A stretch of DNA of 64,000 bases from positions 4,977 to 68,976 of the forward strand of contig OX638324.1 in NCBI GenBank assembly GCA_951812825.1, written 5' to 3'. Shown here piece by piece: positions 1 through 64,000 of this stretch. Positions within the stretch are counted from its first letter, which is position 1; every line of letters begins with the position of its first letter. The translations under genes were made by a program, and so were the position numbers. The DNA comes from an uncultured Dehalococcoidia bacterium. Its GTDB lineage: Bacteria > Chloroflexota > Dehalococcoidia > Lucifugimonadales > GCA-2712585. Below the pieces are notes generated by a model. It made no database searches. It saw only the letters and a list, made by a program, of their open reading frames with translations, and was not told where the DNA came from.

Positions 1-1
1 A

Positions 2-124
2 CCCTCCCAAAACGGCCCCGGCGCAGTATTCCTTGCCCTCCAGTCCGCCCAGACCATGACTGGCCAGTACGTCCACGTCGACGACTTCGGCAAGACCTGG
101 GGGCCGGGAACGGACTCAAACTAG
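2..124 (+). CDS. 3' end of probable short-chain dehydrogenase/reductase (partial, runs off window start)
   Basis: Frame 2 reads PSQNGPGAVFLALQSAQTMTGQYVHVDDFGKTWGPGTDSN*, resembling the SDR C-terminal AVFLAS..MTGQ motif; TAG at 122-124 just before the next gene. Confidence 0.5.
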   Translation, partial: PSQNGPGAVFLALQSAQTMTGQYVHVDDFGKTWGPGTDSN

Positions 125-127
125 ACC

Positions 128-640
128 TTGCGGGACGAAGCCGAAACCCTCTTCCAGAAGCTTCAGCGCACCGTGGGCCATGAGGAGACATTCACCGACG
201 ATAAGCCCATCGGACGCGCCGCTTTCCGAATGTACGCCGACGCTGTCGGCGACCCCAACCCCCTCTACACCAACCTCGACGCTGCCCGCAAAGCCGGTCT
301 GCCGGACGTGATGGCCCCACCAACTCTCCTCACAGACACCTTCCGCATATACCCCGACGGGCTTAACGAAAGCGGCCTCCCTTCTGCCCTTGAGCAGCAG
401 TCTGTCGGTACCCCCATCCGTGCTGGCAACAGCTACCGTTTCTTCCGACGAATTCACCCCTCCGACGTCATAGCCGCCACCCGCAAAGTCACCCGCGTCT
501 GGCAGAAGCAGGGACGCTCCGGCTCCCTCGCCTTCCAGGAGATCGAATTAAGCTATCGCAACCAGCACAGTGTGCTTGTCGCCGTCAACACCGAGGTGGT
601 CTGCTACCGCGAATCCGCTGAAGGCGGCGACGCATCATGA
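128..640 (+). CDS. MaoC/FAS1-like hotdog dehydratase, N-type subunit
   Basis: YADAVGDPNPLY and APPT motifs of MaoC_dehydrat_N; overlaps next ORF by 4 nt. Confidence 0.8.
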   Translation: MRDEAETLFQKLQRTVGHEETFTDDKPIGRAAFRMYADAVGDPNPLYTNLDAARKAGLPDVMAPPTLLTDTFRIYPDGLNESGLPSALEQQSVGTPIRAGNSYRFFRRIHPSDVIAATRKVTRVWQKQGRSGSLAFQEIELSYRNQHSVLVAVNTEVVCYRESAEGGDAS

Positions 641-1086
641 ACGTCGCAACCCGCTCCCTTCAAGATATTGCCGTCGGCGATTCTCTCCCGACCCTCGAGA
701 AGAAAATCTACCTCCCGAAAATGATGGCCTATGCCGCCGCTACTTGGGACTTCGCCCGCATCCACTACGACGCTGCCTACTCCCGAAGTCAGGGCTTACC
801 CGGCCCCGTCGTTGACGGACAGATGCTTGGCGCTTTCCTGGCCCAGATGGTCCAGCAGTGGGCCGGCCCTCGGAGCTTCCTCCAAAGCCTGAGCTTCCAG
901 AACCGCGGCATGGTCCACCCCGGCGACACCCTCACCTGCGGAGGACGAGTCGCAAACGTCCAACGTGATGTCGAAAACCTTCTGGTAGAGTGCGATCTCT
1001 GGCTCGATAACCAGAAGGGTGAAAGAGTCCTCGGCCCTGCCTCAGCCACCGTCAGCATCCCCTTCCAAGCCGAGGCCGAAGAATGA
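637..1086 (+). CDS. MaoC-family (R)-hydratase/dehydratase subunit
   Basis: YAAATWDFARIHYD hydratase-2 motif (D-x4-H), GPVVDGQM, PGDTL. Confidence 0.85.
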   Translation: MNVATRSLQDIAVGDSLPTLEKKIYLPKMMAYAAATWDFARIHYDAAYSRSQGLPGPVVDGQMLGAFLAQMVQQWAGPRSFLQSLSFQNRGMVHPGDTLTCGGRVANVQRDVENLLVECDLWLDNQKGERVLGPASATVSIPFQAEAEE

Positions 1087-2312
1087 CGGCAAAGCGCATC
1101 ATCAGACCCTCCAACTACCCCTGGGACCCTAACTACGACACCCAGCCCTATTCCCTTGCCGTGGAGCGCCACGGCCTTCTCTGCATCTCCGGCCTCACCG
1201 CCGAAACCTACTCGCCACAACGAGGCAGCTATATCGTCGAATCCACCAGCCTTGTCAAGCAGACCGAAGTTATCTTTGCGAAGATGGGGGCCATCCTGGA
1301 ATCGGCGGGCTACACCTTCGCCGACGTGGTCTACACCGTCGACTACGCCCTCGAACCCGTCATGCCCGAATACCGAGCCAGCGGCGCCGTTCGACGCAAC
1401 GCCTTCGGCGATTCGATGCCCGCCGCCGTTGGAATCCTCATCAACGGCATCCCCAACTCCGTGTCCCTAATGGCTGTCACCGCCGTAGCCATGCGCGGCG
1501 GTAGGAACAAGCGCGCTATCTTTCCCGAAGGCACTCCCACCTGGGAACGTTACCGCTCCCGCACCTTCTGGCCCGGCTTCTTCGTCGGCGACGACTGGTT
1601 CTGGCTCTCCGGCTCCACCGGACGTCGCTTCGACCCCGCCACCGGCCGCGAAGACTACCGAAACGGCATCGAATCCCAGGCCCAGGACATCTGGAGCAGC
1701 GCCCTCGGCCAGGTAATGCACGATGCCGGGGTAGACGCCGACCGAATCGTCAAAATCTTCGATTATGTCCACCCTGCAGGCGTAAACGGCTACCCCAACG
1801 CCGCACGAAATCGCGGCGGCCTCAGTGCCGGCACTGCTGCAACGACAAGCATGGTCATCTCCCGCCTCCTCCACCGTACCGCCCTGCTGGAGACCGACGC
1901 CCTCTGCTATCTCGGCAACGACAGAGAAATCATCCACGTCCCCGGCTGGCCGCGAGAAGAGACCACGTCCCCCGCCACCGTCCGCTGCGGCAAGTTCCTT
2001 TTCTGCTCTGGCCTTGGCCCCACCAATCTCGCCACCGGCCAGCTCGCATCCCCCGAAGACTTCAACGCCCAAATTTCCCAGACCTACGACAACCTACAAC
2101 AGGTCCTCGCCGCCGCCGGCGCATCCCCTGCCGACGTGGTCCGGTCCCTCGAGTTCGTCAACCCCCAAAACGCCCACCAATACCCCTCTATCGACGACGC
2201 CCGTCGTGACTTTTACGGCGAAGACCTACCCTCAGCCACCACCATCACCGCCAACCAACTCATGCCCTCCGACGCCAACTTTGGCCTCGAGGCGTGGGCC
2301 GTCCTGGAGTAA
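1083..2312 (+). CDS. Rid (YjgF/YER057c/UK114) family protein with three tandem domains
   Basis: Three repeats of the Rid fold (LCISG..QTEVIFAKMGAILESAG..DVV; WLSGS..QAQDI..DRIVK; FCSG..QISQTYDNLQQVLAAAG..DVV..EAWAV). Confidence 0.75.
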   Translation: MTAKRIIRPSNYPWDPNYDTQPYSLAVERHGLLCISGLTAETYSPQRGSYIVESTSLVKQTEVIFAKMGAILESAGYTFADVVYTVDYALEPVMPEYRASGAVRRNAFGDSMPAAVGILINGIPNSVSLMAVTAVAMRGGRNKRAIFPEGTPTWERYRSRTFWPGFFVGDDWFWLSGSTGRRFDPATGREDYRNGIESQAQDIWSSALGQVMHDAGVDADRIVKIFDYVHPAGVNGYPNAARNRGGLSAGTAATTSMVISRLLHRTALLETDALCYLGNDREIIHVPGWPREETTSPATVRCGKFLFCSGLGPTNLATGQLASPEDFNAQISQTYDNLQQVLAAAGASPADVVRSLEFVNPQNAHQYPSIDDARRDFYGEDLPSATTITANQLMPSDANFGLEAWAVLE

Positions 2313-2317
2313 CGAAT

Positions 2318-3475
2318 ATGCTCGACTACTACAACATATTGGACCTCTGCACCCCCGAAGAACGGCTCGTCCAACGAACCGCCCGCGACTTCCTGGAAGC
2401 CAACGCCATGCCCCACGCCGGTCGTTGGTGGGAAGAGGAGACTTTCCCCAAGGAGCTAGGGCCCGAGCTGGGCCGCATGGGATACCTGGGCGCCAACCTT
2501 CCCGCCGAGTACGGCGCCGACGCCGTCTCCAACGCTGCCTACGGCCTCATCATGTACGAGCTGGAGAGAGTGGACTCCGGCCTTCGCAGCTTCGCCAGCG
2601 TTCAGGGCGCACTGGTCATGTACCCCATCCACACCTACGGCTCCGACGAGCAGAAGCAGCGCTACCTTCCCCCCATGGCCCGCGGCGAACTCATCGGGTG
2701 CTTCGGCCTCACCGAGCACGAGGGCGGCTCCGACCCGGGCGCCATGGCCACCCGCGCCCACGCCGACGGCGGCGACTACGTGCTCACCGGCGCGAAAATG
2801 TGGATCTCCAACGGCAATATGGCCCACGTCGCTCTCATCTGGGCGAAGGACGACGAAGGCGCCGTCCGCGGTTTCCTCGTCCCCACCGACAGCCCGGGCT
2901 TCCAGGCCAACCTCATCAAGCGCAAGATGAGCCTCCGCCTCTCCGTCACTAGCGAACTCGTCCTTAACGACGTTCGAGTGGACCGCTCCCAGATGCTGCC
3001 TAAGGTCAACAGCCTCCGCGGCCCCCTCTCCTGCCTCACCCAGGCCCGCTACGGCATCGCCTGGGGCGCCCTCGGCTCCCTTGAAGCCGTCTACTCAGAG
3101 GCATTGGCCTTTGCACAGACCCGCCGGACATTCGGCGCGCCCATAGCATCACGGCAACTTGTACAAGCCAAACTCGTCGACATGCTGGCCCGCCACACCC
3201 AGGGCCTAGCCATAGCCTGGCGTCTGGCTTCACTGAAAGACCGGGGCGAAATGTCTTACACCCACGTATCCCTCGCCAAGCGACAAAACGTCCGCGCCGC
3301 CCTCAAATCCTCCCGCGACGCCCGCGAAATCCTCGGCGCAAGCGGCATCACTCTGGAGAACCACTCAATCCGACACATGCTCAACCTTGAAACAGTTGAC
3401 ACCTACGAAGGCACCTACGACATCCACTCTCTGGCCCTTGGCCGCGACATCACCGGCCACAGCGCATTCGCCTAA
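2318..3475 (+). CDS. acyl-CoA dehydrogenase (glutaryl-CoA dehydrogenase-like)
   Basis: CFGLTEHEGGSD, KMWISNG, NLETVDTYEGTYDIH (catalytic Glu as in GCDH); start moved to ATG 2318. Confidence 0.9.
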   Translation: MLDYYNILDLCTPEERLVQRTARDFLEANAMPHAGRWWEEETFPKELGPELGRMGYLGANLPAEYGADAVSNAAYGLIMYELERVDSGLRSFASVQGALVMYPIHTYGSDEQKQRYLPPMARGELIGCFGLTEHEGGSDPGAMATRAHADGGDYVLTGAKMWISNGNMAHVALIWAKDDEGAVRGFLVPTDSPGFQANLIKRKMSLRLSVTSELVLNDVRVDRSQMLPKVNSLRGPLSCLTQARYGIAWGALGSLEAVYSEALAFAQTRRTFGAPIASRQLVQAKLVDMLARHTQGLAIAWRLASLKDRGEMSYTHVSLAKRQNVRAALKSSRDAREILGASGITLENHSIRHMLNLETVDTYEGTYDIHSLALGRDITGHSAFA

Positions 3476-3595
3476 CCGTTGCCACACCCCTCCATACCGC
3501 ACCGTCTCGTTCAAGGCGTCGCCGATCCGAAAATATGATATACTTTCTCCGAATGCTAATCTGACAAATGATCCCCGGCAGCAGGGCGGGGCACT

Positions 3596-3979
3596 ATGCT
3601 GGAAACCAAACAAGTGGATTTACTTTTTGCCGACGCAAGAACCCTGTACGACGACGCTCTCGAAATGCTGGATCAGGGCCGCCTGCGCAACGCTGCGGAG
3701 AAGGCCTGGTGCGCCACCAAACGCGCCACTGACGCTCTCATACTTGCCCGCACCAGTACGGAACCACGAACCTCCGGCCAGACTGCGCGCATGCTCCAGC
3801 AACTCCGTAGGCAGGATCCTTCCCTGGAACAGCTGAGATTGCAATATGGAGCTCGCCAATACTTTCTCCACGACAGGTGTTTCTACGACGGAATCCTGGA
3901 GCCCGAAGATGCAATCATCGCCGACGTGCGGGAAACCATCGATTACATCCGCACCGCCGAGACGATGGCGACTCGCTAG
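3596..3979 (+). CDS. PaREP1/HEPN-like small protein
   Basis: G.LRNAAEKAWCA motif typical of PaREP1; C-terminal RQYFLH..FY; own extended -10 (TGATATACT about 3536). Confidence 0.65.
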   Translation: MLETKQVDLLFADARTLYDDALEMLDQGRLRNAAEKAWCATKRATDALILARTSTEPRTSGQTARMLQQLRRQDPSLEQLRLQYGARQYFLHDRCFYDGILEPEDAIIADVRETIDYIRTAETMATR

Positions 3980-6444
3980 CCCCCCTCCGACGGATACTCC
4001 TCCCCAATAACCCCATCCGCCCGCAGCGCCACAATCTCCCCCGCGCTCAACCCCAACATCTCCCCGTACACGTAATCGTTGTGCTCCCCCAGGCCGTTGG
4101 GCGGACGCGGCGTACGCTGCTTCACCCCAGTCAGTCGCCACAGGAACCCCGGATAGCGATGCGTCCCCGCAGCGGAATGCTCCATCTCCAAAAAGAACCC
4201 CCGCTCACCCAGATGCGCGTCCCGGAACAGGTCCTCGTCGTCCAAAACCGCCGACGCAGGGATTCCCACCGTCTGCAATAACCTCATAGCCTCCATCTTG
4301 TCCTGCTGTCTGGTCCACCCCTCGATGGCCTCGTCCAACGCACCCCGGTTTGTCCGACGATGCTCCTCGTCCGCGAACCTCCCATCCCGCAGCCACTCCT
4401 CGTTCCCTGTCACGACGCAAAGGGCTTGCCACTCCTCCTCCAATGTCACGTTGATGACCAGCCACTGGTCATCGCCCCGGCACCGGTAACACCCGTAGGG
4501 CGCATGACTGGGATGGCGATTGTCCCACTTCACAGGTTTCCGCCCGTTCATCGCAAAGTCCATTAATGGCCGGCCCAGGTGGTGCAGAAACGTCTCCACC
4601 TGCGACATATCAATCCACTGCCCACAGCCCGTCCGCTCCCGGTAGTGAAGGGCGGCGAGTATGGCGTAAACAGCCGTCACCGCAGCCGTGGCGTCCGTGT
4701 GCTGTACCAGCGGCGTCGTCGAATCGTCCGTGTCGGCGTATCCCCGCATGGCGTGATGCCCTGTGAACCCGTCCAGCGCGCTCCCCAGGGCGGCGTACCC
4801 CTGGTAAGGCCCCTCCTCGCCCCAGCCCGACATCCCCAGCATCACGATTTTAGGATTCATCTTGACGATGGATTCATAGTCCACCCCCAGCCGCGACGCC
4901 GTGCCCGCTGTGAACGACGTTAGAACGGCGTCCGCCTTGCCCATGAGCCTATCGAAGAGCGCCATTCCCTGTGCGTCCTTCAGGTTCAGCGTAATCCCCA
5001 GCTTGTTCCGGTTGGCCATGTTGTGCAAGGCCGACCTGTCCCACGGACGCGGTGAGTCCGGGTCATTCCCGCTATAACCGATGGCCTGCCCCGTCAGACG
5101 CGTCAGTGATGGACGCGGAAATGACTCCAGCTTGATGACCGTAGCCCCCAGATCGCCTAGCATCGAAGCAGTCATGGGCCCTGCCCACACTTCCGTCATG
5201 TCCACCACCAGGAATCCCTCCAACGGCGGCATAACGCTTTCTTCCTGAATGTCGTCCGTACCCTCCGCAAGCCCGGCATCCTTCGCCACCACATCTCCCG
5301 CACCCCTCAGCACCTCCTGCGTATGCTCGCCTAACGTTGGTGCCTTAAGCCCAGTCAGCCACGGGGTTTCGCTCATCTTAACCGGCGCCCCCAATTCCGG
5401 CAGCTCTCCCACGCCCCGATGCTCCATCCTGCTGAAGTATCCCCGCGCCTCCAGCTGCGGGTCCTCCAACAGCTCCTCGAAGCTCAACACCGGCGCGCAC
5501 ATCACTTTGTGCGCCTGGCAGAGCGCAAACACCTCTCGCTTTGTGTGCTGCATCAACCACTCGATGAACAAGGCGTCAAACTCTTCCGCGTTCCTGCTCC
5601 GCGCCTCCGATTCCGCAAACCGGGGGTCTAGAGCCACATCCGGCATCCCCATCGCCTCGCACAGCCGCCTGAAATACAGGTCGTAGCCCACCCCCATCAC
5701 CACGTAACCGTCCTGGCAAGGATACGCCCCCTGGGGAATGCCCCCCGGCCACCTCTCCCTGGTAGTCTTCACCCCTGTGTATTCATAGAAGAGGCACCGG
5801 CTGTCCACGTTTCCAATCAACGCCTCCTGGGCTGAAACGTCCACCTGCTGACCTACTCCCTGCAGCCTGCTCACAAGCAGCCCGCCCAGAGTGGCCGCCG
5901 CCGCGGTGGCCCCTACCTGGTACCATACCACGTCGGGCGCGTAGGGAAGCGGCGCCCTCTCCGGCAGCCCGTGCACATACATCCGTCCGCTCATGGCGAA
6001 CACGCCGAAGTCCGTCGCCCTGTAATCCCGATACGGCCCCGTCTGCCCAAAAGGCGTAATCGACGTCATCACCAGCGAAGGATTCGTCCCCTTTAACACG
6101 TCTAACCCCAACCCCATGCTAGCCATGAACCCGGGCGGAAACGTCTCGATGATGACGTCCGCTCTGGCTGCCAACCGCCTCAGAGTCTCCCGCCCATCTT
6201 CGTGTTCGAGGTCAAGCTCAATGCTTCTCTTCCCTGCATTCAGATGCAGAAACAGCCCACTCTTCTCGGGATTAGGAATGTTCTCTGGAAAAGGGCCCAC
6301 CCTCCGAGCCCAGTCACCGATACCCGACGGCTCCACCTTGATGACGTCCGCGCCGAATCCCGCCACCAGCCGCCCGCAGTAGGCCCCCGCGATATTCTCG
6401 CTCAGGTCAAGGACCGTTACGTCTGAAAGGGCTGGCTCTGACAT
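3976..6444 (-). CDS. class III CoA-transferase (CaiB/BaiF), two-domain fusion
   Basis: 822 aa with two CaiB units (VLDLS..GAYCGRL..GADVIKVE..N.GKRS; VVDMT..AGP...LGDLGATVIKLE..NRNKLG). Confidence 0.9.
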   Translation of the reverse strand: MSEPALSDVTVLDLSENIAGAYCGRLVAGFGADVIKVEPSGIGDWARRVGPFPENIPNPEKSGLFLHLNAGKRSIELDLEHEDGRETLRRLAARADVIIETFPPGFMASMGLGLDVLKGTNPSLVMTSITPFGQTGPYRDYRATDFGVFAMSGRMYVHGLPERAPLPYAPDVVWYQVGATAAAATLGGLLVSRLQGVGQQVDVSAQEALIGNVDSRCLFYEYTGVKTTRERWPGGIPQGAYPCQDGYVVMGVGYDLYFRRLCEAMGMPDVALDPRFAESEARSRNAEEFDALFIEWLMQHTKREVFALCQAHKVMCAPVLSFEELLEDPQLEARGYFSRMEHRGVGELPELGAPVKMSETPWLTGLKAPTLGEHTQEVLRGAGDVVAKDAGLAEGTDDIQEESVMPPLEGFLVVDMTEVWAGPMTASMLGDLGATVIKLESFPRPSLTRLTGQAIGYSGNDPDSPRPWDRSALHNMANRNKLGITLNLKDAQGMALFDRLMGKADAVLTSFTAGTASRLGVDYESIVKMNPKIVMLGMSGWGEEGPYQGYAALGSALDGFTGHHAMRGYADTDDSTTPLVQHTDATAAVTAVYAILAALHYRERTGCGQWIDMSQVETFLHHLGRPLMDFAMNGRKPVKWDNRHPSHAPYGCYRCRGDDQWLVINVTLEEEWQALCVVTGNEEWLRDGRFADEEHRRTNRGALDEAIEGWTRQQDKMEAMRLLQTVGIPASAVLDDEDLFRDAHLGERGFFLEMEHSAAGTHRYPGFLWRLTGVKQRTPRPPNGLGEHNDYVYGEMLGLSAGEIVALRADGVIGEEYPSEGG

Positions 6445-6468
6445 GAAGGAGTATCCCGACCGGCAGGG

Positions 6469-7575
6469 CTAAAGCCCCATGGAGCCAGCGATGCGGTCAA
6501 TCTGACCCAACGTCCCGCCGCTTCCCGCCTCCGACAGCTTGTTGCGTGCGCTGTACAGCTGCATGTCGTGCTCAACCGTATATGAAATTCCGGCGTATAC
6601 ACCGTGCCCCACCACTGTCGACATCCGGCTCATCTCGTCCGCCGACGCCTTCGCCAACGCAATCTCCTCAGCGCAGTTGCGTCCCTCCGACATGCTGCAG
6701 GCAGCGCGATACGTCAGAAGTTCGGCAGCATCGACGGCAACCCTCAAGTCCGCAAGCTGGTGCTGGATCGCCTGAAACGCCCCGATGGGCCGACCGAACT
6801 GCACCCGGCTCTTGGCGTAGTCAATGACCATCTCCAGAATCTTTCGTCCTCGCCCCACCATCTCCCCACACTGCACCAGCGTCGCCCATGCAAGCGCTTC
6901 ACCAAGAGCATCCCCTCCCTCCCCAACTCCACCCAGAATTCCATCAACGCCAATCTCAACGTCGTTGAACTCCATCCTGGCCTGCGGATAACCGGCGAGG
7001 CTCGCATGCGGCTCAATCGAAACTCCGTCGGCATTCGGCGAAACCAGACACAGCGAGACTTCCCCATCGTCCAGCCCCCCGGCAGCGCAAATCAGCATGT
7101 CCGCCGCAGCCGCAAAGGGCACGAAGGTCTTCACCCCGTTGAGACGATAACCACTGCCTTCTTTGACGACCTTGGCGGAACACCCAACGCCTTCTTCTCC
7201 TAACGCCGGGCTCATCAGCAGTTCCCCCCGCGCAAGCCGCGGCAGCAACGTCGCACGCTGGGACAAGCTCCCCGCCAGTGCCACCAGCCTCCCGCACGTC
7301 ACCACGGAAGTCAGGTACGGCGAAGGCAGCAACGCCCGCCCCATCTCCTCCGACAGCACAAGCTGGTCTACAGCATCCCCACCCTCACCTCCATACTCAG
7401 CCGGCAGCGACAGTCCCAGCCACCCTAACTCCGCCATCTGCGCCCACAACTCCGGCGAATATCCCTCCCCCGAAGCCTCCACCTCCCGCACCAGCGTGGT
7501 TGGACAGTTGGCCTCAAGGAATCCCCGCGCCGTCCGACGCAGCATCTCCTGTGCTTGATTAAGACCCAGGTCCAC
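6469..7575 (-). CDS. acyl-CoA dehydrogenase family protein (probable beta subunit of heteromeric ACAD)
   Basis: LGWLGL..PAEYGG, EEMGRALLPSPY, RVQFGRPIGAFQAIQH; GTG start at 7575, 4 nt after upstream stop. Confidence 0.85.
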   Translation of the reverse strand: MDLGLNQAQEMLRRTARGFLEANCPTTLVREVEASGEGYSPELWAQMAELGWLGLSLPAEYGGEGGDAVDQLVLSEEMGRALLPSPYLTSVVTCGRLVALAGSLSQRATLLPRLARGELLMSPALGEEGVGCSAKVVKEGSGYRLNGVKTFVPFAAAADMLICAAGGLDDGEVSLCLVSPNADGVSIEPHASLAGYPQARMEFNDVEIGVDGILGGVGEGGDALGEALAWATLVQCGEMVGRGRKILEMVIDYAKSRVQFGRPIGAFQAIQHQLADLRVAVDAAELLTYRAACSMSEGRNCAEEIALAKASADEMSRMSTVVGHGVYAGISYTVEHDMQLYSARNKLSEAGSGGTLGQIDRIAGSMGL

Positions 7576-7579
7576 TCTT

Positions 7580-8746
7580 CTACCTGGGAAGCCCCAGCCC
7601 CCTCTGCGCAATGATGTTGCGGTGAATCTCCATCGTCCCTGCTCCGTGCATGTGCATACTCTCCCGGCTCAGCCCCTCAATTGCCCCCTGAATCGGCGCA
7701 GTGTCGCACTCCGGCGTCAGCGTCCCAAACTTGCCTAGAATCTCCATCGCCTCCTGGGCGAAGTAGAGACGCTGCTTCGTGCCGTACAGGAATGCTATCG
7801 ACGCCTCAGCATTGGGCACCTCCCCGCGGCTCTGCATCCACGCCACCTTCCAGCACAGCGCCGCCCACCCCTCCAGCCCAACCTTCACCTTCGCCAGCTT
7901 GTGCCTCACCAGCGGGTCCTTTCCAAACACACCTCCCCTGTACGGCGCAGACTTGGAGAAACTCAATAAATCGTCGAAGGTCCGACGGACCCGCGCGTAC
8001 CGCTCCAGCCCCGCCCGCTCGTAGTCCAACGTCGTCATTGCGTGATACCAGCCCTGGTTCTCCTGCCCCACCAGGCACGTTCGCGGCACCCGCACGTTGT
8101 CGAAGAATGTCTGCGCCGCAACTTCCCCGTTGATATACGGCAGCGGACGCGTCGAAATGCCGGGCGTGTCCATCTCCACGATAAACAGGCTGATGCCCCG
8201 GTGCTTCGGCGCGTCCGGGTCCGTCCTCGCCAACAGATAGATGAAGTCGGCGTGGGCGTAGTAACTGGTGAACATCTTGGAACCGTTCAGCACGTATTGG
8301 TCCCCATCCGCCTCGGCGCGCATCTGCAGCGACGCCAGGTCCGACCCCGCATCCGGCTCCGTGAAACCCTGGCAGTATTCAGCCTCGCCCCGAGCGATGG
8401 GTGGCAGGTAGCGGGCCTTCTGTTCCGGCGTCCCGAATTTGATAATCGCCGGGCCTGCAAAGTTGATCCCCGTTATCCCCACCCGCTGCACCCTGTGGTA
8501 GCCGATCTGCTCGTCCAGAATAGACTGCTCCAGGAACGTCTTCCCGCCCCCGCCGTACTCCTCCGGCCAGCCAACAGTCAGCCATCGCCGCTCCGCCAGC
8601 CGACGGAACAGATCCCTGCTGAACCAGTATTTCTCCTCCGAAAACGTGCCGAAGACGGTCTCGTATTCGGGACTCATCTCCTCCCGAAGGAATGCGCAGA
8701 CTTCCTGACGAAACTGCTGCTGTTCTTGACTGAAGGTAAAGCGCAT
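7580..8746 (-). CDS. acyl-CoA dehydrogenase family protein (probable alpha subunit)
   Basis: CQGFTEPDAGSDLASL, KHRGISLF, TTLDYER, GAGTMEIHRNIIAQRGLGLPR (FadE26/29-type C-terminus). Confidence 0.9.
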   Translation of the reverse strand: MRFTFSQEQQQFRQEVCAFLREEMSPEYETVFGTFSEEKYWFSRDLFRRLAERRWLTVGWPEEYGGGGKTFLEQSILDEQIGYHRVQRVGITGINFAGPAIIKFGTPEQKARYLPPIARGEAEYCQGFTEPDAGSDLASLQMRAEADGDQYVLNGSKMFTSYYAHADFIYLLARTDPDAPKHRGISLFIVEMDTPGISTRPLPYINGEVAAQTFFDNVRVPRTCLVGQENQGWYHAMTTLDYERAGLERYARVRRTFDDLLSFSKSAPYRGGVFGKDPLVRHKLAKVKVGLEGWAALCWKVAWMQSRGEVPNAEASIAFLYGTKQRLYFAQEAMEILGKFGTLTPECDTAPIQGAIEGLSRESMHMHGAGTMEIHRNIIAQRGLGLPR

Positions 8747-8836
8747 TTTTCACTGCCAACGGCGCGGGTGATTATAGCGAAGGTTCGCCCAAACCACCAA
8801 TTACGCCCCTTAAATAAACCCTGCCACTCCCGCAAA

Positions 8837-8873
8837 GAGTCTGCCCTGAGCCTGTCGAAGGGATGGGGGTGAA
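8837..8873 (+). repeat. composite REP-like element (GAGTCTGCCCTGAGCCTGTCGAAGG + GATGGGGGTG)
   Basis: Near-identical to 43426-43462; intergenic. Confidence 0.6.
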
Positions 8874-8894
8874 GACCCCACCACCCTCGACCAC

Positions 8895-9248
8895 CTAGTC
8901 GATCCGTTCCGTCAGAATATGCCGCCTATTCCGCGTATAGGGACGCACCTGCTCCGGCCACCGACCCAACTCCACCGCCTCTCCCCACGCATCGGAGAGA
9001 AGCACCTCCGGGCTCTCCACCTCGTACAGCGCGTGATAGCTCGGCTCCTCCTCGAACCGCATCTCCTTCCTCTCCCCACCAATGAGCATCGTCAATTCCC
9101 GCATCTTGTAGCGGGCCACAGAAACCACCCCGGGCACCGTCATAAGATTCGGCACGTGCTCCTTGTCATACACCTCGTTGAACAGGTCCTCCTGCTCGGA
9201 CTCCACGTCCATGCTTGCAATGAACAGATACTTCGATTTCTTGGCCAT
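8895..9248 (-). CDS. EthD/DUF4286-like dimeric alpha-beta barrel protein
   Basis: MDV..E.EDLFNEVYD.EHVP.L..VPGV.S..RY pattern; start ATG 9248 with GAGAGG RBS. Confidence 0.7.
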   Translation of the reverse strand: MAKKSKYLFIASMDVESEQEDLFNEVYDKEHVPNLMTVPGVVSVARYKMRELTMLIGGERKEMRFEEEPSYHALYEVESPEVLLSDAWGEAVELGRWPEQVRPYTRNRRHILTERID

Positions 9249-9271
9249 TGTTCCTCTCCTTTTACTCAACT

Positions 9272-10252
9272 TTACTGCTTCAAAATTGTCTCGATGGCGT
9301 GTCTGACCAGGTTCTTGGTCAGAATCACCTTGAATCCGTTGTGACGCAACGGGCGGGCGTGACACAGCGCAAGCTCCGCTGCCTTGGACGACTCCACTTC
9401 CTTCACCGCCTGACCCACCAGATATTCCTCCGCCTTCTGCGACCTGTAAGGAACAGGCGCAACCCCGCCCAGAATCATCCTCGCCCTCGTCACCGCTCCG
9501 TCAGACACGCTCGCCGACGCCGCCACGCTTGCCAGCGCGAAGTCCTCACCCGTCCTGTCCTGCGCCTTCAGAAACACGCTTCTGGCATCAGAAGGCGGCT
9601 TCGAAACGAACACCCCCGTCACAATCTCTCCACGCTCAAGCACGTGCTCCTGCATCTGCTGCTCGTTAGGCCCTGCGAAAAAGTCCTCCAACGCCATCGT
9701 CCGACGTCCCCGTGGCCCGAAGGACTCCAGACGCGCGTCCATCGCAATGAGCGCTGGCGCCATGTCCGAAGGATGCACCATCACCGACGCTCCGTGCCCC
9801 AGAATTGCCAGGTTGCGGTTGTATCCGTTCACCCCGTAGCAGTGGACGCCGCCCTTCTTGTAGCACGGAAATCCAGGATGCCTGTAATACCAGCACCGGG
9901 GCCTCTGGCACAGATTTCCACCCAACGTAGCCACGCTTCGAATCTGCGTCGTCGCAATCGAACGGGCTGCTTGCGCCAGAATCGGATACTCACCGCTCAG
10001 ACGCTCATCTTCTGCCAAACTTCCCAACGTTAACGAAGCCCCCAGCCACACCCTATCCCTCTCCCAACGTACCCCTCCCAATTCCTCAACCCCCATCAGC
10101 GACACCAGCCTCTCCGGCCTCCGCAGCCCGTCCTTGAGCTCCGAAAGCAGGTCCGTCCCACCGGCGATAACCTCAGCCCTACCCGGCTCCTTCGTCAGAA
10201 GTGAGACCGCCTCCTCAAGGCTCTCAGGCTCCACGAACTCAAAGGGATTCAC
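9272..10252 (-). CDS. xanthine dehydrogenase family FAD-binding subunit with [4Fe-4S] insertion (PaoB/YagS-like)
   Basis: IAGGTDL, QIRSVATLGGNLCQRPRCWYYR..C...GG..C. Confidence 0.9.
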   Translation of the reverse strand: MNPFEFVEPESLEEAVSLLTKEPGRAEVIAGGTDLLSELKDGLRRPERLVSLMGVEELGGVRWERDRVWLGASLTLGSLAEDERLSGEYPILAQAARSIATTQIRSVATLGGNLCQRPRCWYYRHPGFPCYKKGGVHCYGVNGYNRNLAILGHGASVMVHPSDMAPALIAMDARLESFGPRGRRTMALEDFFAGPNEQQMQEHVLERGEIVTGVFVSKPPSDARSVFLKAQDRTGEDFALASVAASASVSDGAVTRARMILGGVAPVPYRSQKAEEYLVGQAVKEVESSKAAELALCHARPLRHNGFKVILTKNLVRHAIETILKQ

Positions 10253-12525
10253 GCCGCCTCTACCTTCCGGGCCAGCCCCTCCAGGACCTTGTCCGGCGTG
10301 AGCGGGATCTCGGTGAACCGTACTCCAACGGCGTTATACACCGCATTAATCACCGCAGCCGCTACGGGAACACTCGGCGGCTCCCCCAAGGCCTTCGCCC
10401 CAAAGGGTGCGATGGGGTCTTCGGTCTCCACAAAAATAGTCTCAATTTCGGGATATTGACCTATGGTCGGGCACTTGTGCTCGAGAAAGCTCCCATTCAA
10501 AGTGACTCCCGACGCCCCGTCAGTCACCAATTCCTCGCTCAGCGTCAGCCCCAGCGTCTGCGACACTCCTCCCTCCACCTGGTTGACGGCGGCTAGCGGG
10601 TTGATGATCCGCCCCGAATCGTGGGCCGCTACGTACCGGACCACCGACACGCTTCCCGTCAGCAGGTCCACCTCCACCAGCGCAAAGTGCGCCGCGAAGG
10701 AGTTGACTATGTAGTCCGCGCTTCCCGGTACCACCGACGCCTCCGCATCCATGAACTTCCCCGGCATCCTGCTAGCCAGAACGGCCACCGACTCCAGTCT
10801 CTCCCCACTTCCCTTGGCAACGATGAATCCCTCCGACACGTCCAACCCATCCTTCGCCCGCTCCAGGTACGTCGATGCCATATCCAGCAGCCCATTCCGT
10901 AGCTTCTCCGACGCCTCCTTAACCGCCAGACCCGCCGAAAACGTGGCCGTAGATCCCGCCGTTATCGGTGAATGGGGCGCAACATCGCTGTCCCCGCTGA
11001 CCACCCGCACCTCCTCATATCCGCACCCGAAGGCTTCCGCTGCCATCTGCCCCAGCACCGTATGCGACCCCTGCCCCACGTCCACAACCCCCGTGTGCAG
11101 ATCGACCTTCCCATCCCGCTGCAGAACCGCCCGCGCCGTCGACTCCCATCCCGGCCCCCCACGATAGATGCACGTCGCCATACCAACGCCCCGCTTCAGA
11201 TGCGGTTCGACAGCCTCCTCGACCGCGGTCCCCCAACCGATAGCCTCCGCTCCCCGCAAAATGCACTCCCGCAGCCCGTTGCTGGAGAAGGGAATCCCCC
11301 CCTCCACGGGCTGCGTGTCCACAACCAAGTCCCTCGGCGAAGTCCGACGCCCCAGCTGTCCCTCCAGGCCCACGTGGTTCATCAAGCGGAACTTCACCGG
11401 GTCTATCCCCAACGACTTAGCCGACTGGTCCATCAGCGCCTCCACAGCGAAGTGACCCTGGGGGGCGCCCAGTCCCCGGTAGGAACCCGCCACCGGCGAG
11501 TTCGTGTACGCCAGCCGACCCTCGTACCGCACGTTAGGGCATCGATACAGGTACAACCCTCCCTGCGCCGCCCTCCGAAGCTCTCCCGCCCCTGACGCCA
11601 GATACGCGCCCGTGTTCATCAACGTCTTGTTGTCAATTGCCGTTATCTCCCCACTCCGCTTGAGGCCAACCTTCAACTCGATCACCGCTCCGTGACGGAC
11701 GCGACCCGCAACGAACTCCTGATAACGAGAATACTCCAGCCGCACGGCTCGCCCCGCCTTCCGCGCCAAAACGGCCGCCAGCATGGCGCAGCGGCTCTCG
11801 TCCTTGGCCCCATACCCCGCTCCAAAGTGCGGCCCCACCACCCTGATCCTCTCCTCCGGCACGCCAAGGGCCGCCGACAGATGCGCCCTGTCCTGGTGCA
11901 CCCCCCGGCTCGTCTTCCACACCGTCAGCCTGTCCTCGCACCATCGGGCCACGGCGGCCCTTGGCTCCAACGGCGCCGCCGAATGGGACGCCACCACGTA
12001 CGTCTCCTCCAACACCATGTCCGCTTCTCGCAGACCCGCCTCCACATCCCCTCGCTCCAACACCAACGGCTCCCCACCCCACAGATTACCCCCCTCGTGG
12101 ATATCCGTCGCATCCGGTCGAAGCGCCTTACCAGCGTCTGTCTCGAAGGGCAGCTCTCGATACTCTACCCCCAGCAGTTCGATGGCCCGGTCGGCTTCCT
12201 CTTCCGTCTCAGCCGCCACGGCGGCCACCTCGTCCCCTACGAACCGCACCCGCGTGTCCAGCACCCTCATGTCCCCGGCAAACAGCCCCGAGGCTTCATC
12301 ATCAAAGGGAGTGAACACAGCGTGGACCCCGGGCACCGCCTCTGCCGCAGATGTATCCACGCTGACCACTTCGGCGTGCGGATGGGGCGAAAGCAGCACC
12401 CTTGCGTGGAGCATCCCCGGCAGCTTCAAGTCTGCCGTATACCGCGCCTCGCCCGTCAGCTTCTCCTCCAGCCCCCGTCGCACCACGGAGCGGCCCACTA
12501 CACTCAATCTCGCCATCACCCGCAT
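10249..12525 (-). CDS. xanthine dehydrogenase family molybdopterin-binding subunit
   Basis: KLTGEARYTADL, YRGLGAPQG, DVGQGS, VNQVEGG, GAKALGEP. Confidence 0.92.
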   Translation of the reverse strand: MRVMARLSVVGRSVVRRGLEEKLTGEARYTADLKLPGMLHARVLLSPHPHAEVVSVDTSAAEAVPGVHAVFTPFDDEASGLFAGDMRVLDTRVRFVGDEVAAVAAETEEEADRAIELLGVEYRELPFETDAGKALRPDATDIHEGGNLWGGEPLVLERGDVEAGLREADMVLEETYVVASHSAAPLEPRAAVARWCEDRLTVWKTSRGVHQDRAHLSAALGVPEERIRVVGPHFGAGYGAKDESRCAMLAAVLARKAGRAVRLEYSRYQEFVAGRVRHGAVIELKVGLKRSGEITAIDNKTLMNTGAYLASGAGELRRAAQGGLYLYRCPNVRYEGRLAYTNSPVAGSYRGLGAPQGHFAVEALMDQSAKSLGIDPVKFRLMNHVGLEGQLGRRTSPRDLVVDTQPVEGGIPFSSNGLRECILRGAEAIGWGTAVEEAVEPHLKRGVGMATCIYRGGPGWESTARAVLQRDGKVDLHTGVVDVGQGSHTVLGQMAAEAFGCGYEEVRVVSGDSDVAPHSPITAGSTATFSAGLAVKEASEKLRNGLLDMASTYLERAKDGLDVSEGFIVAKGSGERLESVAVLASRMPGKFMDAEASVVPGSADYIVNSFAAHFALVEVDLLTGSVSVVRYVAAHDSGRIINPLAAVNQVEGGVSQTLGLTLSEELVTDGASGVTLNGSFLEHKCPTIGQYPEIETIFVETEDPIAPFGAKALGEPPSVPVAAAVINAVYNAVGVRFTEIPLTPDKVLEGLARKVEAA

Positions 12526-13064
12526 CCCTCTCCGTCATTCCCACGAAGAGCCTGCCCTCGCGAAGGCCGGGGGCGGGAATCCATCTTTCCAGTCGCCGCC
12601 TTCACCCCTTCAAGAATCCGCCCGTAGGCGTTGCACCGGCACAGATTCCCCGCCAATGCTTCTCGAATCTCGCCCTCTGTCGGCGATGGATTTCTCAGCA
12701 GCAGCGCGTATGCGGCCATAACAAACCCGGGTGTGCAGTACCCGCACTGCCCCGCGTCCTCCTCCAGAAAGGCCCGCTGCACCGGATGCAGCCCTTCCTC
12801 GCTCGCCAGTCCCTCCACCGTCACCACTTCTTTCCCCCTGGCCTGCATCGCCAGCATCTGGCAGGCGTACACCGGCTGCCCGTCTACCGCCACCGTACAG
12901 GCGCCGCACTCCCCCCGGTCGCACCCCACCTTCGCCCCCGTCAGGGCCAGAACGTCCCTCAGCAGACGCAGCAGCGTCCAGTGGTGCGCCGCATCCACCC
13001 TTCGGGCGCGCCCGTTGACCGTCAATCTCATGGGTGAGACGTGTATTCCAGGCGGCTCAGACAT
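12516..13064 (-). CDS. xanthine dehydrogenase family (2Fe-2S)-binding subunit
   Basis: GCDRGECGACTV and QCGYCTPG..GNLCRC motifs; C-terminus extended through a REP element. Confidence 0.92.
   Translation of the reverse strand: MSEPPGIHVSPMRLTVNGRARRVDAAHHWTLLRLLRDVLALTGAKVGCDRGECGACTVAVDGQPVYACQMLAMQARGKEVVTVEGLASEEGLHPVQRAFLEEDAGQCGYCTPGFVMAAYALLLRNPSPTEGEIREALAGNLCRCNAYGRILEGVKAATGKMDSRPRPSRGQALRGNDGEGCG
12533..12584 (+). repeat. CGTC-type REP with nested 24-nt insert, lying in the coding 3' end of the 2Fe-2S gene
   Basis: CGTCATTCCCACGAA-[GAGCCTGCCCTCGCGAAGGCCGGG]-GGCGGGAATCCAT versus uninterrupted copy at 15389. Confidence 0.75.
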
Positions 13065-13170
13065 ATCGGGATTCTAGCACCATTGGAGCATCCATGAAAT
13101 ATGCCACCCGCTGCGTGACATTTCTCGCCCCTTAAGCTATGCTGGCTTCCAGACGATGTCGGAGGTGAGC

Positions 13171-14136
13171 ATGACTACGATTTTGGGAAGCGGAAACTGG
13201 AGCTACACCGTTGTTGAGGGATGGCCCCAGCTCCCCGAAGGGTTCCTTCTTGGCGACTGCGCCGGAGCCGTGGTCGACTCAAAGGGCCGCATCTTCGTCT
13301 ACACGCGAGGCGAACACCCCGTCGTAGTCTTCGATAGGGACGGGACCTACCTCACCTCCTGGGGCCACGGCGTCTTCGGTGGCACCCACGGCATCGCCAT
13401 AGCCCCCGACGACTCCATCTACTGCACCGACACCCAGCATCACGTCATCCGAAAGTTCACCCCGGAAGGCAAACTGCTCCAGACCATCGGCGGCCCCTCC
13501 GGCCGCTTCAGCGGCCGGCCCTTCAACCGCCCCGCCCATCTCGCCGTCTCCCCCGTTTCCGGCGACATCTTCGTCGCCGACGGCTACGGCAACTCCAACA
13601 TCCACCGTTTCAGCCCCGAGGGTGACCTGATCTACTCCTGGGGCGAGGCAGGCACCGGCGAGGGCCAATTCGTCGTTCCCCACAACATCGTCGTGGACGA
13701 AGACGAAAACGTCTTCGTCGCCGACCGGGAGAACCACCGAGTCCAAGTCTTCACCGCCAAGGGAGATTTCCTCGGCCAGTGGCCCGGTATCTGGCGCGCC
13801 GCGGGCCTGGACATGGACGCCGACGGCAACTTCTACGTCGCCGAAATGCCCCCCCATGTCTACATCATAGACGCCCCCAGCCTCGGTCACAGCGTCAGCA
13901 TCTACGATAAGCAGGGCAACCTGCAGACCCGCTTCGGTGAGCCCTCCCCTGGCGAGGCCCCGGGGCACTTCACCGCCCCCCACGGCATCGCCGTCGACTC
14001 CCACGACGACCTCTACGTCTGCGAAATGCCCCACGCCAACATGGGCCCCGAGTGGATGGAGGATGCCATGGGCCGCCACAACCCGGACCACGGGCCTCAA
14101 ATCAGGACCATCGTCAAGCTCGCCCGCACAAAATAA
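13171..14136 (+). CDS. NHL-repeat six-bladed propeller, peptidyl-alpha-hydroxyglycine alpha-amidating lyase-like family
   Basis: HGIAIAPDDSIYCTD..HH, FNRPAHLAV, DGYGNS, GQFVVPHNI, VADRENHRVQVF; GGAGGTG RBS. Confidence 0.85.
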   Translation: MTTILGSGNWSYTVVEGWPQLPEGFLLGDCAGAVVDSKGRIFVYTRGEHPVVVFDRDGTYLTSWGHGVFGGTHGIAIAPDDSIYCTDTQHHVIRKFTPEGKLLQTIGGPSGRFSGRPFNRPAHLAVSPVSGDIFVADGYGNSNIHRFSPEGDLIYSWGEAGTGEGQFVVPHNIVVDEDENVFVADRENHRVQVFTAKGDFLGQWPGIWRAAGLDMDADGNFYVAEMPPHVYIIDAPSLGHSVSIYDKQGNLQTRFGEPSPGEAPGHFTAPHGIAVDSHDDLYVCEMPHANMGPEWMEDAMGRHNPDHGPQIRTIVKLARTK

Positions 14137-14137
14137 T

Positions 14138-14175
14138 CCCTTCCCCCTTGACGGGGGAAGGTTAGGATGGGGGTG
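14138..14175 (+). repeat. REP-like hairpin CCCTTCCCCCTTGACGGGGGAAGG + GATGGGGGTG tail
   Basis: Inverted repeat; same family as 43398-43462. Confidence 0.6.
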
Positions 14176-14209
14176 GAACTCCCCAACAATTCCAACCGAG
14201 GTTCAAGAG

Positions 14210-15004
14210 TTGAAGAAAAACAGGATCAAGGAGCTTTGGCGTCAGGGCCGTCCGGCTGTCATGGGCTGGTGCTCCTCCGGCAACCCCTACATCGCCGAAG
14301 TCATGGCCCACGCCGGCTTCGACGCCGTTACCCTAGACTGGCAGCATGGCATCGGCGTCACCCAGGGCTCCATCGTCAGCTGCATCCAGGCCATCGGCAA
14401 CACCGACACCATGCCCATGGTGCGAGTGCCTAAAAACGATCCCGACTACATCTCCTTTGTGCTGGACGCGGGCGCTTACGGCGTCATCGTCCCCATGGTC
14501 AACACCCCCGAGGAAGCCGCCGCCGCGGGCCTGTCCTGCCGCTACGCACCCACAGGCAACCGCAGCATAGGCAGCAGCCGAGCCGCCCTCGCCAACGGCC
14601 AGGACGATTATGTAAAGTATGCCAACGACGAAATGCTCTGCCTGGTGATGATTGAGACCATGCAGGCCCTCGACAACGTAGATGCCATAGCCACGTCCCC
14701 CGGCGTCGATGGCCTCTACGTCGGCCCCAGCGACCTTTCCCTCGACATGGGCGTCAGCATCTCCGGCTGGGCCAACGACGAACGCCATCTCAACGCTTGC
14801 CGCCGCATCGTCGAGGCCGCCCGAAAGGCCGGCGTTGCCCCCTGCCACCACGGCGCAGGCCCCGACGTCTCCGCCGACATGATGGCCATGGGTTTCATGC
14901 TCTGCCACGTTGTTGGCGACGTCCGGACCATCGGGGCGGCCGCCACCGCCAGCCTCAACTCCTTCACCGCCGCCATGAACCAAAGAAACATCCCCTTCCG
15001 CTAA
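14210..15004 (+). CDS. HpcH/HpaI aldolase family protein
   Basis: AGFDAVTLDWQHG, VLDAGAYGVIVPMV, MIET, GVDGLYVGPSDL; TTG start 14210. Confidence 0.88.
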   Translation: MKKNRIKELWRQGRPAVMGWCSSGNPYIAEVMAHAGFDAVTLDWQHGIGVTQGSIVSCIQAIGNTDTMPMVRVPKNDPDYISFVLDAGAYGVIVPMVNTPEEAAAAGLSCRYAPTGNRSIGSSRAALANGQDDYVKYANDEMLCLVMIETMQALDNVDAIATSPGVDGLYVGPSDLSLDMGVSISGWANDERHLNACRRIVEAARKAGVAPCHHGAGPDVSADMMAMGFMLCHVVGDVRTIGAAATASLNSFTAAMNQRNIPFR

Positions 15005-15061
15005 CCCCCCTTGTATACACCAGAATTGAATCCACTCCCTATCTCCTGAGGAGGTGCCGCA

Positions 15062-15253
15062 GTGCCCAGCGAGGCCATGTTCGCTTTCATAGAAAAGTGC
15101 GCCAACAACGAAATGTTCCGCTCCGACCTCATCTCCAACCCCGCCCAGGTGCTGGCCGACGCCGGTCTGGAAGAAGAAGACCTGCGCTCCATCAAGCAGG
15201 ACGAAGCATGGGCCTGGCTCCGCGACCTCTGGAACGCCCCGCCCGGCTGGTAA
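15062..15253 (+). CDS. 63-aa NHLP/Nif11-leader-like small protein (Os1348/Franean1_4349-like)
   Basis: Strong GAGGAGGTG RBS, GTG start; FIEKC.NNEMFRSDL..NP..VL..AGL..E pattern resembling nitrile-hydratase-like leader peptides. Confidence 0.55.
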   Translation: MPSEAMFAFIEKCANNEMFRSDLISNPAQVLADAGLEEEDLRSIKQDEAWAWLRDLWNAPPGW

Positions 15254-15336
15254 CCCACTCCCCAACCAACATAGACACTCCAGTCACCACAGGCCCTCCT
15301 CATTCTTGTCATCGTGAAGAGAGGTCTTTCTATAAA

Positions 15337-15469
15337 CATCATTCCGGCGAAAGCCGGAATCCAGTCTTACCCCTTATCCCCGAAAACTCGTCATTCCCGC
15401 GAAGGCGGGAATCCATCTTCCCCCTCTCCCACATCCACACCTTGTAAGGGCGGGTTTGAAACCCGCCCT
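15337..15469 (+). repeat. BIME-like cluster of three palindromes (two CGTC/ATCATT-type, one GTAG-like)
   Basis: 15337-15365 ATCATTCCGGCGAAAGCCGGAATCCAGT; 15389-15419 CGTCATTCCCGCGAAGGCGGGAATCCATCTT; 15443-15469 GTAAGGGCGGGTTTGAAACCCGCCCT. Confidence 0.8.
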
Positions 15470-15486
15470 CCCTATCCAACATCCCC

Positions 15487-15522
15487 AAAAAGAAAAGACG
15501 CCGACGAAAATCGCCGGCGTCT
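15487..15522 (-). terminator. intrinsic terminator of the RdhA-like gene
   Basis: AGACGCCG/CGGCGTCT stem followed by a T-rich tract on the minus strand. Confidence 0.65.
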
Positions 15523-15546
15523 CTGCAGTTTCCTTAACCTTGTGGA

Positions 15547-16827
15547 CTAGGCTTCTTCGGGCATCACCGCGAACATGGAGTCCGTCTCCGGCTCCGCCAG
15601 AATCTCCTCCACCCGTTTCTTGAACGATCGAAGCGCCTCGTCTCCCGCAGGCCCGTCCGGTATCTCGTGGTTGCTCAGCTTTTCCTTGAACTGCTCGAAC
15701 AGCAAGTCCTCCGACCGGCCATGCGGTATCTCGAAGAAGTCATGGTTGAAGTGGGGAAGCTGTCCTGGCCCAAAGTAACCCTTACCCTCGATGCTGAAAC
15801 CCTCCAGCTCGTGTGATCCCTTGCCCAGCACCTCGCCCGTCTCCACGTAGTGCTCCATGACAGGCTTCATGCCGTACTTCTGAATGGGGCACACCTTCAT
15901 GCACACGCCGCAGCCGGAGTAGCGCGCCATCACGGGCCTGCACCGCTCGTAGACCAGCTTGTGCTTCTCGACGCCCCTCCACCAGACCTTGTCCCGCATC
16001 AGCGCGCGTCCGGGACACCGGTTCACGCACACCTGGCAGACTTCACAGAACTTGTGGATGCCGTAGTCTACGGACTGGTCGTAGGTCATTGGCGCGTCCG
16101 TGGTGATAACCATCAGGCGGGCACGGGAGCCGAAGTGGGGCGAAAGCAGTTGCCCGTTGGCCCCAAGCTGACCCAGACCCGCCGCGACAAACATGGGGAT
16201 GTAGGGCGCGCTGTTGTCGTTGGGGCTGTGCACCTGCGCGTGATAGCCCAGGCTGCGGATGTAGTCCGCCATCATCAGTCCCAGCTGGCTCATCGTCCGG
16301 TACGTCCCGAAGTGAGTGTACTCGGCAAAGCTGCTGGGTATCGACTGGGTCCGCTCGTAGTCCTGCTCATAAGCCAGGCAGATGGCATGCTCGAACCTGG
16401 TCCATCGCTTCTTGTACTTGAACGTGTACCGCCGGTCGTAGCGGGTCATCCCCACCTCGCCGAAACCAAGCTCGCGGGCCTTTGTCTTGATCTCTTCCGT
16501 AACGTCCTTGCCAGTCGGCGCGGCAGTGGGAGCCACGTCTGCGGAGGTGGCGGCGGCGTTCACCACCGGCGCCTGCAGCCGCTCGTGCTCCAGGTGGGAC
16601 TCTTCCTCCTCAGGGCTGTAGACCGTCCACACCCAAGACCGGTCGGCGGTGTATTCGATGTTCTGGCTCTCCAGGGGATAGGACCGCGAGTAGAAGTCCA
16701 CGTCCTTCTGGTTCTGTCGGATGCCGGGGGTGGTCACCAAGTCCTCGGCTACCGGAATCTCATAGTCCGGGTCTTTTAGTCGAAGCCCAGGGCGCTTGAC
16801 AACATGGCTAACCTTCTTTGTGGTCAT
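15547..16827 (-). CDS. reductive dehalogenase-like cobalamin/2x[4Fe-4S] protein without TAT signal
   Basis: ADYIRSLGYHA, PMFVAAGLGQLGANG.LLSP.FGSR.RL.VITTD.PM, FCEVCQVCVNRCP and C-x9-CGVCMKVCP. Confidence 0.8.
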   Translation of the reverse strand: MTTKKVSHVVKRPGLRLKDPDYEIPVAEDLVTTPGIRQNQKDVDFYSRSYPLESQNIEYTADRSWVWTVYSPEEEESHLEHERLQAPVVNAAATSADVAPTAAPTGKDVTEEIKTKARELGFGEVGMTRYDRRYTFKYKKRWTRFEHAICLAYEQDYERTQSIPSSFAEYTHFGTYRTMSQLGLMMADYIRSLGYHAQVHSPNDNSAPYIPMFVAAGLGQLGANGQLLSPHFGSRARLMVITTDAPMTYDQSVDYGIHKFCEVCQVCVNRCPGRALMRDKVWWRGVEKHKLVYERCRPVMARYSGCGVCMKVCPIQKYGMKPVMEHYVETGEVLGKGSHELEGFSIEGKGYFGPGQLPHFNHDFFEIPHGRSEDLLFEQFKEKLSNHEIPDGPAGDEALRSFKKRVEEILAEPETDSMFAVMPEEA

Positions 16828-16864
16828 CTTTCCCCCTTATGAGCGGTTTTGGACATTGTCCCCA

Positions 16865-16914
16865 AGAATACTCTCGCATATAGTCAGTGTCAACATAAAT
16901 CATGATGAATTATG
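16865..16914 (-). promoter_or_regulatory. sigma70 promoter (TTGACA-17-TATTCT) with abutting 21-bp palindrome
   Basis: -35 at 16888-16893, -10 at 16865-16870; CATAAATCATGATGAATTATG at 16894-16914. Confidence 0.7.
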
Positions 16915-17008
16915 GAAGCTTGGTTCATTGGGCAAACTCTCTACGTAATCCGTAAATCAATCAATACAGAGTGCCGCCCTTTAACACTGCGATGTAACCG
17001 AATGAACC

Positions 17009-17027
17009 GAAGCTGCCAACCAGCTTC
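17009..17027 (-). terminator. probable terminator hairpin after the NHL gene
   Basis: GAAGCTG/CAGCTTC 7-bp stem immediately after stop at 17030. Confidence 0.45.
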
Positions 17028-17029
17028 TC

Positions 17030-18034
17030 CTACAAGTTGAACTGTGGGTCAACCCAGTCGGACTCCTTCTGGTATATCTGAATCCGCGCCCGCTGGTTGT
17101 CGAGGACGAGAATCTTTCCGTCCTCGGAAATCTCAATGGACGTTGGCCGAGTGAACCGCCACTGCGGCTCCAGACTCTTGACCCGGAGCCGCGCCTTCAC
17201 GTAGTCCGGATTGGCGTCCACCGCCTCCTGCGCCCACTTGGAAAGTTCCTCGGCGTCGCCGATGAACGTCGTCAGCGGCATCCCCTCCGGATCGAACACC
17301 TCCACCTTGTTGTTCCACCAGTCCGTCACGTACACGTCCCCCTCGTCGTCCACCGCCACGTCGCTGGGCAGCTTTAACTCGCCCTTGCCTTCTCCGGAGC
17401 CCCCGAAGCTCGCGAGAAATTCCCCTTCCGGCGAGAACTTCTGAATCCGGTCGTTGTGCCAGTCCGCCACGTACACATCACCGCGACCGTCCAGAGCAAT
17501 GCCCCACGGATGGTTGAACTCCCCCTCACCCGGGCCTTCGCTACCCCAACTCGAAATATACCTACCGTCCTTCGTGAACTTGGAAATCCGGTGGTTCAAC
17601 TCCTCAGTGATGTAAATGTTGTCGTTTCCGTCGAACACAATCCCGCTGGGACCGTTTATCTGCCCCTCCCCACTGCCCGGCGTCCCCCATTTGCCCAGAT
17701 AGTTGCCGTCACGGTCGAAAATAGAGATGCGATTCAGCCACTCGTCCGCCACATACACGTTCTCGTCCCCGTCCAGAGCAATCGCCGTGGGCCACGTGAA
17801 CTGGCCGTCACCCGTGCCCACGCCGCCGAAATCCCGGATGAACTCCTCGTCTACGGTAATAACGCTCACCCTCTGGCAGGGCTGAAACTCGTCCCCACGG
17901 TTGATGACGTAGACGACCCCGTTGCCGCCCAGCGCCAGGTCTACGGGATGACGAAATCCCGGCCCTCCCGTGGCGTTGCGCCCGATGGTATGGCTATAGT
18001 TGTAGACCCTGCCCCGGACCATAACGGTCTGCAT
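17030..18034 (-). CDS. NHL-repeat beta-propeller protein
   Basis: Six repeats of GxGxGQF.wP.gIA.D..gNVYVaD..N.RIq.F. Confidence 0.9.
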   Translation of the reverse strand: MQTVMVRGRVYNYSHTIGRNATGGPGFRHPVDLALGGNGVVYVINRGDEFQPCQRVSVITVDEEFIRDFGGVGTGDGQFTWPTAIALDGDENVYVADEWLNRISIFDRDGNYLGKWGTPGSGEGQINGPSGIVFDGNDNIYITEELNHRISKFTKDGRYISSWGSEGPGEGEFNHPWGIALDGRGDVYVADWHNDRIQKFSPEGEFLASFGGSGEGKGELKLPSDVAVDDEGDVYVTDWWNNKVEVFDPEGMPLTTFIGDAEELSKWAQEAVDANPDYVKARLRVKSLEPQWRFTRPTSIEISEDGKILVLDNQRARIQIYQKESDWVDPQFNL

Positions 18035-18061
18035 AGCATGTCCTCCAGCGAATTTGCAGAT

Positions 18062-19480
18062 TTAGCCGAACTGGTACTCCCGAGTGGAAGCTATCAGCTG
18101 CAACACTTCCCCAACCCTCCGTCCGAAAGCCGCCCGCTCCTCCTCCGTCGCGCCCCTACGCGCGGGCCCGCCGGCCTCCACGTGGGCGATGAGCTCAGAG
18201 CGCGTATCGTCGTTCACCCGCGCCGGCCCCATCAGATCAATGCACCCGTCGACGAACTCCGTCGCCGTCAAACTCTCCCGAGCGGCCAGCCGCTCGATAA
18301 TCGACTTCACCCCGGGCAGGCTCGTGTCCCCCACCCGGTTTGCCACAAAGTTGATTCGACGCAGCAGTGAGCCGCTGTCGATCCATTCCTGTCCCGTGTG
18401 CCACCCCTCCACACTCGGCGGGTCCATCAGCGCCTGTCCCTGGTAGTTCGTCTCCAGCCCGATGGGTGCCATCCCCGGTTTCGGCGAAACGTGGTCCTGC
18501 ACCAGCCGCATCGTCCCTGCCACCACCTCCGCCGGACTCTTCACCTTCCCAAACCACACGCTCTCGTCCTTGAAGAAGTCCGAGTTGAACAGCATCCGCA
18601 GCGTCGCCCGCATGTCGTAGCCGGAACTGATGAATGTCTCTCCGAGCATATTGATGGCCACCGGGTCCCGTGGCGCCACGTCCAGCCAGCTTGGCACCTG
18701 CACCTCGTCGGCGACGAAGAAGTTGTAGAGATGGCGCGCGATGAAACGCGCCGTCGCAGGCTGCCTTACCACAATGTCTATTATGTCCTCTCCATTGAAT
18801 CTACCCCTGTGTCCCAGGAAAGTCTTCTCGCCGTCGTCGTGGTCCTGGGGCAGGTACTCAAAGCTCCACGGGTAACGCCCATAGGGAAGCCGCGGTATCT
18901 TCGCGGCAATGGTCCAGCCCGTAAAGGCGCGGGAACATTCCTTTACGTCGTCCTCCGAATAGTTGCCCTGCCCCATCGAAAAGAGCTCCAGCAACTCCCG
19001 TCCCCAGTTCTCGTTGGGCGCATCCCTGTGGTTCTCATTGTTGTCCAGCCAGAAGATCATCGCCGGGTCCTTGGCAAGAAGCACCAGCAAGTCCCGATAA
19101 TTCCCCATGCCGTTCTTGCGGAACATGTCAATCTGCGCCAAAAGCTGGTCGCAGTTGTCCACCTTTGCGTTGCCCGTGGCGAATACGTGGTGCCAGAACA
19201 GGACCATCTTCTCTTCCAACGGCCTTGGCGTGTTGATAAGCCGGTACATCCAGTGCGCCTGGCCGTTGGTGGGATTGCCGCCGGGTATCTCGTAGCCCGG
19301 GTTGTGTCGGAAGATCATCCCCTCGTCGATGGGCGGAATCCCGTGTTCTTCGGGATTGACCAGTTCCTCAACGGTAGCCTCGTACCCCTTCGCAACCCGC
19401 GCCTCCAACTCATCCCTGGTTGCTCCGAAACCCGCCCTCCTCATCAGATGGGACATTAGCGCGATATCTTTCTCTGCCAT
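18062..19480 (-). CDS. DUF1800 domain protein
   Basis: HLMRRAGFG, PLEEKMVLFWH.VFAT, DPAMIFWLDN, PNENWGRELLELFSMG, PPSVEGW; ATG 19480. Confidence 0.9.
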   Translation of the reverse strand: MAEKDIALMSHLMRRAGFGATRDELEARVAKGYEATVEELVNPEEHGIPPIDEGMIFRHNPGYEIPGGNPTNGQAHWMYRLINTPRPLEEKMVLFWHHVFATGNAKVDNCDQLLAQIDMFRKNGMGNYRDLLVLLAKDPAMIFWLDNNENHRDAPNENWGRELLELFSMGQGNYSEDDVKECSRAFTGWTIAAKIPRLPYGRYPWSFEYLPQDHDDGEKTFLGHRGRFNGEDIIDIVVRQPATARFIARHLYNFFVADEVQVPSWLDVAPRDPVAINMLGETFISSGYDMRATLRMLFNSDFFKDESVWFGKVKSPAEVVAGTMRLVQDHVSPKPGMAPIGLETNYQGQALMDPPSVEGWHTGQEWIDSGSLLRRINFVANRVGDTSLPGVKSIIERLAARESLTATEFVDGCIDLMGPARVNDDTRSELIAHVEAGGPARRGATEEERAAFGRRVGEVLQLIASTREYQFG

Positions 19481-19542
19481 TCCTAGACCCCCCTCACAGA
19501 GTGCAACGACCAAACGTTATGTTATATGCGCTTGGTGGCCCC

Positions 19543-19571
19543 ATAATATCCACAGGGGCAGAGGGTGTCAA
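19543..19571 (-). promoter_or_regulatory. sigma70 promoter TTGACA-17-TATTAT for the DUF1800-NHL pair
   Basis: -35 at 19566-19571, -10 at 19543-19548. Confidence 0.65.
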
Positions 19572-19680
19572 GGAACATTGACGGAGTTACAACGCCGAAA
19601 CGCAATCACGTGAAGGATTACACCTCTGATATTGTTCAGCGATGCGATATTAAAACCACGAAATGCCGTTATTGATAGCC

Positions 19681-20388
19681 TTATCGGAATTTGTATGACT
19701 TGAACGACTCGGCGTAGGCCATATCCTTCGACTCCCCCGTCATCGACCTCCACCGCCGCATTCCCTTTGCCACGTCGAAGTGCCCCACCTGACTCTCGTG
19801 CTGCTGCAGCGCCTTAATCGCCACCTCAATGACCTCGGACACGTCAATCCACGTGTCGGCGTTAGCCCGGTCCGTAATCAGCAACTCTTCCACATTGTGA
19901 GGCTCCAGCCCCTCCTCCAGCAGTTCCGGGAACGTCAGCCTGTCCCTCGCCGAAGGAAAGACCGCCGCCAGCGCTGCCTCCCCGGCGGCGATGTGGTCGG
20001 GATGCCCGATGTACGGCCCGTCCGTCAGACTCCGCACCGGAGAGGGACAGATGACCACCTGAGGACGGTGTCGCCGGATCTCCCGGGCTATGTCCCGCCG
20101 CAACTCCAGCGTCGGCACCAGCATAGCGTCCTCGTAACCCAGAAAGACCACATCCTTCACCCCCAGCACCCTGGCGGCGTTCCGCTGCTCCCGCATTCTG
20201 ATCTCTGTCAGCTCCGCCGACGTCATGCTCGGATCGCTGGAACCCTTGCTCCCGTCCGTGCAGATAACCTGCACCACCTCCATGCCGCTCTTGCACCACT
20301 TGGCAACCGTGCCGGAACATCCGAACTCTGCGTCGTCGGGATGGGCCACTATCACCATCCCCCGCTGGTACCCTTCATCGTTGGTCAT
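19681..20388 (-). CDS. PIG-L/LmbE family deacetylase
   Basis: VAHPDDAEFG, CTDGSKG, HPDH, H.SQ. Confidence 0.9.
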   Translation of the reverse strand: MTNDEGYQRGMVIVAHPDDAEFGCSGTVAKWCKSGMEVVQVICTDGSKGSSDPSMTSAELTEIRMREQRNAARVLGVKDVVFLGYEDAMLVPTLELRRDIAREIRRHRPQVVICPSPVRSLTDGPYIGHPDHIAAGEAALAAVFPSARDRLTFPELLEEGLEPHNVEELLITDRANADTWIDVSEVIEVAIKALQQHESQVGHFDVAKGMRRWRSMTGESKDMAYAESFKSYKFR

Positions 20389-20508
20389 CTGGCTTCTCTC
20401 TCCTCGTTGGTCATATTCTCGGGACTGCCGAATATTCTATCCTGATTCTACAAAGATGTAAGGCCCGAATTGGAATCCAATCATCCGGGAAACTCCCCCT
20501 CCTCAACG

Positions 20509-21801
20509 CTACAACGGCTCCCCGGCCCGCTGCGGCGGCTGCGGATTTCGCAGCAGCAGGAACATAACCACCCCGGCGGCAGTCATCGCGGAAATTATCT
20601 TCAGGCCCGCGCTGTAGCTGTAATTGTCCGCCATGTAGCCCAGCAGCATCGGCCCCACAATCTGCCCGCCCATCAGCACTAGGTGCGAATAACCCTGGAT
20701 CATCGGAAAGTTCTTCCGCCCAAAGTATTCGCCCCTCATCGCCGTTATCACCGGCCCCCGGATTCCCCAGGACATCCCCTGTATCGCCGACGCCAGTATC
20801 ACCTGCCAGAAACTTCCGGCTAAGGCAAAAAGCAGCAGCGCGGAAGCGTGCCCCAGCATGGTCCCCGCGGCGATGTACCGCTTCGGCAGACGGTCTCCCA
20901 GAAATCCCCCCACAGGCTGTGCCGCCATCAAGAATCCGTTTACCGCCACTACCGCCGTGGCCGCCCTCTCCGTAGAGAAACCCAGGTCCGTCTCCAGGTA
21001 CGGCACCATGTGCAAACTCAGCGACGATATGGTAAGCAACGAGACCGAATGCCCGATGGACATCAGCCAGAACGCAGGCGTCTTCAACGCCTCCTTGAGC
21101 GAAAAGTCGAATTCCTGCTCCGTCGACGGCGCGGCCCGGAGCTCCTTCGATCCTTCCGTCGCCTCCTCCTCAGGTTTGTCCCCATCCGGCAGGTAACCGT
21201 AGGGTTCAGGACTGTATCGCATGACCCTGGACAGAGGAATTCCAATAATCAATGCTATTATGCCGCAGCCCAGGGCCGTCTTATCCCAGCTGAAGTTGTT
21301 GATGAAGAACGCCACCACCGGCGCAACCAGAATTCCCCCGAAACCCATCCCCATCATCGTCAGTCCCACCGCCATCGCCCGCCTCCGCCGAAACCAGTTG
21401 GTTAGCGCGGGCACCACAGGAGTCCACGCGGCCAGGCCGGAGCCCACCGAAAGAATCAGGAAGGACGCATAGAACATCGGTACGTTCTGCGTCAGGCTCA
21501 GCATCACCAGTCCCAACGCCAGAATTACGAACCCGCCTGCCATAACAATCCGCGAGCCGAAACGCTGGACCAGCCATCCACCCAACGGCCCGAGAAAACC
21601 GCTCTCCACCCGTGAAAGGGTGTAGGCACCGGATATCAGCGTGCGGCTCCAACCGAACTGCCGCCGCATCGGCTCAAAGTAGAACTGGAACCCGTGCATG
21701 AACATGCCGCTGCTGATGGCAATGCTGACCATGCCCCCCGCCACAACCCACCACCCATAAAACATCCCCCGAACCCGGGAAATAACCCAACCCGCTAACA
21801 A
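20509..21801 (-). CDS. MFS transporter
   Basis: FYGWWVV, about 12 hydrophobic segments, GFLGDRL, YFGRKNF; true start may be 21765. Confidence 0.88.
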   Translation of the reverse strand: MLAGWVISRVRGMFYGWWVVAGGMVSIAISSGMFMHGFQFYFEPMRRQFGWSRTLISGAYTLSRVESGFLGPLGGWLVQRFGSRIVMAGGFVILALGLVMLSLTQNVPMFYASFLILSVGSGLAAWTPVVPALTNWFRRRRAMAVGLTMMGMGFGGILVAPVVAFFINNFSWDKTALGCGIIALIIGIPLSRVMRYSPEPYGYLPDGDKPEEEATEGSKELRAAPSTEQEFDFSLKEALKTPAFWLMSIGHSVSLLTISSLSLHMVPYLETDLGFSTERAATAVVAVNGFLMAAQPVGGFLGDRLPKRYIAAGTMLGHASALLLFALAGSFWQVILASAIQGMSWGIRGPVITAMRGEYFGRKNFPMIQGYSHLVLMGGQIVGPMLLGYMADNYSYSAGLKIISAMTAAGVVMFLLLRNPQPPQRAGEPL

Positions 21802-21862
21802 GGCAGAACTAACCCCCGACTAGACCGGCGACAGAATTCTGATTCAGCATGAAGAATCAACA

Positions 21863-24800
21863 TCAATTCGGGTTGCCGGGATCCAGGGCCAGTCTGATTT
21901 CGAATTTGTACTCACCAACGCTCTCCATAAATCCACTCATGGCCAGGTAGAAGTCCCCGGTTTCGGGAGCCACCCATCGAATCCCATGCACTGAGCCGCC
22001 TTTCCACAAATTACCGTGATCGCAACGATTATGCCATTCGGAAGATCTACTCCCATCAGCTCGATACATCTGCGCGCACAGGTCTGTTGTTTGATCTGGC
22101 CAAAAGAAGATGTGGTATACCCTGCCTTCAGAGGCGTTGAAGCGGAAATAGTCTTCATCGAAAGTATCGTCTATTGTGCCATGAATCTCCTTGAAACGCC
22201 CAATCCTGGTAGATGACTCTAGTCCGTTGCCATGGTCATCTTCCTCAGCCTCTTCCTGTGGCAAAATCGTGAAGGTGTAGTCACCGGTCTTGCCACCGAA
22301 GTTTTGCACTGCAAGGTAATACGTATCTGTACTGGGAGCTCGCCACTGAATCTGCGGTCCATCTGGCCCCTCTATTCGACCCTGCCACTCGTTCCGAAGT
22401 TCGCTCATCCCGTCGGGACCGTACAGCGTTATGCTCGTGTGACCAAGAGTCCCATGTTCCACGGATATCCGGTAGATCTGTCCCTCCTCCGCCGTGAATC
22501 GAAAATAGTCGAAATCGAAGATGTAGTCCAGAGACCCCGTAACCACCTCGCCGATTTCGACGAGCCTTGCATTCTCTGGTTCGTCGGCCTCGCCGTCGAC
22601 ATAGTCGATCTCCGGGTAAGCGAAATCCCCGCCGTGAAGATCCCGGAACAGACCGCGAACCCTGTCTTCCTGAGACGACGCATGCTTCACAAAGGTCTCG
22701 TATATCTCCTCTACAGTAGGCGGAGTGCTGAATCGCAATGCCGGCAAGTGCCCTCCGCTGGAAACGTACAATTCGTTCAATGCCGACGACATGGCATTCT
22801 TGCCCATTATCTTCCGCAACTTAAGTAGCAAATACTCGCCCTGCCTGTAGTTGCATTGGAAATAGGAAATGAATCCCAGGTCCTGCAGATAGGCATTGTG
22901 GCGTATGTTTTCAACCCCCGAGTCGACGCAGAAGCTCTGGACTTCCTTTGAAACTACAGTCTCTCGACTGGATATGTCCTGCCAACCCCTCTCATGATTC
23001 ACATGCGCCTCCACGAAGTTCGCCCCGCCTTCAACCAACCAGGGATGTCCGCCAAAGTTTGCCGTCAAGTAATAGTGGGCCACCTCATGGGGAACGCCAT
23101 ATAACCGACCGCGATGAACTATTACAGACATATGACTGCCAAGATGCCTCACAAGATGCCCGTACTCTTCCCTCCCTTCGGTCACAAGCAGCACGATGAT
23201 ATCCGTAGTTGGAAAGGGAACGCCAAAAAACTCTTCGGCAATTTGCGCTGCGGACTCAATCTGCTTCAGCGACTCTTGATTCAATACCGGACTACTATCC
23301 TGCACCAGCCAGACGTTGACATCACCCGCAAGAGGCAGCGAAATGGTTTCGTGATAGAGATGGTTATCTATCAGCAGCGCCCTGTACAGGCTGGGGTTTT
23401 GACCGGCAAGCGTCACAACCAGCGCGGCCTCTTCATCAGTCAACCCATCGGTAAACCAGGTTCTTTCGGTCAAGGTATCCAACAGTTCCTCATCCGCCCG
23501 ACCCAAGGCCCACAAGAGAAAGAAATCCAGGTCCCTGATCGCATCACCTTCGTACCTCGGCCAGCTTACAACTTTGCTTGCCAGCCCCTCATTCGCGGCT
23601 GCTATATCAGCCAGAGAGTAGACTGCAGAACTTTCCAGTTTTGTAATGCCGTCGGATATCCACGGAAGAGCTGCAATGTCGTCAGCGAATTCAATGTTTC
23701 TGGATGTCACTTCGAGCAGACCCCGTCTAACGACCCCTTCATCCTCCGCCACGTCCTCAATGAACCAGGGCAAACTTGCTACCCGTTTGGCCAACTCCAA
23801 GTCTTTCGACGCTATTGCGTCCAATAGGCGGAGGATCGATACCTCCCATTCCGTCACTCCGTCAACAACCCAGGGAACACCAGCCACCTGCTTGGCCAGC
23901 TCGAGGTCTTTGTCTGAGATATAGTCCACTGTGGTACTGGCTCCCCACTCATCCCCTGTCGCGTCGTCAGCCAGCCAGGGCAGAGCTGCCATATGCCTGG
24001 CAAGGTCAACGTCCCTACCTGCAATGTTGCTTATTGCGTGGATGACCGCAGCCTCCGACTGCACCACCCCGTCGGCAAGCCAGGGCCGAGATAGCAACAG
24101 CGTTGCCGCCTGCGCCCCCAATTCCCCTTCGTTGCCTTCTCGCACCTCAGCTTCAGCGATGTTTCTTACGAAATTCATGACACTTCGCTCATCCCCCGTC
24201 GGTCCGTCGACAAACCAGGGTAACATCGCCGCTGCCAAGGCCAAATCCGGGTCAATTTCTCCCAATCTAAGCGCAGACCGGAGCGCAGTCCGCTCATTTG
24301 CCGTCACTCCATCGACCAACCATGGAAGCGCAACCGCCCAATTCAGCATTTCAACTTCTTCCAATCCAACGGCGGCAAAAGCGGCGATGACAACGCTTTC
24401 GCCCTCCGTCAGGTCGTCAACAAACCAGGGCAGGCTCGTAACCTCTTCGGTGAACTTAACGCTGCGGGATGCCATCACCGCAGTCGCGCTGATAGCATCC
24501 CGCTCTCCCTCTATTGCTCCATCGGCAAACCAGGGGAGGCCTGCTACGCGTTTGGCCAATCCGACGTCTCTACTTGCAAGGAAGTCCAATCTGACGAGTG
24601 CGTCAGTTTCCGCCTCTCCCACTCCTTTGTTAAACCACGTCGTCTCCATAAGCAAGCTGCCTAGCTCGGAATCCTTGCCTGCCAGGCTGAATAGGTTAGA
24701 CACGGCAGCGCTTTCCTCCGTTGTAACTCCGTCGCCCAACCATCCAATCGTTAAAGTCCAATTCATTAGCTCGACGTCTCCGATACCAGCTACAGCAAAG

Positions 24801-25609
24801 GTGTCCAGTACTTCGGACTCACCTTCCGTCACGCCGTCGAAGAACCATTCAAGGGTTGCGACTCTCCCTGCCAACTCCGCATCGTCGACTGCAATGTCGG
24901 CAAGTGCATCTAGAGCAACGCCTTCTTCCTCAGCCACCTCATCCGCAATCCAAGACAATGCCGCAACTTTTCCCACTAGCTCGGGATCAGCCATCCCCAT
25001 TCGCAGGAAAGCCTCAAGCACTGCCGACTCCATGCCTTCCACCCCATCCGAAACCCACGGAAGCCCAGCTACCCGCCCCGCTAGTTCGGCGTCCACAAGC
25101 CATAGCTCAGTCAGCGTCTCAACCGCATCCGCTTCAGCCCCTTCTGCAGGGTCTTTAAACCACGAAATCTTCTCAGACAGCCTCGCAGTAGCCTCTTCCC
25201 GCGGGCTGGGCTCTGGAGTGGGAGTCGGCTTCGGCGTGGGTGCGGGCGTTGGCGTGGGGCTGGGAGTCGGCGTAGGCGTAGGACGCGGTGTGCGCGAGGG
25301 AGTAGGTTCCGGCGTAGCTGTCGCCGTTGCCGTCGGACGCGATGTGGGCGCAGGGGTGGGAGTGATGGTAGCTGTTGGACTCGGCGTAGGAGAAGGGATG
25401 GCAGTGGGTGTAGCCTCCGGTCTCATCGCAGGCGTTGGTGCAGGGGTGAGATCAGGCGTAGGCCCGACAGTTACCGTCGCCGCAGTGACAGGCATGGAAA
25501 TAGTCTCCGGCGTCGCCACGGGAGTTGCCGGTTCGCCGACGCAACCCGAAACCAGCGAAACAGAAACCACGCAAAGCACCATTAGGCCCGCCAACCGGAA
25601 TCCACTCAT
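21863..25609 (-). CDS. large lipoprotein: Pro/Thr linker, about 17 x 35-aa repeats, gluzincin (HEVAH..WLVEG) metallopeptidase, two PPC-like domains
   Basis: Lipobox LVSGC; (PT)n tract; LPW.xDG repeats; PHEVAHYYL-x9-WLVEGGANF; two D.DYFRF.A.EG..Y C-terminal domains. Confidence 0.8.
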   Translation of the reverse strand: MSGFRLAGLMVLCVVSVSLVSGCVGEPATPVATPETISMPVTAATVTVGPTPDLTPAPTPAMRPEATPTAIPSPTPSPTATITPTPAPTSRPTATATATPEPTPSRTPRPTPTPTPSPTPTPAPTPKPTPTPEPSPREEATARLSEKISWFKDPAEGAEADAVETLTELWLVDAELAGRVAGLPWVSDGVEGMESAVLEAFLRMGMADPELVGKVAALSWIADEVAEEEGVALDALADIAVDDAELAGRVATLEWFFDGVTEGESEVLDTFAVAGIGDVELMNWTLTIGWLGDGVTTEESAAVSNLFSLAGKDSELGSLLMETTWFNKGVGEAETDALVRLDFLASRDVGLAKRVAGLPWFADGAIEGERDAISATAVMASRSVKFTEEVTSLPWFVDDLTEGESVVIAAFAAVGLEEVEMLNWAVALPWLVDGVTANERTALRSALRLGEIDPDLALAAAMLPWFVDGPTGDERSVMNFVRNIAEAEVREGNEGELGAQAATLLLSRPWLADGVVQSEAAVIHAISNIAGRDVDLARHMAALPWLADDATGDEWGASTTVDYISDKDLELAKQVAGVPWVVDGVTEWEVSILRLLDAIASKDLELAKRVASLPWFIEDVAEDEGVVRRGLLEVTSRNIEFADDIAALPWISDGITKLESSAVYSLADIAAANEGLASKVVSWPRYEGDAIRDLDFFLLWALGRADEELLDTLTERTWFTDGLTDEEAALVVTLAGQNPSLYRALLIDNHLYHETISLPLAGDVNVWLVQDSSPVLNQESLKQIESAAQIAEEFFGVPFPTTDIIVLLVTEGREEYGHLVRHLGSHMSVIVHRGRLYGVPHEVAHYYLTANFGGHPWLVEGGANFVEAHVNHERGWQDISSRETVVSKEVQSFCVDSGVENIRHNAYLQDLGFISYFQCNYRQGEYLLLKLRKIMGKNAMSSALNELYVSSGGHLPALRFSTPPTVEEIYETFVKHASSQEDRVRGLFRDLHGGDFAYPEIDYVDGEADEPENARLVEIGEVVTGSLDYIFDFDYFRFTAEEGQIYRISVEHGTLGHTSITLYGPDGMSELRNEWQGRIEGPDGPQIQWRAPSTDTYYLAVQNFGGKTGDYTFTILPQEEAEEDDHGNGLESSTRIGRFKEIHGTIDDTFDEDYFRFNASEGRVYHIFFWPDQTTDLCAQMYRADGSRSSEWHNRCDHGNLWKGGSVHGIRWVAPETGDFYLAMSGFMESVGEYKFEIRLALDPGNPN

Positions 25610-25678
25610 AAAGAGTCCTATCTCCCCCCACCTGAACAACCGGCGGAAAGCTTCACCATATCCGCCCCTGCTCTCGGG

Positions 25679-26059
25679 TTAAGGGACCTGCATTATCTCC
25701 ACCCGAACGTTGTCCGGCGCTTCCACAAAGGCAATCCTCATTCCGTTCGGCAGCGGACGAATCCCCTCCAGCACCTTCACGCCCTTCCCTTCCAGCTCCG
25801 TCATCGCCGCGTCGATGTCGTCCGTCTCAATGCCAAAGTGCTCCAACCCCATGTGAGGGGCGGACGAACCGGCCGGCAGACTCTCAGACGACGCCTGGGT
25901 TATGTTCACTCGCACTCCTCCCAAGTCCGTCCGGACCGTCAGCGTGCCGCCCATCTCCGCCTCTGCATCTATCGTCGCCCCAAACGTGTCCACGTACCAC
26001 TGGGCCGTGCCCCTGGGATCTTCTGCCTTGATGTGAATATGGTTCATGCCAAATTTCAT
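25679..26059 (-). CDS. VOC/glyoxalase family protein
   Basis: NHIHI..D...WY..TFG, GLEHFGIETDDI, IAFVEAPDNVRVEI. Confidence 0.88.
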   Translation of the reverse strand: MKFGMNHIHIKAEDPRGTAQWYVDTFGATIDAEAEMGGTLTVRTDLGGVRVNITQASSESLPAGSSAPHMGLEHFGIETDDIDAAMTELEGKGVKVLEGIRPLPNGMRIAFVEAPDNVRVEIMQVP

Positions 26060-26115
26060 TTGATCTACCCCTCAACTTGTCTTCGTAATTCCAATTTCAG
26101 ATTCCGTCTATTCCC

Positions 26116-26703
26116 CTACCCACCCACCGCCCGCTCCAGCATCTCGTTTATCTCCCTGACCGTCGCCTGCTGCCACTCCGGAAAACGCTGGCTCACCCGC
26201 TTCCGCCGCTCAATGCCAAACTGCCTGTCGTCTAAGCCAGGCTGCTCCTCGCGGATGGCCGACTCTATCTCTGCCGACTCCTTGTCCGCCACCTCCGGCC
26301 GCTCGATCCAATGGCAGATGTAGTCCAACCCCTCCGTATAGAACACGAAGACAGGGATAGACTGATACTTCCCCTCCTTGAGAAACTCGTTCATCACGTC
26401 TAGGTTGGAATCCCGTGGAAACACCCGCACCTCCACCCCCGCGCTGTCCGCCAACTTGGCCATCGTCGGCAGCCCCCGGTACACGTCCGGGCACCAGTCC
26501 TCCCCTATCGCCAGCACCTTGGCGGGACCCCTAGCCCGTTGCGTCAGATTGCGGAACCGCTCAACCTCCCCCTCCTCCGGGTCAAACTCGCCGAAGTACT
26601 GCTCAAACCGCAGCTTGTTTACCTTTATCTGCGACAGGTACTCCTCGTACGAATATCCCTCCTCGAACCTCTGGGGCGTTACGACGGTAGTCTCCTCTGT
26701 CAT
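26116..26703 (-). CDS. thioredoxin-like protein (Thioredoxin_9 type), monothiol
   Basis: LAIGEDWCPDV, RD.N.D.M..FL..G...SIP; start ATG 26703 with GGAGGGAG RBS. Confidence 0.8.
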   Translation of the reverse strand: MTEETTVVTPQRFEEGYSYEEYLSQIKVNKLRFEQYFGEFDPEEGEVERFRNLTQRARGPAKVLAIGEDWCPDVYRGLPTMAKLADSAGVEVRVFPRDSNLDVMNEFLKEGKYQSIPVFVFYTEGLDYICHWIERPEVADKESAEIESAIREEQPGLDDRQFGIERRKRVSQRFPEWQQATVREINEMLERAVGG

Positions 26704-26745
26704 GGTCTCCCTCCTATCCGGGCCCACGGCCCGTCAGCCGATGTC

Positions 26746-26961
26746 TCAACCGTGGACGCCTTCGAACTCTCCCTCCTCGATCCGCCCGTCCGGGTAGACG
26801 ATGATCGGCACGGCGCTGCCGTACTCCAGCGCCTCGTCCAGAGCTTCCTGGCTCTCGTCCACCCGCTTCTCCACGTACTCGATGCCCTGGCTGTCCCAGG
26901 TTTCACGTAGTTTGTCGCATGCGGGGCAGAACTGGATGGTATAGATGACGGGAAGAGTCAT
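26746..26961 (-). CDS. glutaredoxin/NrdH-like redoxin
   Basis: IYTIQFCPAC, VPII. Confidence 0.8.
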   Translation of the reverse strand: MTLPVIYTIQFCPACDKLRETWDSQGIEYVEKRVDESQEALDEALEYGSAVPIIVYPDGRIEEGEFEGVHG

Positions 26962-27051
26962 GGCGTCCTTCCTGGTTTTCGCCCATCATATCCCAATCCC
27001 GAACGGCTGTCACGGCGAAAACAAGTTCCACGCTGCAAGCCTTCACTCAGC

Positions 27052-27126
27052 CGTCATTTCGGCCCCCGAGCCGGAATCCAGTCCCCTTCCCCCCTCGTCA
27101 TTCCCGCGAAGGCGGGAATCTATCTT
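27052..27126 (+). repeat. two CGTC-type REP palindromes
   Basis: 27052-27082 CGTCATTTCGGCCCCCGAGCCGGAATCCAGT; 27096-27126 CGTCATTCCCGCGAAGGCGGGAATCTATCTT. Confidence 0.8.
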
Positions 27127-27193
27127 CACCCTGCCCCCTGGCCTACCATTCCCCAATATGGTCCCTCACTGGTGCTTAGGCAAAGGTTTCCCC

Positions 27194-28429
27194 TTACGCC
27201 CCCACCCGCTCCCCTCCCTTGAACACCGCCTGCACCTTCGTCAGATCGAGAATCTCCTCCGAAGGGTCCCCCTCCACCACCAGCAGGTCCGCCCTCTTTC
27301 CCGCAGTCAACTCCCCCACTCTATCCCCCATCCCCAGCGCTTCAGCCGCTTGACTCGTCGCCGAAAGAATAGCCTGCATCGGCGTCAGCCCCCCTTGCAC
27401 CATACACTCCAACTCATAGGCCAGATGACCGAAGGGATAGCTGCCCCAGCCACAGTCGGAGCCCGCAATCAGCCGTACCCCCGCATCCACCATCCGCCCC
27501 ACCTGCTCCACCCGCGTCTTGCGATGCTCATACCCCGCCGAGAGCCTCGCCTCTTCCTCCGACGTCAACCCCTCGCCGTCCCGCTTGGCCTCCAACGCCC
27601 AGATGCCGCTCCGGCCGATGTGCATCGTTGGATTCACCCACACCCCCTGCTGCACAATCCGCTCCACAATCTCTGCGTCGTAGCTGGCCTCTCCCCCCTC
27701 GTCCACAAAGAAGGCGTGATAGATGGCGTCCAGCCCAGACTCCAACACGTTGCGCATCCCCTGGTTGGACCGGCAGTGTGCCCCCACGAACCGGCCCTGG
27801 TTGTGCGCCTCCGCGACGATAGACTTCAACTCGTCAACCCCGAATGCCGGACGGTACGGATAGCTGGTGAGCGTACTGCCCCCCGTCGCAATCACCTTTA
27901 TGAAGTCCGCCCCCTCCTTGATTAGCTGTCTTGTAACCGTCCGAACCCCATCCACCCCGTCGGCCTCGCCTCCCATGAACCACAGGTGCCCTCCGGTGAC
28001 AGTAACGGGCCGGCCGCAGGCCAGCAGCGTAGGCCCTGAAACCTCCCCCTCCTCGATGCCCCTCTTCAGCGACAACCCCGTGTTGTGCCAGGCGCCGTTG
28101 TCGCACATCGTCGTTACCCCGCTCCGAAGCGCAATGCCCGCGTTCCGAGCCGAACGGAGCAGCATCAGGTCGTCCCCGTCGGCGATGGCCTCCTCCCCGC
28201 TGCGTCCCCGCCCCGCCATGTTCGTGTGCGTATGCGCGTCAATCAACCCGGGCAGAAGCGTCGCCCCGGGAAAGCGCAGTACGCAGTACGAATCAACGGA
28301 ATCCCCCCACTGAGCGGCGGGCACAACGCCGGAAATTACATCCCCCTCCATAACCAGGGCCATGCCTTCTTCAGGAGCGCCACCCCGACCGTCAATGAGC
28401 TTATCCGCCTGAATAATCAGCTTCTTCAT
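27194..28429 (-). CDS. amidohydrolase family protein (Xaa-Pro dipeptidase/prolidase-like)
   Basis: PGLIDAHTH, GADFIKVIATGG, AHC, IAGSD, GKRADLLVV.GDP. Confidence 0.9.
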   Translation of the reverse strand: MKKLIIQADKLIDGRGGAPEEGMALVMEGDVISGVVPAAQWGDSVDSYCVLRFPGATLLPGLIDAHTHTNMAGRGRSGEEAIADGDDLMLLRSARNAGIALRSGVTTMCDNGAWHNTGLSLKRGIEEGEVSGPTLLACGRPVTVTGGHLWFMGGEADGVDGVRTVTRQLIKEGADFIKVIATGGSTLTSYPYRPAFGVDELKSIVAEAHNQGRFVGAHCRSNQGMRNVLESGLDAIYHAFFVDEGGEASYDAEIVERIVQQGVWVNPTMHIGRSGIWALEAKRDGEGLTSEEEARLSAGYEHRKTRVEQVGRMVDAGVRLIAGSDCGWGSYPFGHLAYELECMVQGGLTPMQAILSATSQAAEALGMGDRVGELTAGKRADLLVVEGDPSEEILDLTKVQAVFKGGERVGA

Positions 28430-28456
28430 CGTCGCTGCTCTCCCTGCGTTTCTTCC

Positions 28457-29749
28457 TTACCGCTCCGCCAGCGCCTCGGCGGCGGCACGAGTTCCGATGC
28501 CCCGACTATACAGACCACGCAGCGGACGGTTTAGCAGGCTCAACGCCGTCATCCCTGTAAATATCGTCCCGAATCCCCCCAATATCCGCGTGGCATTCAG
28601 CCAGACCGTGTCCGCCAAAATCCCGTTCACCAGGTTAAAGCTCGCCATCGCCCCCTGCAGGTGCCAGCTGTACACCGCTATCACCCGCCCCCGTATCTCG
28701 TCCGGCACAATCTGCTGCACCATTGCGCTGGAAAGCGTCATATATCCTGCCTGTGACAGCCCCACCCCAAAGGCGGCGATTACCGCCGTCGTCAGGTTGA
28801 AGGATAATCCCATCAGAATCGGCGTCACTCCGCTCAGAATCCCCAGCGCCAACAGAATCCGCCCCCGTATCTTCTCGCTCCCCAATCCCGCTATGCTGAA
28901 GGAAGAGACCATCGAACCCGCCCCTATGCCGATCATCAGCAGGTTGCCGCCCTTATAAAGCTCCGCCCCCTCCATCAACCCCAGCCGGTCCCTCGACAGA
29001 ATGGGAAACAGCGTTTCGTACGACATGACCAATGAGCAGTGCGCCACCACCATCAGGAACAAGGGCAGCAGCAGCCGATGTTGATAGACGAACGAAAGCC
29101 CCTGCACCAGGTTGCCGACTGCACCCCGGCTCCGGTCCACCACCCCCCGTGACACCGTCCGAATTTGCAGCACCAGCCCGAACCCCACTACGTAAAGCCC
29201 CAACGAAATTACGAAGGCCCACTCGCTGTAACCCAGAAGCACCACCGGCAGTATGAACAGCGGACCCAACAGCTTTGACCCCTGCACCGTGGCATGATGA
29301 AAAGCCACGGCGTTCACCAGCTTGCTTTTCGGCACCAGATTCGGAAGCAGCGCCTGCGCCGCCGGCATCTGCGTTGCCCTCGCGAATCCGTTGACCGTGG
29401 ACAAAACCACCAGCTGCCAGAACTCCAGGTTGCCCGTAATCACCAAAGCGGCCAGTACCGCGTTCTGTGCCAGGTTCACCCCATAGGCCGCGGCCAGCAC
29501 CCTCCGCCGGTCGAACCGGTCCGCCAGATACCCCGCCACCGGCGACATCACCACCGAGGGAATCATGGCTACAAATGTTACGATCCCCGCCGCGCTCGAC
29601 GCCCCCGTCTCGTTCAGCGCCAACGCGGCCCGGGCCACAATCAGCGCCCACGCCGACGACTGCGAAAACGCCGTCGCCGCCCACAGGCGTCTAAACTCGG
29701 CGTGCTGCAGAGCGCCCAGCATCCGGGAGGTGAAGGTGTCTTTCCTCAC
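28457..29749 (-). CDS. MFS transporter (DUF894/H+ antiporter-like)
   Basis: AGYLADRFDRR, QQIVPDEIRGRV, about 12 TM segments. Confidence 0.88.
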   Translation of the reverse strand: MRKDTFTSRMLGALQHAEFRRLWAATAFSQSSAWALIVARAALALNETGASSAAGIVTFVAMIPSVVMSPVAGYLADRFDRRRVLAAAYGVNLAQNAVLAALVITGNLEFWQLVVLSTVNGFARATQMPAAQALLPNLVPKSKLVNAVAFHHATVQGSKLLGPLFILPVVLLGYSEWAFVISLGLYVVGFGLVLQIRTVSRGVVDRSRGAVGNLVQGLSFVYQHRLLLPLFLMVVAHCSLVMSYETLFPILSRDRLGLMEGAELYKGGNLLMIGIGAGSMVSSFSIAGLGSEKIRGRILLALGILSGVTPILMGLSFNLTTAVIAAFGVGLSQAGYMTLSSAMVQQIVPDEIRGRVIAVYSWHLQGAMASFNLVNGILADTVWLNATRILGGFGTIFTGMTALSLLNRPLRGLYSRGIGTRAAAEALAER

Positions 29750-29859
29750 TGTTACGGCGCGTCCTGACCCATGAAGCTGATTCTACCCCTCAGGGTTGTA
29801 GAATGCCAGAAGAAACAAACTCACACCCACCCACTTACTCTCAACGCACCCCCCTCTCT

Positions 29860-29906
29860 CGTCCACGCGAAGAGCCTGCCCCTCCAGAGCCAGGGCGTGG
29901 CCCCAC
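29860..29906 (+). repeat. composite REP-like element with GAGCCTGCCC insert
   Basis: CGTCCACGCGAA-[GAGCCTGCCCCTCCAGAGCCAG]-GGCGTGGCCCCAC. Confidence 0.55.
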
Positions 29907-30040
29907 ACACCCCAATCCATGCCCAAACAAGAATATGGTGTACAATCTATGACCTTGAATACCGCAAATTTCCACCATAGAAATCCCCTCCTCCGAACAC
30001 TTCTCCCAGCATCAAAATTGGGCAAGCTCCCCATTCACCC

Positions 30041-31321
30041 ATGCTAGTGACCTCCATACGCATCCTCGCCTCCCTCCTGTTCGCCGTAGTCGTTTGCGTC
30101 AGCTTCCTGGCCTTCCTCACCGCTTCCAAAGTCCGCACCACCCTGCTGGAGCCTTCCTTCTACACCCAAGTGCTGGAAGAGAACGACTCCTACGAGATCA
30201 TCCAGATCGGACTCATCTCTAACATTGGCGATAGCGAAGAAGTTGGCGGGCTGCGAAACGACCTTGGCATGGACGACCATGAGTTCGATAATGTGGCGAA
30301 AGATGTCATATCCCTCCCATACCTCAAAACCCAGTTGGACGGAATAATCACCGGCGTCATGTCCTACCTCCGTGGCGAGGTGGAAGAACCCCAACTATTC
30401 GTCGAATTAGCCCAGCCCATCCAAAGCATACGCCAGGCAAGCCTGGACTTCGTCGACCGTCGCATTGAGTCCGTGGAGCAGACCAATCCAACGACGCCGG
30501 AAGAGTACGCCCAAGAAGCACAAACACTAATCGAATATCTGGAAAGCGGTCAGATACCGCCGAGCGCGCCATCCCTTGCCAACGTTCCCACACCCGTGCT
30601 GGAAAACGCCCTCGACCAGGTGCTGCCCACCCTTTCCTTCCTCGACCCCCGCATAGCAGCCAGCCTCGAAGCTCAGTGGGAAGAGGTGCGCACCGAAGCT
30701 CTCAATCAACCGGACAGCCCTGAGGCCATGAAGCTGGCCGCCCGCGCCGTAGTCTCCCCATATATCGATGAAGCCATCACAGAGGTGCGCACCCACCTGG
30801 ACGATCGGGACCGCTTCGACCTTGTGGAGGCTGCCGCCGAAGCCTCCGAATTGACACGACAAGAATTCGTTGAAGGCGCCGACGCCGTTCGAGACCCAAT
30901 AAACACCTTGCACAGCGTTGGCCCCACCGTGGCCCTGGTGATCATGGCCCTGGCCACGGTCTTTCTCGTTCTGGTCAACATCCCCCACCGCACCGCCATG
31001 ATCATGTGGCCCGGCATCACCCTCATCCTCACCGGAGTCGTGGCCATCATCGTGTCTGCCCTGCTTTCCGCCTTCATACCCGAGGCATCCTCCGAGATTT
31101 GCGACGACGCTGCGGACTTCGTTTGCGAGCCCACCCTGGACATCCTCCTGGAATTGTCCCGCGCTCTGGGCAACTTCCCCCTATTGCCCTCCGTAGCCCT
31201 CATCGTCATCGGCAGCCTGGGTTCCGCCGCCGCCATTCTCATGTCAATGGACGCCGTCTCCTCTTCCGGCCCAAGGCCACCCTCCAGTATGGCCGACAAC
31301 AAGCCAAAGGAAGGCTGGTAA
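30041..31321 (+). CDS. hypothetical membrane protein (N-terminal TM, acidic soluble domain, about 3 C-terminal TM)
   Basis: 426-aa ORF with local C-rich codon usage; hydropathy read by eye. Confidence 0.75.
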   Translation: MLVTSIRILASLLFAVVVCVSFLAFLTASKVRTTLLEPSFYTQVLEENDSYEIIQIGLISNIGDSEEVGGLRNDLGMDDHEFDNVAKDVISLPYLKTQLDGIITGVMSYLRGEVEEPQLFVELAQPIQSIRQASLDFVDRRIESVEQTNPTTPEEYAQEAQTLIEYLESGQIPPSAPSLANVPTPVLENALDQVLPTLSFLDPRIAASLEAQWEEVRTEALNQPDSPEAMKLAARAVVSPYIDEAITEVRTHLDDRDRFDLVEAAAEASELTRQEFVEGADAVRDPINTLHSVGPTVALVIMALATVFLVLVNIPHRTAMIMWPGITLILTGVVAIIVSALLSAFIPEASSEICDDAADFVCEPTLDILLELSRALGNFPLLPSVALIVIGSLGSAAAILMSMDAVSSSGPRPPSSMADNKPKEGW

Positions 31322-31341
31322 ACCCCCTCTCCACTCCCTCC

Positions 31342-31466
31342 CGTCATGCCGGTGAAAACCGGAATCCAGTCCCCTTAGCCCGCCCCAACCACGCTTCCCG
31401 TAGGGGCTGGTTTCAAACCGGCCCGACTCCATCCCTGCACGTCGTTCCCGGCCCGGCGAAGAATCC
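31342..31466 (+). repeat. REP cluster (CGTC-type, GTAG-type and degenerate copy)
   Basis: 31342-31370 CGTCATGCCGGTGAAAACCGGAATCCAGT; 31399-31424 CGTAGGGGCTGGTTTCAAACCGGCCC; 31441-31466 degenerate. Confidence 0.75.
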
Positions 31467-31553
31467 CTTACCCGCACCAGCGTCCCACGCGTCGACAATC
31501 ATCCCCCCCGATGATACCCTTGGCACTCCCTATGCTACGCGAAAGGCGACGTA

Positions 31554-32210
31554 ATGGCTGAACAGACTACCAACCCCCAGGAACCCGCAATTGGCCACTT
31601 CCCCCTATTCGGAGAATACGAGGCAATGGTCGCCGAGGAACTGGAAGGCCTGACTGACCCTCAGCTGGACTGGACAAGCCCCAACTGGGGATGGTCCGGC
31701 TGGAGCATCCGCAACAACATCAGCCACGTCGCCTCCCACCTCTTCCGATGGTACATCCTCCGCTGGGGAGACCAGATCTTCCCCGAAGGCATCCCCTACC
31801 GCGACGAAGTCGACTACCTGGCCGCCCTTCCCCATCGGCAGCTCGATAAGGAGCAGTGGTGGGAGATTAACGTGATTCTTGGCAAGCTCGGCGAGGCCAT
31901 CGAAATGGTCCACGGAATTCTCAGAAGGGAAACTATGGACTCCCTCCTAGCCAAGACCATCGAAATGGAAGGCCCCGGCTTCTATGACCCTATTGCCCAC
32001 AGATACCCCGGCACCCTGCTTCCCCACCCCACCGACCCCAACCTCCGCATCTTCACCCTGGAAGGATGCTTCCATCACAGCGAAGGCGAACTCGTCACCC
32101 ACCTCTACAACTGCCAGCGACTAAAGCGCGCCCAAGGCCTCACGGCCCGCGTAGAACTCCCCAAGATCGGCTACTGGACCCTCCCCGACTGGGACACCAC
32201 CGAGCCGTAG
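31554..32210 (+). CDS. DinB/YfiT-like family protein
   Basis: LEGLTDPQLDW....WSIRNNISHVA and C-terminal H..H/E-x3-H..N pattern. Confidence 0.6.
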   Translation: MAEQTTNPQEPAIGHFPLFGEYEAMVAEELEGLTDPQLDWTSPNWGWSGWSIRNNISHVASHLFRWYILRWGDQIFPEGIPYRDEVDYLAALPHRQLDKEQWWEINVILGKLGEAIEMVHGILRRETMDSLLAKTIEMEGPGFYDPIAHRYPGTLLPHPTDPNLRIFTLEGCFHHSEGELVTHLYNCQRLKRAQGLTARVELPKIGYWTLPDWDTTEP

Positions 32211-32243
32211 CCTCATTCTCCTACCTCTTTCCCCTCCCCCACA

Positions 32244-32355
32244 TGTCATTCTGTGCGCAGCGAAGCGGAGTCGAAGAATCTCGTTACCGAGAGTCAAAAC
32301 CCGTCCCATCTCCCAAGGCTCCCCTCTTGTTCCTGCGAAGGCAGGAACCCATCTT
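32244..32355 (+). repeat. two REP-like palindromes
   Basis: 32244-32282 TGTCATTCTGTGCGCAGCGAAGCGGAGTCGAAGAATCTC; 32326-32355 CTTGTTCCTGCGAAGGCAGGAACCCATCTT. Confidence 0.7.
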
Positions 32356-32464
32356 CATCCCCTCTCTCGTCCCATCGTATACAGCAATCCCACCACCTCA
32401 ACCCGGTTGGCCGTTTTCCCGCTGGACTGCTATAATACCCCCTTGCCCGCGTTCGGGATGTCGG

Positions 32465-32540
32465 GGGCGGTTGGCTCAGTGGTTAGAGCGCCTCGTTCAC
32501 ACCGAGGAGGTCGTTGGTTCAAATCCATCACCGCCCACCA
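32465..32540 (+). tRNA. tRNA-Val(CAC)
   Basis: GGGCGGT/ACCGCCC acceptor stem, CCTCG-TTCACAC-CGAGG anticodon arm, TTCAAAT T-loop, encoded CCA. Confidence 0.95.
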
Positions 32541-32558
32541 CTCAGACGCGGCAATTGG

Positions 32559-32644
32559 GCCGAGGTGGCGGAACGGCAGACGCGCTGTGTTCAGGGCGCA
32601 GTGTCCTTACGGGCGTGTGGGTTCAAATCCCACCCTCGGCACCA
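32559..32644 (+). tRNA. tRNA-Leu(CAG)
   Basis: GCCGAGG acceptor, CTGTG-TTCAGGG-CGCAG arm, long variable arm, CCA end. Confidence 0.95.
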
Positions 32645-32657
32645 GAAGTTGGCTCAA

Positions 32658-32734
32658 GCGCTTGTAGCTCAGCTGGATAGAGCGCAGCCCTGCGGAGGCT
32701 GAGGTCGTGGGTTCGAATCCCGCCAAGCGCGCCA
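32658..32734 (+). tRNA. tRNA-Arg(GCG)
   Basis: GCGCTTG/CAAGCGC acceptor, A20 in D-loop, CAGCC-CTGCGGA-GGCTG arm, G73, CCA. Confidence 0.92.
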
Positions 32735-32776
32735 TCCCTTCTCCCATGTCCCCACGTATTCAAACCTCGGAATAGC

Positions 32777-32805
32777 CGTCATTCCGGTGAAAACCGGAAT
32801 CCAGT
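32777..32805 (+). repeat. CGTC-type REP
   Basis: CGTCATTCCGGTGAAAACCGGAATCCAGT, one mismatch from the 31342 copy. Confidence 0.8.
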
Positions 32806-32832
32806 TCCCCCTCCTCCCTCAACCCCTCCCAA

Positions 32833-32860
32833 TTGACGCCTTCCCCTCGTTGGGTATAAT
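32833..32860 (+). promoter_or_regulatory. sigma70 promoter TTGACG-16-TATAAT
   Basis: Near-consensus hexamers about 95 nt upstream of ATG 32957. Confidence 0.65.
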
Positions 32861-32956
32861 GGAGTTACCGGCCTTGCAAAGAGGCCTCTGCTCAACGCCT
32901 TTTATGGTTCAGGTTTAATCGGCGACTACGCAGAATACGCAGTAGGGAGGGAAAAT

Positions 32957-33787
32957 ATGGCAGAAACCAACGCACAGCAGATGACCGCAATGGACGGCCC
33001 CGCCAAGGGCGGTCCCGTTTCCATCGAAGCAGGTGACATCCAATTCTATATGAGGCACCGAGACCTGCTTAACGACCAGGGCGTTTGCCTCATGGTTATG
33101 GGCCCCGTGGAGGGCAAGCAGACGGAACTTCTCCGCTTCGACTGCTTCGACCAGACCCCCCACTACCACTACGGACCCACCACCATCAACGAACGTCACA
33201 ACCTCGACAAGACCACCGCCGGCAACCCCATCGGCTGGGCCATGAGCCAGCTTCGCAGCAACTTCGGCACCATGCTCACCAAGGCCGGCGCCGAAGACCT
33301 CGCTGCCCAGGCTGACTCCGACCAGGTCCAGGGTAAGCTCGACGAAGTCGAAGCCGCCGCCCGCGAGATGGCACTCTCCCAGCGAAGTACCGTCACCCAC
33401 AACCGCGGCGACCGCATCTTCGAGATGGGCAACATCAAGTTCGGCTTGGAATTCCGTCAGCTCTCCATCGGACAGGGCCTCGCCATCCACGTCCTCGGCG
33501 ACGTTGCTGGACAGGAAGTCGAGCTCCTCGCCTTCGACTGCTTCGACCGCGGCCCCCACTACCACTACGGCCCCCGCAACAAGAACATCCGCCTCTACTG
33601 GGACCAGACCATCGTCCCAGACACCCTTCGCTGGACCCTCGACCAGTTCAAGGCGCGTAAGCTCCCCGACATGCTCAACAAGGCGGGCTACCCCGGCATC
33701 GTCCAGGAACTCGACCTGGACCTCATCGACGCCACCCTCCCCGCCATCGAGTCCGCCGCCATGGAAATGGTCGCCCAAAACTCCTAG
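32957..33787 (+). CDS. hypothetical protein with two tandem FDCF..PHYHYGP domains (DUF7700-like)
   Basis: ELLRFDCFDQTPHYHYGP and ELLAFDCFDRGPHYHYGP; GGGAGG RBS; hairpin 33798-33825 after stop. Confidence 0.8.
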   Translation: MAETNAQQMTAMDGPAKGGPVSIEAGDIQFYMRHRDLLNDQGVCLMVMGPVEGKQTELLRFDCFDQTPHYHYGPTTINERHNLDKTTAGNPIGWAMSQLRSNFGTMLTKAGAEDLAAQADSDQVQGKLDEVEAAAREMALSQRSTVTHNRGDRIFEMGNIKFGLEFRQLSIGQGLAIHVLGDVAGQEVELLAFDCFDRGPHYHYGPRNKNIRLYWDQTIVPDTLRWTLDQFKARKLPDMLNKAGYPGIVQELDLDLIDATLPAIESAAMEMVAQNS

Positions 33788-33876
33788 AAAGACCAAAGCC
33801 GGCGGCTCCACAGCGGGCCGCCGGCTGCCACATAAAACCCGACTAAGAGGCTAGGGTCTCGCCCCCGCCTTGGATA

Positions 33877-33902
33877 CGTAGGGGCAGGTTTATAAGCTGC
33901 CT
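33877..33902 (+). repeat. GTAG-type REP
   Basis: CGTAGGGGCAGGTTTATAAGCTGCCT. Confidence 0.6.
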
Positions 33903-33976
33903 TTTGTTATGCCGCCTTGCTCGCCCCAAGCCTGACGAGAATTCCCCACTATTGCGGATAACGCCATTTTCGTGGG

Positions 33977-35074
33977 ATGAGAGTTACCTCAGATGGAGGT
34001 TCCATTAACTTGGCATCAAGAGACCAGAATGGGTCGGATGCTCTCGCGCAGGTCTTCAAGAGGTTCTCTGTGGAAGCTCATGTCGGCAGTTCACCGCTCT
34101 ATGCTTCTCTGGCCGACGGCATCTCCAACGACCCTGACCTGCTTGCCCTAGCTTCATCTGCGACCCACCGACCTATACCCAACCTCCTCTTTGGAGCCGT
34201 TCACTATCTGCTCCTCAGAGGTGCAAATGACAAACTCTCATCCTTCTATCCCAGCATGACACGCGAGTTCCGGTCAGGAATCGATGCCTATCCTTACTTT
34301 CGTGCATTCTGCCTGGAATATGAACACAATATCAGGGACCTTCTGTCTAGCAGGCTGGTGCAGACCAACGAAGTCGCGAGATGCTCATACCTGCTGCCTG
34401 CCTTCGCCTTCATAGCAGGCCAAAATCCGGGCTTCCCCCTATCTATCGTGGACATAGGCGCAAGCGCGGGTTTGCATCTGCTCTGGAATCGGTACTGTTA
34501 TGAGTACAATATCAAAGTCGTGGGCGACGAGTTGTCAAGGGTTCGAATAAGAGCCAAAGTTCGCGGCGGCAACCCTCCTCCAATCCCGAACATCTTTCCA
34601 CGAATAGCGTTCCAGATTGGTCTTGACCTCAATCCTGTACATTTGACTGATCCGGATTCGGCGCTCTGGTTGAGAGCCTTGGTCTGGCCGGAACATAAAG
34701 CCCGGGCTATCCAACTCAAAGCGGCTACAAAGCTAGCGATCGACAACCCTCCGTCTCTGATTGCTGGCGATGCCCTGGAAACTCTCCCTTCAGTCCTAAA
34801 CCAAGTTCCTCCTGATTCGACTCTCTGTATATTCCATGCCCACACCCTTAATCAGTTCTCGCTGGACGAAAGGGCCCGATTTGACTCTCTGCTGGATGAG
34901 TATTCGATGGAGAATGATGTGCACCTACTCTCCGCTGAAATGCTCACCAGGGTGGATTACGGGACTCTAAATTTGGTCTCAATTCGAGGAGGAGCCAGAG
35001 AGTACCGCAAACTAGCGGACGTTGATGCTCACGGCAGTTGGTTGGAGTGGACCGATGACTCCATAACCAAGTGA
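33977..35074 (+). CDS. DUF2332 family protein
   Basis: SPLY..L, L..AVHY, VQTNEVARC..LLP, DIGASAGL.L, L.ALVWPEH. Confidence 0.85.
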   Translation: MRVTSDGGSINLASRDQNGSDALAQVFKRFSVEAHVGSSPLYASLADGISNDPDLLALASSATHRPIPNLLFGAVHYLLLRGANDKLSSFYPSMTREFRSGIDAYPYFRAFCLEYEHNIRDLLSSRLVQTNEVARCSYLLPAFAFIAGQNPGFPLSIVDIGASAGLHLLWNRYCYEYNIKVVGDELSRVRIRAKVRGGNPPPIPNIFPRIAFQIGLDLNPVHLTDPDSALWLRALVWPEHKARAIQLKAATKLAIDNPPSLIAGDALETLPSVLNQVPPDSTLCIFHAHTLNQFSLDERARFDSLLDEYSMENDVHLLSAEMLTRVDYGTLNLVSIRGGAREYRKLADVDAHGSWLEWTDDSITK

Positions 35075-35114
35075 AGGAAGGAATGCCGCTGGCCTATTCT
35101 TGAGGTACAAAACA

Positions 35115-35154
35115 AACCGGCCAAGGCTTACGCAGCCTTGGCCGGTTCCTTTTT
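35115..35154. terminator. bidirectional intrinsic terminator
   Basis: Perfect 14-bp stem AACCGGCCAAGGCT/AGCCTTGGCCGGTT with A-rich left and T-tract right, between convergent genes. Confidence 0.85.
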
Positions 35155-35188
35155 CTATAACTTTGCCGGGGTCTTCAGGGCACAGAAA

Positions 35189-36310
35189 CTAAAATCCGTA
35201 AACCCGCGCCGCGTTCTCCCCCACAATCATCGCCTTCTCTTCCTCCGGCACACCCTCAAGAATCTCGTCCAGAATCTCAATCGACTTCGGGAACGTCGAC
35301 TCCGAGTGCGGGTAGTCCGACCCCCACATCAGGTTCTCCACCCCAATCACGTGCCGCATCTGAATCCCCAGCGCGTCCTCTTGGAAGCTGTGGTACACGT
35401 TGCTCCTCATGAAATCGCTGGGCATCTTGCCGTCCTTGAACCGCATAGCCAGCGACTCCTGCTTCTCCTCGTACGCAATGTCAATGCGCCCGATGAAGTA
35501 GGGAAGCCAGCCCAGTTCGTGCTCCACCTCCGCCACCTTCAGCCGTGGATACCTCTCCAACACGCCGGAGAAGATGATGTGGCACAGCGACATACGGACC
35601 CAGTAGTCGTGCTGCACGTAGGATGCCGTGCTTGTCGTGGTGACGCCTCTGTCGATCGGGTCCGCCTTCGGCCGGTTCGTCGTCACATGCAGATTCACCG
35701 TAACGTCGTTCTCCTCGCACATGGCCCAGAAAGGCTCGTAGATGGGATTGTCGTAGGTCCGGTCTGCCCTCGGGTAGCTTGGGATCATCACCGTCCTTAT
35801 GCCCTGCTCCGCCACCCTCTGCGTCTCCTCGATGGCAAGTTGAACGTCCTCGTCCACTAGAATCATGGCGGCGCCCTTCAACCTCTCTGGGTAGGCGTTG
35901 CAAAACTCTGCCAGCCAGTCGTTATAGGCGGCAAATATCCCCCGAGCCAGGTCCGGGTCCTCCACGTCTCTATACAGCGCCAACCCTATCGATGGATAGA
36001 CCAGTCCGCCATACACCCCGTCCACGTCCATGTCCTTCACGTGCTCTTTGGGAATATACCCACCCGGGCGAACGTCGTCGAAGCTTCCTTTCAGGACAAT
36101 ATCCTCGGGCCGTTCGAATCTGAATCCGGCCTGGGCGATAGCACCAACGCCGCCCGTCTCCTTGTTGTCGACGATCCAGGCGTCGATGTCTCCCGCCGGG
36201 ACCATATGCGGAATCCTGTTGCCAAACCTGTCCCGGTCCATGCGCTCCATCCAGACGTTGGGCGGTTCCACCACGTGGGAATCCGAAGAAATAACCTTGC
36301 TCTTTGACAC
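35189..36310 (-). CDS. amidohydrolase_2 family protein
   Basis: ISSDSHVVEP, DMDVDGV, AYNDWLAEFC..PERL, MWGSDYPH. Confidence 0.9.
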   Translation of the reverse strand: MSKSKVISSDSHVVEPPNVWMERMDRDRFGNRIPHMVPAGDIDAWIVDNKETGGVGAIAQAGFRFERPEDIVLKGSFDDVRPGGYIPKEHVKDMDVDGVYGGLVYPSIGLALYRDVEDPDLARGIFAAYNDWLAEFCNAYPERLKGAAMILVDEDVQLAIEETQRVAEQGIRTVMIPSYPRADRTYDNPIYEPFWAMCEENDVTVNLHVTTNRPKADPIDRGVTTTSTASYVQHDYWVRMSLCHIIFSGVLERYPRLKVAEVEHELGWLPYFIGRIDIAYEEKQESLAMRFKDGKMPSDFMRSNVYHSFQEDALGIQMRHVIGVENLMWGSDYPHSESTFPKSIEILDEILEGVPEEEKAMIVGENAARVYGF

Positions 36311-36402
36311 CTTAACGCCTCCACCAAAGATAATTTTGCCAGCATTCTACGCTTTTTGACCCAAACGCGCCACCCTCTGAACCTAAACCGCCCCCCATCC
36401 CC

Positions 36403-37535
36403 TGATCTCGTTCAGATAGATATGAGACGGATGGAGTTGTAAGGGAAATAGAAAGGGACCATCCTTTGGGTGAGATAGACCGAAGGAGGTCCCTTTCATG
36501 AGGGTAGTAGGACTACCCAAATCATTCTATCAGCTTTCGAAGAGGACACCAGCACAGCTGACGTTGAAAGCGCAAGATCGGATGAGGTGGGTGAGTGGCT
36601 GGAATAGGTTGAGGCAACGGGGAGTGACGGCATCGGAAGCAGCAGAGGCACTGGGACTGTCACGCTGTAGCCTGTACCGGTGGGACAAAGCCCTCAGGGA
36701 GGAAGGGCCAGCGGGCTTAGTAGACAAGAGTCGACGACCCAAGAGGGTGAGGCGGCCTACGTGGACTGTTGAGTTAGCTAGGTCAGTGCTAAAGCTGAGG
36801 GAAGAGTATCCTAGATGGGGGAAGGACAAGCTGGCGCCGTTGCTCAGGGATAAGGGCTGGGAGGTGTCCACGTCCATGGTGGGCCGCATTCTGACTCGCC
36901 TGAAGGCCCGTGGGGTGTTGAAAGAGCCGCCCCGTGACGGTATATCGGCCCGTAGGCGCACGCGTCCGCGTCCCTATGGGGTACGGAAGCCGAGGGAGTA
37001 TCAGGTCATAGAACCGGGGGACATCGTGCAGGTGGACACTTTGGACGTGCGCCCTCTGCCTGGCATGGTGCTCAAACACTTCACCGCTCGGGACATGGTC
37101 TCCAGGTGGGACGTGCTGGAGGTGCACACAAGGGCCACGTCCACACTGGCGGCCCGGTTCCTTGAGTCCATGCGGCGACGGTTTCCCTTCCCCATCAAGG
37201 CAGTTCAGGTGGATGGAGGCTCCGAGTTCATGGCGGACTTCGAGACCGCTTGCCAGAAGTTCGATATCAAACTCTTCATACTGCCGCCGCGCTCTCCCAA
37301 GCTCAACGGCCATGTGGAGCGGGCCCAGCGTACTCATACCGAAGAGTTCTACGAGCTCTATGATGGCGAACTGGATGTCTCTACCCTCAACCGGGCTCTG
37401 CTCAAATGGGAGCAAATCTACGACACCTTCCGACCTCATCACTCCCTGGACGGACTAACCCCTTTGCAGTATCTTCTCCAGTGCCACCCATCCTTGGTCC
37501 CTTCTAATCTGTCTCACATGTACTGAACGAGTACA
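36403..37535 (+). mobile_element. IS481-family insertion sequence
   Basis: Imperfect terminal IRs TGATCTCGTTCAG..TGAGAC (36403) and GTCTCAC..CTGAACGAGTACA (37535) enclosing the transposase; no TSD seen. Confidence 0.8.
36498..37526 (+). CDS. IS481-family DDE transposase
   Basis: HTH (YRW....EEG..GL.DKSRRP), PGDIVQVDT, VQVDGGSEF, P.SPKLNG.VER. Confidence 0.9.
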   Translation: MRVVGLPKSFYQLSKRTPAQLTLKAQDRMRWVSGWNRLRQRGVTASEAAEALGLSRCSLYRWDKALREEGPAGLVDKSRRPKRVRRPTWTVELARSVLKLREEYPRWGKDKLAPLLRDKGWEVSTSMVGRILTRLKARGVLKEPPRDGISARRRTRPRPYGVRKPREYQVIEPGDIVQVDTLDVRPLPGMVLKHFTARDMVSRWDVLEVHTRATSTLAARFLESMRRRFPFPIKAVQVDGGSEFMADFETACQKFDIKLFILPPRSPKLNGHVERAQRTHTEEFYELYDGELDVSTLNRALLKWEQIYDTFRPHHSLDGLTPLQYLLQCHPSLVPSNLSHMY

Positions 37536-37600
37536 GGTTCTAGCCCGCGGCGTAATGGTACAATAGATTGGTCGTTCCAGCGCATCATCGAGGTTTGAAA

Positions 37601-38809
37601 GTGCCACGCCCGAAAACTTCAACCCTGCTCCTGGTTGCCTTCAACGTCCTCGTCCTGGCTGCGGTCATAGTCGGCTGCAACCTCTTCGACCGGGACCCCG
37701 AGCCCCCTATTGCCTCCGAAGCCCTGGCGCCGCTGCCCTCGAATGCGCCGGAGGAATTCGGCGTGCTCTTCGAAGTCTACAACCACCTGCTGGAAGACCA
37801 CTACGACAGGGACAACCTCACCGCCACGCAGCTCAGCCGCGGGGCAATCCGGGGAATGCTGGACGCGCTAGACGACGACCACTCCGCCTTCCTGGACCCG
37901 GAACTATTCAGCGCCGAACTGGAGAGATTCCGCGGAAACTTCGAAGGCATCGGCGCTGAGGTCACCGAAAGGAACGGCCAGATTATCGTGGTGGCCCCCA
38001 TCCCAGACACGCCAGCAGAGGATGCGGGCATACACTCGGGCGACGTCATCCTGGAGGTTGATGGGCAGAGCGTTGAGGGTCTCAGCGTATTCGAGGTGGT
38101 GGACCTGATAAGGGGGCCGGGTGGTACCGACGTTGAACTGCTAGTTCTGCATCCCAAGGCCTCTTCCCCCGTTACGATTGTCATCACCCGAGGCGTGGTG
38201 ATAGTCCCCACCCTGGACCTCCGAATTCTCAGCGGCGGTCTGGCCCATCTCCAGCTTAACTTCTTCGGCGAAAATACCCTGGAAGAGTTCGATAAGGCCA
38301 TAGAAAGGGCCGAGCGGCTGAAGGCCAAGGGGATCATTCTGGACCTGCGAAACAACCCCGGTGGGCGGGTGGATACGGTGGTGGAACTGACCAGCCGGTT
38401 CCTGGAGGATGGCCTGGTGCTCTACCAGATGGACGGACGTCAGAACCGGATTGAATACCAGGTCACCGGCGGCAACAAGGTACCGGACCTGCCTCTCATA
38501 ATTCTCATCAACGAATTCAGCGCCAGCGCCAGCGAAATCATGGCCGGCGCCCTCCGGGACCACGGCCGCGCCCAGCTTGTGGGCGTAACGTCCTTTGGCA
38601 AGGGAAGCGTCAACATCCAGCGTCCCCTCAGCGACGGCTCAGGCGTCTACTACAGCATCGCCCGCTGGTTCACTCCAGGCGGCGACCTCATTGAAGGCGA
38701 GGGCATCGAGCCGGACATTGTCGTGGAGTCCGACCTTGAGGGAACGGAGGACTTCCAGCTGGACAAGGCCATCGAACTATTGCAGGGTGTTGTCGCGGCG
38801 GGCGGCTAG
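37601..38809 (+). CDS. ctpA: S41A carboxyl-terminal processing protease, lipoprotein
   Basis: Lipobox VIVGC; FEGIGA-PDZ; LDLRNNPGG, SASASEI, GKGSV; GTG start 37601. Confidence 0.9.
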   Translation: MPRPKTSTLLLVAFNVLVLAAVIVGCNLFDRDPEPPIASEALAPLPSNAPEEFGVLFEVYNHLLEDHYDRDNLTATQLSRGAIRGMLDALDDDHSAFLDPELFSAELERFRGNFEGIGAEVTERNGQIIVVAPIPDTPAEDAGIHSGDVILEVDGQSVEGLSVFEVVDLIRGPGGTDVELLVLHPKASSPVTIVITRGVVIVPTLDLRILSGGLAHLQLNFFGENTLEEFDKAIERAERLKAKGIILDLRNNPGGRVDTVVELTSRFLEDGLVLYQMDGRQNRIEYQVTGGNKVPDLPLIILINEFSASASEIMAGALRDHGRAQLVGVTSFGKGSVNIQRPLSDGSGVYYSIARWFTPGGDLIEGEGIEPDIVVESDLEGTEDFQLDKAIELLQGVVAAGG

Positions 38810-38812
38810 ACG

Positions 38813-39268
38813 ATGAAACGCCGAAGGGATATAGCCGTCAACCGGCGGGCATTCTTTAACTACGAGGTGCTTGAGCGTTATGAAGCGGGCATTCAGCTCA
38901 CGGGCACCGAAATTAAGTCCATCCGCGCCGCCCGCGTCGACCTGCGCGGCGCCCACGCCCGCTTCGAGGACAACGAACTGTGGCTTCACGGCATGCACGT
39001 GGCCCTCTACGACCCCGCCGGCAGTAGCAACCACGACCCCAAGCGGCCCCGAAAGCTGTTGATGCGGCGCAGCGAGATTGAGGATATAGCGGGCAAGCTT
39101 TCCCAGAAGGGCCTCACGCTGATTCCACTGAAACTTTATGTAAAGAACCACTGGGCAAAAATCCAGCTTGGCCTTGGCAGGGGCAAGCGTCAGTACGACA
39201 AGCGGAAGGCCATCGTCGAGCGGGACAAAGACCGCGAAGCCCGCCGCGCCCTTCGTCAGATCGCCTGA
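38813..39268 (+). CDS. smpB: SsrA-binding protein
   Basis: NRRA.F.Y..LE.YEAGI.L.GTEIKSIR, RKLLM.R.EI, GKRQYDKR. Confidence 0.97.
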   Translation: MKRRRDIAVNRRAFFNYEVLERYEAGIQLTGTEIKSIRAARVDLRGAHARFEDNELWLHGMHVALYDPAGSSNHDPKRPRKLLMRRSEIEDIAGKLSQKGLTLIPLKLYVKNHWAKIQLGLGRGKRQYDKRKAIVERDKDREARRALRQIA

Positions 39269-39280
39269 GCATCCCCCGCT

Positions 39281-39329
39281 CTTGTTCCTGCGAACGTAGG
39301 CTTGTGCCCGCGGACGCGGGGGCCCACTC
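39281..39329 (+). repeat. composite REP-like element
   Basis: CTTGTTCCTGCGAACGTAGG fused to CTTGTGCCCGCGGACGCGGGGGCCCACT; same family as 32326. Confidence 0.55.
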
Positions 39330-39717
39330 TTCCTCCCTCTGCCCCCATCCCCCTCCCCCACTTTGCCAACTTGCCCCTTGCCACAAACCCCCTCCCTCTG
39401 CTACCCTCACTCTCATGAAACATATAGTCGTATTGCACCACTTCACGGGACGACTCGCCGGACGCATCCTCCGTGCCGTCCATGCCCTTGACGGACTCAT
39501 GCCCTCCAGCGTCCCTGCGTCTACCGTTGAAACACCATTCGTTTTCACTACAGCAAATATCGAATCCCCGATTACGAAGGAAAATACCCTTCGTTTCCAC
39601 CACACAGCAAAACCAATCTCCCCAAAACGAATCATCTCTACAACAACAGCCGGCTCAATGGTTGCACCGGCTCTGGACATTTTCACAGCAGTAGCGGATA
39701 ATTTATCTTCAGGACAT

Positions 39718-40075
39718 GGGGACGCGCGGTTTCGACAGGGGAACGTCCTGGAAGAATTGCAGGTCGGGGCGCCGTCATCACCCCGTAATCAAGGCGGCAA
39801 AAAGTAACTGGCGAAAGAGAATACGCCCTAGCAGTCTAGGCATCTAGACTGCTCGTCTGCCCCCGTTAACCCCGGATGCGGGAAGCAGGCGCAATAAGCC
39901 CGGGGTGCTGCCATCTCCACGCCGGTTAAGGATGGCTCAAGATCAACCGGCTGGCCCCTTCAAACTTTGCCGGTAGAGGGTCAAGGGTGCGACATCAAAG
40001 TACCGGATAAGCCTGTAGCATATTCTTCCGAGACTTCTCCTGGACGGGGAGTTCGACCCTCCCCCGTCTCCACCA
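39718..40075 (+). ncRNA. ssrA: transfer-messenger RNA
   Basis: 5' GGGGACG..TTCGAC; 3' GGAGTTCGAC..CGTCTCCACCA with G3-U70 pair; downstream of smpB. Confidence 0.95.
39810..39839 (+). other. tmRNA tag reading frame (A)GEREYALAV*
   Basis: Follows AAGTAACT resume context; GGC GAA AGA GAA TAC GCC CTA GCA GTC TAG. Confidence 0.8.
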
Positions 40076-40161
40076 TCCCAAACCTTAACTTCCCCTTAAT
40101 TGCGCTTGCCCTTCCCTTGTAATATCATCGCAACCGCAGGCCGTTCACGCCGTGCGGATTC

Positions 40162-41814
40162 GTGAAGGCCCCGGCTTCACTTCCACCACACCTACTTGCG
40201 GGGGTTGCTTTTTCTGAAATGCAGCGAAGTCTTGTATCCGATGTCTCTGCTCCTCAGACCCTGGAGTCGATGGAGTCGAGCCTCTTCTCCGAACCTCTGC
40301 CTACCGCCGTCATAGACGTGGGCTCCGGTTCCGCCCGCGCGGTGGTCATGCAGGTCAACAGCGGCGGCGGCATAGAAATCATCGCCCAGCAACGAATTAG
40401 CCTGAACCTCATGAGTCACCTCACGCGTAAGGGCGCCCTCGACGACGAGAGCGTAGCCTCCACCGTGGAGGCGGTGGAAGACTTTGTTCAGCTTGCCCAG
40501 GGCTACGGCATAAGCTGCATACACGCCGTGGGCACTGCCGCCCTGCGGGAATCCAGCAACGTGCTGGAGGTGACGCAGACCATCGCCCGTCGCTTCGGAG
40601 TGACCCTTCGCGTCATTGATGGCTACGAGGAGGCGGCCTACTGCTTCCTGGGGGCCGTCCACGGCCTGCCCGTCAACGCCGGCCTCATGGCGGACCTGGG
40701 CGGCGGCAGCATGGAGGTGGTGGAATTCACAGAAAGGTCCCTTAAGACCCTCCACACCCTGCCCCTGGGTAGCCTTCGCATCGCCAACAGTTTTCGCCTG
40801 ACTCAACAGACGGCGGCGGAAGACGTGGCCGCCGCTCACCGGTACGCTCGAGAATCCCTCGCGCTAGCCAAGGTTCCTACGTTGTCCCACAACGTAGAAT
40901 TGGTGGGGTCCGGCGGCTCCATGCGCCTCTTTGCCAAGCTCGACCGCCGCCATAGGCATCATCCCGTGAAAAAGATCCACGGCTACAGCATCAGCCGCCG
41001 CGCCATGGAAACCCTCGTGAGCGACCTTACGGAAACGGACCTGCAGGAGCGCAGGCAGGTCCCGGGCATGAACCCGGAGCGTGCCCACTCTATCGTGGGC
41101 GGCGCCGTAGTGGCCTTGGCTCTGCTGGAGCACGCGGGCGCCAACAGGATTATGTTATCTGGCCAGGGCCTCCGGGAAGGGATCGCCCGCAACCCCCACG
41201 ATCTATCTTTGGAGCGCGGCATCATCCTTCCGCCTACGTCTACGGTCCGTCTGAACACCCTGGCTGACCTTAGCCAACGCTTCGCACCCCGCTATTCCCG
41301 TCGCGGGCCTCGAAGGTCAGAGATCGCACACAGAATCGCCGATGCCGTGTGGTGCGGAAAGTCCCAACTCCTCTCCGCATCCCTCCAAAGCGCTGCGTTC
41401 CTGTTGGACGTGGGCAGCGCCGTTGACTTCTACAACCGGCTGAACCGCACCGCCTCCCTCGTGGTGGCGTCGGATCTGCCCGGGTTCAGCCACCGGGAGT
41501 CTGCCCTGATAACGGCCATCCTGCTGACGGTGGAGAGCGGGCGGCTACCCCGCAAGTACCGTCGAAGTGGATTGCTCTCGCCCAACGACCGGGAGCGCGT
41601 GGGACAGGCCGCCGTGATTCTCCTGGCGGCAGACGAACTGGAGCGACGGTTGCCTCCCGAACTACGGGCGGACGCTGTGCAGATTTCCAGGAACGGCGGC
41701 GGGCTGCAGGTTTCCACTCCGGCCTGGTCCAGGAAGGCGGGCGATGCCATCGGCAAGCGCTGGGAGCGGGAATTCGGACAGCCAATCTTCATCCGGCGGG
41801 TGAGCCATGAATAA
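40162..41814 (+). CDS. ppx: Ppx/GppA exopolyphosphatase family
   Basis: AVIDVGSGS.R, VGTAALRE, EEA.Y, DLGGGSME, GLREG; degenerate HD C-domain; start uncertain (40162-40267). Confidence 0.9.
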   Translation: MKAPASLPPHLLAGVAFSEMQRSLVSDVSAPQTLESMESSLFSEPLPTAVIDVGSGSARAVVMQVNSGGGIEIIAQQRISLNLMSHLTRKGALDDESVASTVEAVEDFVQLAQGYGISCIHAVGTAALRESSNVLEVTQTIARRFGVTLRVIDGYEEAAYCFLGAVHGLPVNAGLMADLGGGSMEVVEFTERSLKTLHTLPLGSLRIANSFRLTQQTAAEDVAAAHRYARESLALAKVPTLSHNVELVGSGGSMRLFAKLDRRHRHHPVKKIHGYSISRRAMETLVSDLTETDLQERRQVPGMNPERAHSIVGGAVVALALLEHAGANRIMLSGQGLREGIARNPHDLSLERGIILPPTSTVRLNTLADLSQRFAPRYSRRGPRRSEIAHRIADAVWCGKSQLLSASLQSAAFLLDVGSAVDFYNRLNRTASLVVASDLPGFSHRESALITAILLTVESGRLPRKYRRSGLLSPNDRERVGQAAVILLAADELERRLPPELRADAVQISRNGGGLQVSTPAWSRKAGDAIGKRWEREFGQPIFIRRVSHE

Positions 41815-42634
41815 TTCCGACCTGAACATTAACTTCCCCATGGGCACCAGGTTCGGAGACCACCCCGACGACGGCAAGTACCCCGGGCGGCTGATAATCG
41901 TGGAAGGGATCGACGGTTCCGGCAAGAGCACCCAGATAGACCTGCTGGCCAAGTGGCTTACCAGCATGGGCTACGTCACCGTCTTCACCGAGTGGAACTC
42001 GTCTCCAATAGTCCGGCGCACCACAAAGCGGGGCAAAGACCAGCGTCTGCTCACCCCCATGTCCTTCAGCCTCATCCACGCGGCGGACTTTGCCAACCGC
42101 GTCTATACGCAGATACTTCCCGCTCTCAAATCGGGCACCGTGGTGCTGGCCGACCGGTATGTCTTCACCGCCTTCGCTCGCGACGCTGCAAGGGGCGTAA
42201 ACCGGGACTGGCTCCGCCGCATCTACTCCTTCGCCGTTCAGCCCTCGCTGGCCCTGTATTTCAAAGTGCCCCTGCAAGAGTCCATCAGGCGGATAGTCGC
42301 CGGTAGGGAATCCATTGGATACTACGAGTCCGGCCAGGACCTTGATCTAGCTCCCAGCCGGGAGGAATCCTTCCGCACCTTTCAGCAGCGGCTCCTGGAC
42401 GAGTACGACCGGCTCACCAATGAGTTTGAGCTGGTTGCTATCGACGCCACCGACACCATATCAAAGCAGCAAGAACTAGTGCGGAAGTACGTGGAACCTC
42501 TGCTGCCCGGCCTTATGGAGATTCACGGAGACAGCCTGCCCGAGGCCCTCAGCAGCGCCGGCCTGATAGGGCGTTACGTTCGTCGGTCCGGCTCACGCAG
42601 GATTCCGGAAACTGTTGGAGGCCCCGATGGCTAG
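41807..42634 (+). CDS. thymidylate-kinase-fold protein A (candidate PPK3-type subunit)
   Basis: VEGIDGSGKST, ADRY; lacks Tmk TREPG and SxxAYQ; 8-nt overlap with ppx. Confidence 0.85.
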   Translation: MNNSDLNINFPMGTRFGDHPDDGKYPGRLIIVEGIDGSGKSTQIDLLAKWLTSMGYVTVFTEWNSSPIVRRTTKRGKDQRLLTPMSFSLIHAADFANRVYTQILPALKSGTVVLADRYVFTAFARDAARGVNRDWLRRIYSFAVQPSLALYFKVPLQESIRRIVAGRESIGYYESGQDLDLAPSREESFRTFQQRLLDEYDRLTNEFELVAIDATDTISKQQELVRKYVEPLLPGLMEIHGDSLPEALSSAGLIGRYVRRSGSRRIPETVGGPDG

Positions 42635-43385
42635 CCCCAATGGAGCCTCAAGGGATGCAGACGGCGCACTGAATGACGGAGAGCGGCTGATGACTACGCC
42701 GAAGTTCTACGGTCATACTCCGCTGGGCCTTGGCAAGATTCACATGCCGGGCAGACTCATCGTCATAGAGGGGACCGACGGCGTGGGCCGCTCTACCCAG
42801 ATTGCCCTATTGAAGGAATGGCTGGAGACCCAAGGCCACGCCGTGCTCGATACGGGCTTTCGACGCTCCGAGCTTACCGGCGACGGCATAGACCGGGCCA
42901 TGCGGGGACACACCCTGGACCACGTAACCCTCAACCTCTTCTACGCCACCGACTTCTGGGACCGGATGGAGAAGGGCATCATCCCTGCGCTTCAGGCGGG
43001 AATGATTGTGCTCGCAGACCGATACATCTACTCCATCATCGCCCGGGCGCGGGTGCGCGGCGTCCCAGCCCGCTGGCTGGATGACGTGCTGGAGTTTGCC
43101 ATTGTGCCCCACCAGGTCTTCTACCTGGATATAGACGTGGAGCAGCTGCTTCCCAGGATGCTGGCAAACAGAGAACTGGACCATTGGGAGTCCGGCGAGG
43201 ACTTCCTCCGCAGGCCGGACCGGCATTCCAGCTTTGTTGTCTACCAGAATGCCCTGCTGCATGAGTTCCGCAACCTGGCCAAGCAGTACCGCTTCGTGAC
43301 CATTGATGCCCGCCGCAGCGTTAGGGAGGTCTTCAAAAACCTCCAGGGCGGCGTCCGCATCGAGCTCTCAAATATGCCGGGCTAG
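42627..43385 (+). CDS. thymidylate-kinase-fold protein B (candidate PPK3-type subunit)
   Basis: IEGTDGVGRST (Walker A Lys replaced by Arg), ADRY, HWESGED; GGAGG RBS; 8-nt overlap with protein A. Confidence 0.85.
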   Translation: MASPNGASRDADGALNDGERLMTTPKFYGHTPLGLGKIHMPGRLIVIEGTDGVGRSTQIALLKEWLETQGHAVLDTGFRRSELTGDGIDRAMRGHTLDHVTLNLFYATDFWDRMEKGIIPALQAGMIVLADRYIYSIIARARVRGVPARWLDDVLEFAIVPHQVFYLDIDVEQLLPRMLANRELDHWESGEDFLRRPDRHSSFVVYQNALLHEFRNLAKQYRFVTIDARRSVREVFKNLQGGVRIELSNMPG

Positions 43386-43397
43386 AATTATCCCAAA

Positions 43398-43462
43398 CCC
43401 CTGCCCTCTCGACGGGGGAAGGTTGGAGCCTGTCCTGAGCTTGTAGAAGGGATGGGGGTGAA
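43398..43462 (+). repeat. composite REP (14138-type hairpin with nested GAGCCTGTCCTGAGCTTGTAGAAG insert)
   Basis: Flanks match 14138-14175; insert matches 8837. Confidence 0.7.
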
Positions 43463-43469
43463 TCGCCAT

Positions 43470-44657
43470 CTAAGCCAAAATTCGCTCCCCGTATAGGCGG
43501 ACGGCATTGTCCCACAGAATCTTGCGCTTGCTCTCGTCGCAGATGGGCTGGGCAATGAAGTCCGGCAGCGCCTTCTCCGGGTCCGGCGCGTCTGGATGAG
43601 AGTAGTCCGTGTTCCATACGATGTTGTCGTTGCCTAGGGCGTCCACCACACCCTTCAGGTGGAACTCGTCCGGGTCGCAGGCCACAAAGCCTTGGCGGAG
43701 GAAGTACTCGCTGGGCTTCAGGGGCAGCGGGTCCATGTCGTACCACATCCCCTGCCGCTTGTCCCTCATGCCGTGGTCGTTGAGGCGGCCCAGCCAGAAG
43801 GGCAGCCAGCCGGCGTTGCCTTCCAGGAAGGACACCCTCAGCTTGGGGAACCGCTCCATCACGCCCAGGAAAATGAGGTGTCCCAGGGAGATCATGTTCT
43901 CGAAGGGGAAGCCGATGGCGTGTTCAAGGGCCACTTCGGGGCCGGAAACCTCGGAGCGGGGCTGGTAGCGTACGCCGGTATGTGGCTCGCCGCTGCTGAC
44001 GCCGTGGAAGGAGACGGGGAAGTCCAGCTCCTCTGCCAGGGCCCAGAAGGGGTCGTAGGCCGGGTCGTGCCAGGGGCGGCCCTTCTCTGCGCGGGGCATC
44101 GTGACCGTAACCGCGCCAAGCTCATCTATCACCCGCCGCGTTTCCGTCACCAACCCTTCGATGTCGTGCTGATTTGGAAGCACGCCCACCATCTTGATGC
44201 GGCTGGGGGCTGTGTCGCAGAAGTTTCTGGAGAAGTTGTTATAAGCGCGGGCGCAGGCCCAGAGGAGACCCTGATCGCGGCCAGAGACGCGTAGCGGGTG
44301 GGGGCCGTTGTCAATCAACACCTGCTTGTCCCAGCCAAGCGCGTCCATGTGCTCAATGCGGCTCTCCGGCGTGAACCCCTTGGCGTAGGCCGCGCCGTAC
44401 TTCTCGGCCATCACGTCGCGGTCGTCAATAGTGACCTCTCGGTTGACTCCCGCTCCCTGGATGGTGGTCTTGACCCGGTTTCCCTCGGGGAAGATCTCAC
44501 ATTCCATGAAGCTGCGGCTGGCTCCAACGCGGCTCTCCGACGCGGGGCCGACGATGGGCCTGCGGTGATAGTATTCCGGCTCCATAAACTCGCTCCACAG
44601 GTCATGGGGCTCCGTAATGTGCGCGTCTGAGTCGATAACCTTGAATTCCTTGTACAT
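43470..44657 (-). CDS. amidohydrolase_2 family protein
   Basis: VIDSDAHITEP, AYNNF, FHG, FLEGNAGW, WNTDYSHPD. Confidence 0.9.
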   Translation of the reverse strand: MYKEFKVIDSDAHITEPHDLWSEFMEPEYYHRRPIVGPASESRVGASRSFMECEIFPEGNRVKTTIQGAGVNREVTIDDRDVMAEKYGAAYAKGFTPESRIEHMDALGWDKQVLIDNGPHPLRVSGRDQGLLWACARAYNNFSRNFCDTAPSRIKMVGVLPNQHDIEGLVTETRRVIDELGAVTVTMPRAEKGRPWHDPAYDPFWALAEELDFPVSFHGVSSGEPHTGVRYQPRSEVSGPEVALEHAIGFPFENMISLGHLIFLGVMERFPKLRVSFLEGNAGWLPFWLGRLNDHGMRDKRQGMWYDMDPLPLKPSEYFLRQGFVACDPDEFHLKGVVDALGNDNIVWNTDYSHPDAPDPEKALPDFIAQPICDESKRKILWDNAVRLYGERILA

Positions 44658-44807
44658 AGTCCAACCTCTCTTCCTGTGAATTGAGTTCTTGGGGCTTTCT
44701 CCTCCGCCCTCTTCCCGCATTGTAGACTTATGTAAAGCCCCCTGTCCAACCCCCTAACCCTCAGATTACATCATTTCCGCCGCCACGTCATTTCCACTCC
44801 CCCAGCC

Positions 44808-44891
44808 TGTAATTCTGAACGCAGTGAAGAATCTCGTTAGGATTCTGCGAAATTGAGCTCCATCTGGTAGGGGTGGTGCGCGAACCGCCCT
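44808..44891 (+). repeat. two REP-like palindromes
   Basis: 44808-44835 TGTAATTCTGAACGCAGTGAAGAATCTC (32244 family); 44867-44891 GTAGGGGTGGTGCGCGAACCGCCCT (GTAG type). Confidence 0.6.
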
Positions 44892-44977
44892 TTCCCCCAG
44901 ACCCGCGCCCCTTCGCTCCAAACCCAATGGCTGGTAGACTAGCCCGCGTATACGAGCCGGGTTTAGAGGTGATGAGC

Positions 44978-46219
44978 ATGAAGGCAATTGTCGGGGCGAG
45001 GCTTATTGATGGTACGGGCGTGCCGCCCATCCCAAATACCACTGTGATCGTTGGTGGCGATAGCATCCTTGGCGTTCACCCTGCCGGCAGCGTCGAAGTG
45101 CCCTACGAAGCAGAAGTTGTAGACGCCACGGGTCTGACACTGATGCCAGGGCTGATCGACACCCACGACCACCTGGCCCACTTCGGCCACGACCTGGCCG
45201 TCCGGTGGGGCATCGACGAACCGCAGAGTCTGCGCCACGCCCGGGTCTTCGACGTGCTCAAGCAGACGCTGGAGACGGGGTTCACCACCGTCCGCGACGC
45301 CGCCGGACTGGACGCCGGCTTTCGCGACGCGGTGGACAGGGGATTGATGCCGGGACCCCGGCTAAAAGTGGCGCTGAACTTCATCACGCCCACGGCGGGA
45401 CAGGCGGACCGCACCAGCCCCTCCGGCCACTCCCCCGCCGTGATTCCCCAGCCCGACCTGCCCCTGGGCATCGCCGATGGGCCCTTCGCCATGCGCGCCA
45501 AGGTGCGGGAGATGGTCCGCGCCGGCGCCGACGTTATAAAGACCGCAGTGAACGGTTGGGGTCGTCCCACTAGAGGACTGGGGCCTAGAGACCAGATAAT
45601 GACCCGCGAGGAGCTGGACGCCCTCGTAGACGAGGCGCACGTGATGAGCCGCAAGGTGATGTGCCACGTTCTGGGCGGGTCGGGCCTGCGCATGGCCGTG
45701 GAAGCGGGAGTGGACTCCATTGAGCACGGCTCCTATCTGAACCAGGACCCGGAACTCCTCGAAATGATGGCCCGGAAGGGGATCTACTTCGCCCCCACCT
45801 TCAGCGTCTTCTACTATCACGAAAGGCGGGGAAGCCCCCACGAAAGCGCCCGTGCCCTGCACTTTCGAGAGCACCACGCGGAGAGTCTGCGGCTGGCCCT
45901 GGAAGCGGGGGTGCAGGTGGTGGCGGGCTGCGACGCGGGAGCCTTCGTCCACGGCAACAACGCCCACGAGCTGACCTGCCTGGTTGAGCGCGGAATGAAG
46001 CCTATGGACGCTATCCGGGCTGCAACGGGCCGCGCGGCTCAGTGCCTGGGATTGGAGAACTCCATCGGCACGGTTAAGGCGGGGTTGAAGGCGGACCTCA
46101 TCCTGGTAGAGGGCGATCCCCTGGAGGACGTGTCAATTCTGGAGTACGGTCGCGCCGTGAACTGGGTGATGAAAGACGGGGAAGTCTACGTGGACCGCCG
46201 CCTCTCCCGTCTTCCGTAG
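44978..46219 (+). CDS. amidohydrolase family protein (prolidase-like)
   Basis: PGLIDTHDH, GFTTVRDA, GADVIK, CH, SIEHG, AGCDAG, GLKADL. Confidence 0.9.
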   Translation: MKAIVGARLIDGTGVPPIPNTTVIVGGDSILGVHPAGSVEVPYEAEVVDATGLTLMPGLIDTHDHLAHFGHDLAVRWGIDEPQSLRHARVFDVLKQTLETGFTTVRDAAGLDAGFRDAVDRGLMPGPRLKVALNFITPTAGQADRTSPSGHSPAVIPQPDLPLGIADGPFAMRAKVREMVRAGADVIKTAVNGWGRPTRGLGPRDQIMTREELDALVDEAHVMSRKVMCHVLGGSGLRMAVEAGVDSIEHGSYLNQDPELLEMMARKGIYFAPTFSVFYYHERRGSPHESARALHFREHHAESLRLALEAGVQVVAGCDAGAFVHGNNAHELTCLVERGMKPMDAIRAATGRAAQCLGLENSIGTVKAGLKADLILVEGDPLEDVSILEYGRAVNWVMKDGEVYVDRRLSRLP

Positions 46220-46258
46220 GGCCGTTTCGGGAATCGTCCTCCCTCTTGAGGCGCTTGC

Positions 46259-47650
46259 CTACAGGGGCCAGCGTTCCACGCCGCCCGTCGCCTTTTCTAA
46301 GCCGTCAGCGACTTTCAGCAGCGTTGCCTCACCGAAATTAGCTGCGACAAGCTGCAACCCGATGGGCAGACCGTCGGCGGTGAACCCGCAATTCATGGAA
46401 AGGGCTGGGTGCCCGGTTGTGTTCAATGGGCGGGAGAGCCTGGAGGCCAGGTCTCCGATGACCCACTCCCTGCCCGAATGGTCGAATTCGTATTTGCCCA
46501 GAGGTGGTGGCGGCAGGATGGAGGAAGGAGTAGCCAGCACGTCTACATTCTCAAAGGCTGCGTCCAGTTCCTTCCGAATCTTGTTCCGCATCGCATAGGC
46601 TTGTATATAGTCGGCAGCCAGCACCTTGGAACCCCTGTGGATCCTCTGGTAGAGAATGTTCGGAGTCTCCGGCGGGAAGTCCTTCATCACAGGCTGGAAG
46701 TACCCCGCCGTCTCCCCTTCTGAAAGCATGGTGTGGATGTCGTTGGTGCGATGGATGTTGGGCAGGGGCACCTCGATAATCTCGCAGCCCGCTTCGCCAA
46801 GTTGATCAATCGCCCGTCGGACCGTCGCCTCCACCTCGGGATGCAAAAAGTCCCAGAAGTAGTCGGTGGATACGCCCACCCGCACTCCCGCCAGGTCTCC
46901 CGTAAGGGCCTCGGCGTACTCGGGGATTGCGACGTTGGCGCTGAAGGGGTCCCGTGGGTCGAAACCGGCAATGACTTGCAGCATCGTCGCATTGTCTCGG
47001 GCGGTCCTGGTCAGTGGCCCTACGTAGTCGTTGGGGACCCCGTAGAGCGCGGCCCCGAAGCGGCTGACCAGGCCAAAGGTGGGCTTCATGCCCACCAGGC
47101 CGGTGCAGGCCGCGGGGTATCGCACCGACCCGCCGCCGTCGGAGCCAACGGAAGCCAGGCCGCAGCCGGACGACACAGCCGCTGCCGAGCCGCTGCTGGA
47201 GTAGCCCGGCAGCCGGTCCAGATTCCACGGGTTCCGGGTGAGGCCAACTTCCGGCACGGGGAAATACTCGCCGTAGAGGGGGTTGGTCTTGCCGATGATT
47301 ACCGCTCCGGCTTCCCTCAGCCGCTCCACTATGGCCGCGTTGTGGTCGGGGATAAATCCGGAAAGGCTCCGCTGACCGAAGGCCGTCGGCATATCCGTGG
47401 TGTTGAAGATATCCTTCACGGAAATGGGGACGCCGTGGAGGGGCCCGCGATAGCGTCCGTCCAGAATCTCCGCTTCGGCGGCCCTGGCGTCCCTCATCGC
47501 AGGCTCTTCTCCAATGGCAACGTACGCGTTGAGGGTAGGGTTCAGTTTCTTCGTGCGGGCCAGGTGAGCTTCAACGAGCTCCACGGGGGAGACTTCCCTG
47601 CTGCGGATTAGGTCCGCTGCCCTATGTAAAGTTGCTGTATTGAAGTCCAT
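46259..47650 (-). CDS. amidase signature family protein (GatA-like)
   Basis: GVPISVKD, PGYSSSGSAAAV, GSDGGGSVRYPA, GLPIGLQ. Confidence 0.9.
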   Translation of the reverse strand: MDFNTATLHRAADLIRSREVSPVELVEAHLARTKKLNPTLNAYVAIGEEPAMRDARAAEAEILDGRYRGPLHGVPISVKDIFNTTDMPTAFGQRSLSGFIPDHNAAIVERLREAGAVIIGKTNPLYGEYFPVPEVGLTRNPWNLDRLPGYSSSGSAAAVSSGCGLASVGSDGGGSVRYPAACTGLVGMKPTFGLVSRFGAALYGVPNDYVGPLTRTARDNATMLQVIAGFDPRDPFSANVAIPEYAEALTGDLAGVRVGVSTDYFWDFLHPEVEATVRRAIDQLGEAGCEIIEVPLPNIHRTNDIHTMLSEGETAGYFQPVMKDFPPETPNILYQRIHRGSKVLAADYIQAYAMRNKIRKELDAAFENVDVLATPSSILPPPPLGKYEFDHSGREWVIGDLASRLSRPLNTTGHPALSMNCGFTADGLPIGLQLVAANFGEATLLKVADGLEKATGGVERWPL

Positions 47651-47671
47651 TTTTTCTGTGTGAGTGGTGGT

Positions 47672-48262
47672 TCAGGCTTCCAGGAGCTCTTCCACCAACT
47701 CTACCAGCTTTTCCTCGTTAAGCAATCCCGCCCACTTGCGCTGGATCTCGCCCTTGGGAGTGATGAAGAAGGTGGTGGGCATACTGCTGATTTCGTAGTC
47801 CTGAATCACCTGGCCGGACTCCGTGCTGCCGGAGGGATACGTGATCTTCAGCAGATTCAACAGGTGCAAGGCCTGGTCCCCGGTGCCGAGCAGCAGGAAG
47901 GGACCAACGTCCAGCCCGAGGAAGATCACCTCGCCCTGATACTGTTCGGACACCTTCTGAATGTCGGGCATTTCGGCCCGGCATGGCGGACAGAGGGCTG
48001 CCCAGAAGTTGAGCACCACCGGCTTCTCGTGCTCCAGAATCTGCTTGAAGCTGATGGAGGAGCCACCCAGGAGTTCTTCGCCTCGGTATAGGTCAATGGG
48101 GAAGTCCTTGGCCAAATCTTCCGCAGCGATGGTCTGGGAAGCTGCCGTCTCCCCTTCGCCTTCCTGGCTCGGACGCACGCCACATGCCGCCAGGAGAAGA
48201 ACGCCCGTCGCCGCAAGAATCAGCAGAACCGGGAGTGCGCGCTTTACGGAAACGGGAATCAT
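47672..48262 (-). CDS. TlpA/ResA-like redoxin lipoprotein
   Basis: Lipobox LAAC; VVLNFWAALCPPCRAEMP, MPTTFFI; TGATG coupling to the upstream deaminase. Confidence 0.85.
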   Translation of the reverse strand: MIPVSVKRALPVLLILAATGVLLLAACGVRPSQEGEGETAASQTIAAEDLAKDFPIDLYRGEELLGGSSISFKQILEHEKPVVLNFWAALCPPCRAEMPDIQKVSEQYQGEVIFLGLDVGPFLLLGTGDQALHLLNLLKITYPSGSTESGQVIQDYEISSMPTTFFITPKGEIQRKWAGLLNEEKLVELVEELLEA

Positions 48263-48729
48263 CAGACCTCTCCTCTGGCCTGCCTTGCCCAATAGTCCCA
48301 GCGCATAGCTTCGCACTCCGCCGTAAGCACCCCGCGGATGACCTCGATGTCGCTGCGGTTAACCAGGGTGAAGGCCTTTTCCACGCTGTAGTCGCCAAAG
48401 CCTCCGTTGTGCTTGCTGTAGTTGCCGCCAAGCACAACCCGCGCGATTCCTGCCGAAACCATGGCTCCGGCGCACATTATGCATGGCTCGCCAGTGCTGT
48501 AGAGGGTGCAGCCGCTGAGGTCGGTGTGCCCCTGAGCGGGTCCGGCGTTCTTCATGGCCGCAATTTCTGCGTGGGCCGTCATGTCCAGGTCCCGCTTGGC
48601 CGTGTTGCACCCTGTGGCGACAACTTCCCCGTCGCGTACGATCACCGAGCCGACGAGGGCCTCGCCTTCCTTCTCGTGGGTGTGGGCCACCTTCAAGGCC
48701 AGCCTCATGAACTTTTCGTGTTCACTCAT
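48262..48729 (-). CDS. zinc-dependent nucleoside deaminase (TadA/guanine deaminase-like), paralog 2
   Basis: TAHAE, LYSTGEPCIMC. Confidence 0.88.
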   Translation of the reverse strand: MSEHEKFMRLALKVAHTHEKEGEALVGSVIVRDGEVVATGCNTAKRDLDMTAHAEIAAMKNAGPAQGHTDLSGCTLYSTGEPCIMCAGAMVSAGIARVVLGGNYSKHNGGFGDYSVEKAFTLVNRSDIEVIRGVLTAECEAMRWDYWARQARGEV

Positions 48730-48770
48730 GGTGGTTCACTTCCTTATACGCTTGGATGAGTCGGAAGGAT

Positions 48771-49244
48771 TCAGCCTTTGGCCTCTCGCTTCATGCGTAC
48801 CTTATAGTTCCAGCTGATGGCCTCGCACTCGTCCACCAGAACCCCCCGGATGACCTTGATGCTACCTCGCTCGACCATTTCAAAGGCCTTGTCAACGGTG
48901 TAGTCGCCGTAGGAGCCGTAGTTGGGGTTGTAGCTGGTGGCCAGAACCAGGGTATCTATGCCAGCGAAGACGATGGCCCCTGCGCACATCATGCAGGGTT
49001 CCGCGGTGGTGTAAAGGGTACAGCCGCTGAAGTCGGTGTGGCCCAGAGCGGGTCCGGCGTTGCGAAGGGCGTCGGTCTCTGCGTGGGAGGTTACGTCCAG
49101 GTCGCTGATGGCCTTGTTGTATCCCCCGGCAATGACGACGCCGTCCTTGACGATGACGCTGCCAACGGGCCCGTTGCCCTTGGCCTCACCCTTGCGGGCC
49201 TCCTCCAGGGCAATTTCCATAAATCTCTCATGGTCTGCGGACAT
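48771..49244 (-). CDS. zinc-dependent nucleoside deaminase (TadA/guanine deaminase-like), paralog 1
   Basis: TSHAE, LYTTAEPCMMC. Confidence 0.88.
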   Translation of the reverse strand: MSADHERFMEIALEEARKGEAKGNGPVGSVIVKDGVVIAGGYNKAISDLDVTSHAETDALRNAGPALGHTDFSGCTLYTTAEPCMMCAGAIVFAGIDTLVLATSYNPNYGSYGDYTVDKAFEMVERGSIKVIRGVLVDECEAISWNYKVRMKREAKG

Positions 49245-49288
49245 AAGCGCCTCCTATTGACTATTACGTATGGCGTGGGGCTTGCCGA

Positions 49289-50200
49289 TTACTCGTCTTC
49301 GACGAAGGTCGGCTGGGGCGTCCGAATCACGCCGGCGGCCTGCGCAGCTCCAATGAGGTCCGACTTCTCTTCGGCGGAGAGGGAGGGGATGGGAAGCCGC
49401 GGGTCGCCGCAATCCTGCCCGAACACGACACTGGACAGCGCCTTACAGGTTGCCTGCATTCCGTAGCGCGCCGCCAGGTCGATAAGGACGTTCGCCCTGC
49501 ACTGGAATTCCTGGGCTCCGGTTATGTCGCCGCGCTGGTAGGCACGGTAGGCGCCCACCCAGAGTTCGGGCTCAACGGTCAGCGGGCCGTCCACCACTCC
49601 CACGGCGCCCGTCATCAGCGCTGAAAGGAAGAGAGAGCCACTGCCGGTGAACACGGCCAGGCCCATGTCCCTGAAGCGGCGGATGTTGTTGAAATCGGGC
49701 GCGGAGTGCTTCACCCCGGCGACCATGGGAACGTCCCGCACCACCTTCTCCATTAGGGGAGCGGTGAACTCCACGCCGGTGTATTTGGGCTGGTTGTAGA
49801 TGAAGAGAGGCAGACCGGAAGCGTCCACGACGGCACGGTAGTGGTCGATGATGGCCTGGTCGGTAGGGTGATAGAAGAAGGGGGGCACGCAGGCAATGGC
49901 ATCGGCTCCGGCCTCTCCCGCTGCGCGGGCCATGCGGGCGGAGCTTCCTGTGGTCAGCGCGCCCACGTGAACAATAGAAGCCGCACGGCCTCTGCATAGC
50001 TCCGCAGAAATCTGCGCGATGCGTATGTTTTCCTCTTCCGTCAGCAGCACGCTTTCGCCCGTGCCGCCGCTGATCCAGAAACCGTCTACGCCCGACTGGA
50101 TGTTGGACTCCATGACGTGACGGAAAACGGCTTCGTTGAACTCCCCGTCGGCGTCGAAGGGGGTTATTATGGCGGCAACCACGCCCTTGAATTCTGTCAT
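49289..50200 (-). CDS. DapA/NanA-family aldolase/lyase
   Basis: GGTGE, PPFF, IYNQP, VAGVKHS (Schiff-base Lys). Confidence 0.88.
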   Translation of the reverse strand: MTEFKGVVAAIITPFDADGEFNEAVFRHVMESNIQSGVDGFWISGGTGESVLLTEEENIRIAQISAELCRGRAASIVHVGALTTGSSARMARAAGEAGADAIACVPPFFYHPTDQAIIDHYRAVVDASGLPLFIYNQPKYTGVEFTAPLMEKVVRDVPMVAGVKHSAPDFNNIRRFRDMGLAVFTGSGSLFLSALMTGAVGVVDGPLTVEPELWVGAYRAYQRGDITGAQEFQCRANVLIDLAARYGMQATCKALSSVVFGQDCGDPRLPIPSLSAEEKSDLIGAAQAAGVIRTPQPTFVEDE

Positions 50201-52302
50201 ATTACATCTCCCTTTCCTGTGTCGATTACAAGCTCGCCCATGGAACCCACGGTGGCCATGTGGCCCGGCAGGATGGTGACGGACGAGTCGAACTGGCAGA
50301 CCATTGCCGGGCCTCGGATTACGTTATCTCGCAGCAGCTTCACCCTATCATAATGGGGGCATTCAAGCCACCCGCTGCTCTTAAAGAACACCCGTCGACG
50401 GCCAATGAAGGCGTCGGAAGGGTTGGGGCCGCCGCTGGGGAGTTGAGCGCGTTGGGGTTTGGGCACCAGACCGGAGGCGCGGCACTTGACGTTGACCACT
50501 TCTACCGGCGCGTTCGGGTCGGAATGTCCGTAGCTTTGCAGATGCATGTTGTGGAAGGCCTTGAGGACGCCATCCAACTCAGCCTTGCTTTGAAGGTCGC
50601 CATTGACCGGGACTTCAAGCTCAAAATTTTGACGAACGTACCGCATCTCCAGGAACCGCTCCACAACCTGGTTCTCCGGGGTGAAGCCTTCTTCCGATAG
50701 GGTCTCGTTACACTGTTCCGTCTGTGCCGCCAGACTCTCCCGGATGGCGGGTAGACTAGCTGCGTCAGCAGGAAGGAAACGAGTGGTGGAGGCGACGGTC
50801 TGTACGTCGCTGATAACGAGGCCCATGGCTGAGAACAGCCCCGGGTCTGGCGGGACGACGATGCGTTCAACGCCCAACTCCTCTGCCAGGTCGCCCGCGT
50901 GAAGGGGCCCGGCGCCTCCGTGGGCCATGAGGACGAACCTCCGTGGGTCGAATCCGCGGCTGACGGAGACCACGCGCAGGATTCGCACCATGTTGGCGTT
51001 CACCACGTCGAGGATGCCCTGGGCAGCCTCCGAGGCGGACATGCCCAGCGGCCCGCCAATCTTCTCCTCTATGGCGCGTTGGGCCAACTCCGGCTGGATC
51101 TTCATGCGGCCGCCTAGGAAGAAGTCCGGGCTGATTCTACCCAGGACCACGTTGGCGTCGGTGACCGTTGGCTCCGTGCCGCCGGCGCCGTAGCAGGCGG
51201 GGCCTGGGTCCGCGCCCGCGCTGGCGGGGCCAACCTTCAGTAGGCCGGCCACGTCCACCTGGGCGATGCTGCCGCCACCGGCGCTGCACTCAACCAGGTC
51301 AATGGAGGGCGTTCTGACGGGCATGCCGGTAATTCGGATGCCGTAGAACCCGGTGGCATCCTTGCCTATCTCCAGCATGCTGACGATGGAGGGTTTGCCG
51401 CCCTGAATAAGGCTGGCCTTGGCGGTTGTACCTCCCATGTCGAAGGAGATGATATTGGACATGTCGAGATGCTGGCCCAGGTCCACCGAAGCTAAAACTC
51501 CGGCTGCCGGGCCGGATTCCAGGGTATAGTGTGGTCGTCGCATCTCAACTTCTGCGCTGGCCATGCCGCCCGAGGACTGCATTATGTAGAGTTGAGGTGG
51601 TGCTTTTAGCTCATTCGATAGGCTCCGCTGAAGCTCGTCCACGTACCGTTGGAAGCTGGGGCCGATATATGCGACCGTTGCTACTGTGCTGGAGCGTTCG
51701 AACTCCCGGAACTCCGGCGAAAGCTCAGAGGATATGGCCAGATATACGTCCGGGAGGGTCTCTTCCAGTATCTCCTTCACGCGGGACTCGTGATCGGCGT
51801 TGGCGTAGGAATTGAGCAGGCAGACGGCCACGGCTTCCACTGCCTGAACCCTGAAGACTTCAGCGCATCGGCGTACGTCTTCTTCGCAAAGAGGCAGGAC
51901 GACTTCACCCCGGTTGTCCACCCGCTCCGCTACTTCCAGACGCAGGTGTCGGGGCGCCAGAGGCTCCGGACGGTCAACGTCCCACCGATAGAAGTGGGGA
52001 CGAGTCTGGCGTCCTATAGCAAGAACGTCTCGGAATCCTTTGGTGGTGACGAGGCCAATCTTTGCGCCGGTGCGGGAGAGGACGGTGTTGGTGTTTACGG
52101 TGGTGCCGTGGGCCATGAGCCACAGGCCGGAGAGGCCGCGTGGAGCTGCACCAAAGTGTTTGACCCCCGCCATGACGGAGCGCGATGGGTCTTCCGGCGT
52201 GGAGGGAGTCTTGAAGGTGAAAATCCGGCCGGAGTCTTCGTCGAAGAGTATGTGGTCGGTGAAGGTACCGCCCACATCGACGCCCAAGCGGAGTCGGGTC
52301 AT
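50197..52302 (-). CDS. hydantoinase A/5-oxoprolinase subunit
   Basis: GVDVGGTFTD, HGTTV.TN, ESGPAAG, DMGGTT, AGGGSIA, PTVTDA. Confidence 0.92.
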   Translation of the reverse strand: MTRLRLGVDVGGTFTDHILFDEDSGRIFTFKTPSTPEDPSRSVMAGVKHFGAAPRGLSGLWLMAHGTTVNTNTVLSRTGAKIGLVTTKGFRDVLAIGRQTRPHFYRWDVDRPEPLAPRHLRLEVAERVDNRGEVVLPLCEEDVRRCAEVFRVQAVEAVAVCLLNSYANADHESRVKEILEETLPDVYLAISSELSPEFREFERSSTVATVAYIGPSFQRYVDELQRSLSNELKAPPQLYIMQSSGGMASAEVEMRRPHYTLESGPAAGVLASVDLGQHLDMSNIISFDMGGTTAKASLIQGGKPSIVSMLEIGKDATGFYGIRITGMPVRTPSIDLVECSAGGGSIAQVDVAGLLKVGPASAGADPGPACYGAGGTEPTVTDANVVLGRISPDFFLGGRMKIQPELAQRAIEEKIGGPLGMSASEAAQGILDVVNANMVRILRVVSVSRGFDPRRFVLMAHGGAGPLHAGDLAEELGVERIVVPPDPGLFSAMGLVISDVQTVASTTRFLPADAASLPAIRESLAAQTEQCNETLSEEGFTPENQVVERFLEMRYVRQNFELEVPVNGDLQSKAELDGVLKAFHNMHLQSYGHSDPNAPVEVVNVKCRASGLVPKPQRAQLPSGGPNPSDAFIGRRRVFFKSSGWLECPHYDRVKLLRDNVIRGPAMVCQFDSSVTILPGHMATVGSMGELVIDTGKGDVI

Positions 52303-52356
52303 TCGCGGGCCTGACCTTCGTCGATGACGATTTCGAATATGGCAGAGCGCGCAGGG

Positions 52357-54093
52357 CTAGGCATTGCTGCGCATCTCCTGGCGGAGGTCTGCCGTGGCCT
52401 CGGAGTCAACCTTCAGGCTTTCGGGGTCCACCACCACACCGTAGTCACGCCTCGCCGCTTCTATGGACACCAGGCCATCGGTCACGTCCTGCGCCACCAG
52501 GGCTGGGTCGCGCTCCAGGGGGCTGCCGTAGCCACCGCCGCCGCCAGCGAATATGGTGACGACGTCGTCGGGGCCGACGGGTACGAAAGTTGCTTCCCTA
52601 TGGAGGGTTTCGGCGATGTCGGAGTCAGGATTGCGGACGATGCGAGTCAGTGTCCCGTCCCGTCCTTCCAGCAGTCCGGGGCCGGGAATCCTGTGGCGGT
52701 TGGAGTGGACGCCTACGTAGGAGTCCACCATCATACGCCAGTCCTTCCGAATGCCGACGCCGCCGCGAAAGCGTCCGGGTCCGCCGGAGTCGGGTATATA
52801 TTCCAGCCTGTCGGCCATCATGGGAAATTCCTGCTCCATGGCCTCGATGGGAAGGTTGGAGGTTATGTGGACGCCGTTCACGCCGTCCTTGTCGGGCCGC
52901 GCTCCACCGCCACCGCCGACAGTCTCGTAGTAGATGAAGGAGTTGGGCGGTTGGGCGCTGAAGCCCATGCCGTGGGTGCCGTGGCCGCCTGCCTCGATAC
53001 CCTTCTTCACTGCACCGGAGAGGGCGAGAAAGAGGGAGTCCGGTATCTGGGAGGCTACCTCGTAACGGGCGCCCAGGGGCGAAGGGTCCTTGCAGTTCAC
53101 CAGGCAGCCGTCCGGGGCGACCACCTCTATAGCGCGTTCGAAGCCGGCGTTGGGCTGCACTTCCGGGTCGAGGATGGACCGGAGCACCCAGAAGACGACG
53201 GTTACGGTGCCATGGTAGGGCATGTTGATGCCAAACTTTGCCGGGCCGCCCGTGCCGGCGTAGTCCACTTTGATGGACGGCTTCGGCTTGTGACGAACGG
53301 ATACCTTCACCCGGATGGGGATGGGCTCGTCGCTGTCCATGTCGTCGTCCAGGTGGTCGAGGGCCTCGTAGTCGCCTTCGGCCAGAGACAGAATTCCGTG
53401 GCGGGCCTTGACCTCCGCCACGTCCAAAAGCTGGTCCAGCGCATCGGTGAGGATATAAACGTCATATTGGGCGGCCAGCTCCTTCATCCGACGGGCGCCC
53501 AGCATGAGGGAGCCCATGTGGGCGCGAATGTCCCCTTCCCGGTTGTGGGGGTCACGAACGTTGAGCAGCACAATGTCCAGGATGTCCTGCTGGACCTCGC
53601 CGGCCTTCTGGAGGCGCACCGTGGGAATGCGCAGACCCTCCTGGTAGATCTCGGTAGCATCGCCGAGGGCTGCCTGGCCTGGGGCCTTCCCGCCCACGTC
53701 CGGCCAGTGGCCGGTGTTGGCGACGAAGGCGACAAGCTCTCCCTGGTGGAATACTGGGGTGACGAAGGTCACGTCGGCGAGATGGGAAGGGCCGCCGCTG
53801 TACGGGTCGTTTACGATGAAGACATCGCCTTCGTGCAGAGTCTCGTTCGGGTGGCGACGGAGCAGGGCTTCGCCGGTAAACATGAAGGAACTGAGGTGCA
53901 TCGGAAGGCTCATGTCGCTGATGCACACGACGCGACCCTGGGCGTCCATGATTACGGAAGAGCAGTCCTGCCGTTCCTTGATGTTGGTGGAGTAGGCGGA
54001 CTTGATGAGGCCGACCAGGATTTCGTCAGCAATGGAAGCCAGACTGTTGCCGATTATCTCAACGGTAATGGGGTTAAGTCTGGACTGGGACAA
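52357..54093 (-). CDS. hydantoinase B/5-oxoprolinase subunit
   Basis: AYSTNIKE..D.S, NDPY.GG.SH..D, H..DVGG, EGLRIP, NLPIE..E, SGGPGRFRGG. Confidence 0.92.
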   Translation of the reverse strand: MSQSRLNPITVEIIGNSLASIADEILVGLIKSAYSTNIKERQDCSSVIMDAQGRVVCISDMSLPMHLSSFMFTGEALLRRHPNETLHEGDVFIVNDPYSGGPSHLADVTFVTPVFHQGELVAFVANTGHWPDVGGKAPGQAALGDATEIYQEGLRIPTVRLQKAGEVQQDILDIVLLNVRDPHNREGDIRAHMGSLMLGARRMKELAAQYDVYILTDALDQLLDVAEVKARHGILSLAEGDYEALDHLDDDMDSDEPIPIRVKVSVRHKPKPSIKVDYAGTGGPAKFGINMPYHGTVTVVFWVLRSILDPEVQPNAGFERAIEVVAPDGCLVNCKDPSPLGARYEVASQIPDSLFLALSGAVKKGIEAGGHGTHGMGFSAQPPNSFIYYETVGGGGGARPDKDGVNGVHITSNLPIEAMEQEFPMMADRLEYIPDSGGPGRFRGGVGIRKDWRMMVDSYVGVHSNRHRIPGPGLLEGRDGTLTRIVRNPDSDIAETLHREATFVPVGPDDVVTIFAGGGGGYGSPLERDPALVAQDVTDGLVSIEAARRDYGVVVDPESLKVDSEATADLRQEMRSNA

Positions 54094-54150
54094 TGCGGGC
54101 TTTCAGGCGTGCAGCAACGGCGTAGAAATGGGGGTCTCGAACCGCACTAA

Positions 54151-54179
54151 AGGATAGGCCAGCCCCAAACGGGTGTCAA
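54151..54179 (-). promoter_or_regulatory. sigma70 promoter TTGACA-17-TATCCT for the hydantoinase operon
   Basis: -35 at 54174-54179, -10 at 54151-54156. Confidence 0.6.
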
Positions 54180-54209
54180 CACGAGTGGTTCCTGCAACGG
54201 CCGGATCCG

Positions 54210-55901
54210 TCACCCGGCGTACTTGCTGTTGCGGAGTACGCGGCCGGGGAGGGCGCCGGTGTGCTCGCCGCCTTCCATGAGTACGTCGCCGTTGACGATG
54301 GTGTATTCGATACCATCGGCGAACTGGGCCAGACGCTTGCTGCCTCCGGGAAAGTCGTCAACTTCTTCCGGCTCCATGGGGGCGATTGTGTCCGGGTTGA
54401 AGACCACCAGGTCCGCCGCTAATCCTTCCTTCACGAGGCCCCTGTCGGTGATGTCAAATAGCTCAGCGGGGATCGACGTGAGCTTTTGAACGGCCTTTTC
54501 CAGGGACATGATCTTCTTCTCGCGTATCCAGTGGCCCAGGAAATAGGTGCTGTATCCGTAGCCCGCGTCGAAGATGACGTGGGCGCCGCCGTCGGAGAGG
54601 CCGACAACGGGGTAGGGGCTGGTGAGCATGGTGGTCATGGCGGCTTCGTCGCCGCCGCTCTGGTTGAGTTCGAAGCTCGTTTCCAGGCCTTCCTCAAGCG
54701 CCAGATCCAGAAAGGCGTCGAGAACGTCCTTGCCCTGCTCCTTCGCCAGCTGATCGATGCTCTTGCCCTTGAGACCGCGGTTCTTTTTCAGGGCGGGTTT
54801 GGTGATGAAGAGGTGGTCCCACCGGCGGGAGAAGGCGTTGAAGGCGACCTCCGCCCCTTCGACGGCCTCCAGCCGGAGACGGCGGCGGATTTCGGGGTCT
54901 CGGAAGGCGGCCATCTTCTGGGCCGGCGTCCCTTCCATTGCCGGCTTCCAGGATGGCAGCCGGTCGAAGACCTGGGCGTTCAGCATGGTGAAGCGGGTGT
55001 TGTTGCTGCGAGGGCTGATTAACGGGTAGGCCCGGTTGCCCCTGTCGACGGTCTCCGTAACGTAGTCCAGATGCTCGCGCCACTGGTTGGGGGCGCTCCA
55101 GCGATGGGTGATGTTGTTATAGACCAGGGGACGGTCAGCAGCGGAGGAAAGGCGGCTGCAAAGGCCGTCCTGCATCTCAGGAGTGGTGCCTCCTCCGCAC
55201 TGGAGAATGCCTGCACCAACCTCGCCCACCACTGAAGTGAGGGCGAAAAGCTCCTCCTCCGGGGCTACGATGGCAGGAAGGGGCTTGCCGGTCAGGTCGA
55301 AGTGGCCCATGTTGCGGGAGACGGAGAAGCCCAATGCGCCCGCTTCCATCCCTTCCTTTACCAACGCTTTCATGGCCTGCAGTTCAGACTCGGTCGCGTC
55401 GCGCTCCTGGGACTCCTCACCCATGACGTAGCGCCGGACGGCGGAGTGGCCCACGAGGACGCCCACGTTGACGCCAAGGCTGCCTTCCAGGGCTGCTATG
55501 TACTCCGGCACTGTATTCCACGACCAGTTGATCCCTTCTTGGAGGGACTCTATGGGGATGGCCTCCACGCGGGAGAGCATCTGGGCCAGGGCGTAGTGGT
55601 CATCGTCGCGTACGGGAGCGAGGGATAGAGAGCAGTTGCCGATGACGACGGAGGTGGCGCCGTGATAGCAGGAGAAGGTGCAAAGGGGATCCCAGGTCAC
55701 CTGGGCGTCGTAGTGGCAGTGGTTGTCGATGAATCCCGGCGCCACGGCCAAGCCTTGGGCGTCGATGACGCGATGAGCATTGCCGATGACCTTCCCGACA
55801 CTTAGAATCGTGCCGTCCTGCACGGCCACGGAGCCTTTGAGTGAGGGGCCTCCTGAGCCGTCGATTATCCTTGCATTCTTGATGAGCAGATCGTAGGCCA
55901 T
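54210..55901 (-). CDS. N-acyl-D-amino-acid deacylase (amidohydrolase_3) family
   Basis: PGFIDNHCHYDAQ, GNC, SDGGAH, G..ADLVVF. Confidence 0.9.
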   Translation of the reverse strand: MAYDLLIKNARIIDGSGGPSLKGSVAVQDGTILSVGKVIGNAHRVIDAQGLAVAPGFIDNHCHYDAQVTWDPLCTFSCYHGATSVVIGNCSLSLAPVRDDDHYALAQMLSRVEAIPIESLQEGINWSWNTVPEYIAALEGSLGVNVGVLVGHSAVRRYVMGEESQERDATESELQAMKALVKEGMEAGALGFSVSRNMGHFDLTGKPLPAIVAPEEELFALTSVVGEVGAGILQCGGGTTPEMQDGLCSRLSSAADRPLVYNNITHRWSAPNQWREHLDYVTETVDRGNRAYPLISPRSNNTRFTMLNAQVFDRLPSWKPAMEGTPAQKMAAFRDPEIRRRLRLEAVEGAEVAFNAFSRRWDHLFITKPALKKNRGLKGKSIDQLAKEQGKDVLDAFLDLALEEGLETSFELNQSGGDEAAMTTMLTSPYPVVGLSDGGAHVIFDAGYGYSTYFLGHWIREKKIMSLEKAVQKLTSIPAELFDITDRGLVKEGLAADLVVFNPDTIAPMEPEEVDDFPGGSKRLAQFADGIEYTIVNGDVLMEGGEHTGALPGRVLRNSKYAG

Positions 55902-56047
55902 GGCTATCCCTCCCTTACCTGGATACCGCAAATGTAGATTGAGCGGGTCGACAGTGTCAAGGTTGAGCTATCCGACGGGATGCGTGTTGCCCAACGGCGG
56001 CTGCCTAACTATACTTGCAGCTAAAGGTTGTGTTGAGGTTACGGACC

Positions 56048-56692
56048 ATGGGAGAGTTAGAAACCCTTCCGCTTTTTCCACTGGGTGTGGTGCTATTCCC
56101 GGGCGCGCCCCTTCCGTTGCGCATCTTCGAGAATCGGTACAAGATAATGATTGGCGAATGCATCGAGATGAAGCAGCCCTTCGGCGTGGTGCTCATCAAG
56201 GAAGGGCGCGAAGTTGGCGGGTCGGCCCGTCCCCATAGGGTGGGTACGACAGCTCGTATCCTCAAGGCGGAACCCACTGGCCAGTCAATGTACCGCATTC
56301 AGACGGTGGGGGAGCGTCGCTTTCGCATCCTGAATATCGTTGATGGCACTCCCTATCTGAAGGCCGAGGTGGAGTACCTGGAGGAAACGGATTCGGACTA
56401 TGTGGGGGATCTGACGCAGAAGGTTTCCGACTGCCTGAGCGAGTATCTCCAGCTGGTTGTCAGCTTCAAGAAGGGCTGGATTCAGACCGTTGACACGCCT
56501 CAAGAACCGCTGGCACTCTCCTACGCCGCTTCCCAGGCTGTGACCTACCCTCCCATGGTGGGCCAATACCTGCTGCAGATACCGTCGGTAAAGGAACGGT
56601 TGGAGAGGGTGCTGCCCCTGCTGAAGGAGCGAACGTCCCTCCTGAAGGATGAGATGGGCAATCAGAAGCGTTTTCGGGAGCGGATGAACTAG
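56048..56692 (+). CDS. stand-alone LON peptidase substrate-binding domain protein
   Basis: LPLFPL..VLFPG..LPL.IFE.RY, VGTTA.I, GERRFRI. Confidence 0.88.
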   Translation: MGELETLPLFPLGVVLFPGAPLPLRIFENRYKIMIGECIEMKQPFGVVLIKEGREVGGSARPHRVGTTARILKAEPTGQSMYRIQTVGERRFRILNIVDGTPYLKAEVEYLEETDSDYVGDLTQKVSDCLSEYLQLVVSFKKGWIQTVDTPQEPLALSYAASQAVTYPPMVGQYLLQIPSVKERLERVLPLLKERTSLLKDEMGNQKRFRERMN

Positions 56693-56763
56693 CTGGAAGG
56701 GTCTGCTAAATCTTCTTCCCAGCCAATTTGGCTGTCGTAGGTCGGGTGGATTACGCTCGCAAG

Positions 56764-57726
56764 CTAGAATGGCTTTCCGAAGATGCGAAAAGCGCCGCCA
56801 ACGGGAACGAGTCCTCCGAACAGTTCCGGGTGCAGTATCTCCGCCAGTATCTCCAATCCATCGAACAGCCTCGGCCCGGAGCGGCTGAAATAGGAATTGG
56901 CATCGACGACGAAGAGGCTGTCAGTCTTTGCGGCAGGCAATTCGTCCCAGTCCGGTTTGCCCGTTAATGCTCTAACTTCCGAAAGGCCCCGTCCCACGTC
57001 GAATCCGCACGGCATGGCTATGACTACGTCGGGTTTGGCTTCAACAATCTGCTCCCATTCGACGACGAAGGAGGGCCGGCCAGGCTTCCCGAAGCAGTCG
57101 ACGCCGCCGGCCAGTTCGACCATTTCCGGCACCCAGTGGCCTCCAACCATCAGTGGGTCCAGCCATTCGAGGCATACGATGCGGGGGCGAGTGTCTGCCT
57201 TCGCCGCCGAGGACTCTATCCTGTCGACGCGCTCTCGCAGGGAATTGGCAACGCGGGCCGCCGCTTCATCTGTTCCGGCGGAGTTGCCGACTTTTGCAAC
57301 GTCGCTGGCCACGTCAGCGAGGGAGTGGGGGTCCAGGGATATGACTTCCGGCACATGGGGCAGCTTTGCCAGCGTCTCGTGCACCTGTTGGGAAGGCACG
57401 GCGCAAACTTCGCACAGGGCCTGGGTCAGCACCAGGTCGGGACGGGCTTCTTCCAGTGTATCCAGATGGAGCACGTATATGCCGTCTTCCGAGATAAGGG
57501 CATCCTTGACCTGCCGGTCGATTTCGCCGCTGGACGTTGCATCCTGAATGCGACTGGAAACGACCACTGGTTTGTCAGAGGCGGCGCTGGGATAGTCGCA
57601 GGCGTAGGTCACGCCGTGTAGGTCATCTTGCAAGTCCAGGGCGTAGACTATCTCTGTGGCGCTGGGAAGTAGGGAGACGATTCGGACCAAGGTTTCCGCC
57701 TCTCCAGCCGGCACATGTGCCAGCAT
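56764..57726 (-). CDS. cobalamin/Fe-siderophore-binding-like (BtuF-type) protein without obvious signal peptide
   Basis: RIVSLLPSATEI, PD...TQ.LC.VCAV, EW.DP....GHWVPEMV, SRSGPRL.DGLE.LA; start uncertain. Confidence 0.8.
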   Translation of the reverse strand: MLAHVPAGEAETLVRIVSLLPSATEIVYALDLQDDLHGVTYACDYPSAASDKPVVVSSRIQDATSSGEIDRQVKDALISEDGIYVLHLDTLEEARPDLVLTQALCEVCAVPSQQVHETLAKLPHVPEVISLDPHSLADVASDVAKVGNSAGTDEAAARVANSLRERVDRIESSAAKADTRPRIVCLEWLDPLMVGGHWVPEMVELAGGVDCFGKPGRPSFVVEWEQIVEAKPDVVIAMPCGFDVGRGLSEVRALTGKPDWDELPAAKTDSLFVVDANSYFSRSGPRLFDGLEILAEILHPELFGGLVPVGGAFRIFGKPF

Positions 57727-57825
57727 GTGGATGTTCTCAAGGTAGCATAGGTAGCGGAACCCTTCAACTGTCACGTAAGTTGCCGCCAGGTGAGGGCTAA
57801 CCTATAATTTGGCTGCGAGTTCACC

Positions 57826-58608
57826 ATGCTTCTAGCTATAGATATAGGTAATAGCAACATCACCCTCGGCGTATTCGATGGCCAGAGGTTAAGCTGCACG
57901 GCTCGGCTTTCCGCCGATTCCCGCCGGCTGGCGGATGAATACGGAGAGCTTGCGCTCAACATCCTTAACCGGAAGGGCGTTCAGCCTGGAGCCGTCAGTG
58001 CCGCCGCCATCTGCAGCGTCGTTCCCCGCCTCACTCCAACTTTCGAAGAAGTGTGCCGCGAGTTTCTGAACGTAACTCCGCTGACGGTGAATACGGGCGT
58101 CAAGACGGGGGTGCGCATTCTCTACGAGAACCCTCGTGACGTGGGTGCGGACCGGGTGGCGGACGCCGCCGCCGCTTACCGGCTGTACGGCGGCCCGACT
58201 ATCGTGGTTGATTTTGGCACCGGCACCGTGTTCGACGCTATTTCAAGGGAGGGCGACTATCTTGGCGGGGCCATTGCACCCGGCATTGAGGTGGCCGCAG
58301 AGGCGCTTCATCAGACCACCTCCCAGCTACGTCGTGTCGATGCGGCCATGCCCCGGAGGGCCATTGGGCGCAACACGCCGGAAGCTCTGCAGTCGGGACT
58401 GATGTTGGGCTACGTTGGCCTGGTGGAAGGGATGGTGCGCCGCTTCAAGGATGAAATAGGTGGCGATGCAAAGGTGGTAGCCACCGGAGGACTGGCGAGG
58501 GTCATGGCCGGCGCCACGAAAATCTTCGACGCCACAAATCCCGACCTCACCTTGATCGGGCTTCGAATGATCTACGAGATGAACCGCGGACAGCGGGAAG
58601 GGGATTAG
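57826..58608 (+). CDS. coaX: type III pantothenate kinase
   Basis: LLAIDIGNSN, VGADR, VVDFGT.T.FD, GGAI.PG, ATGG. Confidence 0.95.
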   Translation: MLLAIDIGNSNITLGVFDGQRLSCTARLSADSRRLADEYGELALNILNRKGVQPGAVSAAAICSVVPRLTPTFEEVCREFLNVTPLTVNTGVKTGVRILYENPRDVGADRVADAAAAYRLYGGPTIVVDFGTGTVFDAISREGDYLGGAIAPGIEVAAEALHQTTSQLRRVDAAMPRRAIGRNTPEALQSGLMLGYVGLVEGMVRRFKDEIGGDAKVVATGGLARVMAGATKIFDATNPDLTLIGLRMIYEMNRGQREGD

Positions 58609-58609
58609 G

Positions 58610-59815
58610 TTGATTCCGGTCCTCAAAGGAAAGAACGTGGTCTTGGGAGTCACCGGCAGTATTGCTTGTTACAAGGCCGTGGATCTGGCCAGCAAGCTGA
58701 CCCAAGGGGGCGCGCTGGTGGACGTGGTAATGTCGGAAGACGCCACCCGCTTTGTGGCGCCTCTGGCCTTTGGCAGCATCACCCACCGCGCTGTGACGAC
58801 CAGCCTCTTTGACCCTGACTCGGAGTTAAGCGTAGAGCACGTGGCTCTGGCAGACAGGGCGGACATTCTGGTTGTGGCGCCAGCGACGGCTAACACCCTG
58901 GCCAAGATGTCTTTGGGCCTGACGGACAACGCCCTCGTGGCCACCTACGCCGCCACAGCGGCGCCGGTACTGGTTGCACCTGCAATGGACGGCCACATGT
59001 GGGAAAACGCCGCTATTCAGGAGAATGTCAGCCGGCTTAAGCATCATGGCGTGCGGGTGGTGGGGCCAGATTCCGGCTATCTCGCCTCCGGCAAGGTGGG
59101 CGCAGGAAGGATGGCGGCCCCGGAGGTGATTCTTGACTACGTGCGGGCGGTGCTGGGACAGGGTGGACCCTTGGCGGGCAGTAGGATTGTGGTGAGTGCG
59201 GGCGGCACTCGGGAGCCGCTGGACCCGGTGCGAGTGATCACCAACCGCTCATCCGGCAAGATGGGCCACGCACTGGCAGAGGCGGCTCGGGACATGGGTG
59301 CCTCGGTGACACTGGTGTCGGCGTCGGAAACCCTTGATGCGCCGCCTGCCCTTGAGATAGTGCGGGTGGAAACGGCAATTGAGATGCGGGACGCCATCGA
59401 GGAAGCCTGCCAGGGAGCGGATGCGCTGATAATGGCCGCGGCCGTTTCGGACTATAGAGCCGCTGAGGCGAGTTCCCACAAGCTGAAAAAGACCGGAGGT
59501 CCGTTGAGTTTGACGCTGGTGCAAAACCCGGACATCCTTGCCAGTGTCGAAGGCCCCACAGTCCGAGTGGGGTTCGCGGCGGAAAGCCGGGACCTGTTGG
59601 AGAATGCCAACAGCAAGCTGGTTTCCAAAGGCCTGGATATGATAGTGGCTAACGACATCACGGAGTTGGGCAGCGGCTTCGGCGCCGATACGAACAAGGC
59701 GGCGATTCTCACCGCTGACGGTGAGATTCATCAGCTGCCTGTGATGTCCAAGCTGGAGCTGGCCCACCGGGTGTTAGAGCAGATGAGCAACATTCTTATA
59801 GCGAAGGAGGAATGA
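58610..59815 (+). CDS. coaBC: phosphopantothenoylcysteine decarboxylase/ligase
   Basis: GVTGSIACYK, APATAN, PAM..HM, AGGTRE..DPVR.ITNRSSGKMG, AAAVSDY, VGFAAE. Confidence 0.96.
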   Translation: MIPVLKGKNVVLGVTGSIACYKAVDLASKLTQGGALVDVVMSEDATRFVAPLAFGSITHRAVTTSLFDPDSELSVEHVALADRADILVVAPATANTLAKMSLGLTDNALVATYAATAAPVLVAPAMDGHMWENAAIQENVSRLKHHGVRVVGPDSGYLASGKVGAGRMAAPEVILDYVRAVLGQGGPLAGSRIVVSAGGTREPLDPVRVITNRSSGKMGHALAEAARDMGASVTLVSASETLDAPPALEIVRVETAIEMRDAIEEACQGADALIMAAAVSDYRAAEASSHKLKKTGGPLSLTLVQNPDILASVEGPTVRVGFAAESRDLLENANSKLVSKGLDMIVANDITELGSGFGADTNKAAILTADGEIHQLPVMSKLELAHRVLEQMSNILIAKEE

Positions 59816-59877
59816 GTCTTGGGAGTACGAAAGCACACAAGAATCCGGAGATGAGCGAGGGAAAGAGGAAGGAGTCC

Positions 59878-62550
59878 ATGAGTTTGCCGTCATCCAATGA
59901 GATGCCACGGGCTTACAACCCCAATGAGGTCGAGGAGCCTCTATACCGATTCTGGATGGAGAAGGGGTATTTCACACCGGAGGTAGATCATTCAAAGAAG
60001 CCTTTCGTTGTCATCATGCCTCCTCCAAACGTAACGGGAGACCTTCACATTGGGCACGCACTGACGACGTTTATTCAGGATATCCTGATTCGTTGGCACA
60101 GGATGATGGGAGATGCGGCCTTGTGGCTGCCAGGTAAGGACCATGCCGGTATCGCTACTCAGGTTGTTGTTGAGCGGCAGTTGGCGAGCGAGGGCACATC
60201 TCGCTGGGAGATGGGACGAGAAAAGTTTCTGGAGAAAATGTGGGACTGGGTGGACCGGTACAAAAACAACATCGACGAGCAGTTCAAACGGATTGGCTCT
60301 TCCTGCGATTGGTCTCGACTCGTCTTCACGCTGGACCCAGGCCCAAGCCGTGCTGTGCGTACCACCTTCGTGAATCTGTATGAGAAGGGTCTTATCTACC
60401 AGGGAGAGCGCATCATCAACTGGTGCATTCGCTGCTCCACCGCCCTTTCCGATCTGGAGGTGGAGTACCAGGAAGAGGAAGGCTACCTCTATTTTGTTAA
60501 ATACCCCCTGGAGGACGGCGAAGGTTCTATCACCGTTGCCACCACCCGCCCGGAGACGATGTTTGGCGACACAGGGGTGGCCGTCCACCCCGAAGACCCG
60601 CGCTATCAGCCGCTGCTGGGGCGAAACGTGATTTTGCCCCTCGCCGACCGCCCCATCCCCGTTGTGGGGGACGAAGCCATTGACCGGGAGTTCGGGACGG
60701 GAGTGTTGAAGGTGACGCCAGGGCACGACACGGTGGACTTTGAGATTGGCCAGCGCCACAACCTACCCATCGTGATGTCGGTGGATGACAAGGGTTTCCT
60801 TACCGAGGCCGCTGGGCAATTCGAGGGTCAGGAGCGGTTTGAAGGAAGGCGGAATACGGTAGAGGAATTGGAGCGACAGGGATATCTGGTGAAGACGGAA
60901 CCCCTCCGCCACTCCATTGGACACTGCCAGCGATGCGCCACGGTGGTGGAGCCATTTGTCAGCAAGCAGTGGTTCATTAGAATTAAACCTCTGGCCAAAC
61001 CGGCGATTGACGCAGTCAAGAACGGGAATGTCCGCATTGTGCCGGAGCGGTTCTCTCGGGTGTATCTCAATTGGATGGAAAACATCCGGGACTGGTGCAT
61101 CAGCCGGCAGCTCTGGTGGGGGCACCGGATACCCGTTTGGTACTGCGACGGATGCGAAGGTCTGACGGTGTCGGTGAAGGACGCGACGGAGTGCCGGCAC
61201 TGCGGCTCGCAGAAGATCTCTCAGGACCCGGACGTGCTGGACACCTGGTTCAGCTCAGGCCTTTGGACCCATTCGACCCTGGGTTGGCCCGATGAGTCGG
61301 AGGCCCTGGACTTCTTCTATCCTTCTCAAGTTATGGTCACGGGCTACGACATCCTGTTTTTCTGGGTTGCCCGCATGATAATGATGGGCATCGAGAATAT
61401 GGGTGAACCGCCCTTTGAAACGGTTTTCCTGCACGGGCTGGTGAGGGACGGTGAAGGACGGAAGATGAGCAAGACCACCGGCAACGTGCTGGATCCCCTG
61501 GAACTTACTGAGACCTACGGCACCGACGCTTTGCGGTTTGCTCTGACCACCGGCGCTGCCCCCGGAAACGATCTCCGGCTAAGTACGGAAAAACTGGAGT
61601 CCAGCCGCAACTTTGCAAATAAGCTGTGGAACGCCTCACGCTTCGTCATCGGTTCTTTGGAAGACGGGGACGCTGCCCGGGGCTGGTATGAACTGTCCGA
61701 CGTTTCCCACCGAGAGGACCGGTGGATTCTGAGCAGGTTGAATCGGGTCGTTGGCCGCACCCGGTACTACCTTGAGCGGTTTGAAATTGGGGAGGCCCAG
61801 CGGGAGGTCTATGACTTCCTGTGGAATGAGTTCTGCGACTGGCACATTGAGTTTGCCAAGATTCGGATGAGGGACGACTCCGGACCCTCACCACTGCCGG
61901 TGCTGGCCCACGTGCTGGAGAAGACGCTGCGGTTGCTTCATCCATTCATGCCCTTCGTCACCGAAGAGGTGTGGCAGCAGTTGACTAGGCAGCTTCCCAA
62001 AGAGGAACGGCTCACTGAATCGATAATGATTGCGCCTTATCCGGAGGAGAACCCGGCCAGAATCGACGATGTGGCAGAGTCTGAAGTCGCCCAGATCATC
62101 ACGCTGGTGCGGTCCATTCGCAACGTCAGAGCCCAGCTTCGCATCAATCCAAGGGAGGAGCTGCAAGCTACCTTGGACCTCCAGGGCCATGACTACCTGA
62201 TTGGCGATGAGGCGGAGGCGGTGAAAGGGCTGGCCAGGCTGCGAAACTTAAGCGGGGCAGTTGACGACGAGGCTTCTCACGACGGAGGAGTGGTGACAGT
62301 TGTGGCCGGCGAGGTTGTGGTGGCTCTGCCGCTTGGCGAGGTTACCGATTTGGCTGAAGAGAGGCGACGTCTGGAGGAAGAGCGGGATGATGCTTCCAAG
62401 CATCTGAATCGGGTGGATTCGCTGCTTGCCAGACCGCAGTTTCGCGCCAAGGCGCCGGAGCACGTAGTGGTGCGAGAACAGGAACGGGCACTAGGACTTA
62501 GGGAGAGACTGAAGCGGTTGGAGGAGGTCCTGGCGCAGCTTCCGCCCTAG
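59878..62550 (+). CDS. valS: valine--tRNA ligase
   Basis: PPPNVTG.LHIGHA (HIGH), DWCISRQLWWGH, KMSKT, C-terminal coiled coil. Confidence 0.98.
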   Translation: MSLPSSNEMPRAYNPNEVEEPLYRFWMEKGYFTPEVDHSKKPFVVIMPPPNVTGDLHIGHALTTFIQDILIRWHRMMGDAALWLPGKDHAGIATQVVVERQLASEGTSRWEMGREKFLEKMWDWVDRYKNNIDEQFKRIGSSCDWSRLVFTLDPGPSRAVRTTFVNLYEKGLIYQGERIINWCIRCSTALSDLEVEYQEEEGYLYFVKYPLEDGEGSITVATTRPETMFGDTGVAVHPEDPRYQPLLGRNVILPLADRPIPVVGDEAIDREFGTGVLKVTPGHDTVDFEIGQRHNLPIVMSVDDKGFLTEAAGQFEGQERFEGRRNTVEELERQGYLVKTEPLRHSIGHCQRCATVVEPFVSKQWFIRIKPLAKPAIDAVKNGNVRIVPERFSRVYLNWMENIRDWCISRQLWWGHRIPVWYCDGCEGLTVSVKDATECRHCGSQKISQDPDVLDTWFSSGLWTHSTLGWPDESEALDFFYPSQVMVTGYDILFFWVARMIMMGIENMGEPPFETVFLHGLVRDGEGRKMSKTTGNVLDPLELTETYGTDALRFALTTGAAPGNDLRLSTEKLESSRNFANKLWNASRFVIGSLEDGDAARGWYELSDVSHREDRWILSRLNRVVGRTRYYLERFEIGEAQREVYDFLWNEFCDWHIEFAKIRMRDDSGPSPLPVLAHVLEKTLRLLHPFMPFVTEEVWQQLTRQLPKEERLTESIMIAPYPEENPARIDDVAESEVAQIITLVRSIRNVRAQLRINPREELQATLDLQGHDYLIGDEAEAVKGLARLRNLSGAVDDEASHDGGVVTVVAGEVVVALPLGEVTDLAEERRRLEEERDDASKHLNRVDSLLARPQFRAKAPEHVVVREQERALGLRERLKRLEEVLAQLPP

Positions 62551-63284
62551 ATGGGTGAAGAGGAGCCGCGGACCCGCTCCAGCCAGTTCAAACCTTTGCG
62601 TGTGTCGCTGGCTACTCTGGCTGGATCCCAGTAGTAGAGTCGGTGCTTGAACAGCCAGTAGGTGAACTCCTTGGACTGGGTTAGGCTGAATCCGTTCTGG
62701 TTCGGATAGCCCATCTTCTCCCTGAACTTGACGATCAGGCTGGCCTGCTCGTCGTCGTAGATCCGGCGGAACACCGCATTGCTCATGTCCTCCACATCCA
62801 CCCGGCCGCCGGCGCGCATGTCTTTTCGCACTTCTTCTTCAACGGCTACGTGCAGGGCCTCTTCCACTACAACGCCATACCAGAAATTCAAGAATCCGCG
62901 GTACTTGTTGTAGCCCAGCAGGTTCTTGAGGCTCTCCTCGTTAATGTAGGAGGGGAAGCGGCCTGCAAATATCAGGTCTTCGATTTCGGGAATCTGTGGC
63001 GAGTCCCGTAATAAGGTGCACATCCTTTCGGCCAGTAGAAGGCAGTCGAAGGCCTCGCCCTGGATGACGTAGCGATAAAGCCGCCCGTTGACGCGCTCCT
63101 CAGGCAGGGTCCACATGCTCATGGCCTCGAGAAGGGCCTCGGCCCAGGGCCTGCCTGCCTGAATGGCTTGTGAGAGGCGGCCCAAGGCCTCCGCCTCCAC
63201 GGATGCGGGGGGGCCTGCGGGCTGCTCTATTAGCTCAACGGTCGCTTCGAAGGGTTTGACGTTAATGGGACCCCCCTCCCTCAA
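62547..63284 (-). CDS. conserved hypothetical protein
   Basis: 245-aa ORF convergent with valS; protein-like composition; start uncertain. Confidence 0.65.
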   Translation of the reverse strand: MREGGPINVKPFEATVELIEQPAGPPASVEAEALGRLSQAIQAGRPWAEALLEAMSMWTLPEERVNGRLYRYVIQGEAFDCLLLAERMCTLLRDSPQIPEIEDLIFAGRFPSYINEESLKNLLGYNKYRGFLNFWYGVVVEEALHVAVEEEVRKDMRAGGRVDVEDMSNAVFRRIYDDEQASLIVKFREKMGYPNQNGFSLTQSKEFTYWLFKHRLYYWDPARVASDTRKGLNWLERVRGSSSPI

Positions 63285-63591
63285 GGGAGGTGGCGTGTTT
63301 CGCGGGCATTCCGTTGAGTTCGTGGAACTCGGCTTTCAGACGTTCGTAGGCGGCTACCTGGCCGGTGGTAATGTATTCGCTAATCTTGCCGCTTATGGCC
63401 TTGCCGATGCCAGGCACCTTCATCAGGTCCTGCCCCTGCAGGGAAGGGGCGTCCAAGGGTTCCGGGAAATCGGAGATGATTTCTGCGGCCCGCCGGTAGG
63501 CTCGTATCTTGAAAATCAGGTCTCCCTTCCTCTCCAGAAGGTGGGCCATGTCCTCGAAGATGGCAACCAGTTCCTCGTTTACGGTAGACAC
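63262..63591 (-). CDS. stand-alone PolX/Pol beta 8-kDa HhH domain protein
   Basis: N..L..IF..MA.LLE.KG...FKIRAY.RAA..I and VPGIGK.I..KI.EY..TG; stop follows after about 110 aa. Confidence 0.8.
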   Translation of the reverse strand: MSTVNEELVAIFEDMAHLLERKGDLIFKIRAYRRAAEIISDFPEPLDAPSLQGQDLMKVPGIGKAISGKISEYITTGQVAAYERLKAEFHELNGMPAKHATSLEGGGSH

Positions 63592-63601
63592 GATGCGGTC
63601 T

Positions 63602-64000
63602 CTACCCGCGGCCGTGGCAGCGCTTGAACTTCTTGCCGCTGCCGCAGTAGCAGGGGGCGTTGCGGCCAATCTTTCTCGCCGCGCCGTTACGGGCGCGTCC
63701 GTTGGGCGGGGCCTTGGCAGGAGTGCCCGCGGGGGCTAGGGAGAGACGATAGATTCCGTGGACAACGTCGTCGCGCATCTGGTCCAGCAGGTCCTGGTAC
63801 ATGCGACGGCCTTCCCTCTGATAGGCCACCAGCGGGTTACGCTGGCCGTAGGCTTGAAGGCCGATGCCCTGTCGAAGTTTTTCGATGTCGGTAAGCTGCG
63901 CCTTCCAACCCAGATCCAGGGCTCTCAGCATGAGAATGCGCTCCAAGGCGCGCATTCTATCCTCACCCAGCTCTTCTTCCTTCTCTCGGTAGACCTCTCC
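63602..64000 (-). CDS. secA: preprotein translocase SecA, C-terminal part (partial, runs off window end)
   Basis: LRQGIGL.AYGQRNPL..Y.REG and SEC-C motif GRN.PC.CGSGKKFK.CHG. Confidence 0.85.
   Translation of the reverse strand, partial: GEVYREKEEELGEDRMRALERILMLRALDLGWKAQLTDIEKLRQGIGLQAYGQRNPLVAYQREGRRMYQDLLDQMRDDVVHGIYRLSLAPAGTPAKAPPNGRARNGAARKIGRNAPCYCGSGKKFKRCHGRG

Follow-up and report, generated by a model that had tools for sequence, protein, structure and literature searches.

Downstream of a predicted exopolyphosphatase gene (ppx) in DNA from an uncultured Dehalococcoidia bacterium lie two genes, kinase A and kinase B, that encode proteins of the thymidylate kinase (Tmk) fold, and their position raises the question of whether they serve dTMP or polyphosphate (polyP) metabolism. 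The analysed stretch of 64,000 nucleotides is referred to here as the window. A preliminary description of the locus had read it as a module for polyP synthesis or utilisation, with reference to a pair of Sulfolobus genes reported to form a heteromeric polyphosphate kinase, PPK3. That work (Höfmann et al., J Biol Chem 2026, PMC12995831) characterises PPK3, reports bacterial members, and identifies the subunits of the Sulfolobus acidocaldarius enzyme, SaPPK3, as Saci_2019 (cPPK3) and Saci_2020 (rPPK3), encoded in the operon saci_2017-2021. PPK3 carries out reversible ATP:polyP phosphotransfer, is activated by its partner subunit in an alpha2beta2 assembly, and is associated in genomes with ppx, CHAD, SixA and pst (PMC12995831). 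Since the family and its ppx-adjacent bacterial members have already been published, the locus is not a new candidate system. Instead, we consider it highly probable that ppx-A-B is a polyphosphate operon of the form ppx-cPPK3-rPPK3, the Chloroflexota orthologue of the saci_2018-2020 module. This assignment is carried by orthology, gene organisation, motifs and fold, together with the presence of a canonical tmk and the absence of other PPKs.

The three genes are arranged head to tail in the order ppx, kinase A, kinase B (Table 1). The ppx product matched the Pfam Ppx-GppA model (PF02541) with an E value of 9.2e-49, with a weak domain III match in addition, and scored 242.7 bits against TIGR03706, under the cut-off of 307; it was 79-86% identical to its counterparts at the same position in 8 genus relatives. 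Family matches begin at residues 48-61, and the true start of ppx may therefore lie downstream of GTG 40162. Eight-nucleotide overlaps at both gene junctions had been taken to indicate translational coupling. At the ppx/A junction the overlap geometry was kept in 8/8 genus relatives examined. The A/B overlap depends on ATG 42627, which is preceded by GGAGG at 42617-42621, 5 nt upstream, and was found only in the window and 4/9 relatives (5/10 genus genomes). The 21-aa extension that this start adds to B is not conserved, and the family-conserved start is ATG 42690 (MTTPKFYGH), 55 nt past the A stop. Coupling from A to B through the overlap is thus plausible, not established. A promoter scan found no convincing promoter between the tmRNA and ppx, and a terminator scan found no terminator after B.

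Table 1. Features of the ppx-A-B locus, in window positions.
Feature	Position	Strand	Description
ssrA (tmRNA)	39718..40075	+	Found by ARAGORN; matches Rfam RF00023 (147.4 bits); bounds the cassette upstream
ppx	40162..41814	+	Exopolyphosphatase, Ppx/GppA family; 550 aa, GTG start
ppx/A overlap ATGAATAA	41807..41814	+	8 nt, ppx stop with A start
Kinase A	41807..42634	+	275 aa; cPPK3 orthologue (catalytic subunit, polyphosphate kinase 3)
A/B overlap ATGGCTAG	42627..42634	+	8 nt, A stop with upstream candidate B start
Kinase B	42627..43385	+	rPPK3 orthologue (regulatory partner subunit); alternative starts ATG 42627, ATG 42690

The ssrA gene adjoins ppx in 8/8 genus relatives that carry the cassette; it is genomic context only and lies outside the enzyme system. 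The setting nonetheless suggests a reading in which the cassette is a recent passenger at a variable tmRNA-adjacent site, poorly expressed or decaying and without a physiological role. Consistent with this, the slot between ssrA and an amidohydrolase gene holds other genes in two genomes (G001 and G006), and the distribution of the cassette in the order is patchy, with 10/13 genomes of the genus, 0/7 of sister genera and 1/21 of other families carrying it. An att-type repeat of the tmRNA 3′ end, sought downstream of B as a test for an integrated island, was not found. The state of the genes themselves speaks against a passenger: all three ORFs are intact, protein identity among the 8 genus relatives is 79-95% and the ppx/A overlap is retained, and the family-invariant catalytic residues of A are kept with the exception of K171. 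We regard this reading as very improbable.

Sequence and structure comparisons separated both kinases from true Tmks. Weak matches to the Pfam Thymidylate_kin model (PF02223) were obtained for A and B (79.4 and 87.4 bits), about half the score of the genome's canonical Tmk against the same model (150.7 bits), and the only other Pfam match of the pair was to AAA_33. Membership of A or B in PPK2 was rejected, as no PF03976 match was found in A, B or the genome. By a wide margin, the best solved relative of both proteins was S. tokodaii STK_15430, a cPPK3 homologue with crystal structures under PDB entries 2plr, 4nzy, 4rzx and 5h70. A matched it (2plr/5h70) with an E value of 4.5e-50, versus 7e-14 for true Tmk, and with 42-43% identity in an end-to-end alignment; B matched it (2plr) with an E value of 4.4e-33, where true Tmks gave about 1e-14. 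The model that AF2 produced for A (pLDDT 85.4) returned 4nzy and 5h70 as the top Foldseek matches (TMt 0.88-0.92, with 0.91-0.92 for 5h70). Set beside the Sulfolobaceae enzyme of 213 aa, A is extended at its N terminus (residues 8-27, confidently modelled) and carries a C-terminal tail at 233-259. An IQ-TREE tree of 85 sequences, 17 of them canonical Tmks (among them the genome's own and T. thermophilus 5x7j), split Tmk from A and B at SH-aLRT 99. As the preliminary description would predict, A grouped with the cPPK3 proteins of S. tokodaii and Metallosphaera, and B fell in a clade (support 87, core 99) that includes Metallosphaera rPPK3, both apart from bona fide Tmk.

Motifs were compared by alignment with the genome's own canonical Tmk and the T. 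thermophilus Tmk. The alignment bore out what had been read from the letters alone, namely a Tmk-fold P-loop and DRY in both kinases, the loss from both of TREPG and SxxAYQ, a Walker-A Lys to Arg change in B (GVGRST), and a common (Y/W)ESG.D motif. The P-loop reads EGIDGSGKST in A and EGTDGVGRST in B, and DRY is present in each. At the dTMP-binding loop, where true Tmks read TQEPDGT/TREPGG, the sequence is TEWNSS in A and TGFRRS in B. TAFARD (A) and SIIARA (B) take the place of S(T/S)xAYQ, and FSLIHAADF (A) and LNLFYATDF (B) that of the Tmk LLFxAxR element. For the common motif, A carries YYESGQD and B carries HWESGED.

A canonical tmk is encoded elsewhere in the genome (G000:C1:2104005-2104565), with an E value of 1.5e-44 to the T. 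thermophilus Tmk, and the possibility that A or B is the sole Tmk of this genome was rejected on that account. PPK1 (PF02503), PPK2 (PF03976) and CHAD gave no match in the 95.7%-complete single-contig genome, which leaves the A-B pair as the only candidate for polyP synthesis and for ATP regeneration from polyP. Both genome checks proposed at the outset, for a separate tmk and for missing ppk1 and ppk2, thus support the reading of the locus as a probable polyP module, as does the PPK3-clade placement of the kinases. Replacement of other PPKs by PPK3 is not general, since PPK2 was found in 18 and PPK1 in 9 of 26 other PPK3-bearing genomes; a canonical tmk was found in 22.

The family itself is large. 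Searches with A and with B each retrieved more than 7,700 protein clusters; among the matches listed, the source names were all thymidylate-kinase names, and most matches were unnamed. In 76/80 related loci, drawn from at least 12 phyla, the gene immediately after A is B; PPX is no more than 4 kb away in 56 of the related loci, and PPK2 adjoins the A-B pair in three genomes. Natural fusion proteins with the layout A-linker-B form about 30 clusters, and fusions of the type A-B-HD/Ppx-domain-III were also found. The AF2 model of one natural A-B fusion, predicted from an alignment of fusion proteins only, had a pTM of 0.79.

These data bear on a second alternative, in which A and/or B are NMP kinases of altered specificity, in effect unusual Tmks, and the link to ppx reflects phosphate/nucleotide co-regulation only. 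The two proteins barely pass the NCBIfam dTMP-kinase cut-off of 83.25 (84.0 and 83.5 bits), the PDB structures bear the title dTMP kinase, and STK_15430 was first described as an unusual thymidylate kinase. The source annotations of A and B relatives all read 'dTMP kinase' as well, the same labels that the preliminary description had suspected of being mis-annotations. This alternative is opposed by the missing dTMP-contacting motifs and by the canonical tmk carried by the window's genome and by most other PPK3-bearing genomes. Pairing with ppx, PPK2, CHAD and SixA, and fusions to Ppx domain III and InPase, point instead to polyP/pyrophosphate chemistry. Furthermore, Saci_2019 and Saci_2020 did not form dTDP, unlike Saci_0893 (PMC12995831). 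We judge an NMP kinase role to be very improbable.

The residues of A are largely those expected of a cPPK3. A keeps the family-invariant K40, W63, N64, S65, H91, D116-R117-Y118, R125, D126, R129 and R162, as well as the basic residues K77, R98, R117, R125, R129, R137, R162, R167 and R226. The one exception among the family-invariant catalytic residues is position 171 in the LID/YYEAG region, which is Gly in A and Lys in 95% of the family; the window's A also reads ESG where the family has EAG. These two deviations, like the modest identity of A to STK_15430, weigh against the cPPK3 assignment. As a cPPK3, A would be a P-loop kinase of thymidylate kinase descent that binds ATP/ADP at the classical site and accommodates polyphosphate in a basic cleft where Tmk has its dTMP pocket, catalysing the reversible reaction polyP(n) + ADP <-> polyP(n-1) + ATP. 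B, as an rPPK3, would be an obligate paralogous partner that assembles with A, as in the alpha2beta2 tetramer of Sulfolobus, and boosts its activity about ten-fold. By analogy with the Sulfolobus enzyme, from which the catalytic activity, direction and stoichiometry of A-B are drawn, the pair would make polyP at high ATP/ADP and regenerate ATP from polyP at low energy charge, and PPX would convert the polymer to phosphate by hydrolysis.

The proposal that A is catalytic and B structural or regulatory agrees with the cPPK3/rPPK3 orthology and with the altered Walker A of B, and probably describes the pair. What B contributes may be more specific. The published reason for the inactivity of rPPK3 is loss of the catalytic Arg of the DRX motif (PMC12995831). 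B reads ADRY at this motif and so retains the Arg, making that reason inapplicable here. B sequences of bacterial or thaumarchaeal origin had DRY throughout (74/74), Walker-A Arg in 95%, and R140, R144 and R177 in 95-100%. Sulfolobaceae rPPK3 differed, with DGY in 20/20 and, at Walker A, 14 sequences with Arg and 6 with Lys. As DGY occurs only in Sulfolobaceae, loss of the DRX Arg marks the Sulfolobaceae branch and not the whole PPK3 family.

This conservation, together with the GxGR[ST]T and DRY motifs kept in the B half of all A-B fusions, could mean that bacterial-type B is not an inert scaffold and has a functional phosphate/nucleotide site built from DRY, the LID Arg and the Arg P-loop. 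B might then provide a second specialised site, for example one holding the polyP end, or act as an adenylate/polyP sensor that gates A; the only assayed type, that of Sulfolobaceae, is the one that differs. Such a function would be a variant of the ppx-cPPK3-rPPK3 explanation, not an alternative to it. On the other side, the A-type invariants E62, W63, N64, H91 and D126 are not retained in B. In P-loop enzymes generally, a Walker-A Lys to Arg change abolishes phosphoryl transfer, which also counts against an active B. Saci_2020 alone was inactive (PMC12995831). On balance, a functional site in B seems unlikely. Equally tentative is the wider proposal that B, in ~95% of bacterial/thaumarchaeal pairs and in all fusions, is a distinct Walker-A Arg pseudo-kinase with a DRY clamp and LID Arg that binds a phosphate ligand and gates or complements A, the inactive-scaffold rPPK3 of Sulfolobus, with DGY, being a derived special case.

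Assignment of A and B to PPK3 would correct a widespread mis-annotation of PPK3 subunits as thymidylate kinases, and gives a Chloroflexota lineage with neither PPK1 nor PPK2 a specific enzyme candidate for polyphosphate synthesis and use, a point of relevance to how uncultured bacteria store phosphorus and energy. The pair extends across the phyla counted above, often in genomes that also have PPK2 or PPK1. That the regulatory subunit of most PPK3 members is unlike the characterised one poses a clear biochemical question, and leaves the kind of system unchanged.

Compared with SaPPK3, the locus has the same gene order, ppx-cPPK3-rPPK3 (verified in Metallosphaera javensis, L004), an A subunit with the cPPK3 signatures GSGKS, TEWNSS, FSLIHAxDF and DRYxxTAxARDxxRG, a B subunit orthologous to rPPK3 in the tree, and a genome with a canonical dTMPK elsewhere and neither PPK1 nor PPK2. 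It differs in its bacterial host, in having no SixA or CHAD genes in operon or genome, in the length of A (275 aa, not 213) and the conserved extensions at both of its termini, and in the Gly of A at the family's Lys171. Whereas Sulfolobaceae rPPK3 has DGY, B combines DRY with the Walker-A Lys to Arg change, as do 95% of bacterial/thaumarchaeal B proteins. With canonical Tmk (PF02223, TIGR00041; 5x7j and the genome's own tmk) the kinases share superfamily, fold, P-loop, DRY, LID and ATP-site residues, but the dTMP-binding elements TREPGG, LLFxAxR and SxxAYQ are replaced, a 12-residue insertion follows the LID, and A and B form a separate clade (SH-aLRT 99). The ADP and polyP sites of PPK3 are swapped relative to those of PPK2 (PF03976), which lies outside the dTMPK superfamily (PMC12995831). 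PPK3 and PPK2 are nevertheless alike as P-loop kinases that convert between polyP and nucleotides and favour NDP phosphorylation. Two-domain class II PPK2, in which one domain is inactive, likewise joins an active unit to a degenerate paralogous one, a layout that the A-B fusion proteins resemble.

Searches of all PDB sequences retrieved S. tokodaii STK_15430 (2plr/5h70) for both kinases (A, E 4.5e-50; B, E 4.4e-33), with the best genuine thymidylate kinase (Tmk) at ~1e-14. STK_15430 is the homologue of Saci_2019, which acts as catalytic subunit (cPPK3) in a heteromeric polyphosphate kinase (PPK3); its partner Saci_2020 (rPPK3) has no activity alone and boosts activity about ten-fold, and the pair shares an operon with the exopolyphosphatase gene ppx (Höfmann et al., J Biol Chem 2026, PMC12995831). 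The preliminary description had referred to this Sulfolobus work correctly. According to the same paper the PPK3 clade is mainly bacterial, a canonical dTMPK is encoded elsewhere in its members, and predicted operons contain both subunits.

An IQ-TREE phylogeny was built from 85 sequences, comprising 35 A-type and 33 B-type proteins and 17 canonical Tmks that included the genome's own enzyme and T. thermophilus 5x7j. The Tmks split from A+B with an SH-aLRT of 99; A clustered with S. tokodaii and Metallosphaera cPPK3, and Metallosphaera rPPK3 sat within the B clade (support 87, core 99). The proposed phylogenetic check thus placed A and B in the cPPK3 and rPPK3 groups. Both have identical neighbours, first a Dehalococcoidia locus and then a Phycisphaerae locus, so A and B were inherited together.

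Pfam Ppx-GppA matched ppx with an E of 9e-49, and Thymidylate_kin scored low on A (79.4 bits) and B (87.4 bits). The kinases exceed the NCBIfam dTMP-kinase cut-off by <1 bit, and hence carry the name "dTMP kinase" in every source. Alignment with true Tmks bore out every motif listed beforehand: the P-loop is GSGKST in A and GVGRST in B, both retain DRY and share (Y/W)ESGxD, and the TREPGG and SxxAYQ of true Tmks are replaced. A canonical tmk, expected elsewhere, was found in the genome (one contig, 2.47 Mb, 95.7% complete) as a third PF02223 match of 150.7 bits at C1:2104005-2104565, with TQEPDGT and STMAYQ motifs and a T. thermophilus Tmk match at E 1.5e-44. PPK1 (PF02503) and PPK2 (PF03976), whose absence had also been proposed as a check, had no match in this genome, so that the A-B pair is the sole candidate for catalysing the reaction either way; CHAD likewise had no match. 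Among 18 relatives tested, none had PPK1 and 3 had PPK2. Taken together, these data confirm the original observation of ppx with two non-canonical tmk genes and support its interpretation, namely a bacterial (Chloroflexota) PPK3 belonging to a family whose 2026 description explicitly covers bacteria.

The layout of the locus is as follows.

Features of the ppx-A-B cassette and the adjacent tmRNA gene (window positions)
Feature	Position	Strand	Remarks
ssrA (tmRNA)	39718-40075		87 nt before cassette start
ppx	40162-41814	same strand as A, B	ORF, 550 aa
A	41807-42634	same strand as ppx, B	ORF, 275 aa
B	42615/42627-43385	same strand as ppx, A	ORF

The sequence ATGAATAA contains both the stop of ppx and the start of A, and ATGGCTAG both the stop of A and one ATG of B, which has GGAGG 5 bases upstream. 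Both overlaps had been described as coupling the genes. The ppx/A overlap held, being kept in 8/8 genus relatives; the A/B overlap did not hold as a general feature. B homologues are mostly 231 aa. In 5/9 relatives (the eight of the genus plus G030, a further genome) the B frame lacks any start upstream of MTTPKFYGH, and the 21-residue extension is unconserved where present. The start of B shared by the family is therefore ATG 42690, and the A/B overlap is a sub-lineage feature.

The genes ctpA and smpB precede ssrA, and this ctpA-smpB-ssrA-cassette arrangement recurs in 8/8 cassette-bearing genus relatives. Two cassette-free genus members retain ctpA-smpB-ssrA and the downstream amidohydrolase-amidohydrolase-amidase genes with fully syntenic flanks, and each carries an unrelated single gene in the slot. 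The same flanks thus enclose different genes: the site beside the tmRNA gene is variable and has at least three alternative cargoes, among them the cassette. This fits the patchy distribution of the A-B pair across the window's order (genus, 10/13 genomes; sister genera, 0/7; other families, 1/21). When window 39718-43470 was compared with loci L154 (G006), L155 (G001) and L114-L122, the ssrA-amidohydrolase slot held ppx-A-B in 9 genomes, a DapA-like 335-aa ORF in G006 and an unrelated 384-aa ORF in G001. No att repeat or integrase was found flanking the cassette. An IS481-type transposase/integrase ORF (342 aa, 36498-37526, +) lies 5′ of ctpA-smpB-ssrA and does not adjoin the cassette, and in genome G002 the last 27-35 nt of the tmRNA recur in five additional copies that resemble att scars.

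A PPK3 scan of one genome per species returned >525 loci. Hosts of the best 80 were Sulfolobaceae and Nitrososphaerota together with Acidobacteriota, Nitrospirota, Planctomycetota, Thermodesulfobacteriota, Bacteroidota, Verrucomicrobiota, Binatota, Dormiibacterota, Melainabacteria, Hydrogenedentota, Pseudomonadota and Chloroflexota; in these 80, B directly follows A in 76, and 56 have a PPX no more than 4 kb away. In a set of 26 diverse PPK3-bearing genomes, a clear canonical Tmk was found in 22, PPK1 in 9 and PPK2 in 18; PPK2 adjoins the pair in 3. In three genomes of Acidobacteriota, Dormiibacterota or Binatota with two A/B pairs each, PPK2 is directly beside one pair (G048:C1:743545-745829, G061:C391:9168-11523, G062:C132:89547-91807).

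The A-B arrangement was approached through natural A-linker-B fusions, of which ~30 protein clusters (427-532 aa) were found. Where both P-loops are readable, the first half has GSGK[ST]T and DRY and the second GxGR[ST]T and DRY. Single-chain AF2 of one fusion gave pLDDT 82 and pTM 0.79 even with a disordered linker of 50 residues, and 5h70 was its best PDB match (TMt 0.93); this pTM suggests that the modelled arrangement is defined. The window's A modelled at pLDDT 85.4 and pTM 0.83, best matching 4nzy/5h70. The PPK3 paper lists just one possible fusion, treated as a potential assembly error (PMC12995831); conserved families occur at 526-532 and 486-490 aa, some clusters having 9-20 members (P0266-P0286, P0262/P0263/P0273). 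Larger proteins (among P0382, P0383, P0474 and P0485) join A-B to an HD/Ppx-GppA domain III (650-696 aa) or a cPPK3-like domain to an inorganic pyrophosphatase (InPase, PF18823; 968-1610 aa), a link between the family and phosphoanhydride metabolism that does not depend on gene neighbourhood. cPPK3-type domains (GLDGSGKST ... YYEAGLD) 44-48% identical to A also occur inside large fusions (P0429, P0451, P0453, P0448, P0491), one type combining an MFS transporter, a cPPK3-like domain and DUF2252/APH (771-1276 aa) and another SPX, a cPPK3-like domain and DUF2252 (794 aa; EukProt transcriptome of the protist Ancoracysta twista). These two types, unmentioned in the text of the PPK3 paper (PMC12995831), may be eukaryotic PPK3-derived polyphosphate enzymes; a search of the available literature on the SPX domain with thymidylate kinase and polyphosphate found none.

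By orthology, we infer polyphosphate (polyP) kinase activity for the window pair. A would hold ATP/ADP in the classical P-loop site, with polyP occupying the place of dTMP in Tmk, and would catalyse polyP(n) + ADP <-> polyP(n-1) + ATP; B would join and activate A, and PPX would break down polyP. The equilibrium of Sulfolobus PPK3 lies toward ATP, so that polyP synthesis requires a high ATP/ADP ratio, and rPPK3 inactivity is attributed to a lost DRX arginine (PMC12995831).

The Metallosphaera locus (SixA-PPX-cPPK3-rPPK3-CHAD) has the published Sulfolobus order. The window's A exceeds archaeal cPPK3 by 60 residues and carries an N-terminal extension modelled with confidence and a C-terminal tail that is conserved. 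It has Gly where 95% of the family has Lys, and ESG in place of EAG, a state common to part of its Chloroflexota-type relatives. The explanation by a lost arginine fits Sulfolobaceae, whose rPPK3 has DGY in 20/20 genomes, its Walker A residue being Arg in 14 of them and Lys in the other 6. In contrast, the window's B has DRY, as do 74/74 bacterial and thaumarchaeal B subunits, 95% of which carry the Walker A Lys-to-Arg change. The Arg noted earlier in B is thus real and marks a general partner-subunit signature, and the DGY form is probably a derived branch. A partner subunit that keeps DRY and carries the Walker A Arg is the one feature not already covered by the literature consulted.
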